Origin: a bacterium
Lineage (GTDB): Bacteria > UBA8248
Reading direction: 5' to 3'
Length of the DNA: 64,000 bases
Assembly (NCBI GenBank): GCA_963692865.2
Contig: OY843592.1
Location: forward strand, 2,304,001 to 2,368,000
This document shows, in pieces, positions 1 through 64,000 of the stretch (positions within the stretch are counted from its first letter, which is position 1; the number at the start of each line of letters is the position of its first letter). A program made the position numbers and the translations under genes. The notes under the pieces were generated by a model. That model did no database searches. It was given only the letters and a program-made list of their open reading frames with translations, and was not told where the DNA came from.

Positions 1-963
1 GCGGATATTTCCTTCAAGGGGCTGGGTGAAGTTTCAAGGCTTGGCGAAGATTTGGGATACGATCGCGTCTATACGACGGAATCCCTCACGGATACCCTGG
101 CCATCAATCAACTGATGGCGACATACACTTCCAGGATTGAAATCGGAAGTTCGGTAGCCATCATCTACTTGCGCCATGCCTCCATGGCGGCGCAAGGCGC
201 AGCGGCGATCAGCGAGATCTCCGGCGGACGCTATATTCTGGGCCTCGGGCTCGGGCACCCGCCCCGGATCCGAGCGATGGGGATAGAACCGGGAAATCCC
301 ATAGAGGATATGCGCAACTATGTGAGCGAGGTCAGGGGCGTCCTGGAGGGCGAGTCCGTATATCCCCTGCCCGTTCAGACCTACCAGGGAGAAGAGTTGA
401 AATTCAGACGTTCGCGGTACCCGGTTCGAATATACATGGCGGCCGTAGGCCCCAAGATGACGGCGCTCGGCGGAGAAATCGCCGATGGGTTGTTGCCGTA
501 CATGGTACCGCTTTCGAGAATGGACGCCTATCTGGAGGCGAGGGATGCAGGAGCGAAACGGGCGGGTAGAAATCCCCGTGACGTCAAAATCGACCTTGGA
601 ATACATACTTTCTTGAGCGATGACCTCGCCATCGCCAGAGAAGCCGCCCGTAAAACCCTGACGTATTGGCTGGGACTCCCCGCCTACAACAACTCGATTC
701 GAGAAAGCGGCTATGAGCAAGAGGCTGAAAACATAAAAGCAGCTTTCGAGCGTGGGGATCAAAAGGGTTTGAGAGATGGAATCAAAGACGACATCATCGA
801 TGAGTTCTGTCTTGTCGGCCCACCGGAGAGGTGCCGTGAACGGCTGACCGCTTTCCTGGAGGCCGGGGTGGATATGCCCTCCTTGATGATAGACCCCGTG
901 TTGGCAGGGGAAAGCTATCAAGATGCCGTCGAGCGCACACTAAAAGCCCTGGCTCCGAGGTAA
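1..963 (+). CDS. LLM-class (luciferase-like) flavin/F420-dependent oxidoreductase, 5'-truncated by window edge
   Basis: Frame is open from base 1. Motifs GYDRVYTTE, TSRIEIGSSV, SGGRYILGLGLGH, IYMAAVGPKM..GGEIADG and LVGPPE are typical of the LLM family. Confidence 0.85.
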   Translation, partial: ADISFKGLGEVSRLGEDLGYDRVYTTESLTDTLAINQLMATYTSRIEIGSSVAIIYLRHASMAAQGAAAISEISGGRYILGLGLGHPPRIRAMGIEPGNPIEDMRNYVSEVRGVLEGESVYPLPVQTYQGEELKFRRSRYPVRIYMAAVGPKMTALGGEIADGLLPYMVPLSRMDAYLEARDAGAKRAGRNPRDVKIDLGIHTFLSDDLAIAREAARKTLTYWLGLPAYNNSIRESGYEQEAENIKAAFERGDQKGLRDGIKDDIIDEFCLVGPPERCRERLTAFLEAGVDMPSLMIDPVLAGESYQDAVERTLKALAPR

Positions 964-965
964 AA

Positions 966-2177
966 TTGAACAATAACCCTGAAACTGCGAAGAAGCCGTC
1001 TTTCCGGACTTTGCCCTGGACAGGAACAGGCATCATTTTTTTTGCGCACTTTGTGGTCGATAGCCAGGCGAATTTCTTTGCGCCTCTGGTTCCACTACTA
1101 AAAGAAAAATTGGGACTAAGCCTCACGACAATCGGATTCTTGATTTCATGCCAGGTGATGAGCGGCTCCATCACGCAACCCATTACCGGCGTCGTAATCG
1201 ACAGGTGGCCGTGGCTGCCCTGGCTTACTGTAGGCCTGATCGGAAGTTCCATCGCCTTTACTGCAATCGGATGGGTGACGAGCGTCTATGGCCTGGCCGC
1301 CGCCGTAATCACGGGTGGCATTCTTTTTGGTTTATGTCATCCGGATATGGCCGCTCGAGCCGGCAGGCTGAGTTCCGAGCATGCCGGCTTTATCGTCAGC
1401 CTGTTCGTTACAGCAGGAAGGCTGGGTTTTGCTCTTGGCCCGTTGATTGCCATCTTCATCGCGGAAACGTTGGGAATGGAGCATTTGTGGGTGTTCATCC
1501 TTGTGGCGGTGCTCGCGATGGCGGGTGTGAAATTGGGGATGCCGGCTCCGCCCCAGAGAAAGAAAAAAGATGAAAAAGCGCTCGAACGGGAAGGATTGGT
1601 CGCGTCGCTTAAGCATGTCCGTGGACCTATACTTCTCCTGTTCGGCATCGCTGCCGTCAGGGGAACGACTTTGGCGAATTTGGGGGGATTCTTGCCCGCG
1701 ATATTTGTCGAAAAAGGTTTGGGGCTTTGGCGCGGCGGCATGGCCAATACGGTCATTTTTTTCTCGGGCGCCATCGGCGTGATGCTCGGGGGCATTATGG
1801 GTGACAGGTACGGGAAGCCCAAGGTGATTACCATCGGCGCTGGATGCGCCTTGGCCGGTATGGTGGCGTTTCAGTTGTCTTCTTTGGAGTGGGCCTATAT
1901 ATCTCTCGCAATCATTGGCGCAGGGGTTTTTGTGCCGATGGGGGTATCCGTTGCCTTGGCGCAAGAATATTTGCCCGAACACCGGGGGTTTGCAAGTTCA
2001 TTAATACTGGGTAGTGGTTGGATATTTGCCGGACTAACGGCGATTCCCCTCTCGTTGCTTGGGGAGAGAATCGGAATGTTGAATGCTTTTTGGACACTTC
2101 CGGTTGTTTTGTTTGTGGGCTTGGTCCTGGCTTTGTCCTTGCAAAGACGAGATTCTGAGCCGGAACCTACTACCTGA
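966..2177 (+). CDS. MFS transporter (Fsr-like)
   Basis: About 12 hydrophobic segments; AHFVVD, QPITGVVIDR, GFALGP and GGIMGDRYG MFS motifs; starts 2 nt after the LLM stop. Confidence 0.85.
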   Translation: MNNNPETAKKPSFRTLPWTGTGIIFFAHFVVDSQANFFAPLVPLLKEKLGLSLTTIGFLISCQVMSGSITQPITGVVIDRWPWLPWLTVGLIGSSIAFTAIGWVTSVYGLAAAVITGGILFGLCHPDMAARAGRLSSEHAGFIVSLFVTAGRLGFALGPLIAIFIAETLGMEHLWVFILVAVLAMAGVKLGMPAPPQRKKKDEKALEREGLVASLKHVRGPILLLFGIAAVRGTTLANLGGFLPAIFVEKGLGLWRGGMANTVIFFSGAIGVMLGGIMGDRYGKPKVITIGAGCALAGMVAFQLSSLEWAYISLAIIGAGVFVPMGVSVALAQEYLPEHRGFASSLILGSGWIFAGLTAIPLSLLGERIGMLNAFWTLPVVLFVGLVLALSLQRRDSEPEPTT

Positions 2178-2404
2178 ACAAAATAAGTCGAAACGGGTTG
2201 GAGACTTCCCAGGAATGGAAAATGAAAGAGGGATATCTGGAGCATAGTGGGATGCATTTTTGCTTCAAGCTATGATATCTTTTGCCCATTCATGGAATGT
2301 ATGGGAATTTGAAGGTTGGAACTTGCTTCACGATAGTGGGATGCCAATCTTTAGGTTTCATTCGTGGATGCCTTCGGGCCAATGAATCTCAGGAGGATTA
2401 TGTA

Positions 2405-3400
2405 ATGAATCGAAGAAGTATGTTTCTTGTTGTCGCCATAGCCGTAGCGGGAGTTCTATTCACGGTATTTTCCGCTCATGCCGCGCCGTTCCGAATCGGC
2501 CACCATCGCGCCGTCATGGGGTCCGTAACCGCCGTGGCCTACAAGATGGGCTATTTCGATCAGACCATCGGCAAGGGCAAGTATACGGTCAAGCAGTTCC
2601 CTCAGGGCAAGCTGATGCGCCAGGCGATTTTGGCGAACTCTCTCGACGTCGGCGGCGCCGCGGACCGCGCTTTCCTCTCCGCCATATCGAAAGGCGCGAA
2701 CGCGCCCGGCATCGCGAACGCCAACTACTGGTGCAAGTCGAACAAAATTCTCACCTCCCCGAAATCGCCCATCAAGACCCTGCACGACATGAAGGGGAAA
2801 AGGCTCGGCATCGGGAAGGCCACGGGCTCTTATTTCACGCTCACCACCTTCATTCTGCCGAAATACGGCTTGACGGAAAAAGATTTCACGACCGTGAACA
2901 TGAACACCGATACCCGCATGGCCGCGCTCAAATCCCGCACGGTCGACATGATCGGCCTGAACAACCCGCAGGCCGCCATCGCCATAGACAGGGGATGGGC
3001 GCGCACAGTCGAAACGTATTGCAAGTATGCGAACAACCTGTGGATTTTGTTTGCGAACGGTAAAACCCTGAAGAAAGACAGGGACGTCTACGTGAAGTTC
3101 CTGCGGGGTTACATTCGGGGCATGAAACTGCACAGGGACAATCGCGATAAATTTGTGGACGTGTACCTGAGCCACCTGCAATCGAAGGGTTCGAAGATCA
3201 AGCGGAAAATCGTGCAGGCGTCCGTTGCTGATTTGGAGTTTGGCCTTCTCCCGAACGAGACGGATTACAAGTGGTTCGATTTCATGGGCAAGGTGCTCTT
3301 GGAGAAACGCAAGGCGAAGCGCGTGGTCGACCTACGCAAGGAAGGCATGGACCTGAGTATGATAAGAGAGGCCATGGCAGCTGAAGGATGGAAAAATTAG
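2405..3400 (+). CDS. ABC transporter substrate-binding protein, SsuA/TauA/NMT1-like
   Basis: AGGAGG RBS before ATG 2405; signal peptide ending SAHA; SPIKTLHDMKGKRLG and AALKSRTVD motifs. Confidence 0.8.
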   Translation: MNRRSMFLVVAIAVAGVLFTVFSAHAAPFRIGHHRAVMGSVTAVAYKMGYFDQTIGKGKYTVKQFPQGKLMRQAILANSLDVGGAADRAFLSAISKGANAPGIANANYWCKSNKILTSPKSPIKTLHDMKGKRLGIGKATGSYFTLTTFILPKYGLTEKDFTTVNMNTDTRMAALKSRTVDMIGLNNPQAAIAIDRGWARTVETYCKYANNLWILFANGKTLKKDRDVYVKFLRGYIRGMKLHRDNRDKFVDVYLSHLQSKGSKIKRKIVQASVADLEFGLLPNETDYKWFDFMGKVLLEKRKAKRVVDLRKEGMDLSMIREAMAAEGWKN

Positions 3401-3420
3401 CTTTTTCATTGAAATAGAAT

Positions 3421-3463
3421 AAAGAGCCGCGGCCAGCAACACTGGCCGCGGCTCTTTTATTTT
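3421..3463. terminator. Bidirectional intrinsic terminator
   Basis: Perfect 16-bp inverted repeat AAAGAGCCGCGGCCAG / CTGGCCGCGGCTCTTT with T-rich tail, between convergent genes. Confidence 0.85.
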
Positions 3464-3535
3464 GCTCTGCCGAATTAGGAATCAGCGATTTCGTATCACT
3501 TGATCGTTTGCTTGTATCGGTGGATGTGAGAAAAG

Positions 3536-4192
3536 CTAGGGTTGTTTAACGACCCGAATATATGGAAGCGGCGATTCCCAACCCTCCGGGTATTTCTTCT
3601 TCGCATCCTCATCCGAAACGGCCGGCAAAATGATCACATTTTCCCCCTGTTGCCAGTTTGCCGGGGTCGCTACCTGTTCACTTGCCGTCAACTGGCAGGA
3701 GTCCAGCAGCCTCAGGATTTCACTGAAATTCCGTCCCGTGCTCATCGGATAGGTGAGTGTCGCCTTGATACGCTTATCCGGGCCAATTACGAACACCGAG
3801 CGGGCCGTCGCATTATCTGCAGGCGTCCGTCCTTCGGAGGTATCGCCCGCATCGGCAGGCAACATGTCGAAAGACTTGACGATTGCAAGCTCGGGGTCGC
3901 CAATCAGCGGGTAATTCACGGCATGGCCCTGAGAAGCTTCGATATCTTTCGACCATTTTTCATGATCGGAAACCCCGTCGACGCTGATGCCGATCACTTT
4001 GCAGTTTCTTTTGTCGAATTCGGGCTTAAGCCCGGCCATCGTCCCCAGTTCCGTAGTGCAGACCGGCGTAAAGTCCTTTGGGTGTGAAAATATGATGGCC
4101 CAGCCATCGCCAATCCATTCATGAAAATTGATGGGACCTTGGGTCGTGTCTGCGGAAAAATCTGGTGCTTCATCATTGATTCTTAAAGTCAT
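3536..4192 (-). CDS. 1-Cys peroxiredoxin (Prx6 family)
   Basis: FSHPKDFTPVCTTE, YPMSTGRNF and ATPANW motifs. Confidence 0.95.
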   Translation of the reverse strand: MTLRINDEAPDFSADTTQGPINFHEWIGDGWAIIFSHPKDFTPVCTTELGTMAGLKPEFDKRNCKVIGISVDGVSDHEKWSKDIEASQGHAVNYPLIGDPELAIVKSFDMLPADAGDTSEGRTPADNATARSVFVIGPDKRIKATLTYPMSTGRNFSEILRLLDSCQLTASEQVATPANWQQGENVIILPAVSDEDAKKKYPEGWESPLPYIRVVKQP

Positions 4193-4267
4193 TATCGTCT
4201 CCTTGCATTAAGAATGAAAGAAAACTACAAATTTCTGTGCACTAGAATTCCATCGGTAAGCATTCAT

Positions 4268-4341
4268 TGGCTGGGGGAGGAGGATTCGAACCTCCGTACC
4301 CAGATCCAGAGTCTGGTGTCCTGCCGCTAGACGATCCCCCA
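4268..4341 (-). tRNA. tRNA-Gln (anticodon CTG)
   Basis: Reverse complement TGGGGGATCGTCTAGCGGCAGGACACCAGACT-CTG-GATCTGGGTACGGAGGTTCGAATCCTCCTCCCCCAGCCA gives a cloverleaf with TTCGAA T-loop and encoded CCA. Confidence 0.95.
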
Positions 4342-4403
4342 AAATGACCTAGATGTTTATATGTATGAGTTCTTTATTCGTCAAGGACGATGGGCGAAAA
4401 CAT

Positions 4404-5813
4404 TTATTGATTTGCTTTGGCCAGAGCCGCGTCGAGACGGTGGAGGCTTCTGTCTTTTCCAAGAAGGCTGAGCGTCTCAAAGATGCCGGGGCTGATTGTG
4501 CCGCCCGTAATGGCGACGCGCACGGGTTGCGCCAGTTTGCCGAGTTTTACGGCCTCTTCTTCCATAACGTGATGAAAAGCCGATTTGACGTTTTCGGATG
4601 AAAACGTATCGATTTTACTCAACTCATTCCGGAGTTTTTGCATCAGCCCCGAGCTCTCCGAAGTCAGGAATTTCGAAGCCGCCTTCTCGTCCAGTTCGAC
4701 TTCATTTTCAAAGAAAAAACGAGCGCCTTCTATCATATCCGCCAAGGTATTCGAGCGCGTTCTGAGTTCATCCACAATGCCTTCTCGAGTTCTGTGTGAG
4801 AGAATATCCGGCGATAGACCCTGTGCTCTGAGGCCCGCATCGAGCGAGGCAACGAGAAAATCGCCATCGGCCGATTTGATGTATTCCTGATTCAGCCACA
4901 ATAGCTTTTCCGGGTTGTAGACGGCGGCGGATCTGTTCAAATTTTCCAAGGAAAAATTGGCGATAATCTCATCTTTGGAGAAAATTTCCTGGTCTCCGTG
5001 ACTCCAGCCGAGCCGAACGAGATAGTTGATCAGCGCTTCAGGGAGATAGCCGCGCTCTTTATATTCCAGTACCGAATCTGCGCCATGGCGTTTTGATAGT
5101 CTTTTTTTGTCGGGTCCCAATATCATCGATATGTGCGCGAATTTTGGCGTCATTTCCTTCAGGGCCTGATAGACAAGAAGCTGTTTTGGGGTATTGGAGA
5201 GGTGGTCGTTACCGCGTATGACATGGGATATCTTCATATCGATGTCGTCGATGGCCACGCAGAAATTGTACGTAGGCGTCCCATCGGTGCGAACAATGAC
5301 CATATCGTCGAGTTGTGAGTTTTCAAACACTACCTCCCCAGCGAGGATGTCGTCGACAATCGTCTCCCCGACATCCGGCGCCTGGAGACGCAGACAAAAC
5401 GGGACATCTGGGTCTTTTTCGTACCGACCCCGGCAGGTCCCGTCATATTTCGGCGTTTTCCCCTCGGCGCGAGCACGTTCACGCATGGCGTTCACCTCCT
5501 CCGGAGTGCATGTGCATCTATAGGCGGCGCCGGATGAGAGCAGTTTATCGGCCGCTTCTTTGTAGAGAGCCATGCGCCGGGACTGACGATACGGGCCTTC
5601 GTCCCATTCGAGGCCCAGCCAGTCGAACGCCTTCAGAATCGCATCGTAGTATTCTTCCGTAGAACGTTGCCGGTCGGTATCTTCGATTCTCAAGATACCC
5701 GTGCCCGCGTGATGTTTCGCAAAAAACCAATTGAACAACGCGGTTCGCGCGCCGCCGATATGGAGGTGGCCCGTGTTGGACGGGGCAAAGCGGACTCGGA
5801 TGTCGGCATTCAT
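4404..5813 (-). CDS. gltX: Glutamate--tRNA ligase
   Basis: RVRFAPSNTGHLHIGG (HIGH), LRIEDTD, HVIRGNDH, RLSKRHG (KMSKS), PVRVAITG. Confidence 0.97.
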   Translation of the reverse strand: MNADIRVRFAPSNTGHLHIGGARTALFNWFFAKHHAGTGILRIEDTDRQRSTEEYYDAILKAFDWLGLEWDEGPYRQSRRMALYKEAADKLLSSGAAYRCTCTPEEVNAMRERARAEGKTPKYDGTCRGRYEKDPDVPFCLRLQAPDVGETIVDDILAGEVVFENSQLDDMVIVRTDGTPTYNFCVAIDDIDMKISHVIRGNDHLSNTPKQLLVYQALKEMTPKFAHISMILGPDKKRLSKRHGADSVLEYKERGYLPEALINYLVRLGWSHGDQEIFSKDEIIANFSLENLNRSAAVYNPEKLLWLNQEYIKSADGDFLVASLDAGLRAQGLSPDILSHRTREGIVDELRTRSNTLADMIEGARFFFENEVELDEKAASKFLTSESSGLMQKLRNELSKIDTFSSENVKSAFHHVMEEEAVKLGKLAQPVRVAITGGTISPGIFETLSLLGKDRSLHRLDAALAKANQ

Positions 5814-5990
5814 CGAGAATTTATCCTCTATCCTTTATCTCTCTATTGAGGGTTCGATGCAATAGGGGAAGATTCTAGGGAGGAGAGGCGGGTGATTGCA
5901 AGACGGATCTGGTCATGCCCTTGTGATCGAAACCTGAAAAGTCAACAATCGGAAAATCGGTTCGAAACGAAAACAAAAAGGAGCGGACAG

Positions 5991-6320
5991 ATGCAATACT
6001 TCTATGATCTGGCGGAAATTGAACCGCAAAAGATGCCGGGGAGAGAGCGCAGGCTCGTCGTCGGTGAGAAGGTGATGATGTTGTATATAGAAAGAGAGGG
6101 AGGAACGGAGCAGGAGCATAGTCATGATGTGGAGCAACTCGTATATCTCATAAAAGGCGAAGCTACATTTACGGTTGCCGGTGAAACGCGCAAAGTCAAG
6201 GCAGGCCAGGTCGTCCATATTCCCAAAGGTGTGCCGCATCGGCTGGATGCGCCAACGCCCATTACGTATATAGGCGTATATTCCCCATTGCGTGAGGAGG
6301 CGATTCGAGCGGAAGCGTGA
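5991..6320 (+). CDS. Cupin domain protein
   Basis: AAGGAG RBS; HSHDVEQLVYLIKG and HIPKGVPH cupin motifs. Confidence 0.85.
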   Translation: MQYFYDLAEIEPQKMPGRERRLVVGEKVMMLYIEREGGTEQEHSHDVEQLVYLIKGEATFTVAGETRKVKAGQVVHIPKGVPHRLDAPTPITYIGVYSPLREEAIRAEA

Positions 6321-6354
6321 GCATCGCCAGCATTAGGTTCTGGAGACTCTTTAT

Positions 6355-6750
6355 TCAGTCGGGGCAGGTCCAGCCCTCGTCTTCGAGTTCATCCATCGCT
6401 TCGAGCATGCATGTGACACCATAAGTGAGCACCTTGGAACCCGCCGGATTGACGCAGACCATGAGGGCCTCTGCGATTTCCTCGGGGTGCAAACCCAGTT
6501 TGAGGCCTTTTTTTAGATGTTGCTTGAGATGTGGCTGGTTGTGCGGGTTCGAACCCTCAACGGCGAGGGCCAGGATATGAAAGAGTTCGTGCATCGCTTC
6601 ATTGAACCTTCTCTCTTTCGCACGAATGATTTCGTCGAGATGCAAGAGTGCTTCCATGTAGTCGGGGAATTTTTCGGCAATGAATTCATGGGCCGGGTAT
6701 CTGCGTCCTCTACGTTCTGCGATTTGTTCTGCTAAGGTTTTTTCTGGCAT
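6355..6750 (-). CDS. Carboxymuconolactone decarboxylase (CMD)-family protein
   Basis: Helical protein with ELFHILALA...HLKKGLKLGLHPEEIAEAL...PAG pattern; no CxxC. Confidence 0.7.
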   Translation of the reverse strand: MPEKTLAEQIAERRGRRYPAHEFIAEKFPDYMEALLHLDEIIRAKERRFNEAMHELFHILALAVEGSNPHNQPHLKQHLKKGLKLGLHPEEIAEALMVCVNPAGSKVLTYGVTCMLEAMDELEDEGWTCPD

Positions 6751-6771
6751 GATGCACCTCTGTCTGGAAAG

Positions 6772-7137
6772 TCATTCCATCTCGTCAAAAAAATCCAGAT
6801 CATCCAATGGTTTTTTCTGGCCTTGCAGCGTGTCGAGCAGTACTTTCCTGAGTGCGCGGATGGCGCGATTTCTGGCCTGGCGGTCAATCATTTCGTAGAC
6901 GATTTCCGTGGCTTCGTCGTTTTGGGCGTCCAGTATTCTTCGAGAAGATTGCTCCGCCCATTCGTCAGCGTACCTCTGAAGAACTTGGCGCAAACTCGCC
7001 TCGTATATTCTGTCTTGCGTAATACGGTCGAGAATGTGGACGATGTCCGACGCGAAGGCATCGACCGTTTCTCTGGAAACGTCGACTTCACCAAGATGAA
7101 ACATCAGTCTTTGATAGACTTGTTCGCGAAAATCCAA
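6772..7137 (-). CDS. Hypothetical helical protein
   Basis: 121-aa ORF with GGAG RBS, co-oriented between the MFS and CMD genes; no recognised family. Confidence 0.65.
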   Translation of the reverse strand: MDFREQVYQRLMFHLGEVDVSRETVDAFASDIVHILDRITQDRIYEASLRQVLQRYADEWAEQSSRRILDAQNDEATEIVYEMIDRQARNRAIRALRKVLLDTLQGQKKPLDDLDFFDEME

Positions 7138-7211
7138 GTCAACTCCGGAAAATTGCCCAATGAGACGAGACGATCAACTTATCGCGCTTTTCGCAATCGA
7201 GAGCGAACGCA

Positions 7212-8507
7212 TCATCTCCTCTGGCTTCGAAGAGCCGATTTCTTGGCTTCCGGCGTTAGCCACAACAAAACACCACCTGCCACAAAAAAGACGAGTACGG
7301 ATAATATCGCCGTCCTCTGCTCTCCGGTGAGTGCGGAAACGCCCCCGAAAACAAGAGGGCCCAGAACGGAACTCATTTTGCCGCAAATGCCATAAAACGA
7401 AAATGATTGCGCGGATTTTTTTTCAGGGATGTAGCTTGCCATCAGGGCGCGGCTTGCCGATTGACTGGACCCCAGGGAAAGTCCCGCCAGCAGCGAGACG
7501 CCCAGGAAGACATATTTCGTGTCGGTGAAATAGGCCACGATGACGACTACGCACCAATTCACCAAAGTCAACAGAATCGTCTTCTTCGGTCCCCAGGCGT
7601 CCACCAAATACCCGAGCACAAACGCACCGACTCCGGCCGAAACTTGAACCATGATAAACAGGCCTAACACTTCGCCCATGGTGAATTTAAGCGTAGATAC
7701 CGCATAGATCGAACTGAAAGATATAACGGTGACAATTCCGTCGTTATAGAGGAAAAAAGCGATCAGAAACTTGAGTGCACCCGGTGTTTTTCTCGTGTCT
7801 TTCAGGGTATTCCATAGTTCGGCGAAAGCGCCATTCTCGTATAATTTTGTGGATATTGGTTTGGTTTCTCGGAGCCAGAAAATGATCGGAAGCGTGAATA
7901 AACCGTAAAACACGGCAACCGCAACGAAACTCATGCGGAACAAGGGAAGATTTTCCGGCGAAAATCCTCTCGCCAACAAAGGTTTGACCAAAAAAAGACA
8001 AAGCAATCCGCCCAGGTACCCAAGTCCCCAGCCCCATCCGCTGACCTTCCCGATGGTTTTTGGTGTAGAGACGTCGGGCAAGAAAGAGTTGTAAAAAATG
8101 AGAGAACTTTCGAATGCGGCGGTGGCGATGATGAAAAGCGCCATGCCGACGAAAATCATATCGGCTTTTACATTCGCGAGAAGAGCGGTGGCCAATACGC
8201 AAATATAGGCGAAGAGGATTAAAAAGCGTTTCCGGGCACTTCGCCTGTCGGCGACCGCGCTCAAAGGCGGAGTGATGGTCACGCTTAAAATCATGGCTAT
8301 GGAGATTGATACCCCCCATAAGAAATCTCCACTCCCACCGCCGCCGGCTACGATTGTTTTGAAATAGACGCTATACGCAACCGTAACGATGAGTGTCGGA
8401 AAGGCGGAGTTTGCAAAATCGTACATACACCAGGAAAAGACTTCCCGACCTCGATTCGACTTCAGATTGTGAGGGTTTATATTTGGGCTTTCGTGACTTT
8501 TCTTCAT
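7212..8507 (-). CDS. MFS transporter (UMF1/ATG22-like)
   Basis: SWCMYDFANSAF, GKVSGWGWGLGYLGG, FLYNDG and QSASRAL motifs. Confidence 0.9.
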   Translation of the reverse strand: MKKSHESPNINPHNLKSNRGREVFSWCMYDFANSAFPTLIVTVAYSVYFKTIVAGGGGSGDFLWGVSISIAMILSVTITPPLSAVADRRSARKRFLILFAYICVLATALLANVKADMIFVGMALFIIATAAFESSLIFYNSFLPDVSTPKTIGKVSGWGWGLGYLGGLLCLFLVKPLLARGFSPENLPLFRMSFVAVAVFYGLFTLPIIFWLRETKPISTKLYENGAFAELWNTLKDTRKTPGALKFLIAFFLYNDGIVTVISFSSIYAVSTLKFTMGEVLGLFIMVQVSAGVGAFVLGYLVDAWGPKKTILLTLVNWCVVVIVAYFTDTKYVFLGVSLLAGLSLGSSQSASRALMASYIPEKKSAQSFSFYGICGKMSSVLGPLVFGGVSALTGEQRTAILSVLVFFVAGGVLLWLTPEAKKSALRSQRR

Positions 8508-8663
8508 ATAGGCACTTTATGGGAATAGAGAAGAATTGTAATACAAACATCAGAAGAAATAAAAAACCAATATTTTCTAATATATAATATCAGGTAGTGG
8601 CATGAAATCTGAAATGTTTTATGCTTCGAGAGCCGCCTTCTTGTTTTCCGCGATGGGTTCTCT

Positions 8664-11600
8664 ATGTATCGATTCCTGAAATGGACCGTTTGGATTGCCG
8701 GCATATGTTTCGTCTTGATCATCGTTGCGATCATCGCCGTGCAAATTTTTCTTTCATCCGACGAGATTATCAGAATCGCGGAGAGAGAAGGGCGAAAAAT
8801 CCTGGGCCGAAAAGTATCCATCGAGCGGCTGGAATTGGGACTATTCAAGATCGAGGCGAATGGAGTCGTCATCGACGGGCAAACAGGAAAAGGGGAGAAA
8901 GAGCGGCGCAATGCACCCTTCGTTCGGTTCGACGATGTTGAAATACTGCTGAACCCATCGACCCTGATTTACAAGCATATCAGCATTCTCCAACTTACTA
9001 TAAAAGGCGCGTCCGCCCATGTGTACCGAGATGCAGACGGCAGGTTCAATTTCCAGGACATCATCGACAACCTGAATCGAGGAACAAGCGATACGGCATC
9101 GGCGCGTGCGAAAAACACGAGAATGCCTTGGTCATTCATAAGAACCGCCGAAGCCGCCGAGAGCAGTGAGCAAAGTGCCGAATCAGGATTTGGTCTTACG
9201 ATTTACGAACTCGACCTCCATAACGTAAAGACCGAACTGCGATTTGATGCCAGTAATGCCGCACAGGCCTTTGAAGGTTTTTGTTCTTTTGCTCACGTCG
9301 AAATCGACAAAATAAAGCCGGGTGAACCAGTGGATGTTTTTCTCGACGGGAAATGTCGGGATCTGGGTGGGCGACAACTTGCCCATTTAAAAGGTGATGC
9401 GCATATCAATACAAATGCGCGGAATTATCGCGCATCGTTCGAAATACCGCTGTTTGATTCATCCCTCTTGGCTCCGTTGGCGCCGATAATGGGAGCTTAT
9501 CGTTTAGAGAAAGGAATTTTCGCTGGAAACTTGGAATTTAGCTATACGGTTGGCAGACCGTTTACTTGGAGCCTTGGTTTGCAGGGGCAAACCGTTCACG
9601 TGGATTTTCGAATGAATCCACAAGCAGAATGGCAGAGGCTGACATTGCCTAGGCTGAAACTGAATACGAAAGGCCAATTCGATTTTCTCGATAGTTCCAC
9701 TCATATAGAAACTTTCTTTTTCGATACGCCTTTTCTCGGTGCGAAATTAACACAACCTTCATTCTGGAATGTCTCAGCGAAAGATGAAATTCACGTGGAA
9801 GCGAATATCCGCGATATGAGTGAGGTGGGTAGCTGGGTTTCTCGCATCACGGACATCCCTCTTCCAGGGCTAAAGGAGCGTGCGACGGCCCGAATTCTCG
9901 TGTCGGTGAAACGAGTTCGCAAAATGCCGAATGACTCTGTGCGTGTAGAGATGAAATCTCGCTTCGACCCCGTAGACTTGGCTCAATTCAATGAATTTAT
10001 TCCCTCTTTTGATGGTATTTCGGGAATCAAAGGAATGGTGGGCGGAAAAGCGCTTGTAGTTTTTGTTTCTGGAGAACAACGAGTGCAGTGGGACGTGGCT
10101 TTGAAAACTCAGGATGCTGGCGCGATTGTGAAAATGAATAAGAGAAAACGATGGGAAGTCTTGCGACTAGGGGAGGCTATTCTTCATTCGAGGGGAAACT
10201 TCGATATGAAGAACGAATCCGCACATATCAGCGCTTTGAAAATCAAGTTGCCGTTCGCTACGGCGAAACTCGAAAAGCCCGCAAAATGGAATCTATATGA
10301 TAATGATGAGGCCGCGTTGTTCATTGATGTGAATGATTTTCCATCTATAGCCGATTTGTTGAGTCAACTCGGGTTGGTATCGTTTGTAGACCTTCCAGAA
10401 GACGCGAAAATCCGTTTTAACGCTACCGTGTCGCGAAACCGGAAAACCTCCTCGACCTTTACGATAGATACGAAAGCGCATTTCGACTCCTTGCCGATTG
10501 CGCCACTTGTGGATTTGGTCCCCTTGCCCGGCTATATGCAAAGAGTCACTGGCCGGGTGAGCGGTGAATTACAGGTGTCTTATGCCCCTGGCGGCGTTTT
10601 CAGGTGGCAGGCGGATATTACGGGAAAGAGAGTGAATATGAGGGGTAAAGTTATTGCAAATGAAAAATGGCGTGATATCTCCCTGGAGGCGGTGGGGCTT
10701 CAATCGAGCGGTTTCTATCTCGCCTCAAAAGGTTCCGCTGAAATCCGGACGTTGGATGTGAGGCTTCCGTTTGCGAGGCTGTTTTTGAATCGCAAGGCCT
10801 TGTGGAACAAAAGAGGCAAGGATGAGTTTTCGTTGACGCTCGATATCATGGATTGGAGTGCCGCCGAAATCTGGCTGGGTAAATTGATGGAGCATTCCAT
10901 TAAGCGGGGTCTAAAGAAGGGAAACCTGAAAATTTCGCTCCTGGGGACGAGAAACAGAAAAGATGGACTTGGTTTTTCTTATAAGGGTTCCGCTGCCTTT
11001 GATCCTGTCCGCCTATCCCCTTGGATGAAATTCATGAGGCTTCCTCCTGGTTTTCGCAATCCAGCCGGAGAGATTGCCGGAAAAATAGAGTTTTCATTCG
11101 TTCCCGGCAAAAAGATAAACTGGAATCTTGGCCTCGTCAGCGAAGATTTGGGCGGAGAATTCCTTGCGCTGATGAGCCACAAATGGAGGCCGTTGCGTAC
11201 GGGGAAGTTTCGCATTGAGGCCGTGGGTTCTTATGACTTCCAAAATCAATCTGGAAGGTTGCGAAATCTGAAGCTAGACATGCCATTTGGGCATATTCAA
11301 ACCCCGAGGCCTGCCGATTGGAATGTGAACGGAATGGATTCGCTCCGGTTTCAATGGACGGTATCGAATCTTGAAAATGCGGCTCGATTGGCTGGAGGTA
11401 TTTTGGGAGAACCGGCAGCAAAGTTTTTGGTGGCTGGAGACGCCAATGGTTTGATTGAAATTTCGAGAAACCGAAAAAAAACGCAGTCGATTTCGAGCAA
11501 ATGGTCATTTTCGGCGAATCTGTCGTCGTTCGCTCATGTTGCTTACCCGAATTTGAATTTAGCGGGAAGTTTTTTGGGACAGGCATATGATGACGTCATA

Positions 11601-12827
11601 ACAATTCGGATGCCGACACTGAAGACAATAAATACCAACAAGCCGAATTCGGAGCCCGACATTATTTTTAGAGATTTGCTCGCATCCTTGGAGCGCTCGT
11701 CAATCATGCGGGGAGAGATACGGTCACGAAGCGTTCGGCTCAGAAAACTGAACATTCGATATGTGCATCATGAAGAGGGGAAAACCAATTTTGACTATTT
11801 GTTTGAGATAGCGGAAGCCGGGAAGAAACGGACTTGGCAAATGGAAAATGGAGAAAAGGGAAAAACGGCGCCGGACAAGAACCTCCCGGCTCCTCCCCTA
11901 TATTCAAATACAAAGCCGGGTTCGAGGAAACGTCAAAAAATCGAGAAAAACAAGAATGGATATTTTCTCCCCACGATTAAAATCACGAAATTCGAAGTTG
12001 CAAGAATGGGACTTCATTTTCAAGATTTTATCGCTGCAGATAAACCGCCGGTAGTTTTCAAACTCCCTGACGCAAGGCTTTCAATCACGAACCTGGATAC
12101 GATGATGGCTCCTGGCCTGCGGGAAACGCGCCTGGTGTTCAGGACGATCGGAGAATCGCCCTCGTTGCTGGCGAAGGCAAACTTGAACCTTGGCTCAGCG
12201 CCTCCGGAGGCAGATGGAATACTAAATCTTTCGCGTTTCGATCTGCGTAAAATTTCACCATATGTACGTGATAGCAAGGGCGAAAGCGCGAGCGCCTTGT
12301 TGATGCGAGGGACCGAGATCACAAGGGGCATGCTGGATTTTAGTTCCACATTTTCGTTGAGAAAGAACCATTTGAATTTGGAGGGGAAGGCGAAGATCAT
12401 CGGATTGCGCATGAAACCAGACGAGAAGTTTCCCTTAGTCGACATCGTAGTGAAATTGCTCCGAGAGTCGGTGTTCCGTCTTTTCGAGAGACCGGACGAT
12501 ACCATTGCGCTGAACGTTCGGGTAACCGGGCGTTTGGATGACCCCGAGTTTCATTTTCTGGACGCTATCGTGGAGCCAATGTTCCTTGGCTTGTTTGAGA
12601 AGGCGCAAAATTTGGGAGGAAATGTGAAGGATATCGTAACAGGTATTTTGGGTGCCGCCGTCGAGGGGGTGCAGAAAATAGTGCCGGTGCCGAAAAGTAG
12701 TGGAAAACAGCTTGACGAAGATACCGGGAGAAAACCGCGCAGAGAGGAAAACCAGCTCGAGAAATTGGGAAAGGAACTCGAAAAAACCTTGCAAAAAGGA
12801 CTCCGTGGCTTATTCGGTGTCAAGTAA
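8664..12827 (+). CDS. AsmA-family / DUF748-like large envelope protein with internal repeats
   Basis: N-terminal TM anchor, LGRKVSI and RDADGRFNFQDI AsmA-N motifs, beta-rich body, C-terminal TGRLDDPEF motif. Confidence 0.75.
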   Translation: MYRFLKWTVWIAGICFVLIIVAIIAVQIFLSSDEIIRIAEREGRKILGRKVSIERLELGLFKIEANGVVIDGQTGKGEKERRNAPFVRFDDVEILLNPSTLIYKHISILQLTIKGASAHVYRDADGRFNFQDIIDNLNRGTSDTASARAKNTRMPWSFIRTAEAAESSEQSAESGFGLTIYELDLHNVKTELRFDASNAAQAFEGFCSFAHVEIDKIKPGEPVDVFLDGKCRDLGGRQLAHLKGDAHINTNARNYRASFEIPLFDSSLLAPLAPIMGAYRLEKGIFAGNLEFSYTVGRPFTWSLGLQGQTVHVDFRMNPQAEWQRLTLPRLKLNTKGQFDFLDSSTHIETFFFDTPFLGAKLTQPSFWNVSAKDEIHVEANIRDMSEVGSWVSRITDIPLPGLKERATARILVSVKRVRKMPNDSVRVEMKSRFDPVDLAQFNEFIPSFDGISGIKGMVGGKALVVFVSGEQRVQWDVALKTQDAGAIVKMNKRKRWEVLRLGEAILHSRGNFDMKNESAHISALKIKLPFATAKLEKPAKWNLYDNDEAALFIDVNDFPSIADLLSQLGLVSFVDLPEDAKIRFNATVSRNRKTSSTFTIDTKAHFDSLPIAPLVDLVPLPGYMQRVTGRVSGELQVSYAPGGVFRWQADITGKRVNMRGKVIANEKWRDISLEAVGLQSSGFYLASKGSAEIRTLDVRLPFARLFLNRKALWNKRGKDEFSLTLDIMDWSAAEIWLGKLMEHSIKRGLKKGNLKISLLGTRNRKDGLGFSYKGSAAFDPVRLSPWMKFMRLPPGFRNPAGEIAGKIEFSFVPGKKINWNLGLVSEDLGGEFLALMSHKWRPLRTGKFRIEAVGSYDFQNQSGRLRNLKLDMPFGHIQTPRPADWNVNGMDSLRFQWTVSNLENAARLAGGILGEPAAKFLVAGDANGLIEISRNRKKTQSISSKWSFSANLSSFAHVAYPNLNLAGSFLGQAYDDVITIRMPTLKTINTNKPNSEPDIIFRDLLASLERSSIMRGEIRSRSVRLRKLNIRYVHHEEGKTNFDYLFEIAEAGKKRTWQMENGEKGKTAPDKNLPAPPLYSNTKPGSRKRQKIEKNKNGYFLPTIKITKFEVARMGLHFQDFIAADKPPVVFKLPDARLSITNLDTMMAPGLRETRLVFRTIGESPSLLAKANLNLGSAPPEADGILNLSRFDLRKISPYVRDSKGESASALLMRGTEITRGMLDFSSTFSLRKNHLNLEGKAKIIGLRMKPDEKFPLVDIVVKLLRESVFRLFERPDDTIALNVRVTGRLDDPEFHFLDAIVEPMFLGLFEKAQNLGGNVKDIVTGILGAAVEGVQKIVPVPKSSGKQLDEDTGRKPRREENQLEKLGKELEKTLQKGLRGLFGVK

Positions 12828-13215
12828 TCTAATGAGGAGATTCCTTAGTGGGGGCGCCCGGCTGTTATTTGGCGAGGCCGCGCTGGATCATTTTTCGTAG
12901 GAGTTCTTGCCCGGTGACAGCACGTTGTGGTAGACGAAAAACACTATGTCCCCCACGCCACATTGAAGGTCTGATTACAGACTATATTCCATGGGTATGC
13001 CGCATTTTGTCGAAAATCATGAAAATCGCATGAACGGATTTCCTCTGAAAAATTTGATAGATAAAAAAATCGGCTAATGATTTCTGCGCCTAAACTCATT
13101 AACTTCAAACTTTTCTTGCATTTCCCAATTTAATTTGATATTGTTTCGAGGTTTTCCTCTGCCCGAGGACACATATCCCATTCTGTTCGTTGGGTGGGAA
13201 CATAGGATTCAGAGC

Positions 13216-16200
13216 ATGCCTACTCGTCGCTCGGGTATCCAAGCTGGACCATTACCAGTTTCCCAAAAAACCAACGAAATCGTAGGCGTATCCTTGGTTG
13301 GATTCGCGGTTTTTCTTGCGATCTCGCTTTGGACATTCAATCCCGGCGACCCGACTTGGGGCGCAGACGTCAATCAAAATTGGCAGATTCGAAACTACGG
13401 AGGAGCTGTTGGCGCATATGCCGCAGGCGCTATGGTCAAGACGGTGGGCGCATTCTCGGTTTTGCTGCCCATCGGATTCCTTGTTTGGGGTGTTACCGCG
13501 TTTGCAGGCTTGCGCTCTTGGCGGCCGGGTTGGCGCGAACTGGTTGGTTTGTTCTTCCTCTTGAGTGCCTCGGGGTTATTTTCCAAGACTTTTGAAACCG
13601 ATCCTCTTTTCGGGGCGACGACATTAGCCGGTGGAATTGTTGGTTATGGAGTCGTTAAGTTGTTAGGCACTTCTTTGGGTAGTGCGGGTAGTTGGGTTCT
13701 GCTTGGTTCCGTGATGCTGGCCTCGTTTGTCGGCATAACTGGTTTTTCATTCAAAAAGATGATTTCAGGACTGGCGATTGCGCATTGGTGTTTTTTTTCG
13801 CGTATTTTTACGGTTGTGGGAAAGGCCGCGCTCGCAGTGGCTAAGGGTGCTGTATTCACGACTAAAAAATTGTTTTCGAAGTCTATAGGCTTTCCTTCGT
13901 CTTTGACCGCAAAGGAATCATATGCCGAGTATACTGAACCGATAGCCGGCGCTGAGGACGAAGAAGCGGGATATTTCGAGCCGGATATCTCGAATAGCAA
14001 GCAGCGGCGGCCAAACATTACGAAGGAAGATATTGGCGAATTGATTGTAGAACCGAATAGGCCCTACTCGTCAAATCAAAAAAATGGCAGGCGCGTTTCT
14101 CGACCATCGGCGCAAAATGGTCCTTCGCTGTTTGGAGGAGAGAAATTCCCAAAGCCGGAGTTGCTGGCGCTGCGCGGCCCGGCGGCCAACGAAGAGGAAT
14201 TGGAGTTCTCTGAAAATCCAAAGAGTCTTTTCGATGAGGCAATGCCCGCTTCGGTGTTGGAAACGCTTTGCCGGAATGATGATGACGATCTGGGCCGGGC
14301 CGGTGATGAAGCGCGTAGTCGTTTGCCTCCGAGCGTGGCGGAAGAGCAGACGCCGAAGGCGAGTGAGGAAATCGATGACGAAGTAAAACAGGTGAATGCT
14401 AAAAGAAAATCGGTAACCGGCGGTGTACGAATTAAGCGGAAGAAAAATTTAGATGACAATGGCGTTGTATCGTCCGCACCGCTGGAAGAGGTTTCCGTTC
14501 TTGGGGAATCGCCTGACGCGCTTCGAGATTCGCCTTCGACTCATGTTGAAGATACCACCATAGGCGGAGAATCGAAAGCGGAAATAAAAGTTCGACACGC
14601 GGGAATTGGCGACGAGTCGGGTGTTGTCCAGATTCAAGACCATTTTCTGGTTCGCTCCAATTCACAGACTGAAAATCGGCAAAGGAATCAACGAATCAAT
14701 GTTCCGAAGAAAGAATACATTCTTCCATCGGTAGATATTTTTGCGGAGCCGCCCTCTGGCGGACTGATAGTTGACGAAGCGGGCATACGCGAAAAATCTT
14801 TGCTTCTTGAACAAACGCTGAAAGAATTCGGCGTCGTCGGAAAAGTCAGGGAAGTAAAAACGGGTCCAGTCATTACGATTTTCGAGTATGACCCTGCCCC
14901 GGGAATCAAAGTTTCCAAAATTACCGGCCTCGCGGATGATCTCGCCCGGGCCTTGTCCGCATTAAGTGTCCGCATCGTCGCTCCGATACCCGGCAAATCG
15001 GTTGTAGGCATCGAAGTTCCCAACATCAAGCGTGACGCCGTATTTGCGAAAGAAGTGCTCTCCTCGCGGGAATTCAGGCAGGCCGAAGATAAACTCACCA
15101 TGGGTTTGGGCAAGGATATTCTGGGAAGAACGGCGTTTACCGACTTGGCCAAAATTCCGCATCTTTTGATTGCGGGCACGACCGGTGCAGGGAAAAGCGT
15201 TGCCCTGAATATGATGATTTGCAGTCTCTTGGCCAAGTGTACGCCCAGAGAAGTTCGTTTTTTGATGGTCGACCCCAAGATGCTGGAGTTATCAATATAT
15301 GAAGGCATCCCGCATCAACTCGTGCCCGTCGTGACTGACCCCAAGAAAGCCTCGGCAGGCCTAAGGGGCGTCCTGGCAGAGATGGAGCGGCGTTATAAGA
15401 TAATGAGTGAGGCGGGAGTAAGGAACATCCAGAGTTACAATGCCTCCGTGGCGCGGCAATTGGGCGAGCGAGAGGCCAACAAAAGATGGAAAGAGCCTCT
15501 GTCCGAAGAGGAGTCCGCCCTTGATTTCCTTCCTTATATCGTTGTGGTGATAGACGAATTAGCGGATCTCATGATGATCGCCCCGCGTGAAGTGGAAGAA
15601 TCAATGACGCGCTTGGCCCAGATGGCTCGCGCTTCCGGTATCCATTTGCTGGTGGCTACCCAACGCCCTTCCGTTGATGTGCTTACGGGTCTAATCAAAG
15701 CGAATTTTCCATCCAGAATGGCGCTCCGCGTCGCTACGCGGACGGACTCGCGAACCATCCTGGATTCGAATGGGGCGGAGCGCCTGTTGGGCAAAGGGGA
15801 TATGCTGTTCGTGCCGCCCGGATCCAGCACTCCCGTTCGCATTCATGGGGCGTATGTTTCAGACAGTGAAATTTCTCAACTCGTTGCGCACTGGAAATCC
15901 CAAGGAGAAGCGATATTCAGGGACGATTGGTTCGTGGAAGAGGAGAGCACTTCTTCGAATGAGTCAAATAGCGATGAAGAATACGATGAGAGATATGACG
16001 ATGCGATTGCGCTCGTCTCCAGAACGCGCGAGGCATCCATTTCTCTCATTCAGAGACATTTGAGAATTGGGTATAACAGGGCGGCGCGCATGATCGAGCG
16101 TATGGAGCAGGATGGAATTATCGGCCCGGCGGATGGCGTGAAGAGAAGACAGGTCTTGGTAAGTGAAATTCCAGGCGAAGAGCCGGTAGAGACATCTTGA
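13216..16200 (+). CDS. ftsK: DNA translocase FtsK
   Basis: 4-TM N-terminal domain, long linker, PHLLIAGTTGAGKS Walker A, VVVIDELADLM Walker B, gamma domain QRHLRIGYNRAAR. Start codon uncertain (13135 or 13216). Confidence 0.97.
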   Translation: MPTRRSGIQAGPLPVSQKTNEIVGVSLVGFAVFLAISLWTFNPGDPTWGADVNQNWQIRNYGGAVGAYAAGAMVKTVGAFSVLLPIGFLVWGVTAFAGLRSWRPGWRELVGLFFLLSASGLFSKTFETDPLFGATTLAGGIVGYGVVKLLGTSLGSAGSWVLLGSVMLASFVGITGFSFKKMISGLAIAHWCFFSRIFTVVGKAALAVAKGAVFTTKKLFSKSIGFPSSLTAKESYAEYTEPIAGAEDEEAGYFEPDISNSKQRRPNITKEDIGELIVEPNRPYSSNQKNGRRVSRPSAQNGPSLFGGEKFPKPELLALRGPAANEEELEFSENPKSLFDEAMPASVLETLCRNDDDDLGRAGDEARSRLPPSVAEEQTPKASEEIDDEVKQVNAKRKSVTGGVRIKRKKNLDDNGVVSSAPLEEVSVLGESPDALRDSPSTHVEDTTIGGESKAEIKVRHAGIGDESGVVQIQDHFLVRSNSQTENRQRNQRINVPKKEYILPSVDIFAEPPSGGLIVDEAGIREKSLLLEQTLKEFGVVGKVREVKTGPVITIFEYDPAPGIKVSKITGLADDLARALSALSVRIVAPIPGKSVVGIEVPNIKRDAVFAKEVLSSREFRQAEDKLTMGLGKDILGRTAFTDLAKIPHLLIAGTTGAGKSVALNMMICSLLAKCTPREVRFLMVDPKMLELSIYEGIPHQLVPVVTDPKKASAGLRGVLAEMERRYKIMSEAGVRNIQSYNASVARQLGEREANKRWKEPLSEEESALDFLPYIVVVIDELADLMMIAPREVEESMTRLAQMARASGIHLLVATQRPSVDVLTGLIKANFPSRMALRVATRTDSRTILDSNGAERLLGKGDMLFVPPGSSTPVRIHGAYVSDSEISQLVAHWKSQGEAIFRDDWFVEEESTSSNESNSDEEYDERYDDAIALVSRTREASISLIQRHLRIGYNRAARMIERMEQDGIIGPADGVKRRQVLVSEIPGEEPVETS

Positions 16201-16459
16201 AATTCTGATGGGCCTCTGTTTGCGCGTTGTCGTTTTCTTTATTGCATCTGTTTGCGGTTAGCCGCCGATGGAAACTCGATATGTGGTTGTGGAGGTGTAG
16301 TTGACGCCGGTTAGCCAATAAGGAATGATGCTCCAAGCTTCATTGGTCGAAATGTCATATCCGTCCGTGGTTTAATGCTTTCGACGTGGTTTTTCGATTC
16401 TTGTCGGATGTTTACCGATTTTTCTGGCCTGATAGATTTCGGAGCCCGGAGGAGAGGAA

Positions 16460-16786
16460 ATGGCGGGAGGTATTTTTGAGTTTACGGACCAGAATTTCGA
16501 GGCGGATGTGATCGGCTCGGATACGCCCACACTGGTCGATTTCTGGGCGGAGTGGTGCGCTCCATGCAAAATGATCGCGCCTACAGTCGAGGCGCTTGCC
16601 CAGGAATATGAAGGAAAAGTGCGTATCGGAAAGTTGAATATCGATGAGAATCCATCGGTTCCCTCGAGATTCGGAATCCGCGGCATTCCGACGTTGATGT
16701 TGTTCAAAGGGGGGGAGGTTGTAGAACAGGTCGTAGGAGTGAAATCCAAAGCCGATTTGAAGGCCGCCATCGATCGCGCCCTTTAG
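16460..16786 (+). CDS. trxA: Thioredoxin
   Basis: VDFWAEWCAPCK and IRGIPTL; GGAG RBS. Confidence 0.95.
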   Translation: MAGGIFEFTDQNFEADVIGSDTPTLVDFWAEWCAPCKMIAPTVEALAQEYEGKVRIGKLNIDENPSVPSRFGIRGIPTLMLFKGGEVVEQVVGVKSKADLKAAIDRAL

Positions 16787-16830
16787 ATATCTAGTCTGCA
16801 ATTCGCTCACAGTTCAGGAAAACTTTCTTC

Positions 16831-17613
16831 TTGTCTTGGTTACGTCAAGGTGTCCTGAGTTTATCTGATTATGGAATCGCCTATTGCGAGGCTGGCCCAC
16901 AGGTTTCAAATGGCGTCGTCGTATGTATTCATGGGGCGGGTGGGAATCGGGATAGCTGGATTCCCTTGATGCGGCATCTGGCGGAACGGGGTGTGAGCAG
17001 TCTGGCCCTGGAGTTGCCCGGGCACGGCGAATCCGATGCAGCCCAAATCTCGGATATCAACGAATACAGCCGAATTGTTCTTGAATTCTTAAAAGCCAGG
17101 AAATTGAAATCGGTTTATCTGACCGGCCATTCAATGGGGGGCGCCGTAGTTCTTGCAAGTGTTATGTCGCAAGCCGAGTTGTTAAAGGCTGTGATTCTGA
17201 TTGGCTCCGGCGCGAAACTGAGGGTGAGAGATTCAATCTTAGAGGGTGTCAAAAGCGATTTTGTTAAAACCGTGGATGAAATCATCGGTTATGCTTTCGC
17301 TCCCACAGCGGAGCCATCTCTGATCCGTGAGAGCTCTCGAAGTCTTTTGCGATGCGATGCGAATACTCTGCGCCATGATTTCCTGGCGTGCGATCGATTC
17401 AACGTCCTTTCCGAATTGGAATCTATCTCTGCTCCCACTCTGATCCTGTGTGGGGAAGATGATCTTTTAACGCCCCCAAAATATTCACAATTTATGTCCG
17501 AGAAGATTCCAAATGCGAAATTATTCATTCTTCCGGAATCTGGTCACATGGTGATGTTGGAGCAACCGGAGATAGTGGGGGGGGTAATCTCCCAGTTCGT
17601 TAACGATTTTTAG
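16831..17613 (+). CDS. Alpha/beta fold hydrolase
   Basis: IHGAGG, LPGHGES, GHSMGG nucleophile elbow, GEDD, SGHMVMLEQP. Confidence 0.9.
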   Translation: MSWLRQGVLSLSDYGIAYCEAGPQVSNGVVVCIHGAGGNRDSWIPLMRHLAERGVSSLALELPGHGESDAAQISDINEYSRIVLEFLKARKLKSVYLTGHSMGGAVVLASVMSQAELLKAVILIGSGAKLRVRDSILEGVKSDFVKTVDEIIGYAFAPTAEPSLIRESSRSLLRCDANTLRHDFLACDRFNVLSELESISAPTLILCGEDDLLTPPKYSQFMSEKIPNAKLFILPESGHMVMLEQPEIVGGVISQFVNDF

Positions 17614-17663
17614 GCCCCTTCGAAAACCAAGCATCGCTTCGTCTAAATCTGGTTTTTAGAAGC

Positions 17664-18524
17664 ATGAAAATTCCCGTGTATTTCTATTTGTTTGTAGGGG
17701 TCATGGCTCTTGGTTGTTCCGCCATTCTCATACGATTGGCGGATGCCGAACCTTTGGCGATAGCGGCATACCGCATGGGCGGCGGCGCTTTGTTGTTGCT
17801 GCCGTTTACAAGAAAAAACATTATGGGTGCATGGGATGCTTTATCGTTCAGAGAGAAGATGGTTTGGATGGGTTCCGGCATATTCCTGGCGTTTCACTTT
17901 GCGTTTTGGATAGAGTCGCTGTCGCACACGTCCGTCGCAAGTTCCGTTGTGCTTGCAACGACCAACCCCATATTCGCAGGTGTCGGCGGTATCGTTCTTT
18001 TGGGAGAAAGGGAAGGGCGGAATTTCTGGCTGGGTGTAATGCTGGCGATTGGAGGCAGCGCCATTTTGGCATATTCCGACTTTGTGGGTCGGGCAGATAG
18101 CTTCTGGGGAAATTTTCTTGCATTGTCTGCGGCTGTGATGGCTTCCGCCTATATGCTATGCGGACGAAAGCTGAGAAGAAAAATTCCCGTGGCGACATAC
18201 GTGACGATGTGTTATGGACTCAGTGGGGTTTTGCTTTTCTGCGCCGCCTTGATTCTGGGGCAACCTCTCGGCGGATATTCTCACGATACCTGGTTGCTCT
18301 TACTTGCAATGATACTTGGCCCGACACTGATCGGTCATACCTCCGTTAACTATGCTTTGGGGCATTTGTATCCAGGAAAAGTGGCGCTTGCCGTTGTGGG
18401 AGAACCATTAGTGGCTACGGGATTGGCTTGGTGGCTGCTCCAGGAGGTTCCTACCTCGAGTCGGTTCTTCGCTTGTTCTATTATATTGGTTGGTATCGTA
18501 TTAGGCGGAAGATCAAAAAGTTAA
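17664..18524 (+). CDS. EamA/DMT family transporter
   Basis: About 10 TM segments; AFHFAFWIESLSHTSVASS and PTLIGHT motifs. Confidence 0.9.
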   Translation: MKIPVYFYLFVGVMALGCSAILIRLADAEPLAIAAYRMGGGALLLLPFTRKNIMGAWDALSFREKMVWMGSGIFLAFHFAFWIESLSHTSVASSVVLATTNPIFAGVGGIVLLGEREGRNFWLGVMLAIGGSAILAYSDFVGRADSFWGNFLALSAAVMASAYMLCGRKLRRKIPVATYVTMCYGLSGVLLFCAALILGQPLGGYSHDTWLLLLAMILGPTLIGHTSVNYALGHLYPGKVALAVVGEPLVATGLAWWLLQEVPTSSRFFACSIILVGIVLGGRSKS

Positions 18525-18726
18525 CATTTTCTTTTCTTGTGGTTTGGATATGCATTGGTTGCCTTCGAATGGTTGGAACAATAGGAAATGAAGGTCTCGA
18601 CGGCTTCATGAGTAAAAACGAAAATTGCGATTGTCCTTTTGGGTAGCATTCACCTCTAGTTCATCATGCGGAAGCGAGAGTTCTGTCTCATACCTTACGC
18701 CGAAGAGCCATGCGGGGCGATAAATA

Positions 18727-19272
18727 ATGACTTCGAGTGTCAGATTATGCGTGTTGGCGGATACACATGGTCGCCTTGCGCGAGAAGTGGTCGAGTTTTG
18801 TCAAGGCGCAGACCACATTCTTCATGCGGGTGATGTGGGTTCTGATTTTATTTTGCCGGAACTCGAGAACATTGCCCCTGTCAACTGTGTTTTGGGAAAC
18901 GTGGATGCGCCTGGTCTGGCGCCCTTGCGCTCGAAGACCGTTATAGCAGGCTGGCGGATTATGATTCAGCATATTGCCTGGGACAAGGGAGGACCATCCA
19001 GGGAATTACAGAAGTGTCTGCAAGGTGAGGCGATGGATTTAGTGATCTTCGGTCATTCCCATCAACCGCTTTGCCGAATGATAGGCAAGACCGTGTTTTT
19101 CAATCCCGGTAGTTGCGGCCCGAGGAGATTCGCTCTGCCCACAACGGTTGGCGAAGTGATTCTCGACGCTTTCGGCGGGTGGTTTCGAATATCCGAAATC
19201 GCTCATATAAAAAATGCGCCACCTCTCATTGAATTTCGATTTGCTCGGCCTCGCTTCTCGCATGAAGGCTGA
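18727..19272 (+). CDS. Metallophosphoesterase (YfcE/MJ0936-like)
   Basis: ADTHG, HAGDVG, GNVD, FGHSH and NPGS motifs. Confidence 0.9.
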   Translation: MTSSVRLCVLADTHGRLAREVVEFCQGADHILHAGDVGSDFILPELENIAPVNCVLGNVDAPGLAPLRSKTVIAGWRIMIQHIAWDKGGPSRELQKCLQGEAMDLVIFGHSHQPLCRMIGKTVFFNPGSCGPRRFALPTTVGEVILDAFGGWFRISEIAHIKNAPPLIEFRFARPRFSHEG

Positions 19273-19285
19273 TTTATATTTTTTA

Positions 19286-19315
19286 TTGCATACAAATCCA
19301 GAGTAGGGCTATAGT
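19286..19315 (+). promoter_or_regulatory. Putative sigma70 promoter of ispH
   Basis: TTGCAT-N18-TATAGT preceded by an AT-rich tract, about 55 nt before the GGAGG RBS and GTG start. Confidence 0.4.
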
Positions 19316-19371
19316 ATGAGACTGTGAATGTAGGAATGACCATATTTCATTTTGCATTGTGCGGAGGGGAA

Positions 19372-21096
19372 GTGTCATTGAGAGTCAAATTGGCTAAGAC
19401 GGCTGGTTTTTGTTGGGGGGTGGAAAGAGCACTCGATATCGCCTTGGATACGGCCAATGACACATCAAGCGACGTTCTTACGCATGGGCCGTTGATTCAC
19501 AATCCCCAGACGGTGGAATTGCTGGAGCAGAAAAGCGTTTTTGTTTCCGATCCTCAGAATACGCCAGGCAATACGAGTCTGGTCGTCATTCGAGCGCATG
19601 GCATCTCGCCGCAAGTTCGCGACCGCCTGAGAAATTCAGGCGCCGGCATTAGAGATGCGACATGCCCACTGGTCGCTAAAGTGCACGGAGTCATCAGAAA
19701 ACATTCCCGCATGGGCGCTTTCACGGTGATCATCGGCGAGGAAGGTCACCCGGAGGTGGATGGTCACAAGGGCTACGCGGAGGCCGGTAGCCATTTGATA
19801 ACGTGCATGGAAGATGTATCCGGACTACCGGACATCGGCGACCGCCCCGTCGTAGTGGTCGCGCAGACGACAATCAACATGCGCGAGTGGAAAGATGTGG
19901 AAGAAGCGATTTTGCGGAAATACCCCCAGGCCCAAATGTTCAATACGATTTGCGATGCGACAGAGGTTCGTCAGGAAGAGGTGAAGAAACTGGCGCCCGA
20001 TGTCGATCTGATGGTTGTCGTCGGAGGCCGTAACAGCGGTAACACGAACCGTTTGGTGGAAGTGGCGAAGGAGGGAGGCGCGGATTCGATTCTCATCGAA
20101 ACCGAGGATGAGATTGACGAGAAATTCTTGCAGAAGTACAAAAACATCGCTGTTACGGCGGGGGCCTCTACGCCGGATTGGATGATCAGGCGCGTTGTCA
20201 ACCGAATCGAGGCGATTCCAGACCCGAATCCCCATATCGCGGATAAGATTTTTGACATTCTAAAGGTATTGGCGAGAGCAAACGTGCTTCTTTTCCTGTC
20301 CGCGCTACTGGGCAGTATCGCCATCACAAAATTAGGTGGTTTTCCCCTCTCGATGAAACTTGCCTTAACGGCGGGGCTTTATCTCTTCGCCGCCCATACG
20401 ATAAATCGCTGCGTCAGTTATGAGGCGGATAGGTACAATGAGCCCAATCGAGCTCATTTTTATGAAAAACACAGGCCTATATTGTTGTCCCTGGCCGGGG
20501 TCGCCGCTTTGGTATCCATCGGGTTCGGCGTCAGTATCTCCTACTTGACGGGGGGTATTATGGTGGCCGGTTTGGTTTGGGCCATTTTTTGCAGCTTGAA
20601 GCTCGAACCTCGCGTACTCGTAGGGCGGGTGATGAATTTCCCGGCTTTGAAGATTCTCGTTCTTGCATCGGGCTGGACTTTCAGTTTGGCGGTTTTACCC
20701 GCGTTGGCGAGTTATCAATACATTTCCCCTGGCTGGGTGGTATCGATTTTCGTCGCTTTCGGTTTGATCTTCTTCCGAACCGGCTTGATGGAGTTAAGAG
20801 ACATTCAAGGCGATAGAATCGTGGGCAAGAGGACGTTACCGATTGTTTTCGGGAAAGAACAAACGGAAGCGCTTATGGGAACAATCTGTGCCGCATTGGC
20901 CGTCGCTCTTGTGAGCGCTTGCATAAACGGATGGGTGGCTCCGTTGTTTGGCTATGTGATGCTTGTTCCGGTCATTTACGCGGGAGCGTGTTTGTACTTG
21001 TATATCCGAAAGATACTGGGTCATAGTGGACTTATGGAAGTAGCCACCGATCAGATATTTATCGTTGCTGGGGTTTTGGCCTTCTTTGTGGTGTAG
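19372..21096 (+). CDS. ispH: 4-hydroxy-3-methylbut-2-enyl diphosphate reductase fused to a UbiA-family prenyltransferase domain
   Basis: AGFCWGV, DATCPLV and TICDAT (three 4Fe-4S cysteines), GGRNSGNT, TAGASTP; then a multi-TM domain with RDIQGDRIVGKRTLP. Confidence 0.92.
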   Translation: MSLRVKLAKTAGFCWGVERALDIALDTANDTSSDVLTHGPLIHNPQTVELLEQKSVFVSDPQNTPGNTSLVVIRAHGISPQVRDRLRNSGAGIRDATCPLVAKVHGVIRKHSRMGAFTVIIGEEGHPEVDGHKGYAEAGSHLITCMEDVSGLPDIGDRPVVVVAQTTINMREWKDVEEAILRKYPQAQMFNTICDATEVRQEEVKKLAPDVDLMVVVGGRNSGNTNRLVEVAKEGGADSILIETEDEIDEKFLQKYKNIAVTAGASTPDWMIRRVVNRIEAIPDPNPHIADKIFDILKVLARANVLLFLSALLGSIAITKLGGFPLSMKLALTAGLYLFAAHTINRCVSYEADRYNEPNRAHFYEKHRPILLSLAGVAALVSIGFGVSISYLTGGIMVAGLVWAIFCSLKLEPRVLVGRVMNFPALKILVLASGWTFSLAVLPALASYQYISPGWVVSIFVAFGLIFFRTGLMELRDIQGDRIVGKRTLPIVFGKEQTEALMGTICAALAVALVSACINGWVAPLFGYVMLVPVIYAGACLYLYIRKILGHSGLMEVATDQIFIVAGVLAFFVV

Positions 21097-21111
21097 GATT
21101 CACCTCGTTAT

Positions 21112-21144
21112 AAAAAGCCGTGCTCTTTTGAGCGCGGCTTTTTT
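21112..21144. terminator. Bidirectional intrinsic terminator
   Basis: AAAAAGCCGTGCTC-TTTT-GAGCGCGGCTTTTT between convergent ispH and PxxKW genes. Confidence 0.8.
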
Positions 21145-21179
21145 GTTAGGGGGAGTGGGTTTTAAAGCTATACTTGTTT

Positions 21180-21500
21180 TTAATTTCCCCGCGCGGCTCG
21201 TTTCGAGGCTTTCAGCGGGTTTAGTTTCTTTTCCAGGGGGGCTTCAAAGTCTAGTTTGATATGTGTCGCCAGAGGGCACCTGCCGCGCTCCCAACGATTT
21301 TCCGGATTGGGGAATTTGGAGCAGAATTTTCCTTTCGGAAACTCCAAGATGTGTTCACATGCTTTTTCGTCATCACCCGAAAGACATTCCTCCACGACGG
21401 GGAAGCAGGAACTCCCGTTGTATAAGCATTTATTTTGGCCATTGGAGCCTTTCGATGCAAAATAACATTCTGTAGGTGCTTCTAAAAGCGTACACTCCAT
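21180..21500 (-). CDS. PxxKW-family cysteine-rich protein
   Basis: MECT...C...CLYNGSSCFPVVEEC...C...FCSKFPNPENRWERGRCPLATH...KKLNPLKASKR matches the PxxKW family pattern. Confidence 0.8.
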   Translation of the reverse strand: MECTLLEAPTECYFASKGSNGQNKCLYNGSSCFPVVEECLSGDDEKACEHILEFPKGKFCSKFPNPENRWERGRCPLATHIKLDFEAPLEKKLNPLKASKRAARGN

Positions 21501-21696
21501 TTCTGAATTCCCCCACGGAAAATGAATAAAGCGCTTAAATTCAACCAGAACACGAAAGATTTCGCAAAAAAGTTTATGGAAAAGCCCTGCATCACGCAAC
21601 CTTCTGACGATGCGATTCGGTGGAATCCTCGAGATTCACCAAACACCCGACATTGTTAATGTTCTCCATGTAACACCATGGAAACATAAGTGGTGT

Positions 21697-21768
21697 ACAC
21701 GCAGTGGTTGGGTTATTCAGGAGCGGGTATTCGTCAGGTTTATTGATTGACGACCAACCACTGCGTGT
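21697..21768 (+). promoter_or_regulatory. Structured element in glnB leader (15-bp perfect stem)
   Basis: ACACGCAGTGGTTGG (21697-21711) is the exact reverse complement of CCAACCACTGCGTGT (21754-21768) and encloses two smaller hairpins. Confidence 0.5.
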
Positions 21769-21808
21769 TATAGTCGATGGAAACCATCCCATTGGAACTT
21801 TCACTTGA

Positions 21809-22165
<357 letters not shown>

Positions 22166-22177
22166 CGATATCTTCCG

Positions 22178-24919
22178 ATGACGCCATCTCTTAAATGTTT
22201 GTTAAAACTTCAAAACGATATTCGGGATTCAATTCTTGCTGTCAGCGATTGGGAGCGAAGCGTTTTTCTCCGCCATATCAAGGAGGCTTACACGCAGGCC
22301 GGAGAGTACGTATGCAATGCGCAGCATGAGGGTGCGGGCGGATATGAGTTATGTGAAGCGCATGCGCGTTTTATGGATGCGTTTATTGAGCAAGTCTATG
22401 CGTACGCTTCGGAAGGGGAAAAGAAAAAATCTGCCAATGCCAATCAGGCGTTTCCATGTGCTTTGGTTGCTATTGGTGGATATGGGCGGGGGGAGTTGTC
22501 TCCCGGTTCGGATATCGACCTGTTGTTTTTGTTTTCGGGGCATGAGGGGCAGATCAGCGAATTGATACGCTCCGTCCTGTATCTGATGTGGGATGCAGGC
22601 CTTACGATAGGCCACAGCGCCAGAACGATTTCCAATTGCCTGAAAATCGCGAAGGAAGATTACCAAAGTGAAACCGCCATGCTGGAAAATCGTTTGTTGG
22701 CGGGTAGCGAAGAGGTTTTCCGGGATTTCAACAAGAAATTCGATAGTTATATCCAACGTGTTGCAAAAAGTTCGCATCTTCGAAATCGGTTGGAAGAGCG
22801 AATGAGGCGATATCGATCATGGGACCCGTCAGTCTATGTCCTTGAGCCGAACGTGAAAGAAAGCGCTGGGGGCTTGCGGGATTTTCATGCCGTTTGCTGG
22901 TTGGCCAAGGCTTTCGGTCTAAAGGAAATGGACGAGATTTGGCGTAAGGGTTGGGTGCCGCGAGCAGAGTTCGAAAAGGCGACGAAAGCTTATGATTTTC
23001 TTCTTCGTATTCGAGCTCAACTGCATATACGCGCAAAAGCCAAAAACGATATGCTCAACTTTCCGGCTCAGTCGGAGATTGCTCCTGCACTAGGTTATGA
23101 AGATGAAGAAAGCGCATTGGCTAGTGAATGTTTGATGCGTGATTACTTCTTGCATGCGAGAGATCTGCATATTTTCTGCCGTGATTTTTTTGAAACGCTG
23201 GAAGACCATTTGAAGAGCAGAAGATGGGTCAACAGAAAACCCAAGCTCCAGGTCCTTGAAGATGGATTGGCTTTGCAGGACTACCATACGCTCGTTCTGG
23301 ATGAGGCCAATCCAGAAGCAGTCCTTGAAAATCCTACGGGCCTGATGAAGATATTCGAGTGTCAATATCGTTTCGGGTGTCGCTTATCACCAAATATAAG
23401 AAACTTTGTTCGATCACACCTGGATACTGTCGATGACAATTTTCGCGCTTCTCCCGATGTGAGAGACAGTTTCTTACGGATATTGAGCGGCAAGGCCGGT
23501 GTGACGACCACGATGCACGAAATGCACGGTCTCGGTCTTTTGGGGCGTTATATCCCCGAGTTCGAACCTCTGACGTGTTTTGTCCAGTATGATCATTATC
23601 ATCGATATACGGCAGATGAACATACTTTGTTGACGTTGGCGGCGTTGGATGAGCTCACATATACGAAAGATGTGGCCTTGCAACAAGTGGCCCATATCCA
23701 TAGAGAGATGGAGCGAACCAACATTGTGAGGCTTGCACTTTTGTTTCACGATATCGGAAAGGCAAGAGGGCCGAGACATGTGCACAAAAGCTCGTCTGCG
23801 CTTCCCAATATCATTATGCGTATGGGTCTCCCGGCGGATCAGGGGAGCATCATCGAATTTTTGGTGGCTTGTCATATTGAAATGAGCATCACGGCTGAAA
23901 GACGTGATATCGACGATCCTGTCTTGGTCAGTAATTTCGCCGATAAAATGGAGACGGTGGAAAGGCTCCAAATGCTTTATCTCTTGACATATGCGGATAT
24001 ATCCGCCGTAGCTCCCGGTATATGGAATGAATGGAGAAGCGCTTTAATCTACGAATTGTACAAGCGAGTGCTCAGGGTAATGGAAACAGGCGAGGATTTG
24101 TACAGGAAAAAGCGCAGGGAGGATATCGTAGAGCAAGTAAGTTTAGAAGCGAGGGCAGGGGGAAGCCGGATAGGGCGGGAGGAAATCGCCGGACACATGG
24201 AATCCATGCCTGATAGATATCGCACCGGGACTCCACCGCAAGACATCCTGCGCCATATCGAACTCGGGTCTCGTCTTTCAGATAAAACAGTATGCGAGAT
24301 TGATATCACGCATCGCAGAAGACGGGGAAATACGCTTTTGACGTTATTGTGCAAGGATCAGCTTGGTTTGTTTGCACTGGTCGCAGGAGCATTTGCAGTG
24401 TACGAACTCAACATTTTGGACGCGAAAGTATATACACGCGAAGATGGTTTGGTAATAGATACGTTTGAGGTAGTAGATTCTGAGGGAAAGGCCGTCGTTG
24501 ATGAAGGTCTTTGGAAAAATTTCCGCAAATCGCTGGAGCAGTTGCTGTCGGGCGAATTGGAATTATTGGAATTGCTGGGCAAGAGCAAAAAATATCTCCG
24601 CTTGAAGAAACGCATGTCGTTTGATCTGCCGATACTGGTAGAATTCGATCAAACTGCGAGTGAGGATGCGACGGTTCTGGAAGTCGTTGCGCCGGATAGA
24701 CACGGCCTTCTGGCGCAGATTGCGCAATTCTTTGCGCATGAGGGGATATCCATCTCCCGAGCTAAAATTACCACAGAGGGCCAATGCGCGGTGGATGCTT
24801 TCTATATCACGGACGATAACGGCCAAAAAATTGAAGATACGACCAGACTCAAGGAGTTGTGTGGGCATCTTAGCGAGATTCTTGAGGAAGGGCGCCCGGT
24901 TGGCGCCATCGTGTCATAA
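22178..24919 (+). CDS. glnD: [Protein-PII] uridylyltransferase / uridylyl-removing enzyme
   Basis: AIGGYGRGELSPGSDIDLL NTase motif, EPNVKESAGGLRD, HD domain (HRYTADEH, LFHDIGK), two ACT domains. Confidence 0.95.
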   Translation: MTPSLKCLLKLQNDIRDSILAVSDWERSVFLRHIKEAYTQAGEYVCNAQHEGAGGYELCEAHARFMDAFIEQVYAYASEGEKKKSANANQAFPCALVAIGGYGRGELSPGSDIDLLFLFSGHEGQISELIRSVLYLMWDAGLTIGHSARTISNCLKIAKEDYQSETAMLENRLLAGSEEVFRDFNKKFDSYIQRVAKSSHLRNRLEERMRRYRSWDPSVYVLEPNVKESAGGLRDFHAVCWLAKAFGLKEMDEIWRKGWVPRAEFEKATKAYDFLLRIRAQLHIRAKAKNDMLNFPAQSEIAPALGYEDEESALASECLMRDYFLHARDLHIFCRDFFETLEDHLKSRRWVNRKPKLQVLEDGLALQDYHTLVLDEANPEAVLENPTGLMKIFECQYRFGCRLSPNIRNFVRSHLDTVDDNFRASPDVRDSFLRILSGKAGVTTTMHEMHGLGLLGRYIPEFEPLTCFVQYDHYHRYTADEHTLLTLAALDELTYTKDVALQQVAHIHREMERTNIVRLALLFHDIGKARGPRHVHKSSSALPNIIMRMGLPADQGSIIEFLVACHIEMSITAERRDIDDPVLVSNFADKMETVERLQMLYLLTYADISAVAPGIWNEWRSALIYELYKRVLRVMETGEDLYRKKRREDIVEQVSLEARAGGSRIGREEIAGHMESMPDRYRTGTPPQDILRHIELGSRLSDKTVCEIDITHRRRRGNTLLTLLCKDQLGLFALVAGAFAVYELNILDAKVYTREDGLVIDTFEVVDSEGKAVVDEGLWKNFRKSLEQLLSGELELLELLGKSKKYLRLKKRMSFDLPILVEFDQTASEDATVLEVVAPDRHGLLAQIAQFFAHEGISISRAKITTEGQCAVDAFYITDDNGQKIEDTTRLKELCGHLSEILEEGRPVGAIVS

Positions 24920-25001
24920 CAAAGCCTGAGGGGCTGAACAAATCTTGGTTTTGTGTCGATAATTTTTCGCAAAACCGCAATTCCGCATGGAGGTGTAACA
25001 G

Positions 25002-26414
25002 ATGGTTGAAGATGTTTTGAAGCTGGCTAAGGAAAGTGGCGCCAAAATGGTTGACTATCGGTTCATAGATATGCCTGGGATGTGGCAGCATTTTTCAGCA
25101 CACATCGATACGCTTGAGGAGGATACCTTCGAGGAAGGTGTGGGCTTCGACGGTTCGAGCATTCGGGGATTTCAAAGCATCGATCAGAGCGACATGATTC
25201 TCATTCCAGATCCCACGACCGCTTTCATCGATCCGTTTATGAAAATCCCGACCCTGGTCCTCATCTGTGACATCAAGGATCCGGTAACGCTTGAGCTTTA
25301 TGATCGCGACCCCCGTCATATCGCCATTAAAGCGGAGCAATACATGAAGTCTACGGGCATAGGGGATGTCGCTTATTTCGGCCCCGAAGCCGAGTTTTTC
25401 GTGTTCGACGATGTGCGCTATTCGGGTTCGGAAAATCATGCTTTCTACGAGGTTGATTCGTCTGAAGGCGCCTGGAACACGGGCACTAACGAAGATCCGA
25501 ACCTCGGCCACAAGAACCGCTATAAAGAAGGCTATTTCCCCGTGCCGCCCAACGACACGCTCCAGGATGTTCGCTCGGAAATGATGCTGACAATGCTGGA
25601 TTGTGACGTGGAGTGTGAAGTGCACCACCATGAGGTGGCCTCCGCCGGGCAATGTGAAATCGATATTCGGTTCGATACTTTGGTGACCACGGCGGATAAG
25701 CTGATGAAGTACAAATACATCGTCAAGAATGTGGCGAGAAAACATGGAAAGACGGCGACCTTCATGCCGAAACCCGTTTTCCTCGACAACGGCACCGGCA
25801 TGCACACCCACCAGAGCATTTGGAAGGATGGCGCCAACATCATGTATCGTGCGGGAACTTATGGCGATCTTAGTCCGGATGCGCTTTACTATATCGGCGG
25901 TTTGTTAAAGCATGCGCCTGCATTGTTGGCTTTCACCAACCCGACAACGAACAGTTATCGCCGTTTGGTGCCGGGCTATGAGGCGCCTATCAACCTGATA
26001 TATAGCTGCCGCAACAGAAGCGCCTGCGTCCGCATTCCGATGTATTCTTCAAGTGAGAAGGCCAAGAGGGTGGAGTTCCGTTGCCCCGACCCCTCATGTA
26101 ACCCATATCTGGCCTTCGCCGCGATGTTGATGGCGGGCCTGGACGGGATACAGAATAAAGTCATGCCGCCGGAGCCTATCGACAAGAATCTCTACGATCT
26201 CGAACCTGAGGAGAAGGGCAACGTGCAACAGACACCCGGAAGCTTGCCCGAGGCTTTGGATGCACTCGAGGCAGACTATGAGTTCCTGTTGAAAGGCGAC
26301 GTGTTTACAAAGGATGTCATCGACAACTGGATCGAATATAAGCGGGTAGAGGAAGTGGATGCGGTTCGCCTGCGTCCGCATCCTCACGAATTTCACCTCT
26401 ACTATGACATCTAA
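25002..26414 (+). CDS. glnA: Glutamine synthetase type I
   Basis: [35 protein letters not shown], and the adenylylation-site NLYDL. Confidence 0.98.
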
Positions 26415-26445
26415 ACTTCGGCGGCACCGATTCTGAAAAGCCGGG

Positions 26446-26494
26446 AACAACGAACCCCTCGAGTAGATTGTTCGCTCGAGGGGTTTGCTGTTTT
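26446..26494. terminator. Intrinsic terminator after glnA
   Basis: AACCCCTCGAG ... CTCGAGGGGTT stem followed by a T-rich tract, between convergent genes. Confidence 0.75.
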
Positions 26495-26514
26495 ATTAGA
26501 GTGAATGATTCATT

Positions 26515-28680
26515 TTAGCTTTGGGGTGACGGTTCGTTTTCTTCAGGAACAAGCGTGTTCCAGGAATCCCCTGCTATAAGGGTGTCAGGAATGATGATCG
26601 CAAAAACATCTCGCGGACCATGTACACCTTTGATGAGCGTCAGGGCGATGTCGGCCGAACGACTGGGTCCTGTGATGATATTGACGCAACTAGGCGAGGT
26701 GTCTTCTCCTTGCTTGAGGACTCTTTCGAGTTCAGGACCCAAAGAGGAAATATGAGGCAATATATTCTTTTCAGGAATGAGGGCCAAATGAGTTTCCGGC
26801 AACAGGGAATGGAGGCGCGGATGGCCGGGACCGCTCCGTAAGACGATACTGCCCGTCTCCGCAATAGCCCAGTCGCAGCCTGTGATCCCGATGCCGCACC
26901 GGGCGATTGCATCTCGGTTATCTCCGTCATTCGATGGAGATATCATGTCAAATCTCTCTTCTACAAGCCAATTGACTACTTCAACTGGCAAGCCATCACT
27001 TATGGCGATGGGGTATTCTTTCCATTTTGCCGCCAGGTGAAGAACATATTCTCGGATTTCATCTATGGAACTCGGGCGCAGAACGGGATTTGCCACCGCT
27101 TCGAACTCTGTGGCGAAACGTGCCGCAGTGTCCGGAACGCTTATTTCCGGCAGAGGGCCTTCGGGGCTTTTGAAATGACCGTGTGATAATCCATGCGCCG
27201 ACTCCAGGGCATGATGGGTTTTTACAACTATCGCTTCCGGGCTGTCTGTTCGTGGTATGTCAGAAGGTGTCAAAGACGAATTGCTGGATCCTCGTTTCTT
27301 TTCTCGCCAGCGCGCCCTGAAACTCTTTTTCGCAATTTGAGGAAGTTCGCGCCCCTGTGCCCATGTACCCGGAGGTCCCGGTAGCCATGCCGCCGTTTTG
27401 GCGTTCAAGAATCTGGAAAAAACGGCCGCCGCCCTGAAACCCATTTCCCAAACTAAGGGTTTGCGCATCGCCATGCCGATCAAGCGAAATGAAAGTCTTT
27501 CCATTAAGGCGTTATTTTTTTTGGCCGTTCTTGCTTCTCTCATTTCCAGCAACATACGGGGAATGTCGACGAATACGGGACAGGCGTCCATACAGGCGCC
27601 GCATAGACTCGAAGCTGTAGGAAGTTCTCCGGAAACGTCAAGGCCGCGGAGCATGGGGCTTAAGATCGATCCAATCGGCCCCCCGTATACCGAGTCGTAT
27701 GTATGGCCGCCGACTGTCTGGAATACGGGGCAGGCGTTTTGACAAGCCCCGCAGCGAATGCAATGGAATGCTTCCTGAAACGGCGTCCCGAGATGTCTGG
27801 AGCGTCCGCCGTCGAGGAGCACGAGATGAACTTCATCGGGCCCGTCCGCTTCGTTTCCCCTCCTCGGTCCGGTGAGCATGGTGAAATAGCTGGTGAGTTT
27901 TTGACCTGTTGCGCTGCGGGGTAGTACCGAGAGGAGCGTGAGCGTGTCTCGGAGCGTGGGCACCACTTTCTCGAACCCCATAATGGCCACGTGCACTTTG
28001 GGCAAGGTGGTGACGAGTCGCCCGTTTCCCTCGTTCGTGACGAGACAAAGCGTTCCGGTTTCCGCCACGGCGAAATTTACGCCGCTGATTCCCATCCCCG
28101 CGCGCAGGAATTCCGTTCTCAGTTTCTCGCGGGCAATTGATGTGAGGGCTTGGGGATCCGAACCGGCGTCGGGGTCTATTTTTTCGCGAAAAAGGTCTTG
28201 CACCTGCTTCAATGTCTTATGGATGGCCGGGGCCACGAGGTGGCTCGGCGTTTCGTTGGCCAGTTGAAGTATCCATTCGCCCAAATCGGTTTCATATGGG
28301 GTGATGCTCGCCGCCTCCAACGCCTGGTTCAGGTGAATCTCCTCGGACGCCATGGACTTGCTCTTGACGACGGTCTTGACGCCGTGCTTGCGGGCGATGT
28401 CGAGAACGATTCGCTTTGCGGAATCCGCGTCAAGCGCAGGATGAATGTGTACGCCGAGATTTTGGAGACTCTCGAACAAGGTTTCGAGATGTTTATCGAT
28501 CTCATCAAATGTTTTCCTGCGGATTTCTCTTGCTCTCGCCCGCAAGGCAAGCGGTGCGGCGGTCGATTCGAAGGCTTGATCCCGCTGGTTGGCGAATTTG
28601 CCTGTGGCTGCTTGAAGAGCCTCCTGAAGAGGAACATTGACCAAAGCGGAATTTGCGCGCTTATTAAAGGTTGTATTCAA
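26515..28680 (-). CDS. lutB: Lactate utilization LutB/LldF Fe-S protein fused to a LutC/LldG (LUD) domain
   Basis: KSKSMASEE, ETDLGE, PSHLVAPAIH, TNEGNGR, CIRCGACQNACP and SLCGACMDACP; then the LutC part AIAETGS...SLLPETH...ITGPSRSADI...GVHGP. Confidence 0.92.
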   Translation of the reverse strand: MNTTFNKRANSALVNVPLQEALQAATGKFANQRDQAFESTAAPLALRARAREIRRKTFDEIDKHLETLFESLQNLGVHIHPALDADSAKRIVLDIARKHGVKTVVKSKSMASEEIHLNQALEAASITPYETDLGEWILQLANETPSHLVAPAIHKTLKQVQDLFREKIDPDAGSDPQALTSIAREKLRTEFLRAGMGISGVNFAVAETGTLCLVTNEGNGRLVTTLPKVHVAIMGFEKVVPTLRDTLTLLSVLPRSATGQKLTSYFTMLTGPRRGNEADGPDEVHLVLLDGGRSRHLGTPFQEAFHCIRCGACQNACPVFQTVGGHTYDSVYGGPIGSILSPMLRGLDVSGELPTASSLCGACMDACPVFVDIPRMLLEMREARTAKKNNALMERLSFRLIGMAMRKPLVWEMGFRAAAVFSRFLNAKTAAWLPGPPGTWAQGRELPQIAKKSFRARWREKKRGSSNSSLTPSDIPRTDSPEAIVVKTHHALESAHGLSHGHFKSPEGPLPEISVPDTAARFATEFEAVANPVLRPSSIDEIREYVLHLAAKWKEYPIAISDGLPVEVVNWLVEERFDMISPSNDGDNRDAIARCGIGITGCDWAIAETGSIVLRSGPGHPRLHSLLPETHLALIPEKNILPHISSLGPELERVLKQGEDTSPSCVNIITGPSRSADIALTLIKGVHGPRDVFAIIIPDTLIAGDSWNTLVPEENEPSPQS

Positions 28681-29453
28681 AGCCGATATTCCTCGGGCCA
28701 GCCCGGATTGTTCGGTCCGGCGAGAGCCTGCGCAAGATGGAGAAGTTTGATTTTCGATTTTCGTCTCGATAGTCCGCCCGAGATCTGGAGCATGCAGCCG
28801 GCGTCGGCCGCCACAAGCCAGGTCGCGTCGATTTTCTCGGCGGATTTGATCTTCTCTTCAAGCATCGCGCACGAGACTTCCGGGAATTTGACGGCGAACG
28901 AGCCGCCGAACCCACAGCAGCGGTCACAGTCGGGCAATTCTTCCCGGTTTTCGGCCACGCGATCGAGGCATTGACGGGGCGTTTGGTTTTCGCCCAATCC
29001 ACGGAGAAGGTGGCACGAATCGTGATACACGGTTTTCCCGGGAAGCGTAGCGCCGAAATTGCTCGCTTTTATCTGACAGAGGAATTGGGATAATTCGATT
29101 ACCCGCCCGGCAATTTGCGCGGCTTTTTCCCGCGCCCAAGGGTCGGCCGGGAACAAGGTGGGCAAAACGCATTTGAGCATCCATCCGCAAGAGCCCGAAG
29201 GGGCGATAATCGGAATGTCGCCCTCCAGCAGGTGCAACTGGGTTTCAAGAATTTTTCTTGCCTCCGCCCTGAAGCCGTTGTTGAAGTGAGGGAGTCCACA
29301 ACAGGTGAGCCCTTCCGGGCAAATCACCTCGATATCAGCGCTCTCGATCAAATGAACGGTGGCTTCGCCGACTTCAGGAAAAAACTGATCCACCAGACAC
29401 GTGGCGAAAAACAAGACGCGCTTGGGTCGATTTTCAGGTGATTCAAGAGACAT
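28677..29453 (-). CDS. lutA: Lactate utilization LutA/LldE (CCG-domain protein)
   Basis: FATCLVD, TCCGLP, PSGSC, YHDSCH, CCGFGGSF and DAGCMLQI; overlaps the lutB start by 4 nt. Confidence 0.92.
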   Translation of the reverse strand: MSLESPENRPKRVLFFATCLVDQFFPEVGEATVHLIESADIEVICPEGLTCCGLPHFNNGFRAEARKILETQLHLLEGDIPIIAPSGSCGWMLKCVLPTLFPADPWAREKAAQIAGRVIELSQFLCQIKASNFGATLPGKTVYHDSCHLLRGLGENQTPRQCLDRVAENREELPDCDRCCGFGGSFAVKFPEVSCAMLEEKIKSAEKIDATWLVAADAGCMLQISGGLSRRKSKIKLLHLAQALAGPNNPGWPEEYRL

Positions 29454-29487
29454 GTTTGCTTTCCTGCCAGAGAACGTATAGCCCAAC

Positions 29488-29506
29488 AACAGCATATTAT
29501 GCTGTT
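29488..29506. promoter_or_regulatory. Palindromic operator candidate in the lutA/ferredoxin divergent region
   Basis: AACAGCATA-T-TATGCTGTT, a perfect 9-1-9 palindrome 35 nt upstream of the lutA ATG. Confidence 0.5.
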
Positions 29507-29668
29507 TTACGGCTTCAATACAAACGAAGTAAAAGGAGATTCGATTGAATCGAGACTTCATAAATGTTAGCTTCCATACGGCATCCGAATGAGGGCTGGG
29601 AGCGATTTAGGCGCCTTCATGGGAAATGCTCGATTTCCGTTTCATCGTCAAACACCGGGGCAATCGGG

Positions 29669-30010
29669 ATGTTCAGACAAAAGCGCTACGTTTTGGTATG
29701 TACCAACGAGCGTGCGGCGGACGACCCCAAGGGAAGCTGCGCAGGCTGCGGATCCGTGGAAGTCCGCGAGCGGATGAAATCCATTCTGGAAGGGAAAGAC
29801 CTCAAAGGCCGGGCGCGCATACTCGCGACGAGTTGCATGGATGTTTGCGAGAACGGGGCGGTTGTTTGTGTGATGCCCGATAACGTCTGGTATGGCGGCG
29901 TGAGGCCCGAGGACGCCGAAGATATCGTGGAAAAACATTTGGAAAACGGCGAGCCCGTGGAGCGGCTCCTGATACCCGAAGGCCTGAGCGGGCTTTCGTT
30001 GTTCGGTTGA
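29669..30010 (+). CDS. Thioredoxin-like [2Fe-2S] ferredoxin
   Basis: VLVCTNER...GSC...SCMDVC..G..V...PDNVWY...IVEKHL..GEPVERL. Confidence 0.9.
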   Translation: MFRQKRYVLVCTNERAADDPKGSCAGCGSVEVRERMKSILEGKDLKGRARILATSCMDVCENGAVVCVMPDNVWYGGVRPEDAEDIVEKHLENGEPVERLLIPEGLSGLSLFG

Positions 30011-30055
30011 AGAAGGATAGCAAGAGTATCGCGTGTAATTTTGGGAGCGGATTAT

Positions 30056-31210
30056 ATGGACGTTCAGTTGAACGAGTTTCAGACCGCGCTGCAGAGCAGC
30101 GTCCGGCAATTCGTGAATCAGGAAGTGATACCCGTCGCCAGCGATTACGAACATAAGGACGAGTACCCCCATCCGCTGGTCGAGCGGATGAAGGAACTGG
30201 GCTATTTCGGCGCGCTCGTGCCGGAGCGTTACGGCGGCGGCGAGATGGATGCGATGAGCTTTACGGTTCTGACCGAGGAGTTGGCGCGGGGCTGGATGAG
30301 TTTGACGGGCGTGCTCGGCGGCCATTCGATGGTGGGATGGATGATCAACGAGTTCGGAAACGACGAGCAGCGCCGGGAGTGGCTCCCGGAGGTGTCCGAG
30401 GGGAAGATGCGTTTCGGCATCGGCATCACCGAGGCGGATGGCGGCTCCGACGTCGCGGCTTTGAGAACTTCCGCCCGCCGGGAGGGGCAGGACTACGTCG
30501 TCAACGGCTCGAAAATGTTCATCACCAACAGCGAGAACGCCACGCATTTCGCGATCATGGCCCGCACGAACCCCAAGGCGGAAAAACCCACCCGGGGGAT
30601 AAGCTGCATCCTCATGGACAGGAACCTGCCCGGTTTCAGCGCAAGCCGCCATCTGGACAAGATGGGATACAAGGGCCTTCGGACGGGTGAACTGGTTTTC
30701 GATGACTGCCCGGTGCCGGCTTCGTACCTGATCGGAGAGGAGAACAGGGGATTCCATCAGCTCATGGCGGCCCTGGAGTTGGGCCGTATCCAGGTGGCCG
30801 CCCGGGCGGTGGGGCTTCATGCCGCCTGCTTCGAGGATTCCATCAAGTACGCCCAGCAGAGAAAGAGCATGGGCAAGCCCATCGCCGAGCACCAGGCCAT
30901 CCAGATAAAACTCGCCGACATGGCCACCTCCCTCGAGGCGGCCCGCCAGCTCACCTACCGTGCGGCGCGCATGAAGGACCAGGGCATGCGGTGCGACCTC
31001 GAGGCCGGCATGGCGAAGCTCTTCGCCTCCGACGCCTGCCAGCGGGCCTCAGAAGCCGCCGTGCACATTCACGGGGGGTACGGCTACATCAAGGAGTTGC
31101 CCGTCGAGCGCTATTACCGCGACTCCATTCTCCTGCAGGTGGGCGAGGGCACGAACGACATTCAGCGGCTGGTGATCGCGAGGCGCCTGGTGGAGAAATA
31201 CCCCGCATGA
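30056..31210 (+). CDS. Acyl-CoA dehydrogenase
   Basis: ITEADGGSD, NGSKMFITN, GRIQVAA, IHGGYGY and VGEGTNDIQR. Confidence 0.95.
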   Translation: MDVQLNEFQTALQSSVRQFVNQEVIPVASDYEHKDEYPHPLVERMKELGYFGALVPERYGGGEMDAMSFTVLTEELARGWMSLTGVLGGHSMVGWMINEFGNDEQRREWLPEVSEGKMRFGIGITEADGGSDVAALRTSARREGQDYVVNGSKMFITNSENATHFAIMARTNPKAEKPTRGISCILMDRNLPGFSASRHLDKMGYKGLRTGELVFDDCPVPASYLIGEENRGFHQLMAALELGRIQVAARAVGLHAACFEDSIKYAQQRKSMGKPIAEHQAIQIKLADMATSLEAARQLTYRAARMKDQGMRCDLEAGMAKLFASDACQRASEAAVHIHGGYGYIKELPVERYYRDSILLQVGEGTNDIQRLVIARRLVEKYPA

Positions 31211-31547
31211 ATTTTACATAACTCCTGAATTCTTTTGCGTTGTAATTTGTCGAAAACCGGCCCATGAAATACATAACCCCATGAAAATCAATAGAATACA
31301 TTTTCAGGAATTTATCCAAAAACATCGTGAATTTATCTGAATTTATCCAATTTTGCAGGAATTCCGGACGGGGGGTTTTCGTCCCGTATTCAGGACGCTC
31401 CATCGTTTCGGCGTCCTTGTGAGCGTCGCGTTGTCCCGCCTTGCCCGAGCGCATGAAAATTCCTCCTCGCGGCGGATTCTGCCCCATCCCGCCGAGATCG
31501 CGATGACCGCAAATGCGAGGAAATGCGGGTCAGTCTCTACCGATGAG

Positions 31548-31928
31548 GGCCGCTCCGGACCCCTCCCGCGTCCGCGGAACCCGGGCCCACACCCGTCAAC
31601 ACCTCCCGCGACGGCAGGCAACCGCCCGGAACCACCGCGCGTCGACCTTGCGCGTCACGGTCGGCCGCATACCCTTCCGGAATGGCCTCCGACTCCGCTT
31701 CCACCGCCTGGCGGATGATTCGCTGCGCGCCCTCGCGCGCCGGTTCGCTTAATTCGTCCCGAAAGGCTGGATTCCTGAAGGGAATCGTCGTATCTTCTCC
31801 CGTGGCGCCGCATCTCCCGTGGCGCCGCATCTCCTGTGTGCTGAATGACCGGGCTTTGGACAACCCTGTTTCAGCAGGATGCGCCGCCTTCTTCAATTCA
31901 GATCATACGCAAGATCTGAGAGTAACTC
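31548..31928 (-). mobile_element. IS256-family remnant (left end plus degraded transposase N-terminus), copy 1
   Basis: Translates to EDTTIPFRNPAFRDELSE..REGAQRIIRQAVEAE...GRRAVV...REVLTGVGP. Start codon lost, frameshifted, contains a ~17-bp tandem duplication, and is near-identical to 37058-37421. Confidence 0.85.
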
Positions 31929-32040
31929 TGTAGCCGCCGCATGTATGGTTACATAAACGCGAATACTAGTTTGTAGCATTGTTCAGAGGTATAATTGTCG
32001 ACTATAATTTACAATTAGACTTGCTAGTAAGGAGAAGTCA

Positions 32041-32184
32041 ATGACGTTATTACCAGTGCATATTTTTCTTGCCAGTATTGTGGAGCGAAGAAGTGCCGTA
32101 GAGCTGGCGACCCCGCACGAACATATTCTCATCAAGACTTCGTCGGCACGTTTTGAGCGACATTGGTTTAATTTCTCTGGCTAG
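32041..32184 (+). CDS. Possible 47-aa small ORF leading the island operon
   Basis: AAGGAG 6 nt before ATG 32041, two TATAAT boxes at 31990 and 32003, closes at TAG 32184; below the ORF-track size cutoff. Confidence 0.3.
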   Translation: MTLLPVHIFLASIVERRSAVELATPHEHILIKTSSARFERHWFNFSG

Positions 32185-32259
32185 GCCGGTTAGCCGGTGT
32201 CTAAAGCGTTTTCTTAGAGTTTGTCTGAATTTTCCTGCATTCGAAGGCTGGATACTATA

Positions 32260-32973
32260 ATGGAAGCTTTTTGTAAGCGAATGGATTTAAACTATGAGAT
32301 CGAATTCTCAGCGATATCTTTTGATTTGCCGGAACGCGGATTGGCGCTATTGAAGTCCATCCATGCCAACATCAATCCGCAATTCTCGATTGCTGCGACC
32401 GACATGCATGTCTTTGGAGGGAATTCGCTTTCAGACATTCGCGTACGTGTTTCTATGTTCAACAGAAACGCACAGATTGAAATTACGACGGACAGATGTA
32501 CAATCAGTTTTCTTAACTTGCTAAATGATGACCACTTGACGATATGCAAAATTTGCATTTCGTTGATAGAGAAGGCTCTTAAGGATGTATTGACGAATGT
32601 TCAATTTGACGCTGCGATCATCAAACCAATCTTATATCTTGAGCTCGGCAGGGGAGAAAGCAGTGCGAGTAGTTATCTAACAAGTCTCACACCCCCTAAC
32701 AGTCGGAGCAGCTTAGATGAAATTGGCAATGTCACCGTTCATCCTGGCATAAACATCGAAGTGGATAACGAAGAGGAAAAGTGGAATGTGATCTTGAATG
32801 CGTTTCGGGATCGCGCAGAGGATTCGTCGCTTATAGTTTCTTGTCACGCACTATATAGTGAGAAAGGAGAAATTCATGGCTTGGATAGTCGGAGTGAACA
32901 TCTGAAGCGTTTGATTAATGTCTTTCTCAACAATATCGGCCTGGATGTTTCAGGCTTTATATCGGAAGTGTAG
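32260..32973 (+). CDS. Hypothetical alpha/beta protein, possibly TIGR04255-like
   Basis: Alternating strand/helix pattern (LNYEIEF; AQIEITTDRCTISF; IIKPILYLEL; WNVIL...LIVSCH; C-terminal helix); stop lies 2 nt before the antitoxin start. Family call is tentative. Confidence 0.6.
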   Translation: MEAFCKRMDLNYEIEFSAISFDLPERGLALLKSIHANINPQFSIAATDMHVFGGNSLSDIRVRVSMFNRNAQIEITTDRCTISFLNLLNDDHLTICKICISLIEKALKDVLTNVQFDAAIIKPILYLELGRGESSASSYLTSLTPPNSRSSLDEIGNVTVHPGINIEVDNEEEKWNVILNAFRDRAEDSSLIVSCHALYSEKGEIHGLDSRSEHLKRLINVFLNNIGLDVSGFISEV

Positions 32974-32975
32974 CC

Positions 32976-33623
32976 ATGCAAATGACAAAATTTGGATATG
33001 ATGAAAGTGACGTGTCGACTCCGATGACTCCTCTCGACTTCAATCAATCCCCTTTTGTTTTATGGCAAAGTACGGGATGCAGCCCAATAAATCACCTAAA
33101 AGGGTATCAGTCGGGGCAATCGTTATTCGAGCACAATCCGTTTGGTGGTGAGGATTGGGTATTCCGTAGAGCACCGGTTCAGAGAGAAATAGACTGGATT
33201 AATAGTTTGCCACATGGTGAGACGGTGGTCCAAACCATGGGCACAGTTTATCTAACACCGTTTGGGGGTCGATTAACGGGCCCTATACATTTCTTCGGAA
33301 ATCTCTTGGAGACTTGGAAGTTGAATCGGGATGATGCTGTGCCCTTGCTGGGTTTCGAGAAGACCGACCGGCTATACGTCGAGCATCTGTTGAACGGCCA
33401 TGCTGTCCTTTCGGGTCGTGATGCAAAGGATAGGATTGCTTATCTTTTCGAAATTCGAAGAACGCTTGCTGCGTTATTTTTGGATGAAGATGTCGAAAAC
33501 GCGTGGCTTCGGGAAGCGCACACGATGCTGAATGATCAAGTTCCAATGGAGTTGTTGCTGGAAGGTACCATGGAGAACATTCTGCTTGTCAGGGATTTCG
33601 TGGATGTGGCGGCGGGTCGGTAG
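32976..33623 (+). CDS. Xre/MbcA/ParS-type antitoxin (DUF2384-like) with ~100-aa N-terminal extension
   Basis: C-terminal half FGNLLETWKL..DAVPLLG...DAKDRIAYLFEI...LF......AWLR.....LNDQVPMELLL.G.......V..FVD is the MbcA/ParS pattern; directly upstream of a RES gene. Confidence 0.8.
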   Translation: MQMTKFGYDESDVSTPMTPLDFNQSPFVLWQSTGCSPINHLKGYQSGQSLFEHNPFGGEDWVFRRAPVQREIDWINSLPHGETVVQTMGTVYLTPFGGRLTGPIHFFGNLLETWKLNRDDAVPLLGFEKTDRLYVEHLLNGHAVLSGRDAKDRIAYLFEIRRTLAALFLDEDVENAWLREAHTMLNDQVPMELLLEGTMENILLVRDFVDVAAGR

Positions 33624-33625
33624 TT

Positions 33626-34258
33626 GTGCTTGGGTCCGTACTAACCGAAAGAAATCAGCATAAGCTATATCGTTTGGCTAACCAGCTACCAATTATGGAC
33701 TTCCTGGAAGAGCAGGGTCTTGAAGGTGAAAGCGTGCAGGAAATGCAGGACTTGCTTCATGCACGAGGCATCGTTGACTCTCCCGATGAACTTTGCGAAG
33801 TGCCGTTCAGAGTAAAAACGAGGTTGAATAAGGATGGGCGTTACATAACGCGTTTCTCGGACAGCTCCTTTCCTGTTTTTTACAGCGCTTTGGAAATGGA
33901 AACTGCTGAAGCGGAAACTTGCCATTGGTTTCGCAAATTTGTAGGAAACCCCAACAGGCCGAGAACTGGATACTATTTATGTTTTAGCTGTGATTTTGAT
34001 GGATTAGTAAAAGATTTGAGATCCAAACACATGGAATGGGTAGAACTCACGGATGAAGATTATGAATTTTGCAATAAATTGGGTGCCGAAGCGGTTCAAC
34101 TCGATCTGGATGCGTTACTAAGCCCGTCGGCCCGTAAGGCGGACGGAACATGTGTTCCGGTGTTTACAAGAACGTCGATTAGCAATCCGCAGGTAGTAAC
34201 GCATGTTGCCGTAACTTATGATCCTTCCACTGACAACGTGCAGATGAAGGTCGTGTAG
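33626..34258 (+). CDS. RES-domain toxin (NAD+ phosphorylase family)
   Basis: LYR, TRFSDSSFPVFYSALEMETAEAE, DLR, DY..C..LG, DALLSPSAR..G.C..VF: R, E and S catalytic residues present. Confidence 0.88.
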   Translation: MLGSVLTERNQHKLYRLANQLPIMDFLEEQGLEGESVQEMQDLLHARGIVDSPDELCEVPFRVKTRLNKDGRYITRFSDSSFPVFYSALEMETAEAETCHWFRKFVGNPNRPRTGYYLCFSCDFDGLVKDLRSKHMEWVELTDEDYEFCNKLGAEAVQLDLDALLSPSARKADGTCVPVFTRTSISNPQVVTHVAVTYDPSTDNVQMKVV

Positions 34259-34483
34259 AAGCCGTTTGACAAATAAAGGAAACCGGCGTGGAACCAAGAT
34301 AAAGCATGCCGCAGAATGTGGAATACAAAAGAAGAGCGGGAGATTAATACTGCCACAAGATAAGCGCGGGAATATTCAGGAACGCAAAGGAACTCAGATT
34401 AATCTGATTGACCTCTTTAAACTTTCTATGGTTTGTTTGAGTCGATTGCTGCCGTTGCTCAAAGCTAAAGGGGGGAAGGGGAA

Positions 34484-35260
34484 TCATTCCTTCTCCTGAA
34501 TGTAGTCTCGGATTGTAGCAATAATTTGGGTTGGCTCAATCTGGATGTGTGAATATTCAGTTTCCCTTCTCCATCCTATATTCCAGGTAATGATTCCTGG
34601 GGTGTAGCCTATCCCATTGATAAATGGTTCGCGATTAACGGTATTTTCACTTGGATCGATCTGGGTGCTTTTCTGACTGAAATATTTGCTCCAAATTATT
34701 TCGGCTAGATCCGGCCATGTCTCAATGTTTCGCAGGATTTCTTCTATATCTCGGCACCCAGGAATTTCTGCAGTCCATGGTTTTTTCGGAATGTTGCTGC
34801 CGGTTATTTCGAGCAATGATTTTTCAGCCAAAGCACTAGCCACTAAACCTATATCTTCACGCGCCAAAACAAGCCGTTCTAGTTGCCGCAAAAAAGTGCC
34901 TCGATCAACAATTACCCTTTCGCTCGAATCATTTATTACGTCAAGATTTGTTTCATTGAAATCAAGGTAAAATATATGAACTATCATTCCTAGAAGTCGT
35001 TTTAAGTGTATGTTTCTTTGCTGATTCATTCCGTCGGACACAGGAATACTCCATCCTCGCAAATGAGACGGGAGAAGCTCTCCGCTTGGATCAGCCATAT
35101 GGATTGTTGTAATGATATCTCGTGCAGGAAGCATGAGGTGCGTAAATTGGTATGCCCTGGATGTGCTCAAGGAGTCACCATGCAAGGGCAGGGATACAAT
35201 AAGATTTTGAATTTCAGGCAAGTTGCCTTTTAGAATTTCTACTTGATTGGTCAAACGCAT
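34484..35260 (-). CDS. Hypothetical protein
   Basis: 258-aa ORF with AAGGAGG RBS, 22 nt downstream of the co-oriented NDT/TIR-like gene; AT-rich; no recognised family. Confidence 0.7.
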   Translation of the reverse strand: MRLTNQVEILKGNLPEIQNLIVSLPLHGDSLSTSRAYQFTHLMLPARDIITTIHMADPSGELLPSHLRGWSIPVSDGMNQQRNIHLKRLLGMIVHIFYLDFNETNLDVINDSSERVIVDRGTFLRQLERLVLAREDIGLVASALAEKSLLEITGSNIPKKPWTAEIPGCRDIEEILRNIETWPDLAEIIWSKYFSQKSTQIDPSENTVNREPFINGIGYTPGIITWNIGWRRETEYSHIQIEPTQIIATIRDYIQEKE

Positions 35261-35282
35261 CTATTTCACGTCCTCCTTATCC

Positions 35283-36320
35283 CTATGTTTTTCTCGGGAT
35301 GTTGGTGTCACCTGCAATACGATCCGCAAGCCTTTTGCGCAAATCTTCCGGATCCTTCCAATCAATATGATTGTACTGACGGGTGTCGAAATGGACGTGC
35401 TTCAACTTATCTTTTTGGCAAGTGAATATCACGGGAATGTTCAATCCGTGCGCAAAGCCGGCTTCGTAATAAACTCCGCCTCGCCCTCCTCTTTCCCCTT
35501 CGTCCGTAAAGTCCGCAACCAAAAACCGGGAGCGCCTGATTTGCGCGATTATTTCATCGTCAATCTTGTTTGAAAATTCTTTGCGGTCTATCCGAAGTGC
35601 CTTATATCCAGCGTCTTCAATTCCCGGTTCAAAGCCTTTATCGAAGACCTCTTTGGTGGAAGGATCAAACCACATCGCCACAAAGGCTTGTTCTGAATCC
35701 ACGATCACTTTCTTGAGCTCATCGAGGTGAGCATATCCCTTTACTGATATGATGAATTTATCGGTCTGCCCTCCGGGATTCTCTTTCTTGAGCCAGCCTT
35801 GCGATTCCAGGTAATCCAATAAATATGAAACCTCAGTCGTGTTGATGGATTCGGACTGCGCCAATGCTTCTATTTCTTGAGCGTTATAGCCTGTGGGTGT
35901 AGCGGAAAAAGGAATGTGCGCGGCTTTTCCGATGTGCGGGGTTTCTCTCTCGACGTACTGGAGAAGTTTATCCGCGCGTCCTGAGATCGACATGTCCGGT
36001 TGACGTTCTATATGCTTAATCACTTCCTTTGTTAACATCGGATGCTCATTACCATTTTGTCGCTGCTCGATCAGCCAAGTGGTCAGGCGGGCTTTCAGGC
36101 GATCAATACTTCTGGGTTTTCCTGTGAAGCCATCCTTGGATGATTCTGGATTCATATTTTCTTCAGTTGCGTATTCACCTTCCTTGTATTCCAGAAAAAA
36201 TTGAGCATTACGGGGGATGACATAATACCCACCGGCACGCTCTGAATTTACTATAACTTGATAGCCTTGAAAGGGCTCAACTCTTGCTGGGGACCCCCAT
36301 ATAGGGCATTTATCGTTCAT
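35283..36320 (-). CDS. Winged-helix + nucleoside 2-deoxyribosyltransferase/TIR-like domain protein
   Basis: EVSYLLDYLESQGWL...ISVKGY wHTH-like segment; C-terminal AFVAMWF...GY.ALRID...KIDDEIIAQIRRSRFLVADFT...GVYYEAGFAHGLNIPVIFTC...HFDTRQYNHI.W. Confidence 0.8.
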   Translation of the reverse strand: MNDKCPIWGSPARVEPFQGYQVIVNSERAGGYYVIPRNAQFFLEYKEGEYATEENMNPESSKDGFTGKPRSIDRLKARLTTWLIEQRQNGNEHPMLTKEVIKHIERQPDMSISGRADKLLQYVERETPHIGKAAHIPFSATPTGYNAQEIEALAQSESINTTEVSYLLDYLESQGWLKKENPGGQTDKFIISVKGYAHLDELKKVIVDSEQAFVAMWFDPSTKEVFDKGFEPGIEDAGYKALRIDRKEFSNKIDDEIIAQIRRSRFLVADFTDEGERGGRGGVYYEAGFAHGLNIPVIFTCQKDKLKHVHFDTRQYNHIDWKDPEDLRKRLADRIAGDTNIPRKT

Positions 36321-36530
36321 TAGGACCTCCACTCCCAAGATAGTCTTCCGTCTCTATCCTGAATGTCCGACAGGTCGGCTTGCGGCGTGTGTTTTTTATT
36401 TGCCGGGCGATGCGGTATCTCTACACCCTAGAAGATTACGGCCTCACGCCGAAGAGGGTCAACACCACATTTGTACGCTATCGGGATTTCATCACCAGCC
36501 GCGGGATTCGGGTCGTCGCGACATTAAATC

Positions 36531-36728
36531 AAGCGCTACAGCATGACTACCGCGCTCATCGAGACACTCCGCTACACCGACGCCGTCTACAAAGAATCAG
36601 GCTGGAACCACATCGGAACCACATAGGGACGCGGACGCTTCGACAGGATTAAACGCTTCAACAAGCCCAAGAAGGACGTCTGGCTACAACCGCTGCGCAG
36701 AAACCGGAGGCAACTCCTCAACCGCTGA
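36531..36728 (+). pseudogene. DUF4338-family C-terminal fragment (mobile-element associated)
   Basis: KRYSMTTALIETLRYTDAVYKESGWNHIGTT*GRGRFDR..FNKPKKDVWLQPLRR: DUF4338 C-terminus with an internal TAG and a small deletion. Confidence 0.7.
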
Positions 36729-36796
36729 AACATTCGCCAACACCCCGCGACTGAACGAATAGAAGACACGTAACCGTTCAGGCAAGTCGGGATAGA

Positions 36797-37421
36797 GATA
36801 CCGTCCGCCCACAGATACGCGAACTCCTCGCCACCCCGGTCCCGCTCGCGCCACTGCGCGTACTCGCGCTCCCAGCCGTCCTTGAGCCGCGCGACGCTCG
36901 CCGGGGACAATCCCTTCACCGACTCGCCGAACAGCGCCGTGAGCGCTTCACCAAAGTCGTTCGTCGATACCCCCTTCAGGTACAGCCACGGAATCACCGC
37001 CTCCTTACGCCTCATCTTCTTCAGATACGACGGCAAAAGCTCCGAGAGGAAGCCCCGGCCCGCCCCCGACCCCTCCCGCGTCCGCGGAACCCGGGCCCAC
37101 ACCCGTCAACACCTCCCGCGACGGCAGGCAACCGCCCGGAACCACCGCGCGTCGACCTTGCGCGTCACGGTCGGCCGCATACCCTTCCGGAATGGCCTCC
37201 GACTCCGCTTCCACCGCCTGGCGGATGATTCGCTGCGCGCCCTCGCGCGCCGGTTCGCTCGACCCGTCGCGCAGGACTGGATTCGTAAAGGGAATCGTCG
37301 TATCTTCTCCCGTGGCGCCGCATCTCCCGTGTGCTGAATGACCGGGCTTTGGACAACCCTGTTTCAGCGGGATGCGCCGCCTTCTTCAATTCAGCTCATA
37401 CGCAACTTCTGAGGGTAACTC
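36797..37421 (-). mobile_element. IS256-family remnant (left end plus truncated, frameshifted transposase), copy 2
   Basis: RVPRTR...SELLPSYLKK..EAVIPWLYLKGVSTNDFGEALTALFG...LSPASVARLK..W..EY..W..R......YLWADGI, truncated at the first catalytic Asp; terminal sequence shared with copy 1. Confidence 0.9.
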
Positions 37422-37436
37422 GTCGGGGGAGCGCCC

Positions 37437-39182
37437 ATGGATCCAGGCTGCGACCGAATCACCACCGAGGTCATCGCGCACCGCTTCGCCGCCGCGGCCG
37501 ACGAGATGATGGCCACCCTCGTCAAGACCGCGTATTCCCCGAACATCAAGGAGCGGCGTGACTGCTCGGTCGCGATCTTCGACACTGCGGGCAACCTCCT
37601 CGCCCTGACCGCCATCGCCCCCATTCACCTGAGCTCGCTCCTCGGCCTCGTGGAGAACATCACCAGGCGTTACCCCCTCGACCGCTTTCGCCCCGGCGAC
37701 GCCTTCCTCACGAACGATCCGTACGTGGGAGGCGGCTCGCACCTGCCGGACCTGACGCTCGCAAGCCCCGTCTTCTCCGGTGGCCGGCCGGTCGCGTTCG
37801 TCGCCAACATCGCCCACCACGCCGACATCGGCGGCAAGGTGGCGGGGAGCGAGAGCGCCGACTGCACGAGCATCTTCCAGGAAGGGCTGCGAATCCCTCC
37901 CGTCAAGCTGCTGGACGAGGGGGAGCTGTGCGCCGACATGCTCGCGTTCGTGCTTCTCAACACGCGCACCCCGCGCGAGCGCGAGGGCGATCTGCGGGCC
38001 CAGATCGCGACCAACGCCATCGGGGTCCGCCGGGTGCAGGAGTGCTTTGCCCGCTTCGGAGCCGATACCGTGCGCCGGGGCGCGAGTGCGCTCCTCGACT
38101 ACGCCGAATCGCGCACGCGCGCCGAGATTGCGAGGCTGCCGGACGGAACCTACGAGAACGAAGAAGTGCTCGACAACGACGGCGTGGCCGACGGCGTCGT
38201 TCGCCTCCGCGTCAAGATCACCATTCGCGACGATCGCATTCACTTCGACTTCACGGGCACCGACGGGCAGATCGCAGGGGCCCGGAACATGCCGCTCTCG
38301 GCCACCCTGTCCGGCGTCTACTACGCGGTCAAGGCGGTGACGGACCCGGCGCTGCCGCCCAACGCCGGGTACTTCCGCGCCATCGGCGTCACCGCGCCGG
38401 AAGGCACGGTCGTCAATTGCCGCCCCCCCGCCGCCGTCGGGGACCGGAGCGCGACCGGCAACGTGCTCGGCGACCTGCTGCTGGGCGCGCTCGCCGACGC
38501 GGCGCCGGACCGGGTGATGGCCGGCTGCGGTCCGCTCCACGGGCTTATCTTCAGCGGCGTCGACCCGCGCCGGAACGAGTACTTCGTCGACTACGAGACC
38601 TACGCGGGAGCGTCCGGCGCGCTTTCCGCGCTCGACGGAAAAGACGCGGTACGGGTCCACGTTTCGGGCGCGGCCAACCTGCCCATCGAATCCGTGGAGC
38701 AGGAGTTCCCGCTGACCGTCGGCCGCTACGAGCTGATCGCCGACTCGGGAGGCCCCGGACGGCATCGCGGCGGCCTCGCGACGCGCCGCGACGTCACCAT
38801 CTGGGCGGAGCGGGCGAGGCTCGCAGGCCGCGGACTGCGCCAATCCCGAGGCGCGTCCGGGCTGTTTGGCGGAAGTTCGGGGTGTCCCGGCGTCTTCGTT
38901 CTGGACCCGGGCGGAAACCGCGAGACGAAGCTTCCGGGCTCGTTCTCGGAGCTCGAGGTGGACGCGGGAACCACGGTCCGGGTCGACACCCCGTCCGGCG
39001 CCGGCTTCGGCGACCCGTGGGAACGCGTTCCGGAGAGGGTGCGCGACGACGTGGCCGCCGGCAAGGTGACCGCACCTGCGGCGGAGCAGAGCTACGGCGT
39101 CGCGCTCGTCCGCGGAAGCGTGGACGCCTCCCGGACAGCGGCCTTGCGGGAGGCCCGCCAGGATTCGAACCATGGAGCCTGA
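37437..39182 (+). CDS. Hydantoinase B / oxoprolinase family protein
   Basis: KTAYSPNIKERRDCS, PIHL, NDPYVGGGSHLPD, HHADIGG, QEGLRIPP, DSGGPGRHRGG. Confidence 0.93.
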   Translation: MDPGCDRITTEVIAHRFAAAADEMMATLVKTAYSPNIKERRDCSVAIFDTAGNLLALTAIAPIHLSSLLGLVENITRRYPLDRFRPGDAFLTNDPYVGGGSHLPDLTLASPVFSGGRPVAFVANIAHHADIGGKVAGSESADCTSIFQEGLRIPPVKLLDEGELCADMLAFVLLNTRTPREREGDLRAQIATNAIGVRRVQECFARFGADTVRRGASALLDYAESRTRAEIARLPDGTYENEEVLDNDGVADGVVRLRVKITIRDDRIHFDFTGTDGQIAGARNMPLSATLSGVYYAVKAVTDPALPPNAGYFRAIGVTAPEGTVVNCRPPAAVGDRSATGNVLGDLLLGALADAAPDRVMAGCGPLHGLIFSGVDPRRNEYFVDYETYAGASGALSALDGKDAVRVHVSGAANLPIESVEQEFPLTVGRYELIADSGGPGRHRGGLATRRDVTIWAERARLAGRGLRQSRGASGLFGGSSGCPGVFVLDPGGNRETKLPGSFSELEVDAGTTVRVDTPSGAGFGDPWERVPERVRDDVAAGKVTAPAAEQSYGVALVRGSVDASRTAALREARQDSNHGA

Positions 39183-41274
39183 GCGTTACGTCCTCGGCGT
39201 CGACGTCGGCGGGACGTTCACCGACTTCGCGCTCGTCCGCCTCTCGGACGGCAAGACGTGGTTTCTGAAGACGCCCTCGACCCCGGACGACCCGTCCCGG
39301 GCGATTGCGGCCGGCATTCCGGAGCTGTTGGACTGCGCAGCCGCCGGCGCCGGGAACGTCCGCTACTTCGGCCACGGAACGACGGTCGCCACCAACGCGC
39401 TCATCACGGGGGACACGGCGGTCACGGGCCTCATCACCACGGAAGGGTTTCGCGACATCCTGGAGATCCGCCGCCAGCGCCAACCCCACAACTACGACAT
39501 TCGGATGCCGAAGCCCCCGCCCCTCGTCGCGCGCCGCCTCCGGCGCGAGATCGAGGAGCGCACCTATCTCCTCGGGTCTTCCGACGTGCCGCCGGATCTC
39601 GAAGCGCTCGATGGAATCCTCGACGACTTCCGCCGCGAAGGCGTGGAGGCGGTGGCCGTCTGCTTCCTGCACAGCTACCACAATCCGGCCCACGAGGCCG
39701 CCGTCGCGGCCGCGGTGCGCGAGCGCCTTCCCGGTGCGTTCACCTGCGCATCCCACGAAGTCGTGGCCGAGTTCCGCGAGTACGAGAGGACCACGACCAC
39801 CGTGCTGAACGCATCGCTGGGCCCGGTCGTGAGCCGCTATCTCGAGCGCCTCGGGGAACGGTCCCGCGCCCTGGGCATCGTGGACCCGAAGATCCTCCAG
39901 TCCCACGGCGGCGTCGCCTCGCTTCGGGATGCGGGTGCGATGGCGGGCCGCTGCCTCATGTCGGGGCCGGCGGCGGGAGTCACCGGCGCGGGCTTTCTCG
40001 CCGGAAGGGCCGAGTGCCCGGACGTCATCACCTTCGACGTCGGGGGAACGAGCACCGACGTCTGCCTCATCGAAGGCAACCGGCCGCTCATCGCAAAGGA
40101 GCGGGAGGTGCGGGGGCATCCCATCCGCTTCCCGATGGTCGACGTGCATTCGGTGGGCGCCGGAGGGGGCAGCATCGCGCGCGTGGACACGGGCGGCTTC
40201 GTGCACGTGGGACCCCGGAGCGCCGGCGCCGCGCCCGGCCCCGCCTGCTACGGCCTCGGGGGAACCGAGCCCACGGTGACCGACGCCAACGTCGTGCTCG
40301 GCCGCCTTTCCGGCGAGTCCCTGCTGGGCGGCCGCATGAGCCTCCGTCCCGACCTCGCGCACCGCGCAATCGCCGAGAAGGTGGCGGCCCCGATGGGGCT
40401 CGGGGTCGAGGAGGCGGCCGAAGCGGTGCTCACCATCCTCAACGAGAACCTGGTTCAGGCGATACGCGTGATCTCGGTGGAGAAGGGTTTCGATCCGCGG
40501 CGCTTCACCCTGGTGGCGTTCGGGGGGGCGGGGCCTCTCCTCGCCTCCGCGCTCGCCCGCGAGCTGGGCATGACCCGGGTCATGGTGCCGCCCGGACCGG
40601 GTCTCCTGTGCGCGCTCGGGCTCCTCGTCGCCGACGTGCGCTCGGATTTCAGCTTGACGCGGATCGCCGATCTCGAGGAAACCGGCGCCGCCGGCATCAA
40701 CGTCACCTTCACGGAGGTCGGAGGGCGAGCGCTCGAATGGTTCGAGCGGGAGGGGGTGGAGTCCGGCGAGCGCACGGTGCAACGCGCCATCGACATGCGC
40801 TACGTCGGACAGAGCCACGAGATCACGGTGGCGGTTCAGGAGCGGGAATTCGCCGACCACGACCTCTCGGCGCTGGTCGACGCTTTCCGGCGCGAGCACG
40901 AAAGAGTGTACGGCTATGCGCCGGACGCGCCGGTTCAACTGGTCACCTTTCGCGTCACCGCCCTCGCCCGGGTGACGGCGCCCCCGGTCGCGGGCGCCGC
41001 CGGGACGGGCGGCGACCTGCGCGCGGCGGAGCGAGGGAGGCGCCGGGTGCATTTTGCAGAGCTCGGCGGATTCGTCGATTGTCCGATCTACGCCCGGGAG
41101 GGCCTCCCCCGGGGCGCCGATCTCGAAGGCCCCGCGATCCTCGAGCAGATGGACTCGACGACTGTCGTGCTGCCCGGACAGGTCGCCCGCAGCGACGAGC
41201 AGGGCAACCTGAACCTCAAGGTCGCGTCGGCCCCGCACGACGCAGGGAGCGGCGGTAGCGGGGAGCTCGCATGA
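39172..41274 (+). CDS. Hydantoinase A / oxoprolinase family protein
   Basis: GVDVGGTFTD, HGTTVATNA, REYERT, SGPAAGV, DVGGTSTDV, GAGGGSIA, DMRYVGQSHE; overlaps the B-subunit stop. Confidence 0.93.
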   Translation: MEPERYVLGVDVGGTFTDFALVRLSDGKTWFLKTPSTPDDPSRAIAAGIPELLDCAAAGAGNVRYFGHGTTVATNALITGDTAVTGLITTEGFRDILEIRRQRQPHNYDIRMPKPPPLVARRLRREIEERTYLLGSSDVPPDLEALDGILDDFRREGVEAVAVCFLHSYHNPAHEAAVAAAVRERLPGAFTCASHEVVAEFREYERTTTTVLNASLGPVVSRYLERLGERSRALGIVDPKILQSHGGVASLRDAGAMAGRCLMSGPAAGVTGAGFLAGRAECPDVITFDVGGTSTDVCLIEGNRPLIAKEREVRGHPIRFPMVDVHSVGAGGGSIARVDTGGFVHVGPRSAGAAPGPACYGLGGTEPTVTDANVVLGRLSGESLLGGRMSLRPDLAHRAIAEKVAAPMGLGVEEAAEAVLTILNENLVQAIRVISVEKGFDPRRFTLVAFGGAGPLLASALARELGMTRVMVPPGPGLLCALGLLVADVRSDFSLTRIADLEETGAAGINVTFTEVGGRALEWFEREGVESGERTVQRAIDMRYVGQSHEITVAVQEREFADHDLSALVDAFRREHERVYGYAPDAPVQLVTFRVTALARVTAPPVAGAAGTGGDLRAAERGRRRVHFAELGGFVDCPIYAREGLPRGADLEGPAILEQMDSTTVVLPGQVARSDEQGNLNLKVASAPHDAGSGGSGELA

Positions 41275-41298
41275 GGGGGCGAGAGAGACGGAGGGAGC

Positions 41299-41400
41299 AT
41301 GAGCAAGGATTCGGAGCGATTCCAGGTCCGGCTCGACGACGGGGTGGCCGCGCCCGAGGACGCCAGGGTGAGCGTCCTCACCGCCACCTCGCCCGGATGT
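41299..41400 (+). pseudogene. Truncated N-terminus of a class IV (branched-chain-type) aminotransferase
   Basis: GGAGGGAG RBS, then MSKDSERFQVRLDDGVAAPEDARVSVLT resembling IlvE N-termini; similarity is lost afterwards. Confidence 0.4.
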
Positions 41401-41730
41401 GAAGTCGCCGGGCGGGCGCGTCCACCCCATCGGCGATCGACAGGAACCCCCCGGGATACGCAGGCGTTGTAACGAACCTGCTTTCGTCTTGATTGCGGAT
41501 CGGGGAAGGCGAATTTTATCCGAAACATATATCTCATTTAATATCAACAAGATAAATGGATTTTACCATTGCCGGGAAGCGCTTGAAATCTGATTTATCG
41601 AATTTTTTGGAAATTCCGGTTCGTCTCGTCTTATGGGAAATTACGCGGATGATACCATGCGCAGGCCGCTTCCGCCGAAGGACGCTTGGCGTCCGGGAGA
41701 AAGTTGAATAGAAACTTCTGAACCGGAACG

Positions 41731-42525
41731 CTAGATCGATAGCCAGCCGCCGTCGATCGCCAGCGTGTGGCCGGTCACCATCGAGGAGGCGGGGCTCGCG
41801 AGGTAGAGGATGCCGCCGGCGATTTCCTCGGGTTCTCCAAGCCGGCCGAGCGGCGTGCGCGCCTTGATCTCGGCCTCGAGCCCGGGCTGGCGCTGGCGCA
41901 GATCGGCGCCGAGATTGGTGTAGAAGAAGGTCGGCGCGATGGCGTTCACCCGGATGCCCCGGCCCGCCCATTCGACGGCGAGCGAGCGGGTCATGTTGAC
42001 GATCGCCCCCTTGGTCGCCTGATAGGGGATGTGGGGAACCATCGCGTTCGCCCGAAACCCCATGATCGATGCGATCGAGACGATCCGCCCCTCCCCCTGG
42101 GCCAGCATGTGCTTCGCCGCCCGGCGCGCGCAGACGAACGGTGCGGTCATGTTCACCTCGACCACCTCGTCCCAGTCCTCGTCGGGAAACTCCTCGGCCG
42201 GTCCGGGCCGTATGATGCCCGCATTGTTGATCAGGATGTGAAGCCCGCCGAACCGCTCGGCCGCCTCGTCGATCACGGTGTCGACCCGCTTGCGGTCGGC
42301 AACATCGAGCCGCCAGGACTCGGCGGTCCCGCCGGCGTCGCGTATCTGCGCCGCGACCCTCTCGGCCGCCGCCGCATCAATATCGGTGACCGCGACGTGC
42401 GCCCCCGCGCCGGCAAGCGCGATCGCGGCGATTCGCCCCAGACCGCCGCCCGCCCCGGTGACCAGCGCGCTGTCGCCGTCGATGCGAAACAGCGCCTCGA
42501 TCGAAACCTCCTCGTAGCCCGCCAT
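41731..42525 (-). CDS. SDR family oxidoreductase (gluconate 5-dehydrogenase-like)
   Basis: ALVTGAGGGLG, NNAGI, YQATK, VNAIAPT, IDGG. Confidence 0.93.
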   Translation of the reverse strand: MAGYEEVSIEALFRIDGDSALVTGAGGGLGRIAAIALAGAGAHVAVTDIDAAAAERVAAQIRDAGGTAESWRLDVADRKRVDTVIDEAAERFGGLHILINNAGIIRPGPAEEFPDEDWDEVVEVNMTAPFVCARRAAKHMLAQGEGRIVSIASIMGFRANAMVPHIPYQATKGAIVNMTRSLAVEWAGRGIRVNAIAPTFFYTNLGADLRQRQPGLEAEIKARTPLGRLGEPEEIAGGILYLASPASSMVTGHTLAIDGGWLSI

Positions 42526-43190
42526 GGCCGCCTCCCTGAAGACCCTTCCGGTTGCGCACGCCTCGCCGCTCACCCGCGCGGTCGGGCATAGCGGGATTCG
42601 CGCCCACCTGCGCCCCCGCACCCTGCCATTTCACTATCGATTGAGCAAGAACAACCTGACGAAAACGAACGCGACCTTCGATTCGAGGGGGAGATCGGAG
42701 CTTGGCTCGGAAAGTCGAAGCAGTTCACTCAGGCGGAGATGAAACCCTGATTCCGGCGATTCGCCGAACCGGTTCCCTCGGGGCCGTCAAGGAAATCGCC
42801 AGTGGTATTTTCTGGCCTTTATCAGAAAAACCACATTTCACAAAACAAATCTTGAGGCTTGCAGAAACTCGCATCAATAATCATTCCAGCACTTGACGGT
42901 CCCTTCTTGATTTATTGATGGGTGCGTTCATTACAGGAGATGAATTTGAGAGGACGTCCACTTTTTGATGATCCCGCGATTTTTACCTGGCAGGATAAAC
43001 TTGTTTGACGCGGATCACGAATGAAGGCAGATTCAGTAAAGTGAAAAAGCGTGAGGGATAGAAATGGACGGGTCCCCCGGTCGTTTCAAGGGTACCGACC
43101 CGTAAATGCTTCAACCAGCACATGGCGTTCGTTGACATGTTCCGCTGCTGATATCGAAGATATCGGCGGGACCATTTGGGAGGAAAGATC

Positions 43191-43619
43191 ATGCAAACAC
43201 CGAACACCGATGCCCATGACGGCATCGACAAGCTCGCGTCGCGCTATGTCGACGTCGACTCCCTGGAATGGCGGCCATCGCCGCTCGAGGGCGTCTCGGT
43301 CAAGGTTCTCCTGCAGGACGAGAACGGTGGAGTCCTGACCATGCTGGCGAAGATGGAGCCGGGCGCCACGATTCCCGATCACGAGCATACCGGACTGGAA
43401 CAGAGCTATATCTTGGAGGGCTCGCTCGAGGACCATGAAGGCGTCTGCGGGCCGGGCCAATATGTCTGGCGGCCTGCCGGCAGCCGCCATGTCGCGACAT
43501 CGCCCAACGGCGCGTTGATACTGTCGATGTTCGAAAGTCCCAACATCTTCTTCGACGGCCCCGCCAAAGGCGGAACGATAGAAGAATTCGTGGCCCGAAA
43601 GCAGTCGCTCGAAGCCTGA
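43191..43619 (+). CDS. ChrR-like cupin domain protein
   Basis: GGAGG RBS; MEPGATIPDHEH...EQSYILEGSL...YVWRPAGSRH. Confidence 0.85.
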   Translation: MQTPNTDAHDGIDKLASRYVDVDSLEWRPSPLEGVSVKVLLQDENGGVLTMLAKMEPGATIPDHEHTGLEQSYILEGSLEDHEGVCGPGQYVWRPAGSRHVATSPNGALILSMFESPNIFFDGPAKGGTIEEFVARKQSLEA

Positions 43620-43954
43620 CCGCCGCCGAACGATTCCATGCCAGATCCGTTGGGTAGCGGTGTTGTAGGAGTGTGGGCCGTGCTTCGACCCGAACGGGAT
43701 GGTGACCGGCGGGCGGAATGAGCGACAAAATGCGGCCCTTGCCCGCGCCACAGGGTCTGCGCCATGAGGTCGCCTGCCCGGCGAGGCAACGGATTTATTT
43801 CTTTATGGTCGGCATCGTGAAAAGGACGGTGCGGACATGAAACAGCTATAACCCGACCTGTCGCAAACGACGCAAAAGAAGCATTTCTCCACGCTGAGCG
43901 TCCACGCCTGCCTACTCCGTCTACCGGGCGGCAACGCCCTATTCTTTTTTCCGT

Positions 43955-44240
43955 GGCCGGACAGGCTCCTGCGCCTGTCCGGGGACCTGCGGGCCCTCCC
44001 GAATCTTATTGGGCGGACACATCGGTCCGCCCCTACCAATAAATCCGCCGCCTGTGCGCAGGGCAGGCCCCTGTGCCTGTCCTCACGCGGGACAACCACG
44101 GGGGGGTTGTCCCTGGCAAGTGATAGTGCTTGGGTCGTTCGGATTTTCGGGAATGATTTGCCCAAGGGCAGGGAGAAAGAAAATGGCCTCCATAGCCGAA
44201 CAGGCTCATCGCCTGTCCGGGGTCGCGACCTGTCCCTGCA
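43955..44240. repeat. Cluster of GTAG-type (REP-like) palindromes
   Basis: GGACAGGC..GCCTGTCC twice, GGGCGGAC..GTCCGCCCCTAC, GGGCAGGCCCCTGTGCCTGTCC..GGGACAACC..GGTTGTCCC. Confidence 0.75.
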
Positions 44241-44267
44241 GGGATATCTTTCCGGTGGCGTATTTTC

Positions 44268-46142
44268 TCAACCCGCCCCGTTGCTCCCGCCGTTCCCCGA
44301 GGCGGCCAGGGCTTCGGTCACGTCGCCGAGTTTCAGCCTTTCGAGCGTCGCCTGCGTGGGAAAGCCGTTCTCGTCCCATCCCCGGATGCCGTAGAACTCG
44401 TTCTTCATGCCCTCCAGTTCATCGGGCGGGCAGTGCATCCCCTTGTGGGGGCCGTCCGGAATCGGCTCGTGCATCACCTTGTAGGGCAGCATATCGTCCG
44501 CGCGGCTCACCCCTTCGCGCACGTGCAGGGCGCGCTCCAGGTTGCAGATGCGCTCGCCGGTTTCCTCCAGCTCGTCGGCCGTCGTGTCCCACCCGGTGAC
44601 GAGGTTCAGCATCTCCGCGTATTTCTCGTTGATCATCGCCCCGTAGCCGCGCTCGGCCGTGAAGCGGCACTGGGTGATGGAATCGCCAAGCGCCGTGAAG
44701 TTCTGGGTGCGCACGGCGAAGGCGGGCTTCCCCTCGGTCGAGGTGTTGTCGTGGTCCGAGGCGTATTGCAGGGTAGGGCGGGTGTCGTGGTGGCTGCCGC
44801 CCCGCGTGCCCGTGGCGTAGCCGATGGACATGCCCTTGAGCGCGCGCGCGCTGTGCGCCGGAAGCTCGAGTCCCCGGGAGGCATATAAGAGATTCGGCGC
44901 GTCGCCGCCGATTTCTTGGGCGAGGCGCTTGCCGCCCTCCGCGAGCCTGTCGCCGAACCCCTTGCGGTGCGTCATGTCTTCCAGGAGTCTCAGCATGGTC
45001 GCGGAATCGCCCCATTTGAGCGGTTCGCCGACTTCCGCCTCGCTCAGGAGTCCCTTTTCCATGCACTCGAAGGCGAGCGAGAGCGTGACGCCCGCGGATA
45101 TGGTGTCGAGGCCCAGTTCGTCGCAGAGCATGTTGGCCTGGAGCATGACGCCCGGATCGCCGATGCCCAGCATGGTGCCCAGCGCGAAGATGGTCTCGTA
45201 CTCGGGGAGCTTCCACACGAGGCCGTCGAACTCGCCGCCCTTCATCAGGTAATTCTTGCCGCACGCCACCGGGCATTTGAGGCAGGTGGTGTGCTTGTCG
45301 AGGAAATTGTCGTGCATGTATTCGCCGCTGATGGGTTCGCAGTTCTCGAAAATCTCGCTCATGAGGTTGCGCGTGCCGAGCGCGCCCATCTTGTTGATCA
45401 TGTTCACGAGAATCGGCGTTCCGTACTTGTGGAGGGCCGCCGTGCCCGTGCGCACGTCTTCGGCCGTCTCGTTCACGTAGGTTCTGAGCGCCTTGGCGTC
45501 CGCCCAGGCGGTTTTCGCCTTGCCGCGGGCGGCGATGGCCTTGACGTTCTTGCTCCCCAGGACGGCCGCCATGCCGCCGCGCCCGCTGATGCCGTCGCGG
45601 CTCTTGCGCCAGGTGTGCGCCATGGCCGCGAAACGCACCTGACTCTCGCCCGCGGGGCCGATGGCGAGCACGTCGGTGCCGCCTTCCGTCTCGGTGATGG
45701 TGTCGCACGTCTCGCGGATCCATTTTCCCTTCAAATGGCTCGCGTCCCTGAACGCCACGCCTTCTTCGGTGAGCATGAGGTAGACGAGGGAATCCGCCTT
45801 TCCGTGCAGGACGACGGCGTCGAGGCCCGTGCGCTTGAGCGTGATGGGCCAGGCGCCCCCGAAGGTGGAGTCGAAGAAAAGCCCGGTGAGCGGGCTGATG
45901 GCCGCGGCGCACGCGCGGCTCGCGCTTGGGACTGCGGAATCCGTATAGGGCCCCACGGCGAAGACGATGATGTTTTCAGGAGACAGCGCGTCGGTGCCGG
46001 GTTTCAGGTTGTCCCAGAGGATCTTGGCGCAGAAGCCGTTTCCGCCGATGAACTTGCGGCCCATCTCCTCGCCGAATTCCTCGATGCGCGACGTGCGGTT
46101 GCTGAGGTCGATGTGCAGTATTTTCCCTTGATATCCGAGCAT
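44268..46142 (-). CDS. Aldehyde:ferredoxin oxidoreductase family protein (W-pterin)
   Basis: GKILHIDLS, SPLTG, IGPAGE, GRGGMAAVLGSKNVKAI, CLKCPVAC, EYET, CDELGLDTIS, TRGGSHH, GWDENG.PT. Confidence 0.93.
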   Translation of the reverse strand: MLGYQGKILHIDLSNRTSRIEEFGEEMGRKFIGGNGFCAKILWDNLKPGTDALSPENIIVFAVGPYTDSAVPSASRACAAAISPLTGLFFDSTFGGAWPITLKRTGLDAVVLHGKADSLVYLMLTEEGVAFRDASHLKGKWIRETCDTITETEGGTDVLAIGPAGESQVRFAAMAHTWRKSRDGISGRGGMAAVLGSKNVKAIAARGKAKTAWADAKALRTYVNETAEDVRTGTAALHKYGTPILVNMINKMGALGTRNLMSEIFENCEPISGEYMHDNFLDKHTTCLKCPVACGKNYLMKGGEFDGLVWKLPEYETIFALGTMLGIGDPGVMLQANMLCDELGLDTISAGVTLSLAFECMEKGLLSEAEVGEPLKWGDSATMLRLLEDMTHRKGFGDRLAEGGKRLAQEIGGDAPNLLYASRGLELPAHSARALKGMSIGYATGTRGGSHHDTRPTLQYASDHDNTSTEGKPAFAVRTQNFTALGDSITQCRFTAERGYGAMINEKYAEMLNLVTGWDTTADELEETGERICNLERALHVREGVSRADDMLPYKVMHEPIPDGPHKGMHCPPDELEGMKNEFYGIRGWDENGFPTQATLERLKLGDVTEALAASGNGGSNGAG

Positions 46143-46269
46143 GTGCGGCCCTCGATAGAACGAGTGGAGCGGTAAAGTGAATTGGAAGCCCTAGTGTAAG
46201 CATTTGGGCGTTTTGTGCAAGACCGAACGAAGAACGAGGGTTTGCCGAGGGGGGAGGAACATCGTATTC

Positions 46270-46730
46270 GTAGGGACAGGCCTCCGTGCCTGTCCGAGGC
46301 CTCCGTGCCTGTCAGGCCTGCTTGATTGTGAATTATCGAAGTTTGCGTAGGGGCGGTTCGCGAACCTGCAAATGATACCCGTATCACCGTCATTCCGGCA
46401 ATCAATGCCGACCGGTGAGGGAGGGATTGCCGGAATCCAGAGCGGGGTAGGGAGAAGAAAATCCGGCTTCTCATTCTTGCAATAATTGGGGGCCGCAACG
46501 AAAGAAACAAAAGACAAAACCCCTGGATTCCGGCATGCGCCGGAATGACGAACAAAAACCAAGCCGGGCAATCGCACCCTCCTCGCTCGTGTCTAGCCTT
46601 CGTCTTGCCGTACCGCCATATTGACCTCACCCTGAATAGCCGCCGAAGGTCAAACGCGAGTGAGAAAAGAGCGTTTGTATCGAAGGGCGCTCCCTCGATA
46701 CGGCGCGCAAGCGCGCCTACTCGGGATGAG
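46270..46730. repeat. Composite intergenic palindromic repeat cluster
   Basis: GTAGGGACAGG..CCTGTCC; CGTCATTCCGGC..GCCGGAATCCAG paired with CTGGATTCCGGC..GCCGGAATGACG; CCTCACCCTGA..TATCGAAGGG..CCCTCGATACG..CTACTCGGGATGAGG (inverted copy of 58708-58827). Confidence 0.8.
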
Positions 46731-46790
46731 GGAAGGGTGAATTCCGATTGAAAATGGCTTTTCAGCAACCCCGCATTGGTCGGAATTGAT

Positions 46791-47585
46791 TCACCACAAG
46801 GACTTGAGCCTGCCGCCATCCAGATTCAAGGATATCCCGGTGATGTAGCTCGCACGCTCCGAGCAGAGAAAGACGACCGCGTCGGCGAGTTCTTCCGGCC
46901 TGCCGAAGCGGCCCAGCGCGTTCTTGCGCGCCGCGCGGCGGCGGGCCTCTTCTTCGGAGTCGGCCTCGAGTTCCGCGGCGAGGCCCCGGGCGTTCATCCG
47001 CCAGAGCGCGGTGTCCACCCAGCCGGGGCATACCGCGTTCACGTGAATCCCCGTCTCGCCGAATTCGGCCGAAAGCGATTTCGTCATGTTCAGGAGCGCG
47101 CTGTTCGTCATGCCGCTTCCGAACATGTAGGGGTCGGGTTCCTTGCCCGCGCCGCCGATCATGTTCACGATGCGGCCCCACCCCTTCTCGCGCATCCCGG
47201 GCTCCACGAGGCGGATGAGCCTCAGGAAACCGAACAGCTTGGTGTCGAGCTGTTTCTGAAGGGCGTCGTCATCGAGCGCTTCGAACCTGCCCGAACTCAT
47301 GGTGCCCGCGTTGTTCACCAGAATGTCGATGGATCCGAGTTTTTCCTGCGCCTTCCCGACCAGGGGCGCGAGTTCGGCTTCGTTCGAGGTGTCGGCCGCG
47401 GCGTAGTGGATTTCGCCTCCCGTCTCATCGGCCAATTGCGCGCAGGTCTCGGCGAGGGCTTCTTCGTTTCTCGCGCAGGTGAAGACGCGGACGCCCTCTT
47501 CCAGGAAGCGCCTCGCCGTCTCCTTGCCGATGCCCCGGCTGCCGCCGGTCACCAGCGCCGCTTTTCCCTCGATGCCTAAGTCCAC
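46791..47585 (-). CDS. SDR family oxidoreductase (atypical active site)
   Basis: ALVTGGSRGIG, LVNNAG, VNAVCPG, LDGG; the canonical YxxxK position reads SGMTN. Confidence 0.9.
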   Translation of the reverse strand: MDLGIEGKAALVTGGSRGIGKETARRFLEEGVRVFTCARNEEALAETCAQLADETGGEIHYAAADTSNEAELAPLVGKAQEKLGSIDILVNNAGTMSSGRFEALDDDALQKQLDTKLFGFLRLIRLVEPGMREKGWGRIVNMIGGAGKEPDPYMFGSGMTNSALLNMTKSLSAEFGETGIHVNAVCPGWVDTALWRMNARGLAAELEADSEEEARRRAARKNALGRFGRPEELADAVVFLCSERASYITGISLNLDGGRLKSLW

Positions 47586-47606
47586 AATTGTCCTCTCATC
47601 GAAAAA

Positions 47607-47634
47607 GTAGGGACAGGTCGCGACCTGTCCCTAC
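47607..47634. repeat. Perfect 28-bp GTAG palindrome
   Basis: GTAGGGACAGGTCG-CGACCTGTCCCTAC. Confidence 0.85.
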
Positions 47635-47664
47635 CAGGAACGATTCTTAATCAAACCCAACCAC

Positions 47665-48255
47665 CTAACCCGACACCTGCGCGACTTCCTCCCATTCCTT
47701 CCAGCCGATGATGTCGTCCGGCGGCTCCACGGGGTTGTGGAGGCCGTCCTGCAGGCGGTTCCAGGCGTTGAACAGGCAGGTGAACAGGGTGAGTTCCACG
47801 ATGTCCTTTTCGCTGAAAAATTGTTTAAGCGGCGCGAAACAGGCGTCGTCTGCGGCGGCCGTGTTTCTCGTCAGGGCGGTCGCCCAGCGGATCACCGCCT
47901 TTTCGCGCTCATCGAAGAGATCGCTGTCTTCCCATCCATCGACTATCAGGGAGATATGTTCGTCGTTCAGACCGGCAGCTTGACCAAGCTTTACGTTGTG
48001 GTTCGTTCATATCTCGCAGTCGTTGATGAGAGAAGGCGTCAGGATCGCCAGTTGCATCAGGCGCATTCTCTCCGGCTCGGCCCGCCACTGGCTTCTCAGG
48101 GCCACCGTCAGGCTCATGATGTGGCGCAGGGCTTCGGGCGAATGGGCCAGGGCGCGGTAGAAACTGGGCACCGTGCCCCATCTTTCCCTCGATTGCTCAA
48201 AGAGCGGTTCGTGATCGCCCGCAGCGTCATCGGGCACCGGCGTGATTCTGGACAT
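47665..48255 (-). CDS. AhpD/CMD-like peroxidase-related selenoprotein (in-frame TGA read as Sec, CxxU)
   Basis: AAGGAGG RBS and ATG 48255; ...SLINDCEI-TGA(48009-48007)-TNHNVKLG...LFDEREKAVIRWA..LT...FSEKDIVELT...NAWNR in one frame; hairpin with GGUC loop 16 nt after the UGA. Confidence 0.8.
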
Positions 48256-48371
48256 CTCGGCCTCCTTCTTCGGGGTTCGCAACAAATCATGTGTAGTCAT
48301 CATTTTGCATCATTTTTAGCAGATTTTGGGAGGCGCGACCAAGGGGGAAGCCAACCAAGCGGAGAGGAAAT

Positions 48372-48585
48372 TCACCCCCCCCTTGAGGGGGCTGTTGAAA
48401 AAGCCGTGCAGGAGAAAAGCAGAGGGGTTTGTAGGGGCCGCATATCATGCGGCCCGTTCACAGGAGGCATGAAAATCCGGGTCGCATGATATGCGACCCC
48501 TACAAACCCTACGGCAAGGCGGTGCCCCGTCGCCGTCATACCGGCATTGCAGGGTTTTCACAGCCTCCTCAAAGGGGGAGTGAAT
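48372..48585. repeat. Nested palindromic repeat cluster
   Basis: TCACCCCCCCTTGAGGGGG ... CCTCCTCAAAGGGGGAGTGA outer pair; GGCTGTTGAAAAA..TTTTCACAGCC; inner GTAGGGGCCGCATATCATGCGGCCC..GGGTCGCATGATATGCGACCCCTAC. Confidence 0.8.
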
Positions 48586-48691
48586 TTGAGGTTGCATTGT
48601 TTCGAGATTCATCTCGTCCCACCCCCCTTTGCGGTGCGCATCACCCCCTGCTATAAGTCGCCTTGCCGCATGAGCATAAAGGGGAACTCCG

Positions 48692-49402
48692 ATGGAGCAT
48701 CAAAAAATCCTCATCATCTGCGCGCACCCCGACGACATCGAGTTCCGCTGCGCGGGCTCGGTCGCCAGGTGGACCCGCGAGGGCAGGCGCGTGGCGTATT
48801 GCCTCGCCACGAGCGGGGACAAGGGCGTGAACGGCCCCGAATCGCGCCGCATGACCATCGACGAAAAACGCGCGATACGCGAGAGCGAACAGCGCGCGGC
48901 GGCGGCCGTCGTGGGCGTGGAGCAGGTTCATTTCCTGCGCCATACGGACGGAGAGTTGCGCAATACGGCAGAACTCAGGCGCGACCTCGTGCGCGTGATG
49001 AGGGAATGCAAACCGGACCTCGTGAGCGCCGACGACCCGGCGAACGACGCCTTCGACAGCTTCTACGGCTACCACCGCGACCACCGCGCCGTCGCCAGGG
49101 CGGCCTTCGACGCGCTCTATCCCGCCGTGGGGAACGAGAACTATTTCCCCGAACTGCTGGCGGAGGGCCTGGAGCCGCATCATCCCAGGGAAGCCTGGTT
49201 CAAGACGATTCGCGGCGCCGACACCTGGGTGGACATCACCGACACGTTCGACCTGAAAATTAAGGCGCTCCATTGTCACAAGAGCCAGGTCAATGAGTCA
49301 GAAGACCTTATCACCCACCTGCGGGACTGGGCGAAGCGCTCGGGCGAAGCGGGCGGCCTCGAATGCGCCGAATCCTACCGGCGCATGGAGGTGCCGGGGT
49401 AG
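48692..49402 (+). CDS. PIG-L / LmbE family deacetylase
   Basis: AHPDDIE, TSGDKG, RESEQRAAA, HRDHR, KIKALHCHKSQ. Confidence 0.92.
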   Translation: MEHQKILIICAHPDDIEFRCAGSVARWTREGRRVAYCLATSGDKGVNGPESRRMTIDEKRAIRESEQRAAAAVVGVEQVHFLRHTDGELRNTAELRRDLVRVMRECKPDLVSADDPANDAFDSFYGYHRDHRAVARAAFDALYPAVGNENYFPELLAEGLEPHHPREAWFKTIRGADTWVDITDTFDLKIKALHCHKSQVNESEDLITHLRDWAKRSGEAGGLECAESYRRMEVPG

Positions 49403-49439
49403 GGGACGAACCAGACTGATGAGGTGGTTGTTGAAGAGC

Positions 49440-49745
49440 CCCTTGGCAAGGGGGGTTGGGGGGTTCGTAGGGGCCGTTCGTGAACGGCCCTCCTTTGAGG
49501 AAAAACGGGCGCTTCACGAAGCGCCCCTACGGGAACACCCCTTCGAGAGACCACAATGCTCGTCATTCCGGCGAAAGCCGGAATCCATTTTCGCCTTTTG
49601 CCTTTCATCAGTAGGGGCGGGCCCCTGTGCCCGCCCAATGACGGACAGGCACGGGGACCTGTCCCTACGGAACCCTGCAATGTAATGAAGGTGTAGTCGG
49701 ACAGGTCGCGACCTGTGGGACAGCCCCGAGGAGGGGCTGTCACTA
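49440..49745. repeat. Composite intergenic palindromic repeat cluster
   Basis: GTAGGGGCCGTTCGTGAACGGCCC..GGGCGCTTCACGAAGCGCCCCTAC; GTCATTCCGGCGAAAGCCGGAATCCA; GTAGGGGCGGGCCCCTGTGCCCGCCC..GGACAGGCACGGGGACCTGTCCCTAC. Confidence 0.8.
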
Positions 49746-49762
49746 CAGCAGATGTTCCACCA

Positions 49763-50074
49763 TCACCCCATCGTCGAATCGACGGCTTCGAGGAATTTCA
49801 CGCCCACGGGTTCGGCGAGGAGATCCGGCAGCTTCTCTCTGAAATTCTTGTAGTGCGGCTCTTCGCGGTGCGCGTCGAGCGCGGCCTGTGATTTCCAGCA
49901 CTCGATGAAGTGAAACGCGCCCGCCTCGTCCGTCGCCCGGTACAGGTTGTAGAAAATGCACCCCTCCTCGGCGCGCGAGGGCGCGCACATGCCGCCCAAA
50001 AGTTCGGCCATCTCGTCTTCTCGTCCGGGCTCGGGCTTCAGCCAAGCGATCAGGAACACCCTTTCGTCCGCCAT
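49763..50074 (-). CDS. Antibiotic biosynthesis monooxygenase / putative quinol monooxygenase
   Basis: KPEPGRE...SRAEEGCIFYNLY...FHFIECW...ALDAH..EPHY. Confidence 0.9.
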   Translation of the reverse strand: MADERVFLIAWLKPEPGREDEMAELLGGMCAPSRAEEGCIFYNLYRATDEAGAFHFIECWKSQAALDAHREEPHYKNFREKLPDLLAEPVGVKFLEAVDSTMG

Positions 50075-50230
50075 TTTCCGCCTCCTGGTCATGGAATGAA
50101 AAATCAAGTTGTATGGAGGCGTATTCTACGCCCAAGGCGGAATTGTGGCCAGACGAGGCGGGCGCGACCCGGCTGAAGAAGAGTCGTCCGGCGTCTCGCC
50201 TCACGAGAGCTTGGAGTGTATATTCCGCCC

Positions 50231-51133
50231 ATGGTCGAGTGGATATCATCATGGGGGAGTCCCGAGTTTCTCGCCGTGGCGACCTCGTTCAGCTATTCCA
50301 TCACGCTCATTTCGGTGCGCCGGGCGATGACGACCGGAAGCCCCTTGATGAGCATCATCGTCCTGAACTCGCTGGTGAGCATCGCGGGGCTTGCGACCGC
50401 CGCGATTCTGGGCACGCTGGCGTCCACCAACGTGAGGGCGCTCGGCTGGTTCGCGCTCACGGGCATGGCCGGCCACGGCACGGGGAGCCTCATCTTCTTC
50501 TCGGCCATCGAGCGTCTGGGCGTGAGCCGGGCCACGGCCGTCCATGCCTCGTCTCCTTTATGGGGCGTGGTCTTCGCCGTCATCATTCTGGGCGAACAGC
50601 CGGAGATATATGTGCTCCTGGGAACCTTAGGGATTGTGGGAGGCGTGTTTCTGCTCTCCTGGCCGGGCGGGGAAGGAGGGAAGGCAAAACGCGGGGAGCC
50701 GGTTCGCAGGGACTATCTTTTGCCGCTTTCCTCATCCGTGTGTTATGCGACGGTGCCCGTGTTCGCCAAGCTGGGCCTGGCGGAGCACGAGGCGCCTTAT
50801 CTGGGATTCGGCGTGGCGTTCGGCTCGGGCCTTTTGCTCATGCTGGCCGCGAGGCGCATGATGCCCGGCGGCGGGGTGATACGGGGGAATATGGCGACGT
50901 TGAGGGCGCTCCTCGTCGGGCTTCCGTTCAACATCGTCGCCGCGTTTTTGATGTGGACGGCGTTCGTGGCGGGTATGGTGTCGAGCGTCTTGCCGTTGAG
51001 CCGGATGACGCCCCTTTGGGTGATCCTGTTCAGTTTTCTGTTTCTGGGGAAAATAGAGCGCGTGGTGATGAAGACCGTGTTCGCCGCGTGCCTCGTGGTG
51101 GCCGGTGGGGTGATGATCACCCTGTTCCGCTAG
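50231..51133 (+). CDS. EamA/DMT family transporter (tandem paralog 1)
   Basis: About 10 TM segments; AIERLGVSRA, ILGE, VLPLSRMTPLWV. Confidence 0.88.
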   Translation: MVEWISSWGSPEFLAVATSFSYSITLISVRRAMTTGSPLMSIIVLNSLVSIAGLATAAILGTLASTNVRALGWFALTGMAGHGTGSLIFFSAIERLGVSRATAVHASSPLWGVVFAVIILGEQPEIYVLLGTLGIVGGVFLLSWPGGEGGKAKRGEPVRRDYLLPLSSSVCYATVPVFAKLGLAEHEAPYLGFGVAFGSGLLLMLAARRMMPGGGVIRGNMATLRALLVGLPFNIVAAFLMWTAFVAGMVSSVLPLSRMTPLWVILFSFLFLGKIERVVMKTVFAACLVVAGGVMITLFR

Positions 51134-51166
51134 CACACCCATAGCGAGGCGTATCACCAGGGAGCC

Positions 51167-52078
51167 GTGAGTATAAAAATGTCGGGTCTTTTCGCACAGG
51201 CAGGCTGGGGGGAATTGTTCGCGGTAGGCGCGTCTCTTTGTTATTCGACCTCGCTCATCGCCATTCGCCAGGGGGTGCGCAGCGCGACGCCGATTGCGGG
51301 CGTCCTTATTTTAAGCTCGACCGTCTCGGTGCTGGGGCTCGTCATCGCGGCCGCCCGCGGCACGCTCTTTGAATCCTCCCTCACGCCCGTATTGATCTTC
51401 ATGCTGGGCGGCTGTCTGGGGCAGGGCGCCGGGCAGCTCACGAACGCCATCGGCATCGAGAAGATGGGCGTGAGCCGCTCCGTGCCGATTCAATCCTCAA
51501 CGCCCATCTTCTCGGTCACCTTCGCGATGATGTTTCTGGGCGAGCGGCCCGGCTTCGCCGTCATCATGGGGACGCTCTTGATCGTGGCGGGCGTCTGCCT
51601 GCTCTCCGTTACCGAGCGGCGCAAAGATCAGAGTTTCAAGAGCTTCTTTCAGGGCGCGCTCGTCTATCCGCTCACCTCGGCGCTCTCCTACGGACTCCTG
51701 CCCGTGCTGGCGAACGTCGCGTTTTCCTACCAGAAAACCCCCATCGTGGGCTTCGCCTGCGCCTTCACGGCGGGAACCCTCCTCCTCGCGGTGACGCGCC
51801 CTCTCCTGCCCGACGGCGGCAAGCTCGTGGTAGACCGGAGAGCCGCCTGCTGGTTTCTGGGCGCAGGAATCACAACGACGATCGCGGCCATCTTTTTCTG
51901 GACGGCGATGAGCATCGCGCCCGTCTCGACCGTGCTGCCGCTGAGCAGGCTCGTGCCCCTGTGGGTGGTCCTGTGGACATATCTCTTCTTGGGCGGGCTC
52001 GAACGCATCACCTCTCGCATCGTCCTGGCGGCGGGGATGGTCGTGGCGGGAGGGGTGCTGATCACCGCCTTCAAGTAA
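51167..52078 (+). CDS. EamA/DMT family transporter (tandem paralog 2)
   Basis: About 10 TM segments; GIEKMGVSRS, FLGE, VLPLSRLVPLWV. Confidence 0.88.
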   Translation: MSIKMSGLFAQAGWGELFAVGASLCYSTSLIAIRQGVRSATPIAGVLILSSTVSVLGLVIAAARGTLFESSLTPVLIFMLGGCLGQGAGQLTNAIGIEKMGVSRSVPIQSSTPIFSVTFAMMFLGERPGFAVIMGTLLIVAGVCLLSVTERRKDQSFKSFFQGALVYPLTSALSYGLLPVLANVAFSYQKTPIVGFACAFTAGTLLLAVTRPLLPDGGKLVVDRRAACWFLGAGITTTIAAIFFWTAMSIAPVSTVLPLSRLVPLWVVLWTYLFLGGLERITSRIVLAAGMVVAGGVLITAFK

Positions 52079-52127
52079 ACGCCCGCTCATCTCGCCTAAG
52101 CGTCCCGGTGCGTGTATAGTCGCGCCC

Positions 52128-53033
52128 ATGAACGCGCAAGCTCCCTTTTTCATGTCGGGCGAAATCCTCGCTCTGGCCTCCTCGTTCATCTACTCGGCGG
52201 CGCTCATATCCTTCCGCCGGGGTTTGAGGAGCGCCTCTCCCATCACCGGAGTGCTCATCACCAACGCCGTGGCGAGCGCTTTGCTCTTGAGCCTCGCCTT
52301 TTTCCTGGGCACGCTGCAGACCTCCTCGCTCAGGCCCGTCTTGTGGTTCATGCTGGCGGGCTGCCTGGGGCAGGGGATGGGCCATCTGGCTTCCTACACG
52401 GCGATTCAGCGCATCGGCGCGAGCCGCACCAGCCCCGTTCAGGCTTCGGCCCCGATATGGGCGGTTTTTTTCGCCGCCTTCTTTCTGGGGGAAGAGCCGG
52501 GCGTGGCGGTCGTGCTCGGCACGCTCGCCATCGTCGGGGGCGTGGCGCTCATCTCGATGGGCGAGGGCAAGGACGTCGCCAAGGGCGGCATGGGGCCGGA
52601 GTTCCGCCGCGCGCTGATGTTTCCCGTCTTCGCTTCGTTCATGTACGCCGCCATGCCCGTGATCGCGAAAATCGGCTATGCCGGGCAGAGAACGCCCTTC
52701 GCGGCGGTGGGCTTCGCCTTTCTGGCGGGTTTCCTCTTTCTTCTTTGCGCGAAGCCGTTTCTGGGCGCGAGCGGCAGGCTGCGGGCGGATATGCGCGGCG
52801 TGCGATGGATTCTGCTGGGTTCGCTCTTCTCCGCCACCGCCACGGGGCTTTTGTGGTACACCCTCACGTTCTCGGACGTGACGGTCGTCCTCCCCCTGAG
52901 CCGCACCGCCCCGATATGGGTGGTGCTCTTAAGCCTCGTCTTCATGGGCGACATGGAGCGCGTGAACGCGCGCATCTTCGGCGCGGCGGGGCTGGTCGTC
53001 CTGGGCGGATTCCTGATCACGAGTTTTCGGTGA
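52128..53033 (+). CDS. EamA/DMT family transporter (tandem paralog 3)
   Basis: About 10 TM segments; AIQRIGASRT, FLGE, VLPLSRTAPIWV. Confidence 0.88.
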   Translation: MNAQAPFFMSGEILALASSFIYSAALISFRRGLRSASPITGVLITNAVASALLLSLAFFLGTLQTSSLRPVLWFMLAGCLGQGMGHLASYTAIQRIGASRTSPVQASAPIWAVFFAAFFLGEEPGVAVVLGTLAIVGGVALISMGEGKDVAKGGMGPEFRRALMFPVFASFMYAAMPVIAKIGYAGQRTPFAAVGFAFLAGFLFLLCAKPFLGASGRLRADMRGVRWILLGSLFSATATGLLWYTLTFSDVTVVLPLSRTAPIWVVLLSLVFMGDMERVNARIFGAAGLVVLGGFLITSFR

Positions 53034-53165
53034 ATTTTCCTCACCCACGCCTGAATGCAGGGGAAAATGGCGGTTCTTTAAGGGGGGCGTGATAATATAC
53101 GCGTCGAAGAATTCCCCCGATATTCGGCGCTTCTTTCTCTCCGTCCGCTGCTCTGGAGGAAAACC

Positions 53166-53558
53166 ATGCAAAATCTATACGGATGGTTCGGAAATTTCCT
53201 GATTCTCGCGGCGGCGCTGCTGACGGCGAACAATCTCTTCTTCGCCGCGAACCCCGCCGCCGCGACGCCTCTTTTCATCTACGCCGACGTTCTCGTGCTG
53301 GCGGGGTTCGTGATCGTCCTGGCCGACGGCTTTCGGGCCATATATTCATCGGCGAAGAGCGAAACCTACCAGTTGATGATATGCGTCTTCGGCATCACGG
53401 GGCATCTGTATGCCTACAACACCCTGGCGAAGGTCTCGGCGAGCGGACTCCAGAATCCCACGTTGTGGCTCATCATCGACCCCGTCGTCATGGCGTTGTT
53501 CATCTACAGGGGGCTGCAGTGGAAGCGGGAAGCCGCAACCGGTGCTTCTCCCGCGTGA
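53166..53558 (+). CDS. Small 4-TM hypothetical membrane protein
   Basis: GGAGG RBS; four hydrophobic segments. Confidence 0.7.
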   Translation: MQNLYGWFGNFLILAAALLTANNLFFAANPAAATPLFIYADVLVLAGFVIVLADGFRAIYSSAKSETYQLMICVFGITGHLYAYNTLAKVSASGLQNPTLWLIIDPVVMALFIYRGLQWKREAATGASPA

Positions 53559-53679
53559 GGATGGAAACTGCGCTGCCGGGATGTGTTAGAAATTAAGCGT
53601 TAAAAAATAATAGATTGCGAGTTATTTATAAAGCAATTCTTTAAGGATTGAAGCGTCGGAATCCTCCGGCGTGCTTCTT

Positions 53680-56418
53680 TCACCGCCGCCTTCTCGGCTT
53701 TCTCACCCGCACGGCGCAGAACTTGAACTCGGGGATTTTCCCGTAGGGGTCGAGGTCGTCCACGGTGAGCAGGTTGGCGGCGGCCTCCACGTAGTGGAAG
53801 GGGATGAACACCTGGCCGGGCCGCACGCGCGCGGCAGCCCGGGTGGGGAGGGTGATCTCCCCGCGCCTCGATTCCACGCGAACGTCCGCGCCGTCCCTGA
53901 TCCTGAGGCGCTTCAAGTCGTCTGGCGCCATTTCCACGTAGGGGCCGGGTTCGGCGGCCTCCAGGGCCTGCGCCCTTCTGGTGATGGCCCCGGTGTGCCA
54001 GTGGTAGATGTTGCGCCCCGTGTTCAAGACGAAGGGGTAGTCGTCGTCCGGTAGTTCCTTTGCGGGGGCATACTGGACGGGAATGAGTTTCCCCCTGCCG
54101 GACGGGAACGATTTCGTGAACAGGATTTCCGTGCCCGGACGATCGGGTCTCGCGCACGGCCAGACGAGTCCGTGTTCTCCCAAGCGGTTGTAGGACATTC
54201 CCGCCATGAACGGCGTGAGCGATGCGATTTCATCGAAAATCTCCGCTTCCGACGCATAGTCCATCGGGTAGCCGAGCCGCGCCGATAGTTCGGCCACGAT
54301 GCGCCAGTCTTCGCGCGCTTCGCCGGGCGGGCTGACGGCGCGCCTGCCGATCTGGACCCTCCTGTCCGTGTTCGTATAGGTGCCCGTTTTTTCGGGAAAC
54401 GCCGTGGAGGGCAGCACCACGTCGGCGAAACAGGCGGTTTCCGTCAGAAAAATATCCTGGACGGCGAGGAATTCGAGGTTGGCGAGCGCGCCCCTGGAGT
54501 GGTTGAGATTGGGATCGCTCATCGCGGGGTTCTCGCCCATGACGTACATGCCCTTGATCTCGCCCCTGAGGGCGGCGTCCGCGATTTCCATCACGGTGAG
54601 GCCGGGCGCGGGGTCGAGCTTCCGGCCCCAGGCTTTTTCGAATTTCCTGCGGATTCTGGGCGAGGCGACGTCCTGATAGCCCGAATACACCATGGGAATG
54701 AGGCCCACGTCCGACGCTCCCTGCACGTTGTTCTGGCCCCGCAGGGGGTGGAGGCCCGTTCCTGCTCGCCCGATCTGCCCGCAAACGAGGCACAGGGCGA
54801 TGAGCGCGCGGCAGTTGTCCGTGCCGTGGGTGTGCTGGGAGAGGCCCATGCCCCAGAAGATCATGCTGCGATCGGCCGTCGCGTACCCTCTGGCCAGTTG
54901 CCTGAGCGTTTCTGCGGGGACGCCGGTGAGTTTGGCGGCGTTCTCGGGCGTGTAGGGCTTCACGTTTTCGGCGAGCGCCTCGAACCCCTCCGTGCGCGCG
55001 GCGACGAAGTCCGCGTCGTAGAGTTTTTCCTCGATCACGACGTTCAAGAGCCCGTTGAAGAGCGCCACGTCCGTTCCGGGGCGGAACTGCAAGAAGGCGT
55101 CCGCGTGGTCGACCAGGTCGATTCTCCTCGGGTCCACGACGGCCAGCGTGGCGCCCGCGCCAGCGGCCTGCTTGATGAAGGTGGCGGCCACGGGGTGGTT
55201 TTCCGTTGCGTTCGCCCCCGCCACGAGGATGAAGTCGGCCTTCAGGGCGTCTGCGAAGGGGTTGCTCACCGCGCTCGATCCGATGGTCTGGAACAGGGCG
55301 GCCACCGAACTGGAGTGGCAAAGCCTGGTGCAGTGGTCCACGTTGTTCGTCCCGAAGGCGGCGCGGATGAGTTTCTGGAAGAGGTAGTTGTCCTCGTTCG
55401 AGCATTTGGCCGAGCCGAAGCCGGCCAGAGCCGAGGGGCCGTGCGCCTCGTGGATTTTCCCGAGCGAGGCCGCCGTCAGGTCCAGGGCTTCATCCCAGCC
55501 CGCCTCGCGGAACAGGGAGAGGGGGTTTCCCGGAAGCTCCTTCGTCTTGGGCGCGCCCTCTTTGCGGATGAGGGGGGTCGTCAACCGGTCGGGGTGGTGC
55601 GCGTAGTCGAACCCGTAGCGCCCCTTCACGCAGAGTCTTCCCCGGTTCACGGGGCTCGTCTCGTCTCCCTGGACGCCGATGAGGGTGTTGTCCGCCACCT
55701 GGTAGGTGATGGAGCAGCCCACGCCGCAGTAGGGGCAGAGCGAGTCCACCTCCTTTGGTTCCGCAGGGGCGGTTGGCAGCGTGAGGGATTTGTTGGTGAG
55801 CGCGTCGGTGGGGCAGGCGGCCATGCACTCCCCGCAGGAGACGCAGGTGGATTCCCCCATCGGCAGGTCCGCGTCGAACACGATTCGCGCGTTCGCGCCC
55901 TTGCCGCCGCGCCCGATGACGTTGTTGCCCTGAACGTCCGTGCAGGCGCGGATGCAGCGGTCGCACAGGATGCACGCGCCGTGGTCGACGGCGATGACGG
56001 CGGATGAGGAATCCTGCGCTCGCCCCGTCTCCTTGGGGGGCAGGGCGTTCACGCCGTTTTGGACTTTCATCTGCTCGGCGAGGGCGGTGAGTTCGCAGTT
56101 CGCAGGCTCGGACTCGGGCCCGTGGTCCGCCATCAGCATGGCCACGAGGGTTTTCTGGGCGCGCACGACGCGCTCGCTTCCCGTCTGGATCACCATGCCG
56201 GGCTCGACTTTCCGGTGGCAGGCGGGAACCAGCGTCCGCGCACCCTCGACCTCCACGGCGCACACGCGGCAAACGCCGGCGGGCTCCATGCCGGGCTGGT
56301 GGCAGAGCCTCGGGATGTCGACCCCCATCGACTGCGCGGCCTCCCAGATGGTCGAGCCGGGCGGCGCCTCGATTTCCCGGCCGTCGATGGTGATCGTCAT
56401 CGTCTTTTCGTCAGACAT
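53680..56418 (-). CDS. fdhF: Formate dehydrogenase alpha subunit (Mo/W-bisPGD, Cys-type) with N-terminal Fe-S domains
   Basis: 2Fe-2S motif (LC...GVCRVC...C), CILCDRCIRAC, CVSCGECMAACP, CPYCGVGC, LCVKG, active site NVDHCTRLCHS, PLRGQNNVQG, IPEFK. Confidence 0.93.
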   Translation of the reverse strand: MSDEKTMTITIDGREIEAPPGSTIWEAAQSMGVDIPRLCHQPGMEPAGVCRVCAVEVEGARTLVPACHRKVEPGMVIQTGSERVVRAQKTLVAMLMADHGPESEPANCELTALAEQMKVQNGVNALPPKETGRAQDSSSAVIAVDHGACILCDRCIRACTDVQGNNVIGRGGKGANARIVFDADLPMGESTCVSCGECMAACPTDALTNKSLTLPTAPAEPKEVDSLCPYCGVGCSITYQVADNTLIGVQGDETSPVNRGRLCVKGRYGFDYAHHPDRLTTPLIRKEGAPKTKELPGNPLSLFREAGWDEALDLTAASLGKIHEAHGPSALAGFGSAKCSNEDNYLFQKLIRAAFGTNNVDHCTRLCHSSSVAALFQTIGSSAVSNPFADALKADFILVAGANATENHPVAATFIKQAAGAGATLAVVDPRRIDLVDHADAFLQFRPGTDVALFNGLLNVVIEEKLYDADFVAARTEGFEALAENVKPYTPENAAKLTGVPAETLRQLARGYATADRSMIFWGMGLSQHTHGTDNCRALIALCLVCGQIGRAGTGLHPLRGQNNVQGASDVGLIPMVYSGYQDVASPRIRRKFEKAWGRKLDPAPGLTVMEIADAALRGEIKGMYVMGENPAMSDPNLNHSRGALANLEFLAVQDIFLTETACFADVVLPSTAFPEKTGTYTNTDRRVQIGRRAVSPPGEAREDWRIVAELSARLGYPMDYASEAEIFDEIASLTPFMAGMSYNRLGEHGLVWPCARPDRPGTEILFTKSFPSGRGKLIPVQYAPAKELPDDDYPFVLNTGRNIYHWHTGAITRRAQALEAAEPGPYVEMAPDDLKRLRIRDGADVRVESRRGEITLPTRAAARVRPGQVFIPFHYVEAAANLLTVDDLDPYGKIPEFKFCAVRVRKPRRRR

Positions 56419-56433
56419 TTCCCAGCCCCGGTC

Positions 56434-58083
56434 TCATTTGAGCCTCGCCTTGATATCCGCCTCGAAGTATTCGAAAAGCGAGAGATAGGGAATCGGCGCG
56501 GCCTGTCCGAGCCCGCAGATGGAGGTGTCCTTCATGGCCTCGCATATCTCGCGCATGGCGGGCAGCTCCGAAGCGCGTCCCTCCCCGCGCAGGACCCGCT
56601 CCAGAAAGGCGGTGAGTTTTTCCGTACCCAGGCGGCAGGGCACGCACTTGCCGCAGGATTCGTCCCTGAAAAAGCGCACCACGTTGTGGGCGAGCGCCGC
56701 CATGTCCACCCCCTCGGGAATGACGACGAGCGCTCCGCTGCCCAGCATGCTGCCCGCCTCCTGAAGGGAGTCGAAGTCGTATGGAATATCGGCGAGGCCG
56801 GCGGGCAGAAACCCGCTGCTGGCCCCGCCCGGGGAAAACGCCTTCAGGCGCGCGCCCCGCGTCAGTCCGCCCGCTGTACCCTCGATGATCTCCCGGATGG
56901 GCGTGCCGAACTCCACCTCGTAGACGCCCGGTTTTCGCACCGCGCCGCTCACGCCCACCACCTTGAAGCCTTTTGCCCCGTTTCGCCCGAAAGAGGTGAA
57001 CCACGCGGCCCCGTTCTTGAGCACCGCCGGTATGAGCGCGAAGGTCTCGACGTTGTTGATGAGGGTGGGCTTGCCGAACAGACCCGCCGTGCCGGGGAAG
57101 GGGGGTTTGTCGCGGGGCTGTGCGCGCTTGTCCTCCAGGACTTCTAAGAGCGCCGTCTCCTCCCCGCAGATGTAGCCGCCCGGACTGATGAAGATTTCGA
57201 GGCTTGGGCTTTTCTTCGTGCCGACGAGCCGGGCCTCGCGCGCGCGCTCGATGGCTTTCTGGAGCCTCCCCGCCTGCGCGCCGTATTCATGGCGTATGTA
57301 GATGATGGCGCGCGCAGCGCCCACGACCCGGCAGGCGATGAGTATCCCCTCGACGACGAGTTCGGGATGCGAGTCCATGATGGCGCGGTCCTTGAACGTG
57401 CCCGGCTCGCTCTCATCGGCGTTGCAGACGACGAATTTCTCCGCCCCCGGCGCGCTCCGGACGAAACTCCACTTGAGCCCGGCCGGAAAGCCTGCCCCGC
57501 CCATGCCGCGCAGGCCGCTCTCCTTGAGGGTTTCGATGACGCTTTCGGGGTTTCCGCTCCGCATCAGGGAGCGCAGGACGCCGTAGGCCTCGTTCTTGCG
57601 GTAGGGATTGATGCGCGATGCGTTTTTGAGTTTCTGCGCCCTGGAAGCGGGCCTCGTCGCTCTATTTTTCCAGGACTCCAGGATTTCTTGAAATTTCTCG
57701 TCCGTGAGGGATGAATAGATGCGGCCCTCGATCTCGGCGGCGGGCCCCTTGTCGCACCGGCCCAGGCAGGAGCAGCCTTCGGGCCGGAGGTTCCTGACGC
57801 CCGCGCGGCGGGCGATTTTTTTCGCGTTATCGAGCAGCGCATCGCCGCCTGCGAGCAGGCAACTCATGTCCCGGCAGACCTGGACTTTCGGTTTCGCGGG
57901 TTTTTCCAGGTGAAAGTGCGGGAAAAAACTGGCGATGCCGTATGAATCGTATATGGGCACGCCGAGGTCTTTGGATATCTCCGTAATCGCTTCCTTGGAG
58001 AGATAGCCTTCTTCGCGCTGGCGGGAGAGCAGGGCCTCGATTTTGGCGGGAGGCTTGTAGGCCGTGGAAGCGTTTTCTGTCAT
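56434..58083 (-). CDS. Fused NuoE-NuoF-like diaphorase subunit of NAD-dependent formate dehydrogenase
   Basis: VCRDMSC...SCLGRC (NuoE 2Fe-2S); GLRGMGGAGFP, CNADESEPG, YICGEETAL, ESCGKCVPCR and ICGLG (NuoF). Confidence 0.92.
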   Translation of the reverse strand: MTENASTAYKPPAKIEALLSRQREEGYLSKEAITEISKDLGVPIYDSYGIASFFPHFHLEKPAKPKVQVCRDMSCLLAGGDALLDNAKKIARRAGVRNLRPEGCSCLGRCDKGPAAEIEGRIYSSLTDEKFQEILESWKNRATRPASRAQKLKNASRINPYRKNEAYGVLRSLMRSGNPESVIETLKESGLRGMGGAGFPAGLKWSFVRSAPGAEKFVVCNADESEPGTFKDRAIMDSHPELVVEGILIACRVVGAARAIIYIRHEYGAQAGRLQKAIERAREARLVGTKKSPSLEIFISPGGYICGEETALLEVLEDKRAQPRDKPPFPGTAGLFGKPTLINNVETFALIPAVLKNGAAWFTSFGRNGAKGFKVVGVSGAVRKPGVYEVEFGTPIREIIEGTAGGLTRGARLKAFSPGGASSGFLPAGLADIPYDFDSLQEAGSMLGSGALVVIPEGVDMAALAHNVVRFFRDESCGKCVPCRLGTEKLTAFLERVLRGEGRASELPAMREICEAMKDTSICGLGQAAPIPYLSLFEYFEADIKARLK

Positions 58084-58227
58084 GGCAATCTCCCCGTGAG
58101 CCGCAATGCCTCGGAAATCATTCTAAGTGTTCGCGCCGCGTGGTGTCCAGCAATTCTTTGGGGCGATATGCCGCCTGCTCAGGGTGGCGGAAAACAACCT
58201 TCCCGTCTCTCCTTGCCGTGAACCCTC

Positions 58228-58827
58228 CAACTCCCCTTGAGGGGGTTGTTGAAAAACTCCACCAATCGAGAGTGTTCACCGTCATTCCGGACTTGAGCCG
58301 GAATGACGAACAGAACTACACCGCCTCATGGGGTTGTTGAAAAACTCCTCTCCGCCTCATCCTGAGTAGCGGCGAAGCCGCGTATCGAAGGATGCCCTCT
58401 CGCCACGACGCGGGAGGGTCGGCTCCCCCCGCCGCCTTTGACAGGCTCAGGACAGGCCCCTTCGATACGCCGCCTCCGGCGGCTACTCAGGGTGAGGAAA
58501 GAGGCGTCGTCGGTTTGCAGGGTCGCATACGGGGCTTTTTCAACAGCCCCCATGGGGACAGATCGCGGCCTCGGACAGGCGCGGGGGCCTGTCCCTACGG
58601 TCGCCATTCGAAGGAGTATGTAGGGGTCGCCGCTCGGGATTGACCCACTGCGCGGCGTCGGGCTTCGCAGAACGCTTGATGCCCTCATCCCGAATAGCGG
58701 CCCCTACCCCTCATCCTGAGTAGGCGCGTAAGCGCCGTATCGAAGGATGGGGCGCGAATTTCGCCCTTCGATACAAACGCTCCTTTCTCAGTCGCGTTTT
58801 ACCTTCGGCGGCTACTCAGGGTGAGGC
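58228..58827. repeat. Large composite intergenic palindromic repeat cluster
   Basis: GGGGTTGTTGAAAAACTCC twice; CGTCATTCCGG..CCGGAATGACG; two CCTCATCCTGAGTAG..GTATCGAAGGATG..CCCTTCGATAC..GGCGGCTACTCAGGGTGAGG units; GGACAGG..CCTGTCCCTAC; GTAGGGGTCGC..GCGGCCCCTAC. Confidence 0.82.
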
Positions 58828-58982
58828 GGAGCGGAGGGCTGCGCAGGACGAGGAGGGGGATTGCGCCGCATCGGCCTTTTCCAACAGTTCGCCTTGCGCC
58901 GGTGGCTTGTGAGCCGCCGCGCTTGTCGAGTACATTGAGGCCTTCGCGTGGGGACGTCTCTTGCCGGTTCGAGGAGTCTGGT

Positions 58983-59501
58983 TTGACCGCCTTGGTTCGC
59001 TCTTTTCATTTCGCGCTTCTCGTATCCTGGCTCGCCCTCACGCTGGGGGTGTGGTGGGCCGCGACGAATTCCTTCGACGCGTTCGACGCGGTGAAGAATC
59101 CGGCGGCGGCGAAGCTGTTCGAACCCGCCTCGCGGGCGAAGATCAAGGGCCGCATGGCCGCGAGGGAGGTCAACGCCCGCATCTTCCGCGCCTGGAATCG
59201 TCTGCAACTCGTCTTTGTGGGTTTGCTGTTTCTCTCCGTCTGGCGAGGAGGGCGGATGCGCGGTCTATCACCCATTCTGGCGGGTTGCCTGCTCCTCATC
59301 GTGTGCGTCCACGTCTTTTGGTTCTCGCCGAAGATAGAGACGCTCGGCCGAATTCTCACGAGCGCCGAGGCTTCGGCGGGCGCGCCCGCCGTGCAGATCG
59401 AATTCGGGCGCTACCACGGCGCCTACGTCGTCACGGACGCGCTCAAGGCGTGCATCCTGGCCGCGGCGATATGGATTTCCCCCTGGCGCAGGGCCGCTTG
59501 A
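58983..59501 (+). CDS. Membrane protein, DUF4149-like
   Basis: GAGGAG RBS before TTG 58983; four TM segments; F...N..Q and FGRYHG motifs. Confidence 0.6.
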   Translation: MTALVRSFHFALLVSWLALTLGVWWAATNSFDAFDAVKNPAAAKLFEPASRAKIKGRMAAREVNARIFRAWNRLQLVFVGLLFLSVWRGGRMRGLSPILAGCLLLIVCVHVFWFSPKIETLGRILTSAEASAGAPAVQIEFGRYHGAYVVTDALKACILAAAIWISPWRRAA

Positions 59502-59679
59502 AGCGAGTCTTCGCACGGGTGAGAATGCCGCTCAATTTTTTTACCTCATTGCGGCGCGAGACTATCGACAAGACGGGTAAATGCGCTAGAATTACCCGTT
59601 CACGCCGCCTTGTTGTCGCTATGATGTCGTAATAGTGTCTTGGTGATGTCGTAGCGACGTCGCCATAGGGGACATCATA

Positions 59680-60561
59680 TTGAATCCCGCCTATGGGAAA
59701 CATTGGTTTTCGCCGCGCGCGCGGAATCGCACTCCGGCAGGAAAGTTCATCTTTGCGGGATTGTTTGTTTTCTCGTCGCTCATCTTCTCATCGACCCTCG
59801 CATGGGCGGTAGATGGCATCTGCAAGCCGGGTATCGTCCAGCGTGACGGACGCTTCATCCCCGTCTCGACGAGGGGCGGATGGACGCGTGTGTCGAGGAG
59901 CCGTGAAGTTCGACTCAAATTCCTGGGCCATTCGAGCTTTCTGATCAGCGCGCCGGGCGGCGGACGGGCCGTGATGGACCCCTACGTCATCCCCATCCTG
60001 GACCCGCCGCCCGAGGCCGTCACCGTCAGCAATTTCCACGAAACCCACTCCATGACGGCGCCCTACGTGGGCAAGTCGGAGATATTCTTCGGCGTGACGC
60101 AGGAGGGGAAACCCAACGCCATCGACGAGAAGTTCGGAAACCTGAGAATCGCGTCTTTTCCCCAGGTGGACGGGGACGAAAACCATCCCTTCGTCCTGAA
60201 CACCATTCACGTTTTTCAGGCGGGCGGGCTTTGCGTCGCGCACTTCGGGAACGCGCGCTTCGGCCCCTCGCCCGGGCAGATTCGCGCGCTGGGGAAAATC
60301 CATGTGCTCCTGCTTCCGATCGACGGCTCGTTCACGGTGCCCCACGACGTGGCGGCCAAGATCGTCAAGCGCATCGGCCCCAACATCGTGATACCGATGC
60401 ACTACTTCGGTCCCGAATTGACCGGTGAGTTCGAAAAGGCCCTGAAGGCCGAGGGAATCACGAGAGTCATTCGCCCGACGGAAGCCGAACTCGTGCTCAC
60501 GCGAAAAAGGCTGCCGCCGCCCACGACCTATGTGGTATTGCCCGATGTCAACGTCCCGTGA
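59680..60561 (+). CDS. Metallo-beta-lactamase-fold protein, probably exported
   Basis: Signal-like N-terminus; FLGHSSFLI, MDPY, VTVSNFHETH, AHFGN, LLPIDG, VIPMHY. Confidence 0.8.
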   Translation: MNPAYGKHWFSPRARNRTPAGKFIFAGLFVFSSLIFSSTLAWAVDGICKPGIVQRDGRFIPVSTRGGWTRVSRSREVRLKFLGHSSFLISAPGGGRAVMDPYVIPILDPPPEAVTVSNFHETHSMTAPYVGKSEIFFGVTQEGKPNAIDEKFGNLRIASFPQVDGDENHPFVLNTIHVFQAGGLCVAHFGNARFGPSPGQIRALGKIHVLLLPIDGSFTVPHDVAAKIVKRIGPNIVIPMHYFGPELTGEFEKALKAEGITRVIRPTEAELVLTRKRLPPPTTYVVLPDVNVP

Positions 60562-61393
60562 ATCGTACTTGAGCCGCCGCGCGTTCATCGCGCAATCTGC
60601 GATGGCTGCGGCCGCGCTGCTCGCCTTCCCCGGACGGGCGAAGGCGCAGTCGTCTCCCTCCGTGAGCGAGTGGCGAAGGAACCTTTGGCCGCGCTCCTCC
60701 GAGGAGGAAAAGACGTTTCTCCCCGATTTCACGCCGGCCCAACTGCGCTACTCCGGCGGGCGCTGGCGGGAATATCCCACGGCGATGACTTCTTTTCTCG
60801 ATGAGGTGAGAAAGCGCACGAGCATCGAAACCGCACAGGACGCGCAGGCGGTGGACATCTCCTCGCCGGAGATTTTCGAATATCCCTTTCTCTACATGTC
60901 GGGGCGCTACGAATTCGAGATGCCGGACGCAAGGGCGTTAGAGAATCTGAGGCGGCACCTCACCTATGGGGGATTTTTGCTCATCGACGACGGCCTCGGC
61001 CTCGAGGGGGAGGCGTTCGGGGGCGCGGTTGGGGAACTCATGCGTCTGGTCTTTCCCAGGAATTCCTTGGAGGCCCTCCACCGCGAGCACGCCGTTTTCA
61101 AGAGTTATTATCTGATTCGCACCATCGGCGGGCGTCAGGCCGTGAGCCAGGACCTGCTGGGCATCCAGGTTGGCATGTTCACGCCCGTCATCTTCTGCCG
61201 GAACGACTTGGGCGGCGCCTGGGCGAGGGGTCCCGGCGGCGGATGGCTCGAGGAATGCACCCCCGGCGGGGAGCCCCAGCGTCTCGCGGCCTTTCAGCTC
61301 GCCGTCAACATCTCCCTCTACGCGATGACGGGCAACTACAAGCAAGACCTCATCCACCACCCCTTCATCCAGCGCAGGCTGAACCAGGGCTAG
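60545..61393 (+). CDS. DUF4159 domain protein with Tat-like signal
   Basis: SRRAFI twin-arginine motif; YPFLYMSG, LRRHLTYGGFLLIDD, NDLGGAW, VNISLYAMTGNYKQDLIH. Confidence 0.85.
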   Translation: MSTSRESYLSRRAFIAQSAMAAAALLAFPGRAKAQSSPSVSEWRRNLWPRSSEEEKTFLPDFTPAQLRYSGGRWREYPTAMTSFLDEVRKRTSIETAQDAQAVDISSPEIFEYPFLYMSGRYEFEMPDARALENLRRHLTYGGFLLIDDGLGLEGEAFGGAVGELMRLVFPRNSLEALHREHAVFKSYYLIRTIGGRQAVSQDLLGIQVGMFTPVIFCRNDLGGAWARGPGGGWLEECTPGGEPQRLAAFQLAVNISLYAMTGNYKQDLIHHPFIQRRLNQG

Positions 61394-61396
61394 GCG

Positions 61397-63736
61397 ATGG
61401 ACTGGTCTACGCTCCATTGGCCCGGCGGCGCTCCCTGGTGGGTGCTCGTCATCGTTGCGGCCGGGCTGGGCTGGGCGCTCGTGCGCAGGCACCGCGATTT
61501 GACCGAAAAGCTCCCGGCGAGGCGCGTCTGGCTCCTTCAGGGGCTGAGGTTCCTGTTGTATGCGGCGATCGTCTTTTTCCTCTCGGGACCCACGCTCATC
61601 GACAGACGCGAGCGCTCCCTGCCCCCCAGACTGCTCGTTCTACTCGACAGTTCGGCGAGCATGAGCGTTCGGGACGCGAACAGCAAGAAAGCGCGCATTG
61701 ATTTGGCGAAGGATTTTCTGCTCGTCCCGAAAAAACCCGGGAAGTCGCAGTCCCCCGATGAGGGGGAGCAGGAAGATGCGGCCATGAGCCTGCTCGCGGA
61801 ACTCAAAAAGCTCTACGACGTGCAACTCGCCCGCTACGATGCGCGCAGAACCCCCATCGGAGTGCGCGAACTCGAAAAGCTTGAGGCCGCAGGCGTGGCC
61901 AGCGATCCCCTCGGCGCCGTCCGGAGCGCCTTGCGAGGCGCTCGGGAGAAGCGCCCGGCGGGTGAGGGGAAGCCCCGGAAACAGGACGGGCCCCTGGGTA
62001 TCCTGATGCTGTCCGATGGCGGGGACACCACCGAGGCGGCGCTTTCGTCCGGGGACGTGAAATCCTTTCCGCCCCTCATCGGGGTGGGCTTCGGGGCGCC
62101 CGATTCTTTTCGGGACATCGCCATTCAGGACATACAGGCTCCGCGCATCGCCTTTCAGGAAAAGGAGATGAGTCTGGAGGTTACGCTTTCGGTCAAGGGC
62201 TTTTCGGGCCGCAAGCTGCCGGTCGCTCTTACGCGCGAGGGCCGCATCATCAGAACCCGGTCCATCGACGTCAGGCGCAGTCCGTTGCGCCGTCAGGTGA
62301 AATTCCGTTTTACGCCGAGTGAGGTGGGGAGCCAGGTGTTGAGCGTGGTCACGCCCGTTCAGCGCGGCGAAATCGTGGAGTCGAACAACCGCGTGGAGAT
62401 TCCCCTGGAAGTGAGGCGAGACAAGATTCGGGTGCTGACGATCACGGGTTCTCCCACCTGGAACTATCGTTTCTTGCGCATGGCGCTCAAGCGGGACCCC
62501 GCCATCGACCTCGTGTCGTTCGTCTTCCTGAGAACGTCGGAAGACGACCCGGGCGTCCCCACGCGGCATCTGAGCCTCGTGCCGTTCCCGGTGGACAAGC
62601 TGTTTCTGGAGGAACTCAAGAACTTCGAGATCGTGGTTTTCGATAATTTCTCCGCCCAGGAGTATTTCAGCAACTACTACCTCGAGCGCGTGGGAGACTA
62701 CGTTCGAAAAGGCGGGGCGCTGCTCATGTTCGGCGGCAGGCAGTCCTTCAGCGCGGGTGGTTACTACCGCAGCCCCATCGAGGATCTTCTTCCCGTGCGC
62801 TTGCAGCAGGCGAGCGATTATCAGGACCAAAGGCGCCTGCTCGTTCAGCTGACGCCCACGGGCGGCAGGCATCCCATCACGCAACTCTCCTCGGACCTTG
62901 AGGAAAACAAAAATCTTTGGACCTCCCTTCCTCCGTTGAGGCGCGTCAACACGACGACGCCGTTCGGGAAGGGACAGGTTCTCGTTTCCACAAAAGACGG
63001 CAGGGTTCCCCTGCTCGCCACGAAGCGGATCGGCGAGGGGAGGGTGGTGAGTGTTTTCTCGGATGATATCTGGCGATGGAATTTCGGGATGGTGGCGGCG
63101 GAGAAGACGAATCGTCTCTACATCCGTCTGGTGGCGCAGATGATCCGCTGGCTCTCGGGCGACCCCGGAAGCTCCCAGGTCCAGATTCTCCCCGAGGCGG
63201 AGCAGGCCAAGGATGGAGCCTACGTTCTCAGGATGCAGGTGAGGGACGAATCCTACCAGCCGGCCCAGACGGCGCAGGTGCGGATGCAGCTTCGGGATCC
63301 CTATGGCGTCACGAACCATTATCGCGCGGTCTATCGCCCGGATTCCCGCGAATTCGAGGTTCGCTTCCGCCCGCGGGGGAACGGGAGTTATCGCGCGAGA
63401 ATGACGGCCGTCCAGGATGGGCGGGTTATCGGCGAGGCCGTGCGGACGATAGGCATCGGCCGCGAGGCGGGCAAGGCAGAGTGGGCCGACGTCAGCCCGC
63501 GCTGGGAGAACCTGCAAACGCTGGCGAAGCGCACGGGCGGGCTGTTTTTTCGCGCCGACGCGGTGGGGGAGGAGGATTTGACCGCCCGCGTCCTGGAGGC
63601 CTTGAAAGGCAAGGTGCCGCACAAGGTGATGGAAGTGCGCGACGTGCGGCTCTGGAGCATTCCCTGGATCGGGATGATTCTCGTTCTGCTGCCTGCTTTG
63701 GAGTGGACCACCCGGCGGCTTTGGGGATTGGCTTGA
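61397..63736 (+). CDS. Membrane protein with VWA-like and glutamine-amidotransferase-like domains
   Basis: N-terminal TMs, LLDSSASM, MLSDGGD, NNR..RVLTITGSPTWNYRFLR, YVRKGGALLMFGG, GEGRV...WRW, C-terminal EW..RRLWGLA. Confidence 0.8.
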   Translation: MDWSTLHWPGGAPWWVLVIVAAGLGWALVRRHRDLTEKLPARRVWLLQGLRFLLYAAIVFFLSGPTLIDRRERSLPPRLLVLLDSSASMSVRDANSKKARIDLAKDFLLVPKKPGKSQSPDEGEQEDAAMSLLAELKKLYDVQLARYDARRTPIGVRELEKLEAAGVASDPLGAVRSALRGAREKRPAGEGKPRKQDGPLGILMLSDGGDTTEAALSSGDVKSFPPLIGVGFGAPDSFRDIAIQDIQAPRIAFQEKEMSLEVTLSVKGFSGRKLPVALTREGRIIRTRSIDVRRSPLRRQVKFRFTPSEVGSQVLSVVTPVQRGEIVESNNRVEIPLEVRRDKIRVLTITGSPTWNYRFLRMALKRDPAIDLVSFVFLRTSEDDPGVPTRHLSLVPFPVDKLFLEELKNFEIVVFDNFSAQEYFSNYYLERVGDYVRKGGALLMFGGRQSFSAGGYYRSPIEDLLPVRLQQASDYQDQRRLLVQLTPTGGRHPITQLSSDLEENKNLWTSLPPLRRVNTTTPFGKGQVLVSTKDGRVPLLATKRIGEGRVVSVFSDDIWRWNFGMVAAEKTNRLYIRLVAQMIRWLSGDPGSSQVQILPEAEQAKDGAYVLRMQVRDESYQPAQTAQVRMQLRDPYGVTNHYRAVYRPDSREFEVRFRPRGNGSYRARMTAVQDGRVIGEAVRTIGIGREAGKAEWADVSPRWENLQTLAKRTGGLFFRADAVGEEDLTARVLEALKGKVPHKVMEVRDVRLWSIPWIGMILVLLPALEWTTRRLWGLA

Positions 63737-63843
63737 GCGCGCCGAATCGGCGCGGTCTTCATGGCGAACGTGCGGTAATGCAAGTCATGTATTACAATTT
63801 CGTTTATGCTCCTCGCCGTTCACTCATGTGAGGGAAACGAGAG

Positions 63844-64000
63844 ATGGCCGAGCAATCATTCAGGAAGATTACCGAGTTTCTCGATTCCGTGATCCGCGCC
63901 CGCCTCAAGGTCCGGCGCCTCGAGGCGGGGATGGTTCTGCTGCTGGGCGTTCTGGCCGTTTTGCTGCTCGCGCCTGCGGTGGTCGTCTCCCAGACCCGCT
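63844..64000 (+). CDS. Start of next membrane protein of the same cluster (truncated by window edge)
   Basis: ATG 63844, MAEQSFRKITEFL... followed by a hydrophobic segment; frame open to the window end. Confidence 0.6.
   Translation, partial: MAEQSFRKITEFLDSVIRARLKVRRLEAGMVLLLGVLAVLLLAPAVVVSQTR

Follow-up and report, generated by a model that had tools for sequence, protein, structure and literature searches.

A three-gene RES-Xre module whose first gene belongs to no annotated family suggests a possible new layer of control for RES toxins

The window, the whole 64,000-nucleotide stretch of bacterial DNA that was analysed, carries a module of three co-oriented open reading frames (ORFs), which encode a protein of no known family (g1), an antitoxin with a long N-terminal tail and a RES-domain toxin (Table 1). 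Both gaps between the genes are 2 nt long. The ORF coordinates and the base composition (GC 41-48%) agree with a preliminary description of this DNA, which had seen three co-oriented AT-rich genes separated by 2-nt gaps. For g1, the ATG at position 32260 was favoured over a TTG at 32221 as the start codon, because this methionine is common to all non-self close homologues (6/6). A scan for promoters and terminators remained at chance level, with 6 promoter-like sites found and 7.4 expected.

Table 1. Features of the three-gene module and of the island that carries it (positions refer to the window).
Feature	Position	Strand	Remarks
g1 (237 aa)	32260..32973	+	ATG start, TAG stop; no family
Antitoxin ORF (215 aa)	32976..33623	+	ATG, 2 nt past the g1 stop
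Antitoxin N-terminal tail, residues 1-97	32976..33266	+	predicted disordered, hypervariable
Antitoxin core	33267..33623	+	helix-turn-helix region and Xre/MbcA/ParS C-terminal toxin-binding domain
RES-domain toxin (210 aa)	33626..34258	+	GTG start, 2 nt past the antitoxin stop
AT-rich island with the module	31929..36590	.	GC 41-48% vs flanks 53-72%
Left copy of ~380-nt direct repeat (5' part of transposase gene)	31547..31928	-	repeat families D1, D2
Right repeat copy and truncated Mutator-family (IS256-like) transposase	36587..37421	-	direct repeats; Pfam Transposase_mut E 1.7e-9

The low GC content is not restricted to the three genes, but spans positions 32000-36499 within a stretch of about 4.6 kb, and rises to 53-72% in the flanks. 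The AT-rich stretch is bounded by direct repeats of about 380 nt, whose two copies (31547-31928 and 37057-37421) are 95% identical. Each repeat corresponds to the 5' portion of a transposase gene; the one on the right runs on into a truncated transposase of the Mutator family. Within the window's phylum, g1 was found in 1 of 51 genomes, which is the window's own genome, and in a sample from another phylum it was present in 1 of 401 genomes. The rarity of g1 together with the base composition and the transposase flanks indicates that the module was horizontally acquired. In the window, a TIR-like gene lies near the module (PADLOC TIR effector, E 5e-10).

RES-domain toxins are widespread NAD+-degrading effectors. 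The third protein of the module matches the Pfam family RES (PF08808) at residues 70-199 with 59.8 bits (cut-off: 23.2). Since R76, Y86, E97 and R170 are invariant in 7/7 RES orthologues, the toxin looks intact as judged from its sequence; either position 166 or position 168 is occupied by Ser or Thr. The conserved residues would correspond to the catalytic residues of the solved toxins. Searching the RES protein against PDB sequences returned NatT chains only, the best of them (8qnl_C) with a weak E-value of 0.15, and the alignment to NatT already sets in at residue 20 of the query, far ahead of the Pfam RES match. By analogy with the solved relatives, the protein is presumably an NAD+ phosphorylase or NADase. 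Elsewhere in the same genome, a 224-aa antitoxin is paired with a RES toxin without g1, an observation that calls for caution.

In the antitoxin, the match to Pfam Xre_MbcA_ParS_C (PF09722) is confined to residues 164-210 (27.5 bits, cut-off: 24.5). The AlphaFold model, which was built from a 7-row alignment, predicts an all-helical fold for residues 101-215 (pLDDT 88-97) and disorder for residues 1-100 (block pLDDT 33-50). Both the confinement of the MbcA/ParS match to the C-terminal part of the antitoxin and the poor structure of the first ~100 residues had been proposed in the preliminary description and are borne out by these results. The best structural matches of the core were, in this order, NatR, VPA0769, MbcA, the Xre antitoxin of P. 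putida and ParS. NatR, taken from the P. aeruginosa NatRT complex, aligned with the core over about 118 columns with an E-value of 1e-4 and a target-normalised TM-score of 0.68-0.77. The tail consists to 46% of P/S/G/T/Q/N and to 13% of the aromatic residues F/W/Y.

For g1, searches in Pfam, NCBIfam, PADLOC and PHROG gave no match. The g1 superfamily is rare: an exhaustive HMMER search at E-values up to 1e-3, which went much deeper than a word-indexed search with 6 relatives, retrieved 228 representatives from 1.84 billion proteins, with a length close to 235 aa in almost every case. For the family alignment, we combined the window protein with 96 near-full-length sequences out of the 150 listed HMMER matches (n = 97). 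These 97 members have no Pfam or NCBIfam family in common; three single chance matches were obtained with Pfam (E about 0.007-0.009) and none with NCBIfam. The g1 profile had no match among PDB sequences, and the ESM Atlas returned unnamed clusters only. Furthermore, neither a tblastn search of plasmids and phages with g1 and two distant members nor a scan of viral contigs with the alignment A6 gave a match.

The AlphaFold model of g1 (pLDDT 81, pTM 0.80) contains a duplicated beta-alpha-beta4-alpha unit. This predicted architecture is shared with AdoMetDC/TBP-like folds. The TM-scores to these folds are low (0.2-0.4), their functional residues are not shared and the surface composition of g1 is acidic. 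Neither the catalytic nor the DNA-contact residues of these folds are conserved in the 97 aligned members, and the likeness is, at the level of the model, one of architecture only. Within the alignment, only F16, F84 and W175 are near-invariant and not a single polar residue is conserved. Moreover, the family is acidic, with a pI of 4.99 and a net charge of -12 for the window protein, a median pI of 5.24 for the family and a pI below 7 in 96/97 members. As the near-invariant positions are exclusively hydrophobic and the family is acidic, g1 fits a binding protein and not an enzyme or a DNA binder. Fold searches with the g1 model also listed TBP and rolling-circle Rep proteins, which would be in agreement with an operon regulator that binds nucleic acids in a TBP-like manner, similar to the separate repressors found in some toxin-antitoxin systems with three genes. 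We consider such a role very unlikely, because the protein is acidic, reaches TM-scores to TBP of only ~0.3 and is encoded next to an antitoxin that already has a helix-turn-helix region. A function as an enzyme or second effector, for example AdoMetDC-like or guanidino-kinase-like, with the antitoxin, the toxin or a product derived from NAD as the target of modification, is highly improbable as well, given the absence of conserved polar residues in the family.

Altogether, we collected 19 loci of the g1 family from the window, from scans of genome and metagenome contigs, from the genomes holding those loci and from samples of a class and an order. In these samples, drawn around one locus-bearing genome, g1 was present in 5 of 400 (class) and 7 of 53 genomes (order). 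A candidate for a 20th locus (L004), a 27% tblastn match without a supporting ORF, was rejected as spurious. The RES-type g1 lies directly upstream of a long-tailed antitoxin in 10/10 loci. The order g1-antitoxin-RES is complete in seven of them (window, L001, L002, L022, L046, L047, L048), and in L005, L020 and L021 the contig ends before a RES gene could appear. The triad is kept down to 34% identity of the RES proteins and 26% identity of the antitoxins. The distance between the g1 stop and the start of the middle gene amounts to -8 to +17 nt in the RES-type loci and ranges from -23 to +17 nt when 17 loci of the collection are taken together. As the preliminary description had assumed from the spacing of the genes, g1 is a genuine member of the operon, and its linkage to RES-antitoxin pairs recurs elsewhere. 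Neighbouring genes encode HsdM (the methylase of a type I restriction-modification system) and a DUF5677 protein in L001, a D12 methylase in L002 and a HipA kinase in L022; genes of this kind commonly surround modules in defence or toxin-antitoxin islands.

The antitoxin tails of these loci differ strongly from each other. For cores with an identity of 92-97%, the tails are 51-84% identical and one 5-residue in-frame indel is present; once core identity falls to about 60%, the tails can no longer be aligned (14-19%). Judged by these comparisons, divergence is much more rapid in the tail than in the core. In the tail, a motif around F56 was considered, as it is invariant in 7 loci, but F56 is replaced in two close relatives and we therefore do not claim a motif. 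Of the 28 relatives found for the core, self excluded and with identities of 44-97%, 25 have a length of 188-265 aa, whereas the matched chains of solved RES antitoxins measure 71-149 aa; the long tail is specific to this antitoxin clade. The remaining three are annotated as short forms of 122-144 aa and, together with an in-frame ATG at residue 88, would be in line with an internal start of the antitoxin near residue 89, in which case no tail would be produced and g1 would be a neighbour without a link to the pair. We regard this as extremely unlikely for several reasons. The frame of the tail is open in 7/7 loci over 68-150 codons upstream of the conserved core, despite unalignable sequences and in-frame indels (shuffle P 0.0002-0.045 per locus), and the other two frames hold 0-15 stops. 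In addition, a start codon is located at the g1 stop in 10/10 RES-type loci (-8 to +17 nt), and one of the three short forms is a deletion fusion of g1 and the antitoxin. The expectation that the tail is translated and not bypassed by an internal methionine is thus upheld.

The association with RES toxins is only one of several arrangements, and at least three kinds of gene pair occur downstream of genes from the g1 superfamily. In type-B arrays (5 loci in 3 genomes), a distant g1 is followed by a protein of ~240 aa and a protein of ~150-170 aa. The middle proteins of the type-B paralogues are conserved only over the C-terminal ~126 residues. No family was found for either of the two downstream proteins, and for the third protein the ESM Atlas gave only unnamed clusters. 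In a third kind of array, present in 2 loci, a distant g1 precedes a protein with a DUF5678-like C-terminus and a retropepsin-like aspartyl protease; both assignments are below the cut-off (E 2e-4 and 2.6e-4, respectively), and the genomes concerned (G361, G092) are flagged as unpublished. Two further loci comprise a frameshifted g1 pseudogene without partners (L003) and a g1-family locus that stops at the contig edge (L049). Besides these arrays, we observed two fusions. In P0074, residues 1-180 of g1 are fused to the antitoxin core. In P0163, the first 27 residues of g1 are joined in frame to the antitoxin core, and most of g1 and the whole tail are gone. The in-frame junction of P0163 therefore implies that a single event removed both g1 and the tail.

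What all three kinds of array share, apart from g1, is a middle gene whose start lies at the stop of g1, and in the RES arrays as well as among the type-B paralogues it is the N-terminus of the middle protein that varies. For these reasons, a function of g1 through the tail is the most economical reading. It has to be weighed against the idea that g1 is a true third component which does not act on the tail, but binds RES or the complex, or senses a small molecule or phage factor, whereas the tail serves another purpose, e.g. as a degron for a host protease. We consider this unlikely: the other two kinds of module carry different third proteins, so that the toxin cannot be the common target of g1, and g1 and the tail disappeared together in P0163. 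Complex predictions of g1 with antitoxin residues 1-100 resulted in an ipSAE of 0.00 in both runs, which speaks neither for nor against binding.

Our main reading, to which we assign a probability of roughly 45%, is that of a tripartite, NatRT-like RES-Xre module in which g1 is a non-enzymatic accessory acting through the antitoxin tail. According to this model, RES would be the effector and act on NAD+, and the helical core of the antitoxin would bind and neutralise it. The g1 protein would be a dedicated protein-binding accessory, translationally coupled to the antitoxin, which uses the disordered, fast-evolving tail to stabilise or hold the antitoxin. Alternatively, a trigger such as a phage protein may compete g1 away and thereby free the toxin. 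The gene content, the conserved triad, the translated and predicted disordered tail and the modular spread of the g1 family are results of this analysis, whereas tail binding by g1, the way in which control runs and a possible part in defence are inferences.

The module combines features of known systems. RES-Xre systems (COG5654-COG5642: NatRT, MbcTA, ParST and RES-Xre of P. putida) share with it the RES toxin, the fold of the antitoxin core and the position of the antitoxin directly upstream of the toxin. In the parts of the publications covered here, RES-Xre systems are described as two-gene modules (PMC2701414; PMC11535050), and an extra 'Flap' is described for NatT (PMC11535050). In contrast to these two genes, the loci analysed here contain a conserved third gene upstream (10/10 loci), and a disordered N-terminal tail of ~100 residues is added to an antitoxin whose solved counterparts have chains of 71-149 aa. 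The module is thus a new tripartite variant of RES-Xre with an unannotated accessory family.

A second point of comparison are the toxin-antitoxin-chaperone (TAC) systems. As far as the consulted portions of the sources go, a SecB-like chaperone recognises an extension of the antitoxin via aromatic patterns, a phage protein can act as a competitor in this recognition, and pairs of chaperone and extension are transferable between toxin-antitoxin units (PMC5105189; bioRxiv 10.1101/2024.02.24.581848). On the same basis, TAC systems such as HigBAC and CmdTAC resemble the g1 module in having three genes, an antitoxin with an additional unstructured, aromatic-containing extension and one accessory family that is common to different toxin-antitoxin pairs. 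They differ in the accessory itself, which is SecB in TAC and a predicted duplicated alpha/beta unit of 237 aa without a Pfam match here. Moreover, the extension (ChAD) is C-terminal in TAC and N-terminal in the antitoxin of this module, the C-terminus of which is the toxin-binding domain; the accessory gene comes last in TAC and first here, and the toxin of this module is a RES protein. The SecB-like match that the preliminary description had asked about was not obtained, as the SecB Pfam model matched neither g1 (E up to 1) nor any of the 97 family members (E up to 0.01). SecB is also absent from the matches listed in the fold searches with the g1 model, a result that is not decisive alone. 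Of the features of TAC systems, the module has the modular accessory, the three genes and the aromatic-containing extension, but neither SecB nor a C-terminal position of the extension; the analogy is plausible, and the chaperone or sensor role that the preliminary description had proposed for g1 is putative.

The preliminary description had also likened g1 to TIGR04255 proteins. Homology between the two was rejected, as the profile comparisons are at noise level: the NCBIfam model of TIGR04255 (cut-off: 30 bits) matched neither g1 at E up to 1 nor any of the 97 members (0/97), and hhalign gave P 0.08-0.27 for g1 against TIGR04255 and 0.37 for the reversed control. A search with the g1 HMM found no TIGR04255 ORF, with nothing better than E 0.3 even with the hmmsearch filters switched off, and the TIGR04255 model had no match in this genome. 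TIGR04255 is also far more common, occurring in 30 of 201 genomes sampled, while in the same class g1 was present in 5 of 400. The operon logic, on the other hand, did hold. Among the 12 best-scoring TIGR04255 loci, which were read individually, the protein (~250 aa) heads arrays with a homologous third protein of ~190-280 aa downstream in seven cases, and a different conserved pair follows in two more. The middle proteins read in these arrays have, judged from the sequences by eye, a long N-terminal region that is followed by a helix-turn-helix-like stretch. The N-extended middle protein of L031 matches MbcA with its core (E 0.02, residues 131-203). The arrays thus resemble the g1 module in the first gene of ~250 aa, the three-gene order and the N-extended MbcA-like middle protein of L031, whereas their third genes are not RES genes and the first genes have no detectable homology to g1. 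The literature searched, supplementary files being outside its scope, contained no mention of TIGR04255 and nothing relevant on DUF5678.

The preliminary description had not recognised the arrangement as a described one, and this is in agreement with our literature search, in which no three-gene RES module was found as judged by titles and the beginnings of abstracts, with supplementary files outside the search. The 2024 study of NatRT states, in the part of the text covered here, that the activating signals of RES toxins are unknown and that no RES system has been tied to immunity (PMC11535050). The conserved third protein and the hypervariable antitoxin tail are a candidate for this missing layer of control or sensing, which would be a form of control not yet described for RES toxin systems.

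Both g1 and the unrelated TIGR04255 head their arrays, which hints at a general design of conflict systems that leads from an accessory via a tailed adaptor to an effector. The g1 family and, by extension of the analogy, also the much more common TIGR04255 family may represent a new modular class of accessories that read disordered, fast-evolving N-terminal tails in three-gene conflict modules, a generalisation that we put forward only tentatively and regard as rather doubtful. If true, these accessories would couple a trigger, e.g. a phage protein mimicking the tail, to a RES NADase, a retropepsin-like protease or other effectors, and they would be a convergent counterpart of the SecB-based TAC systems on an unrelated fold.

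Looking at the antitoxin itself, we observed that its N-terminal tail at locus L002 opens with a Lys/Arg/Ala-rich unit of 7-8 residues, present in four tandem copies, which illustrates how freely the tail changes. At another locus, L003, the gene for g1, the first protein of the RES module, is split by a frameshift or stop and neither the antitoxin nor the RES gene is present downstream; the split gene looks like a decayed remnant. The window's own genome contains two RES genes besides that of the module (L007 and L009). One of them is preceded by an antitoxin-like gene (224 aa) without g1, and the other encodes a 278-aa RES protein without an obvious Xre partner.

Distant g1 relatives also head arrays with other partners. 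A conserved three-gene array, referred to as type B, was found at L013/L025, L014/L026, L050, L051 and L052, with two copies per genome in two genomes. Here, the gene after the g1 relative encodes a protein of ~240 aa with a conserved domain at its C-terminus, and the third gene a protein of ~150-170 aa; neither of these two proteins has a match in Pfam, NCBIfam or PDB or a named match in the Atlas. In a further kind of array, located at L023 and L024 in the unpublished genomes G361 and G092, the order is distant g1 relative, protein with a DUF5678-like C-terminus and retropepsin-like aspartyl protease, with both Pfam matches under their cut-offs.

TIGR04255, an NCBIfam family without detectable homology to g1, is present in 30 of the 201 genomes sampled, and no mention of it was found in the literature searched. 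TIGR04255 genes come first in three-gene arrays, as seen among the 12 best-scoring loci of the family (L027-L038). At seven of the 12, the third proteins lying downstream are homologous and ~190-280 aa long, and two more loci have a different downstream pair in common. The middle protein of L031 is N-extended and has an MbcA-like core (E 0.02).

Features at the AT-rich island and at two related loci.
Feature	Location	Strand	Remarks
Direct repeats, ~380 nt	window 31547-31928 and 36587-37421		95% identical; flank island on both sides
258-aa protein	window 34484-35260	(-)	adjoins TIR-like gene; no family match
TIR-like protein, 351 aa	window 35283-36338	(-)	PADLOC TIR effector E 5e-10; phrog_16139 E 5e-43
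Split g1 gene	L003 6001-6750		
Tandem repeats in antitoxin tail	L002 6714-6830		

The direct repeats correspond to the 5' portion of an IS256-like transposase gene (Mutator family), and in the right copy the point of transposase truncation coincides exactly with the start of the AT-rich DNA. Within the island, the RES module is accompanied by the genes for the 351-aa protein, whose C-terminus is TIR/nucleoside-deoxyribosyltransferase-like, and for the 258-aa protein. This gene pair may constitute a second defence unit.
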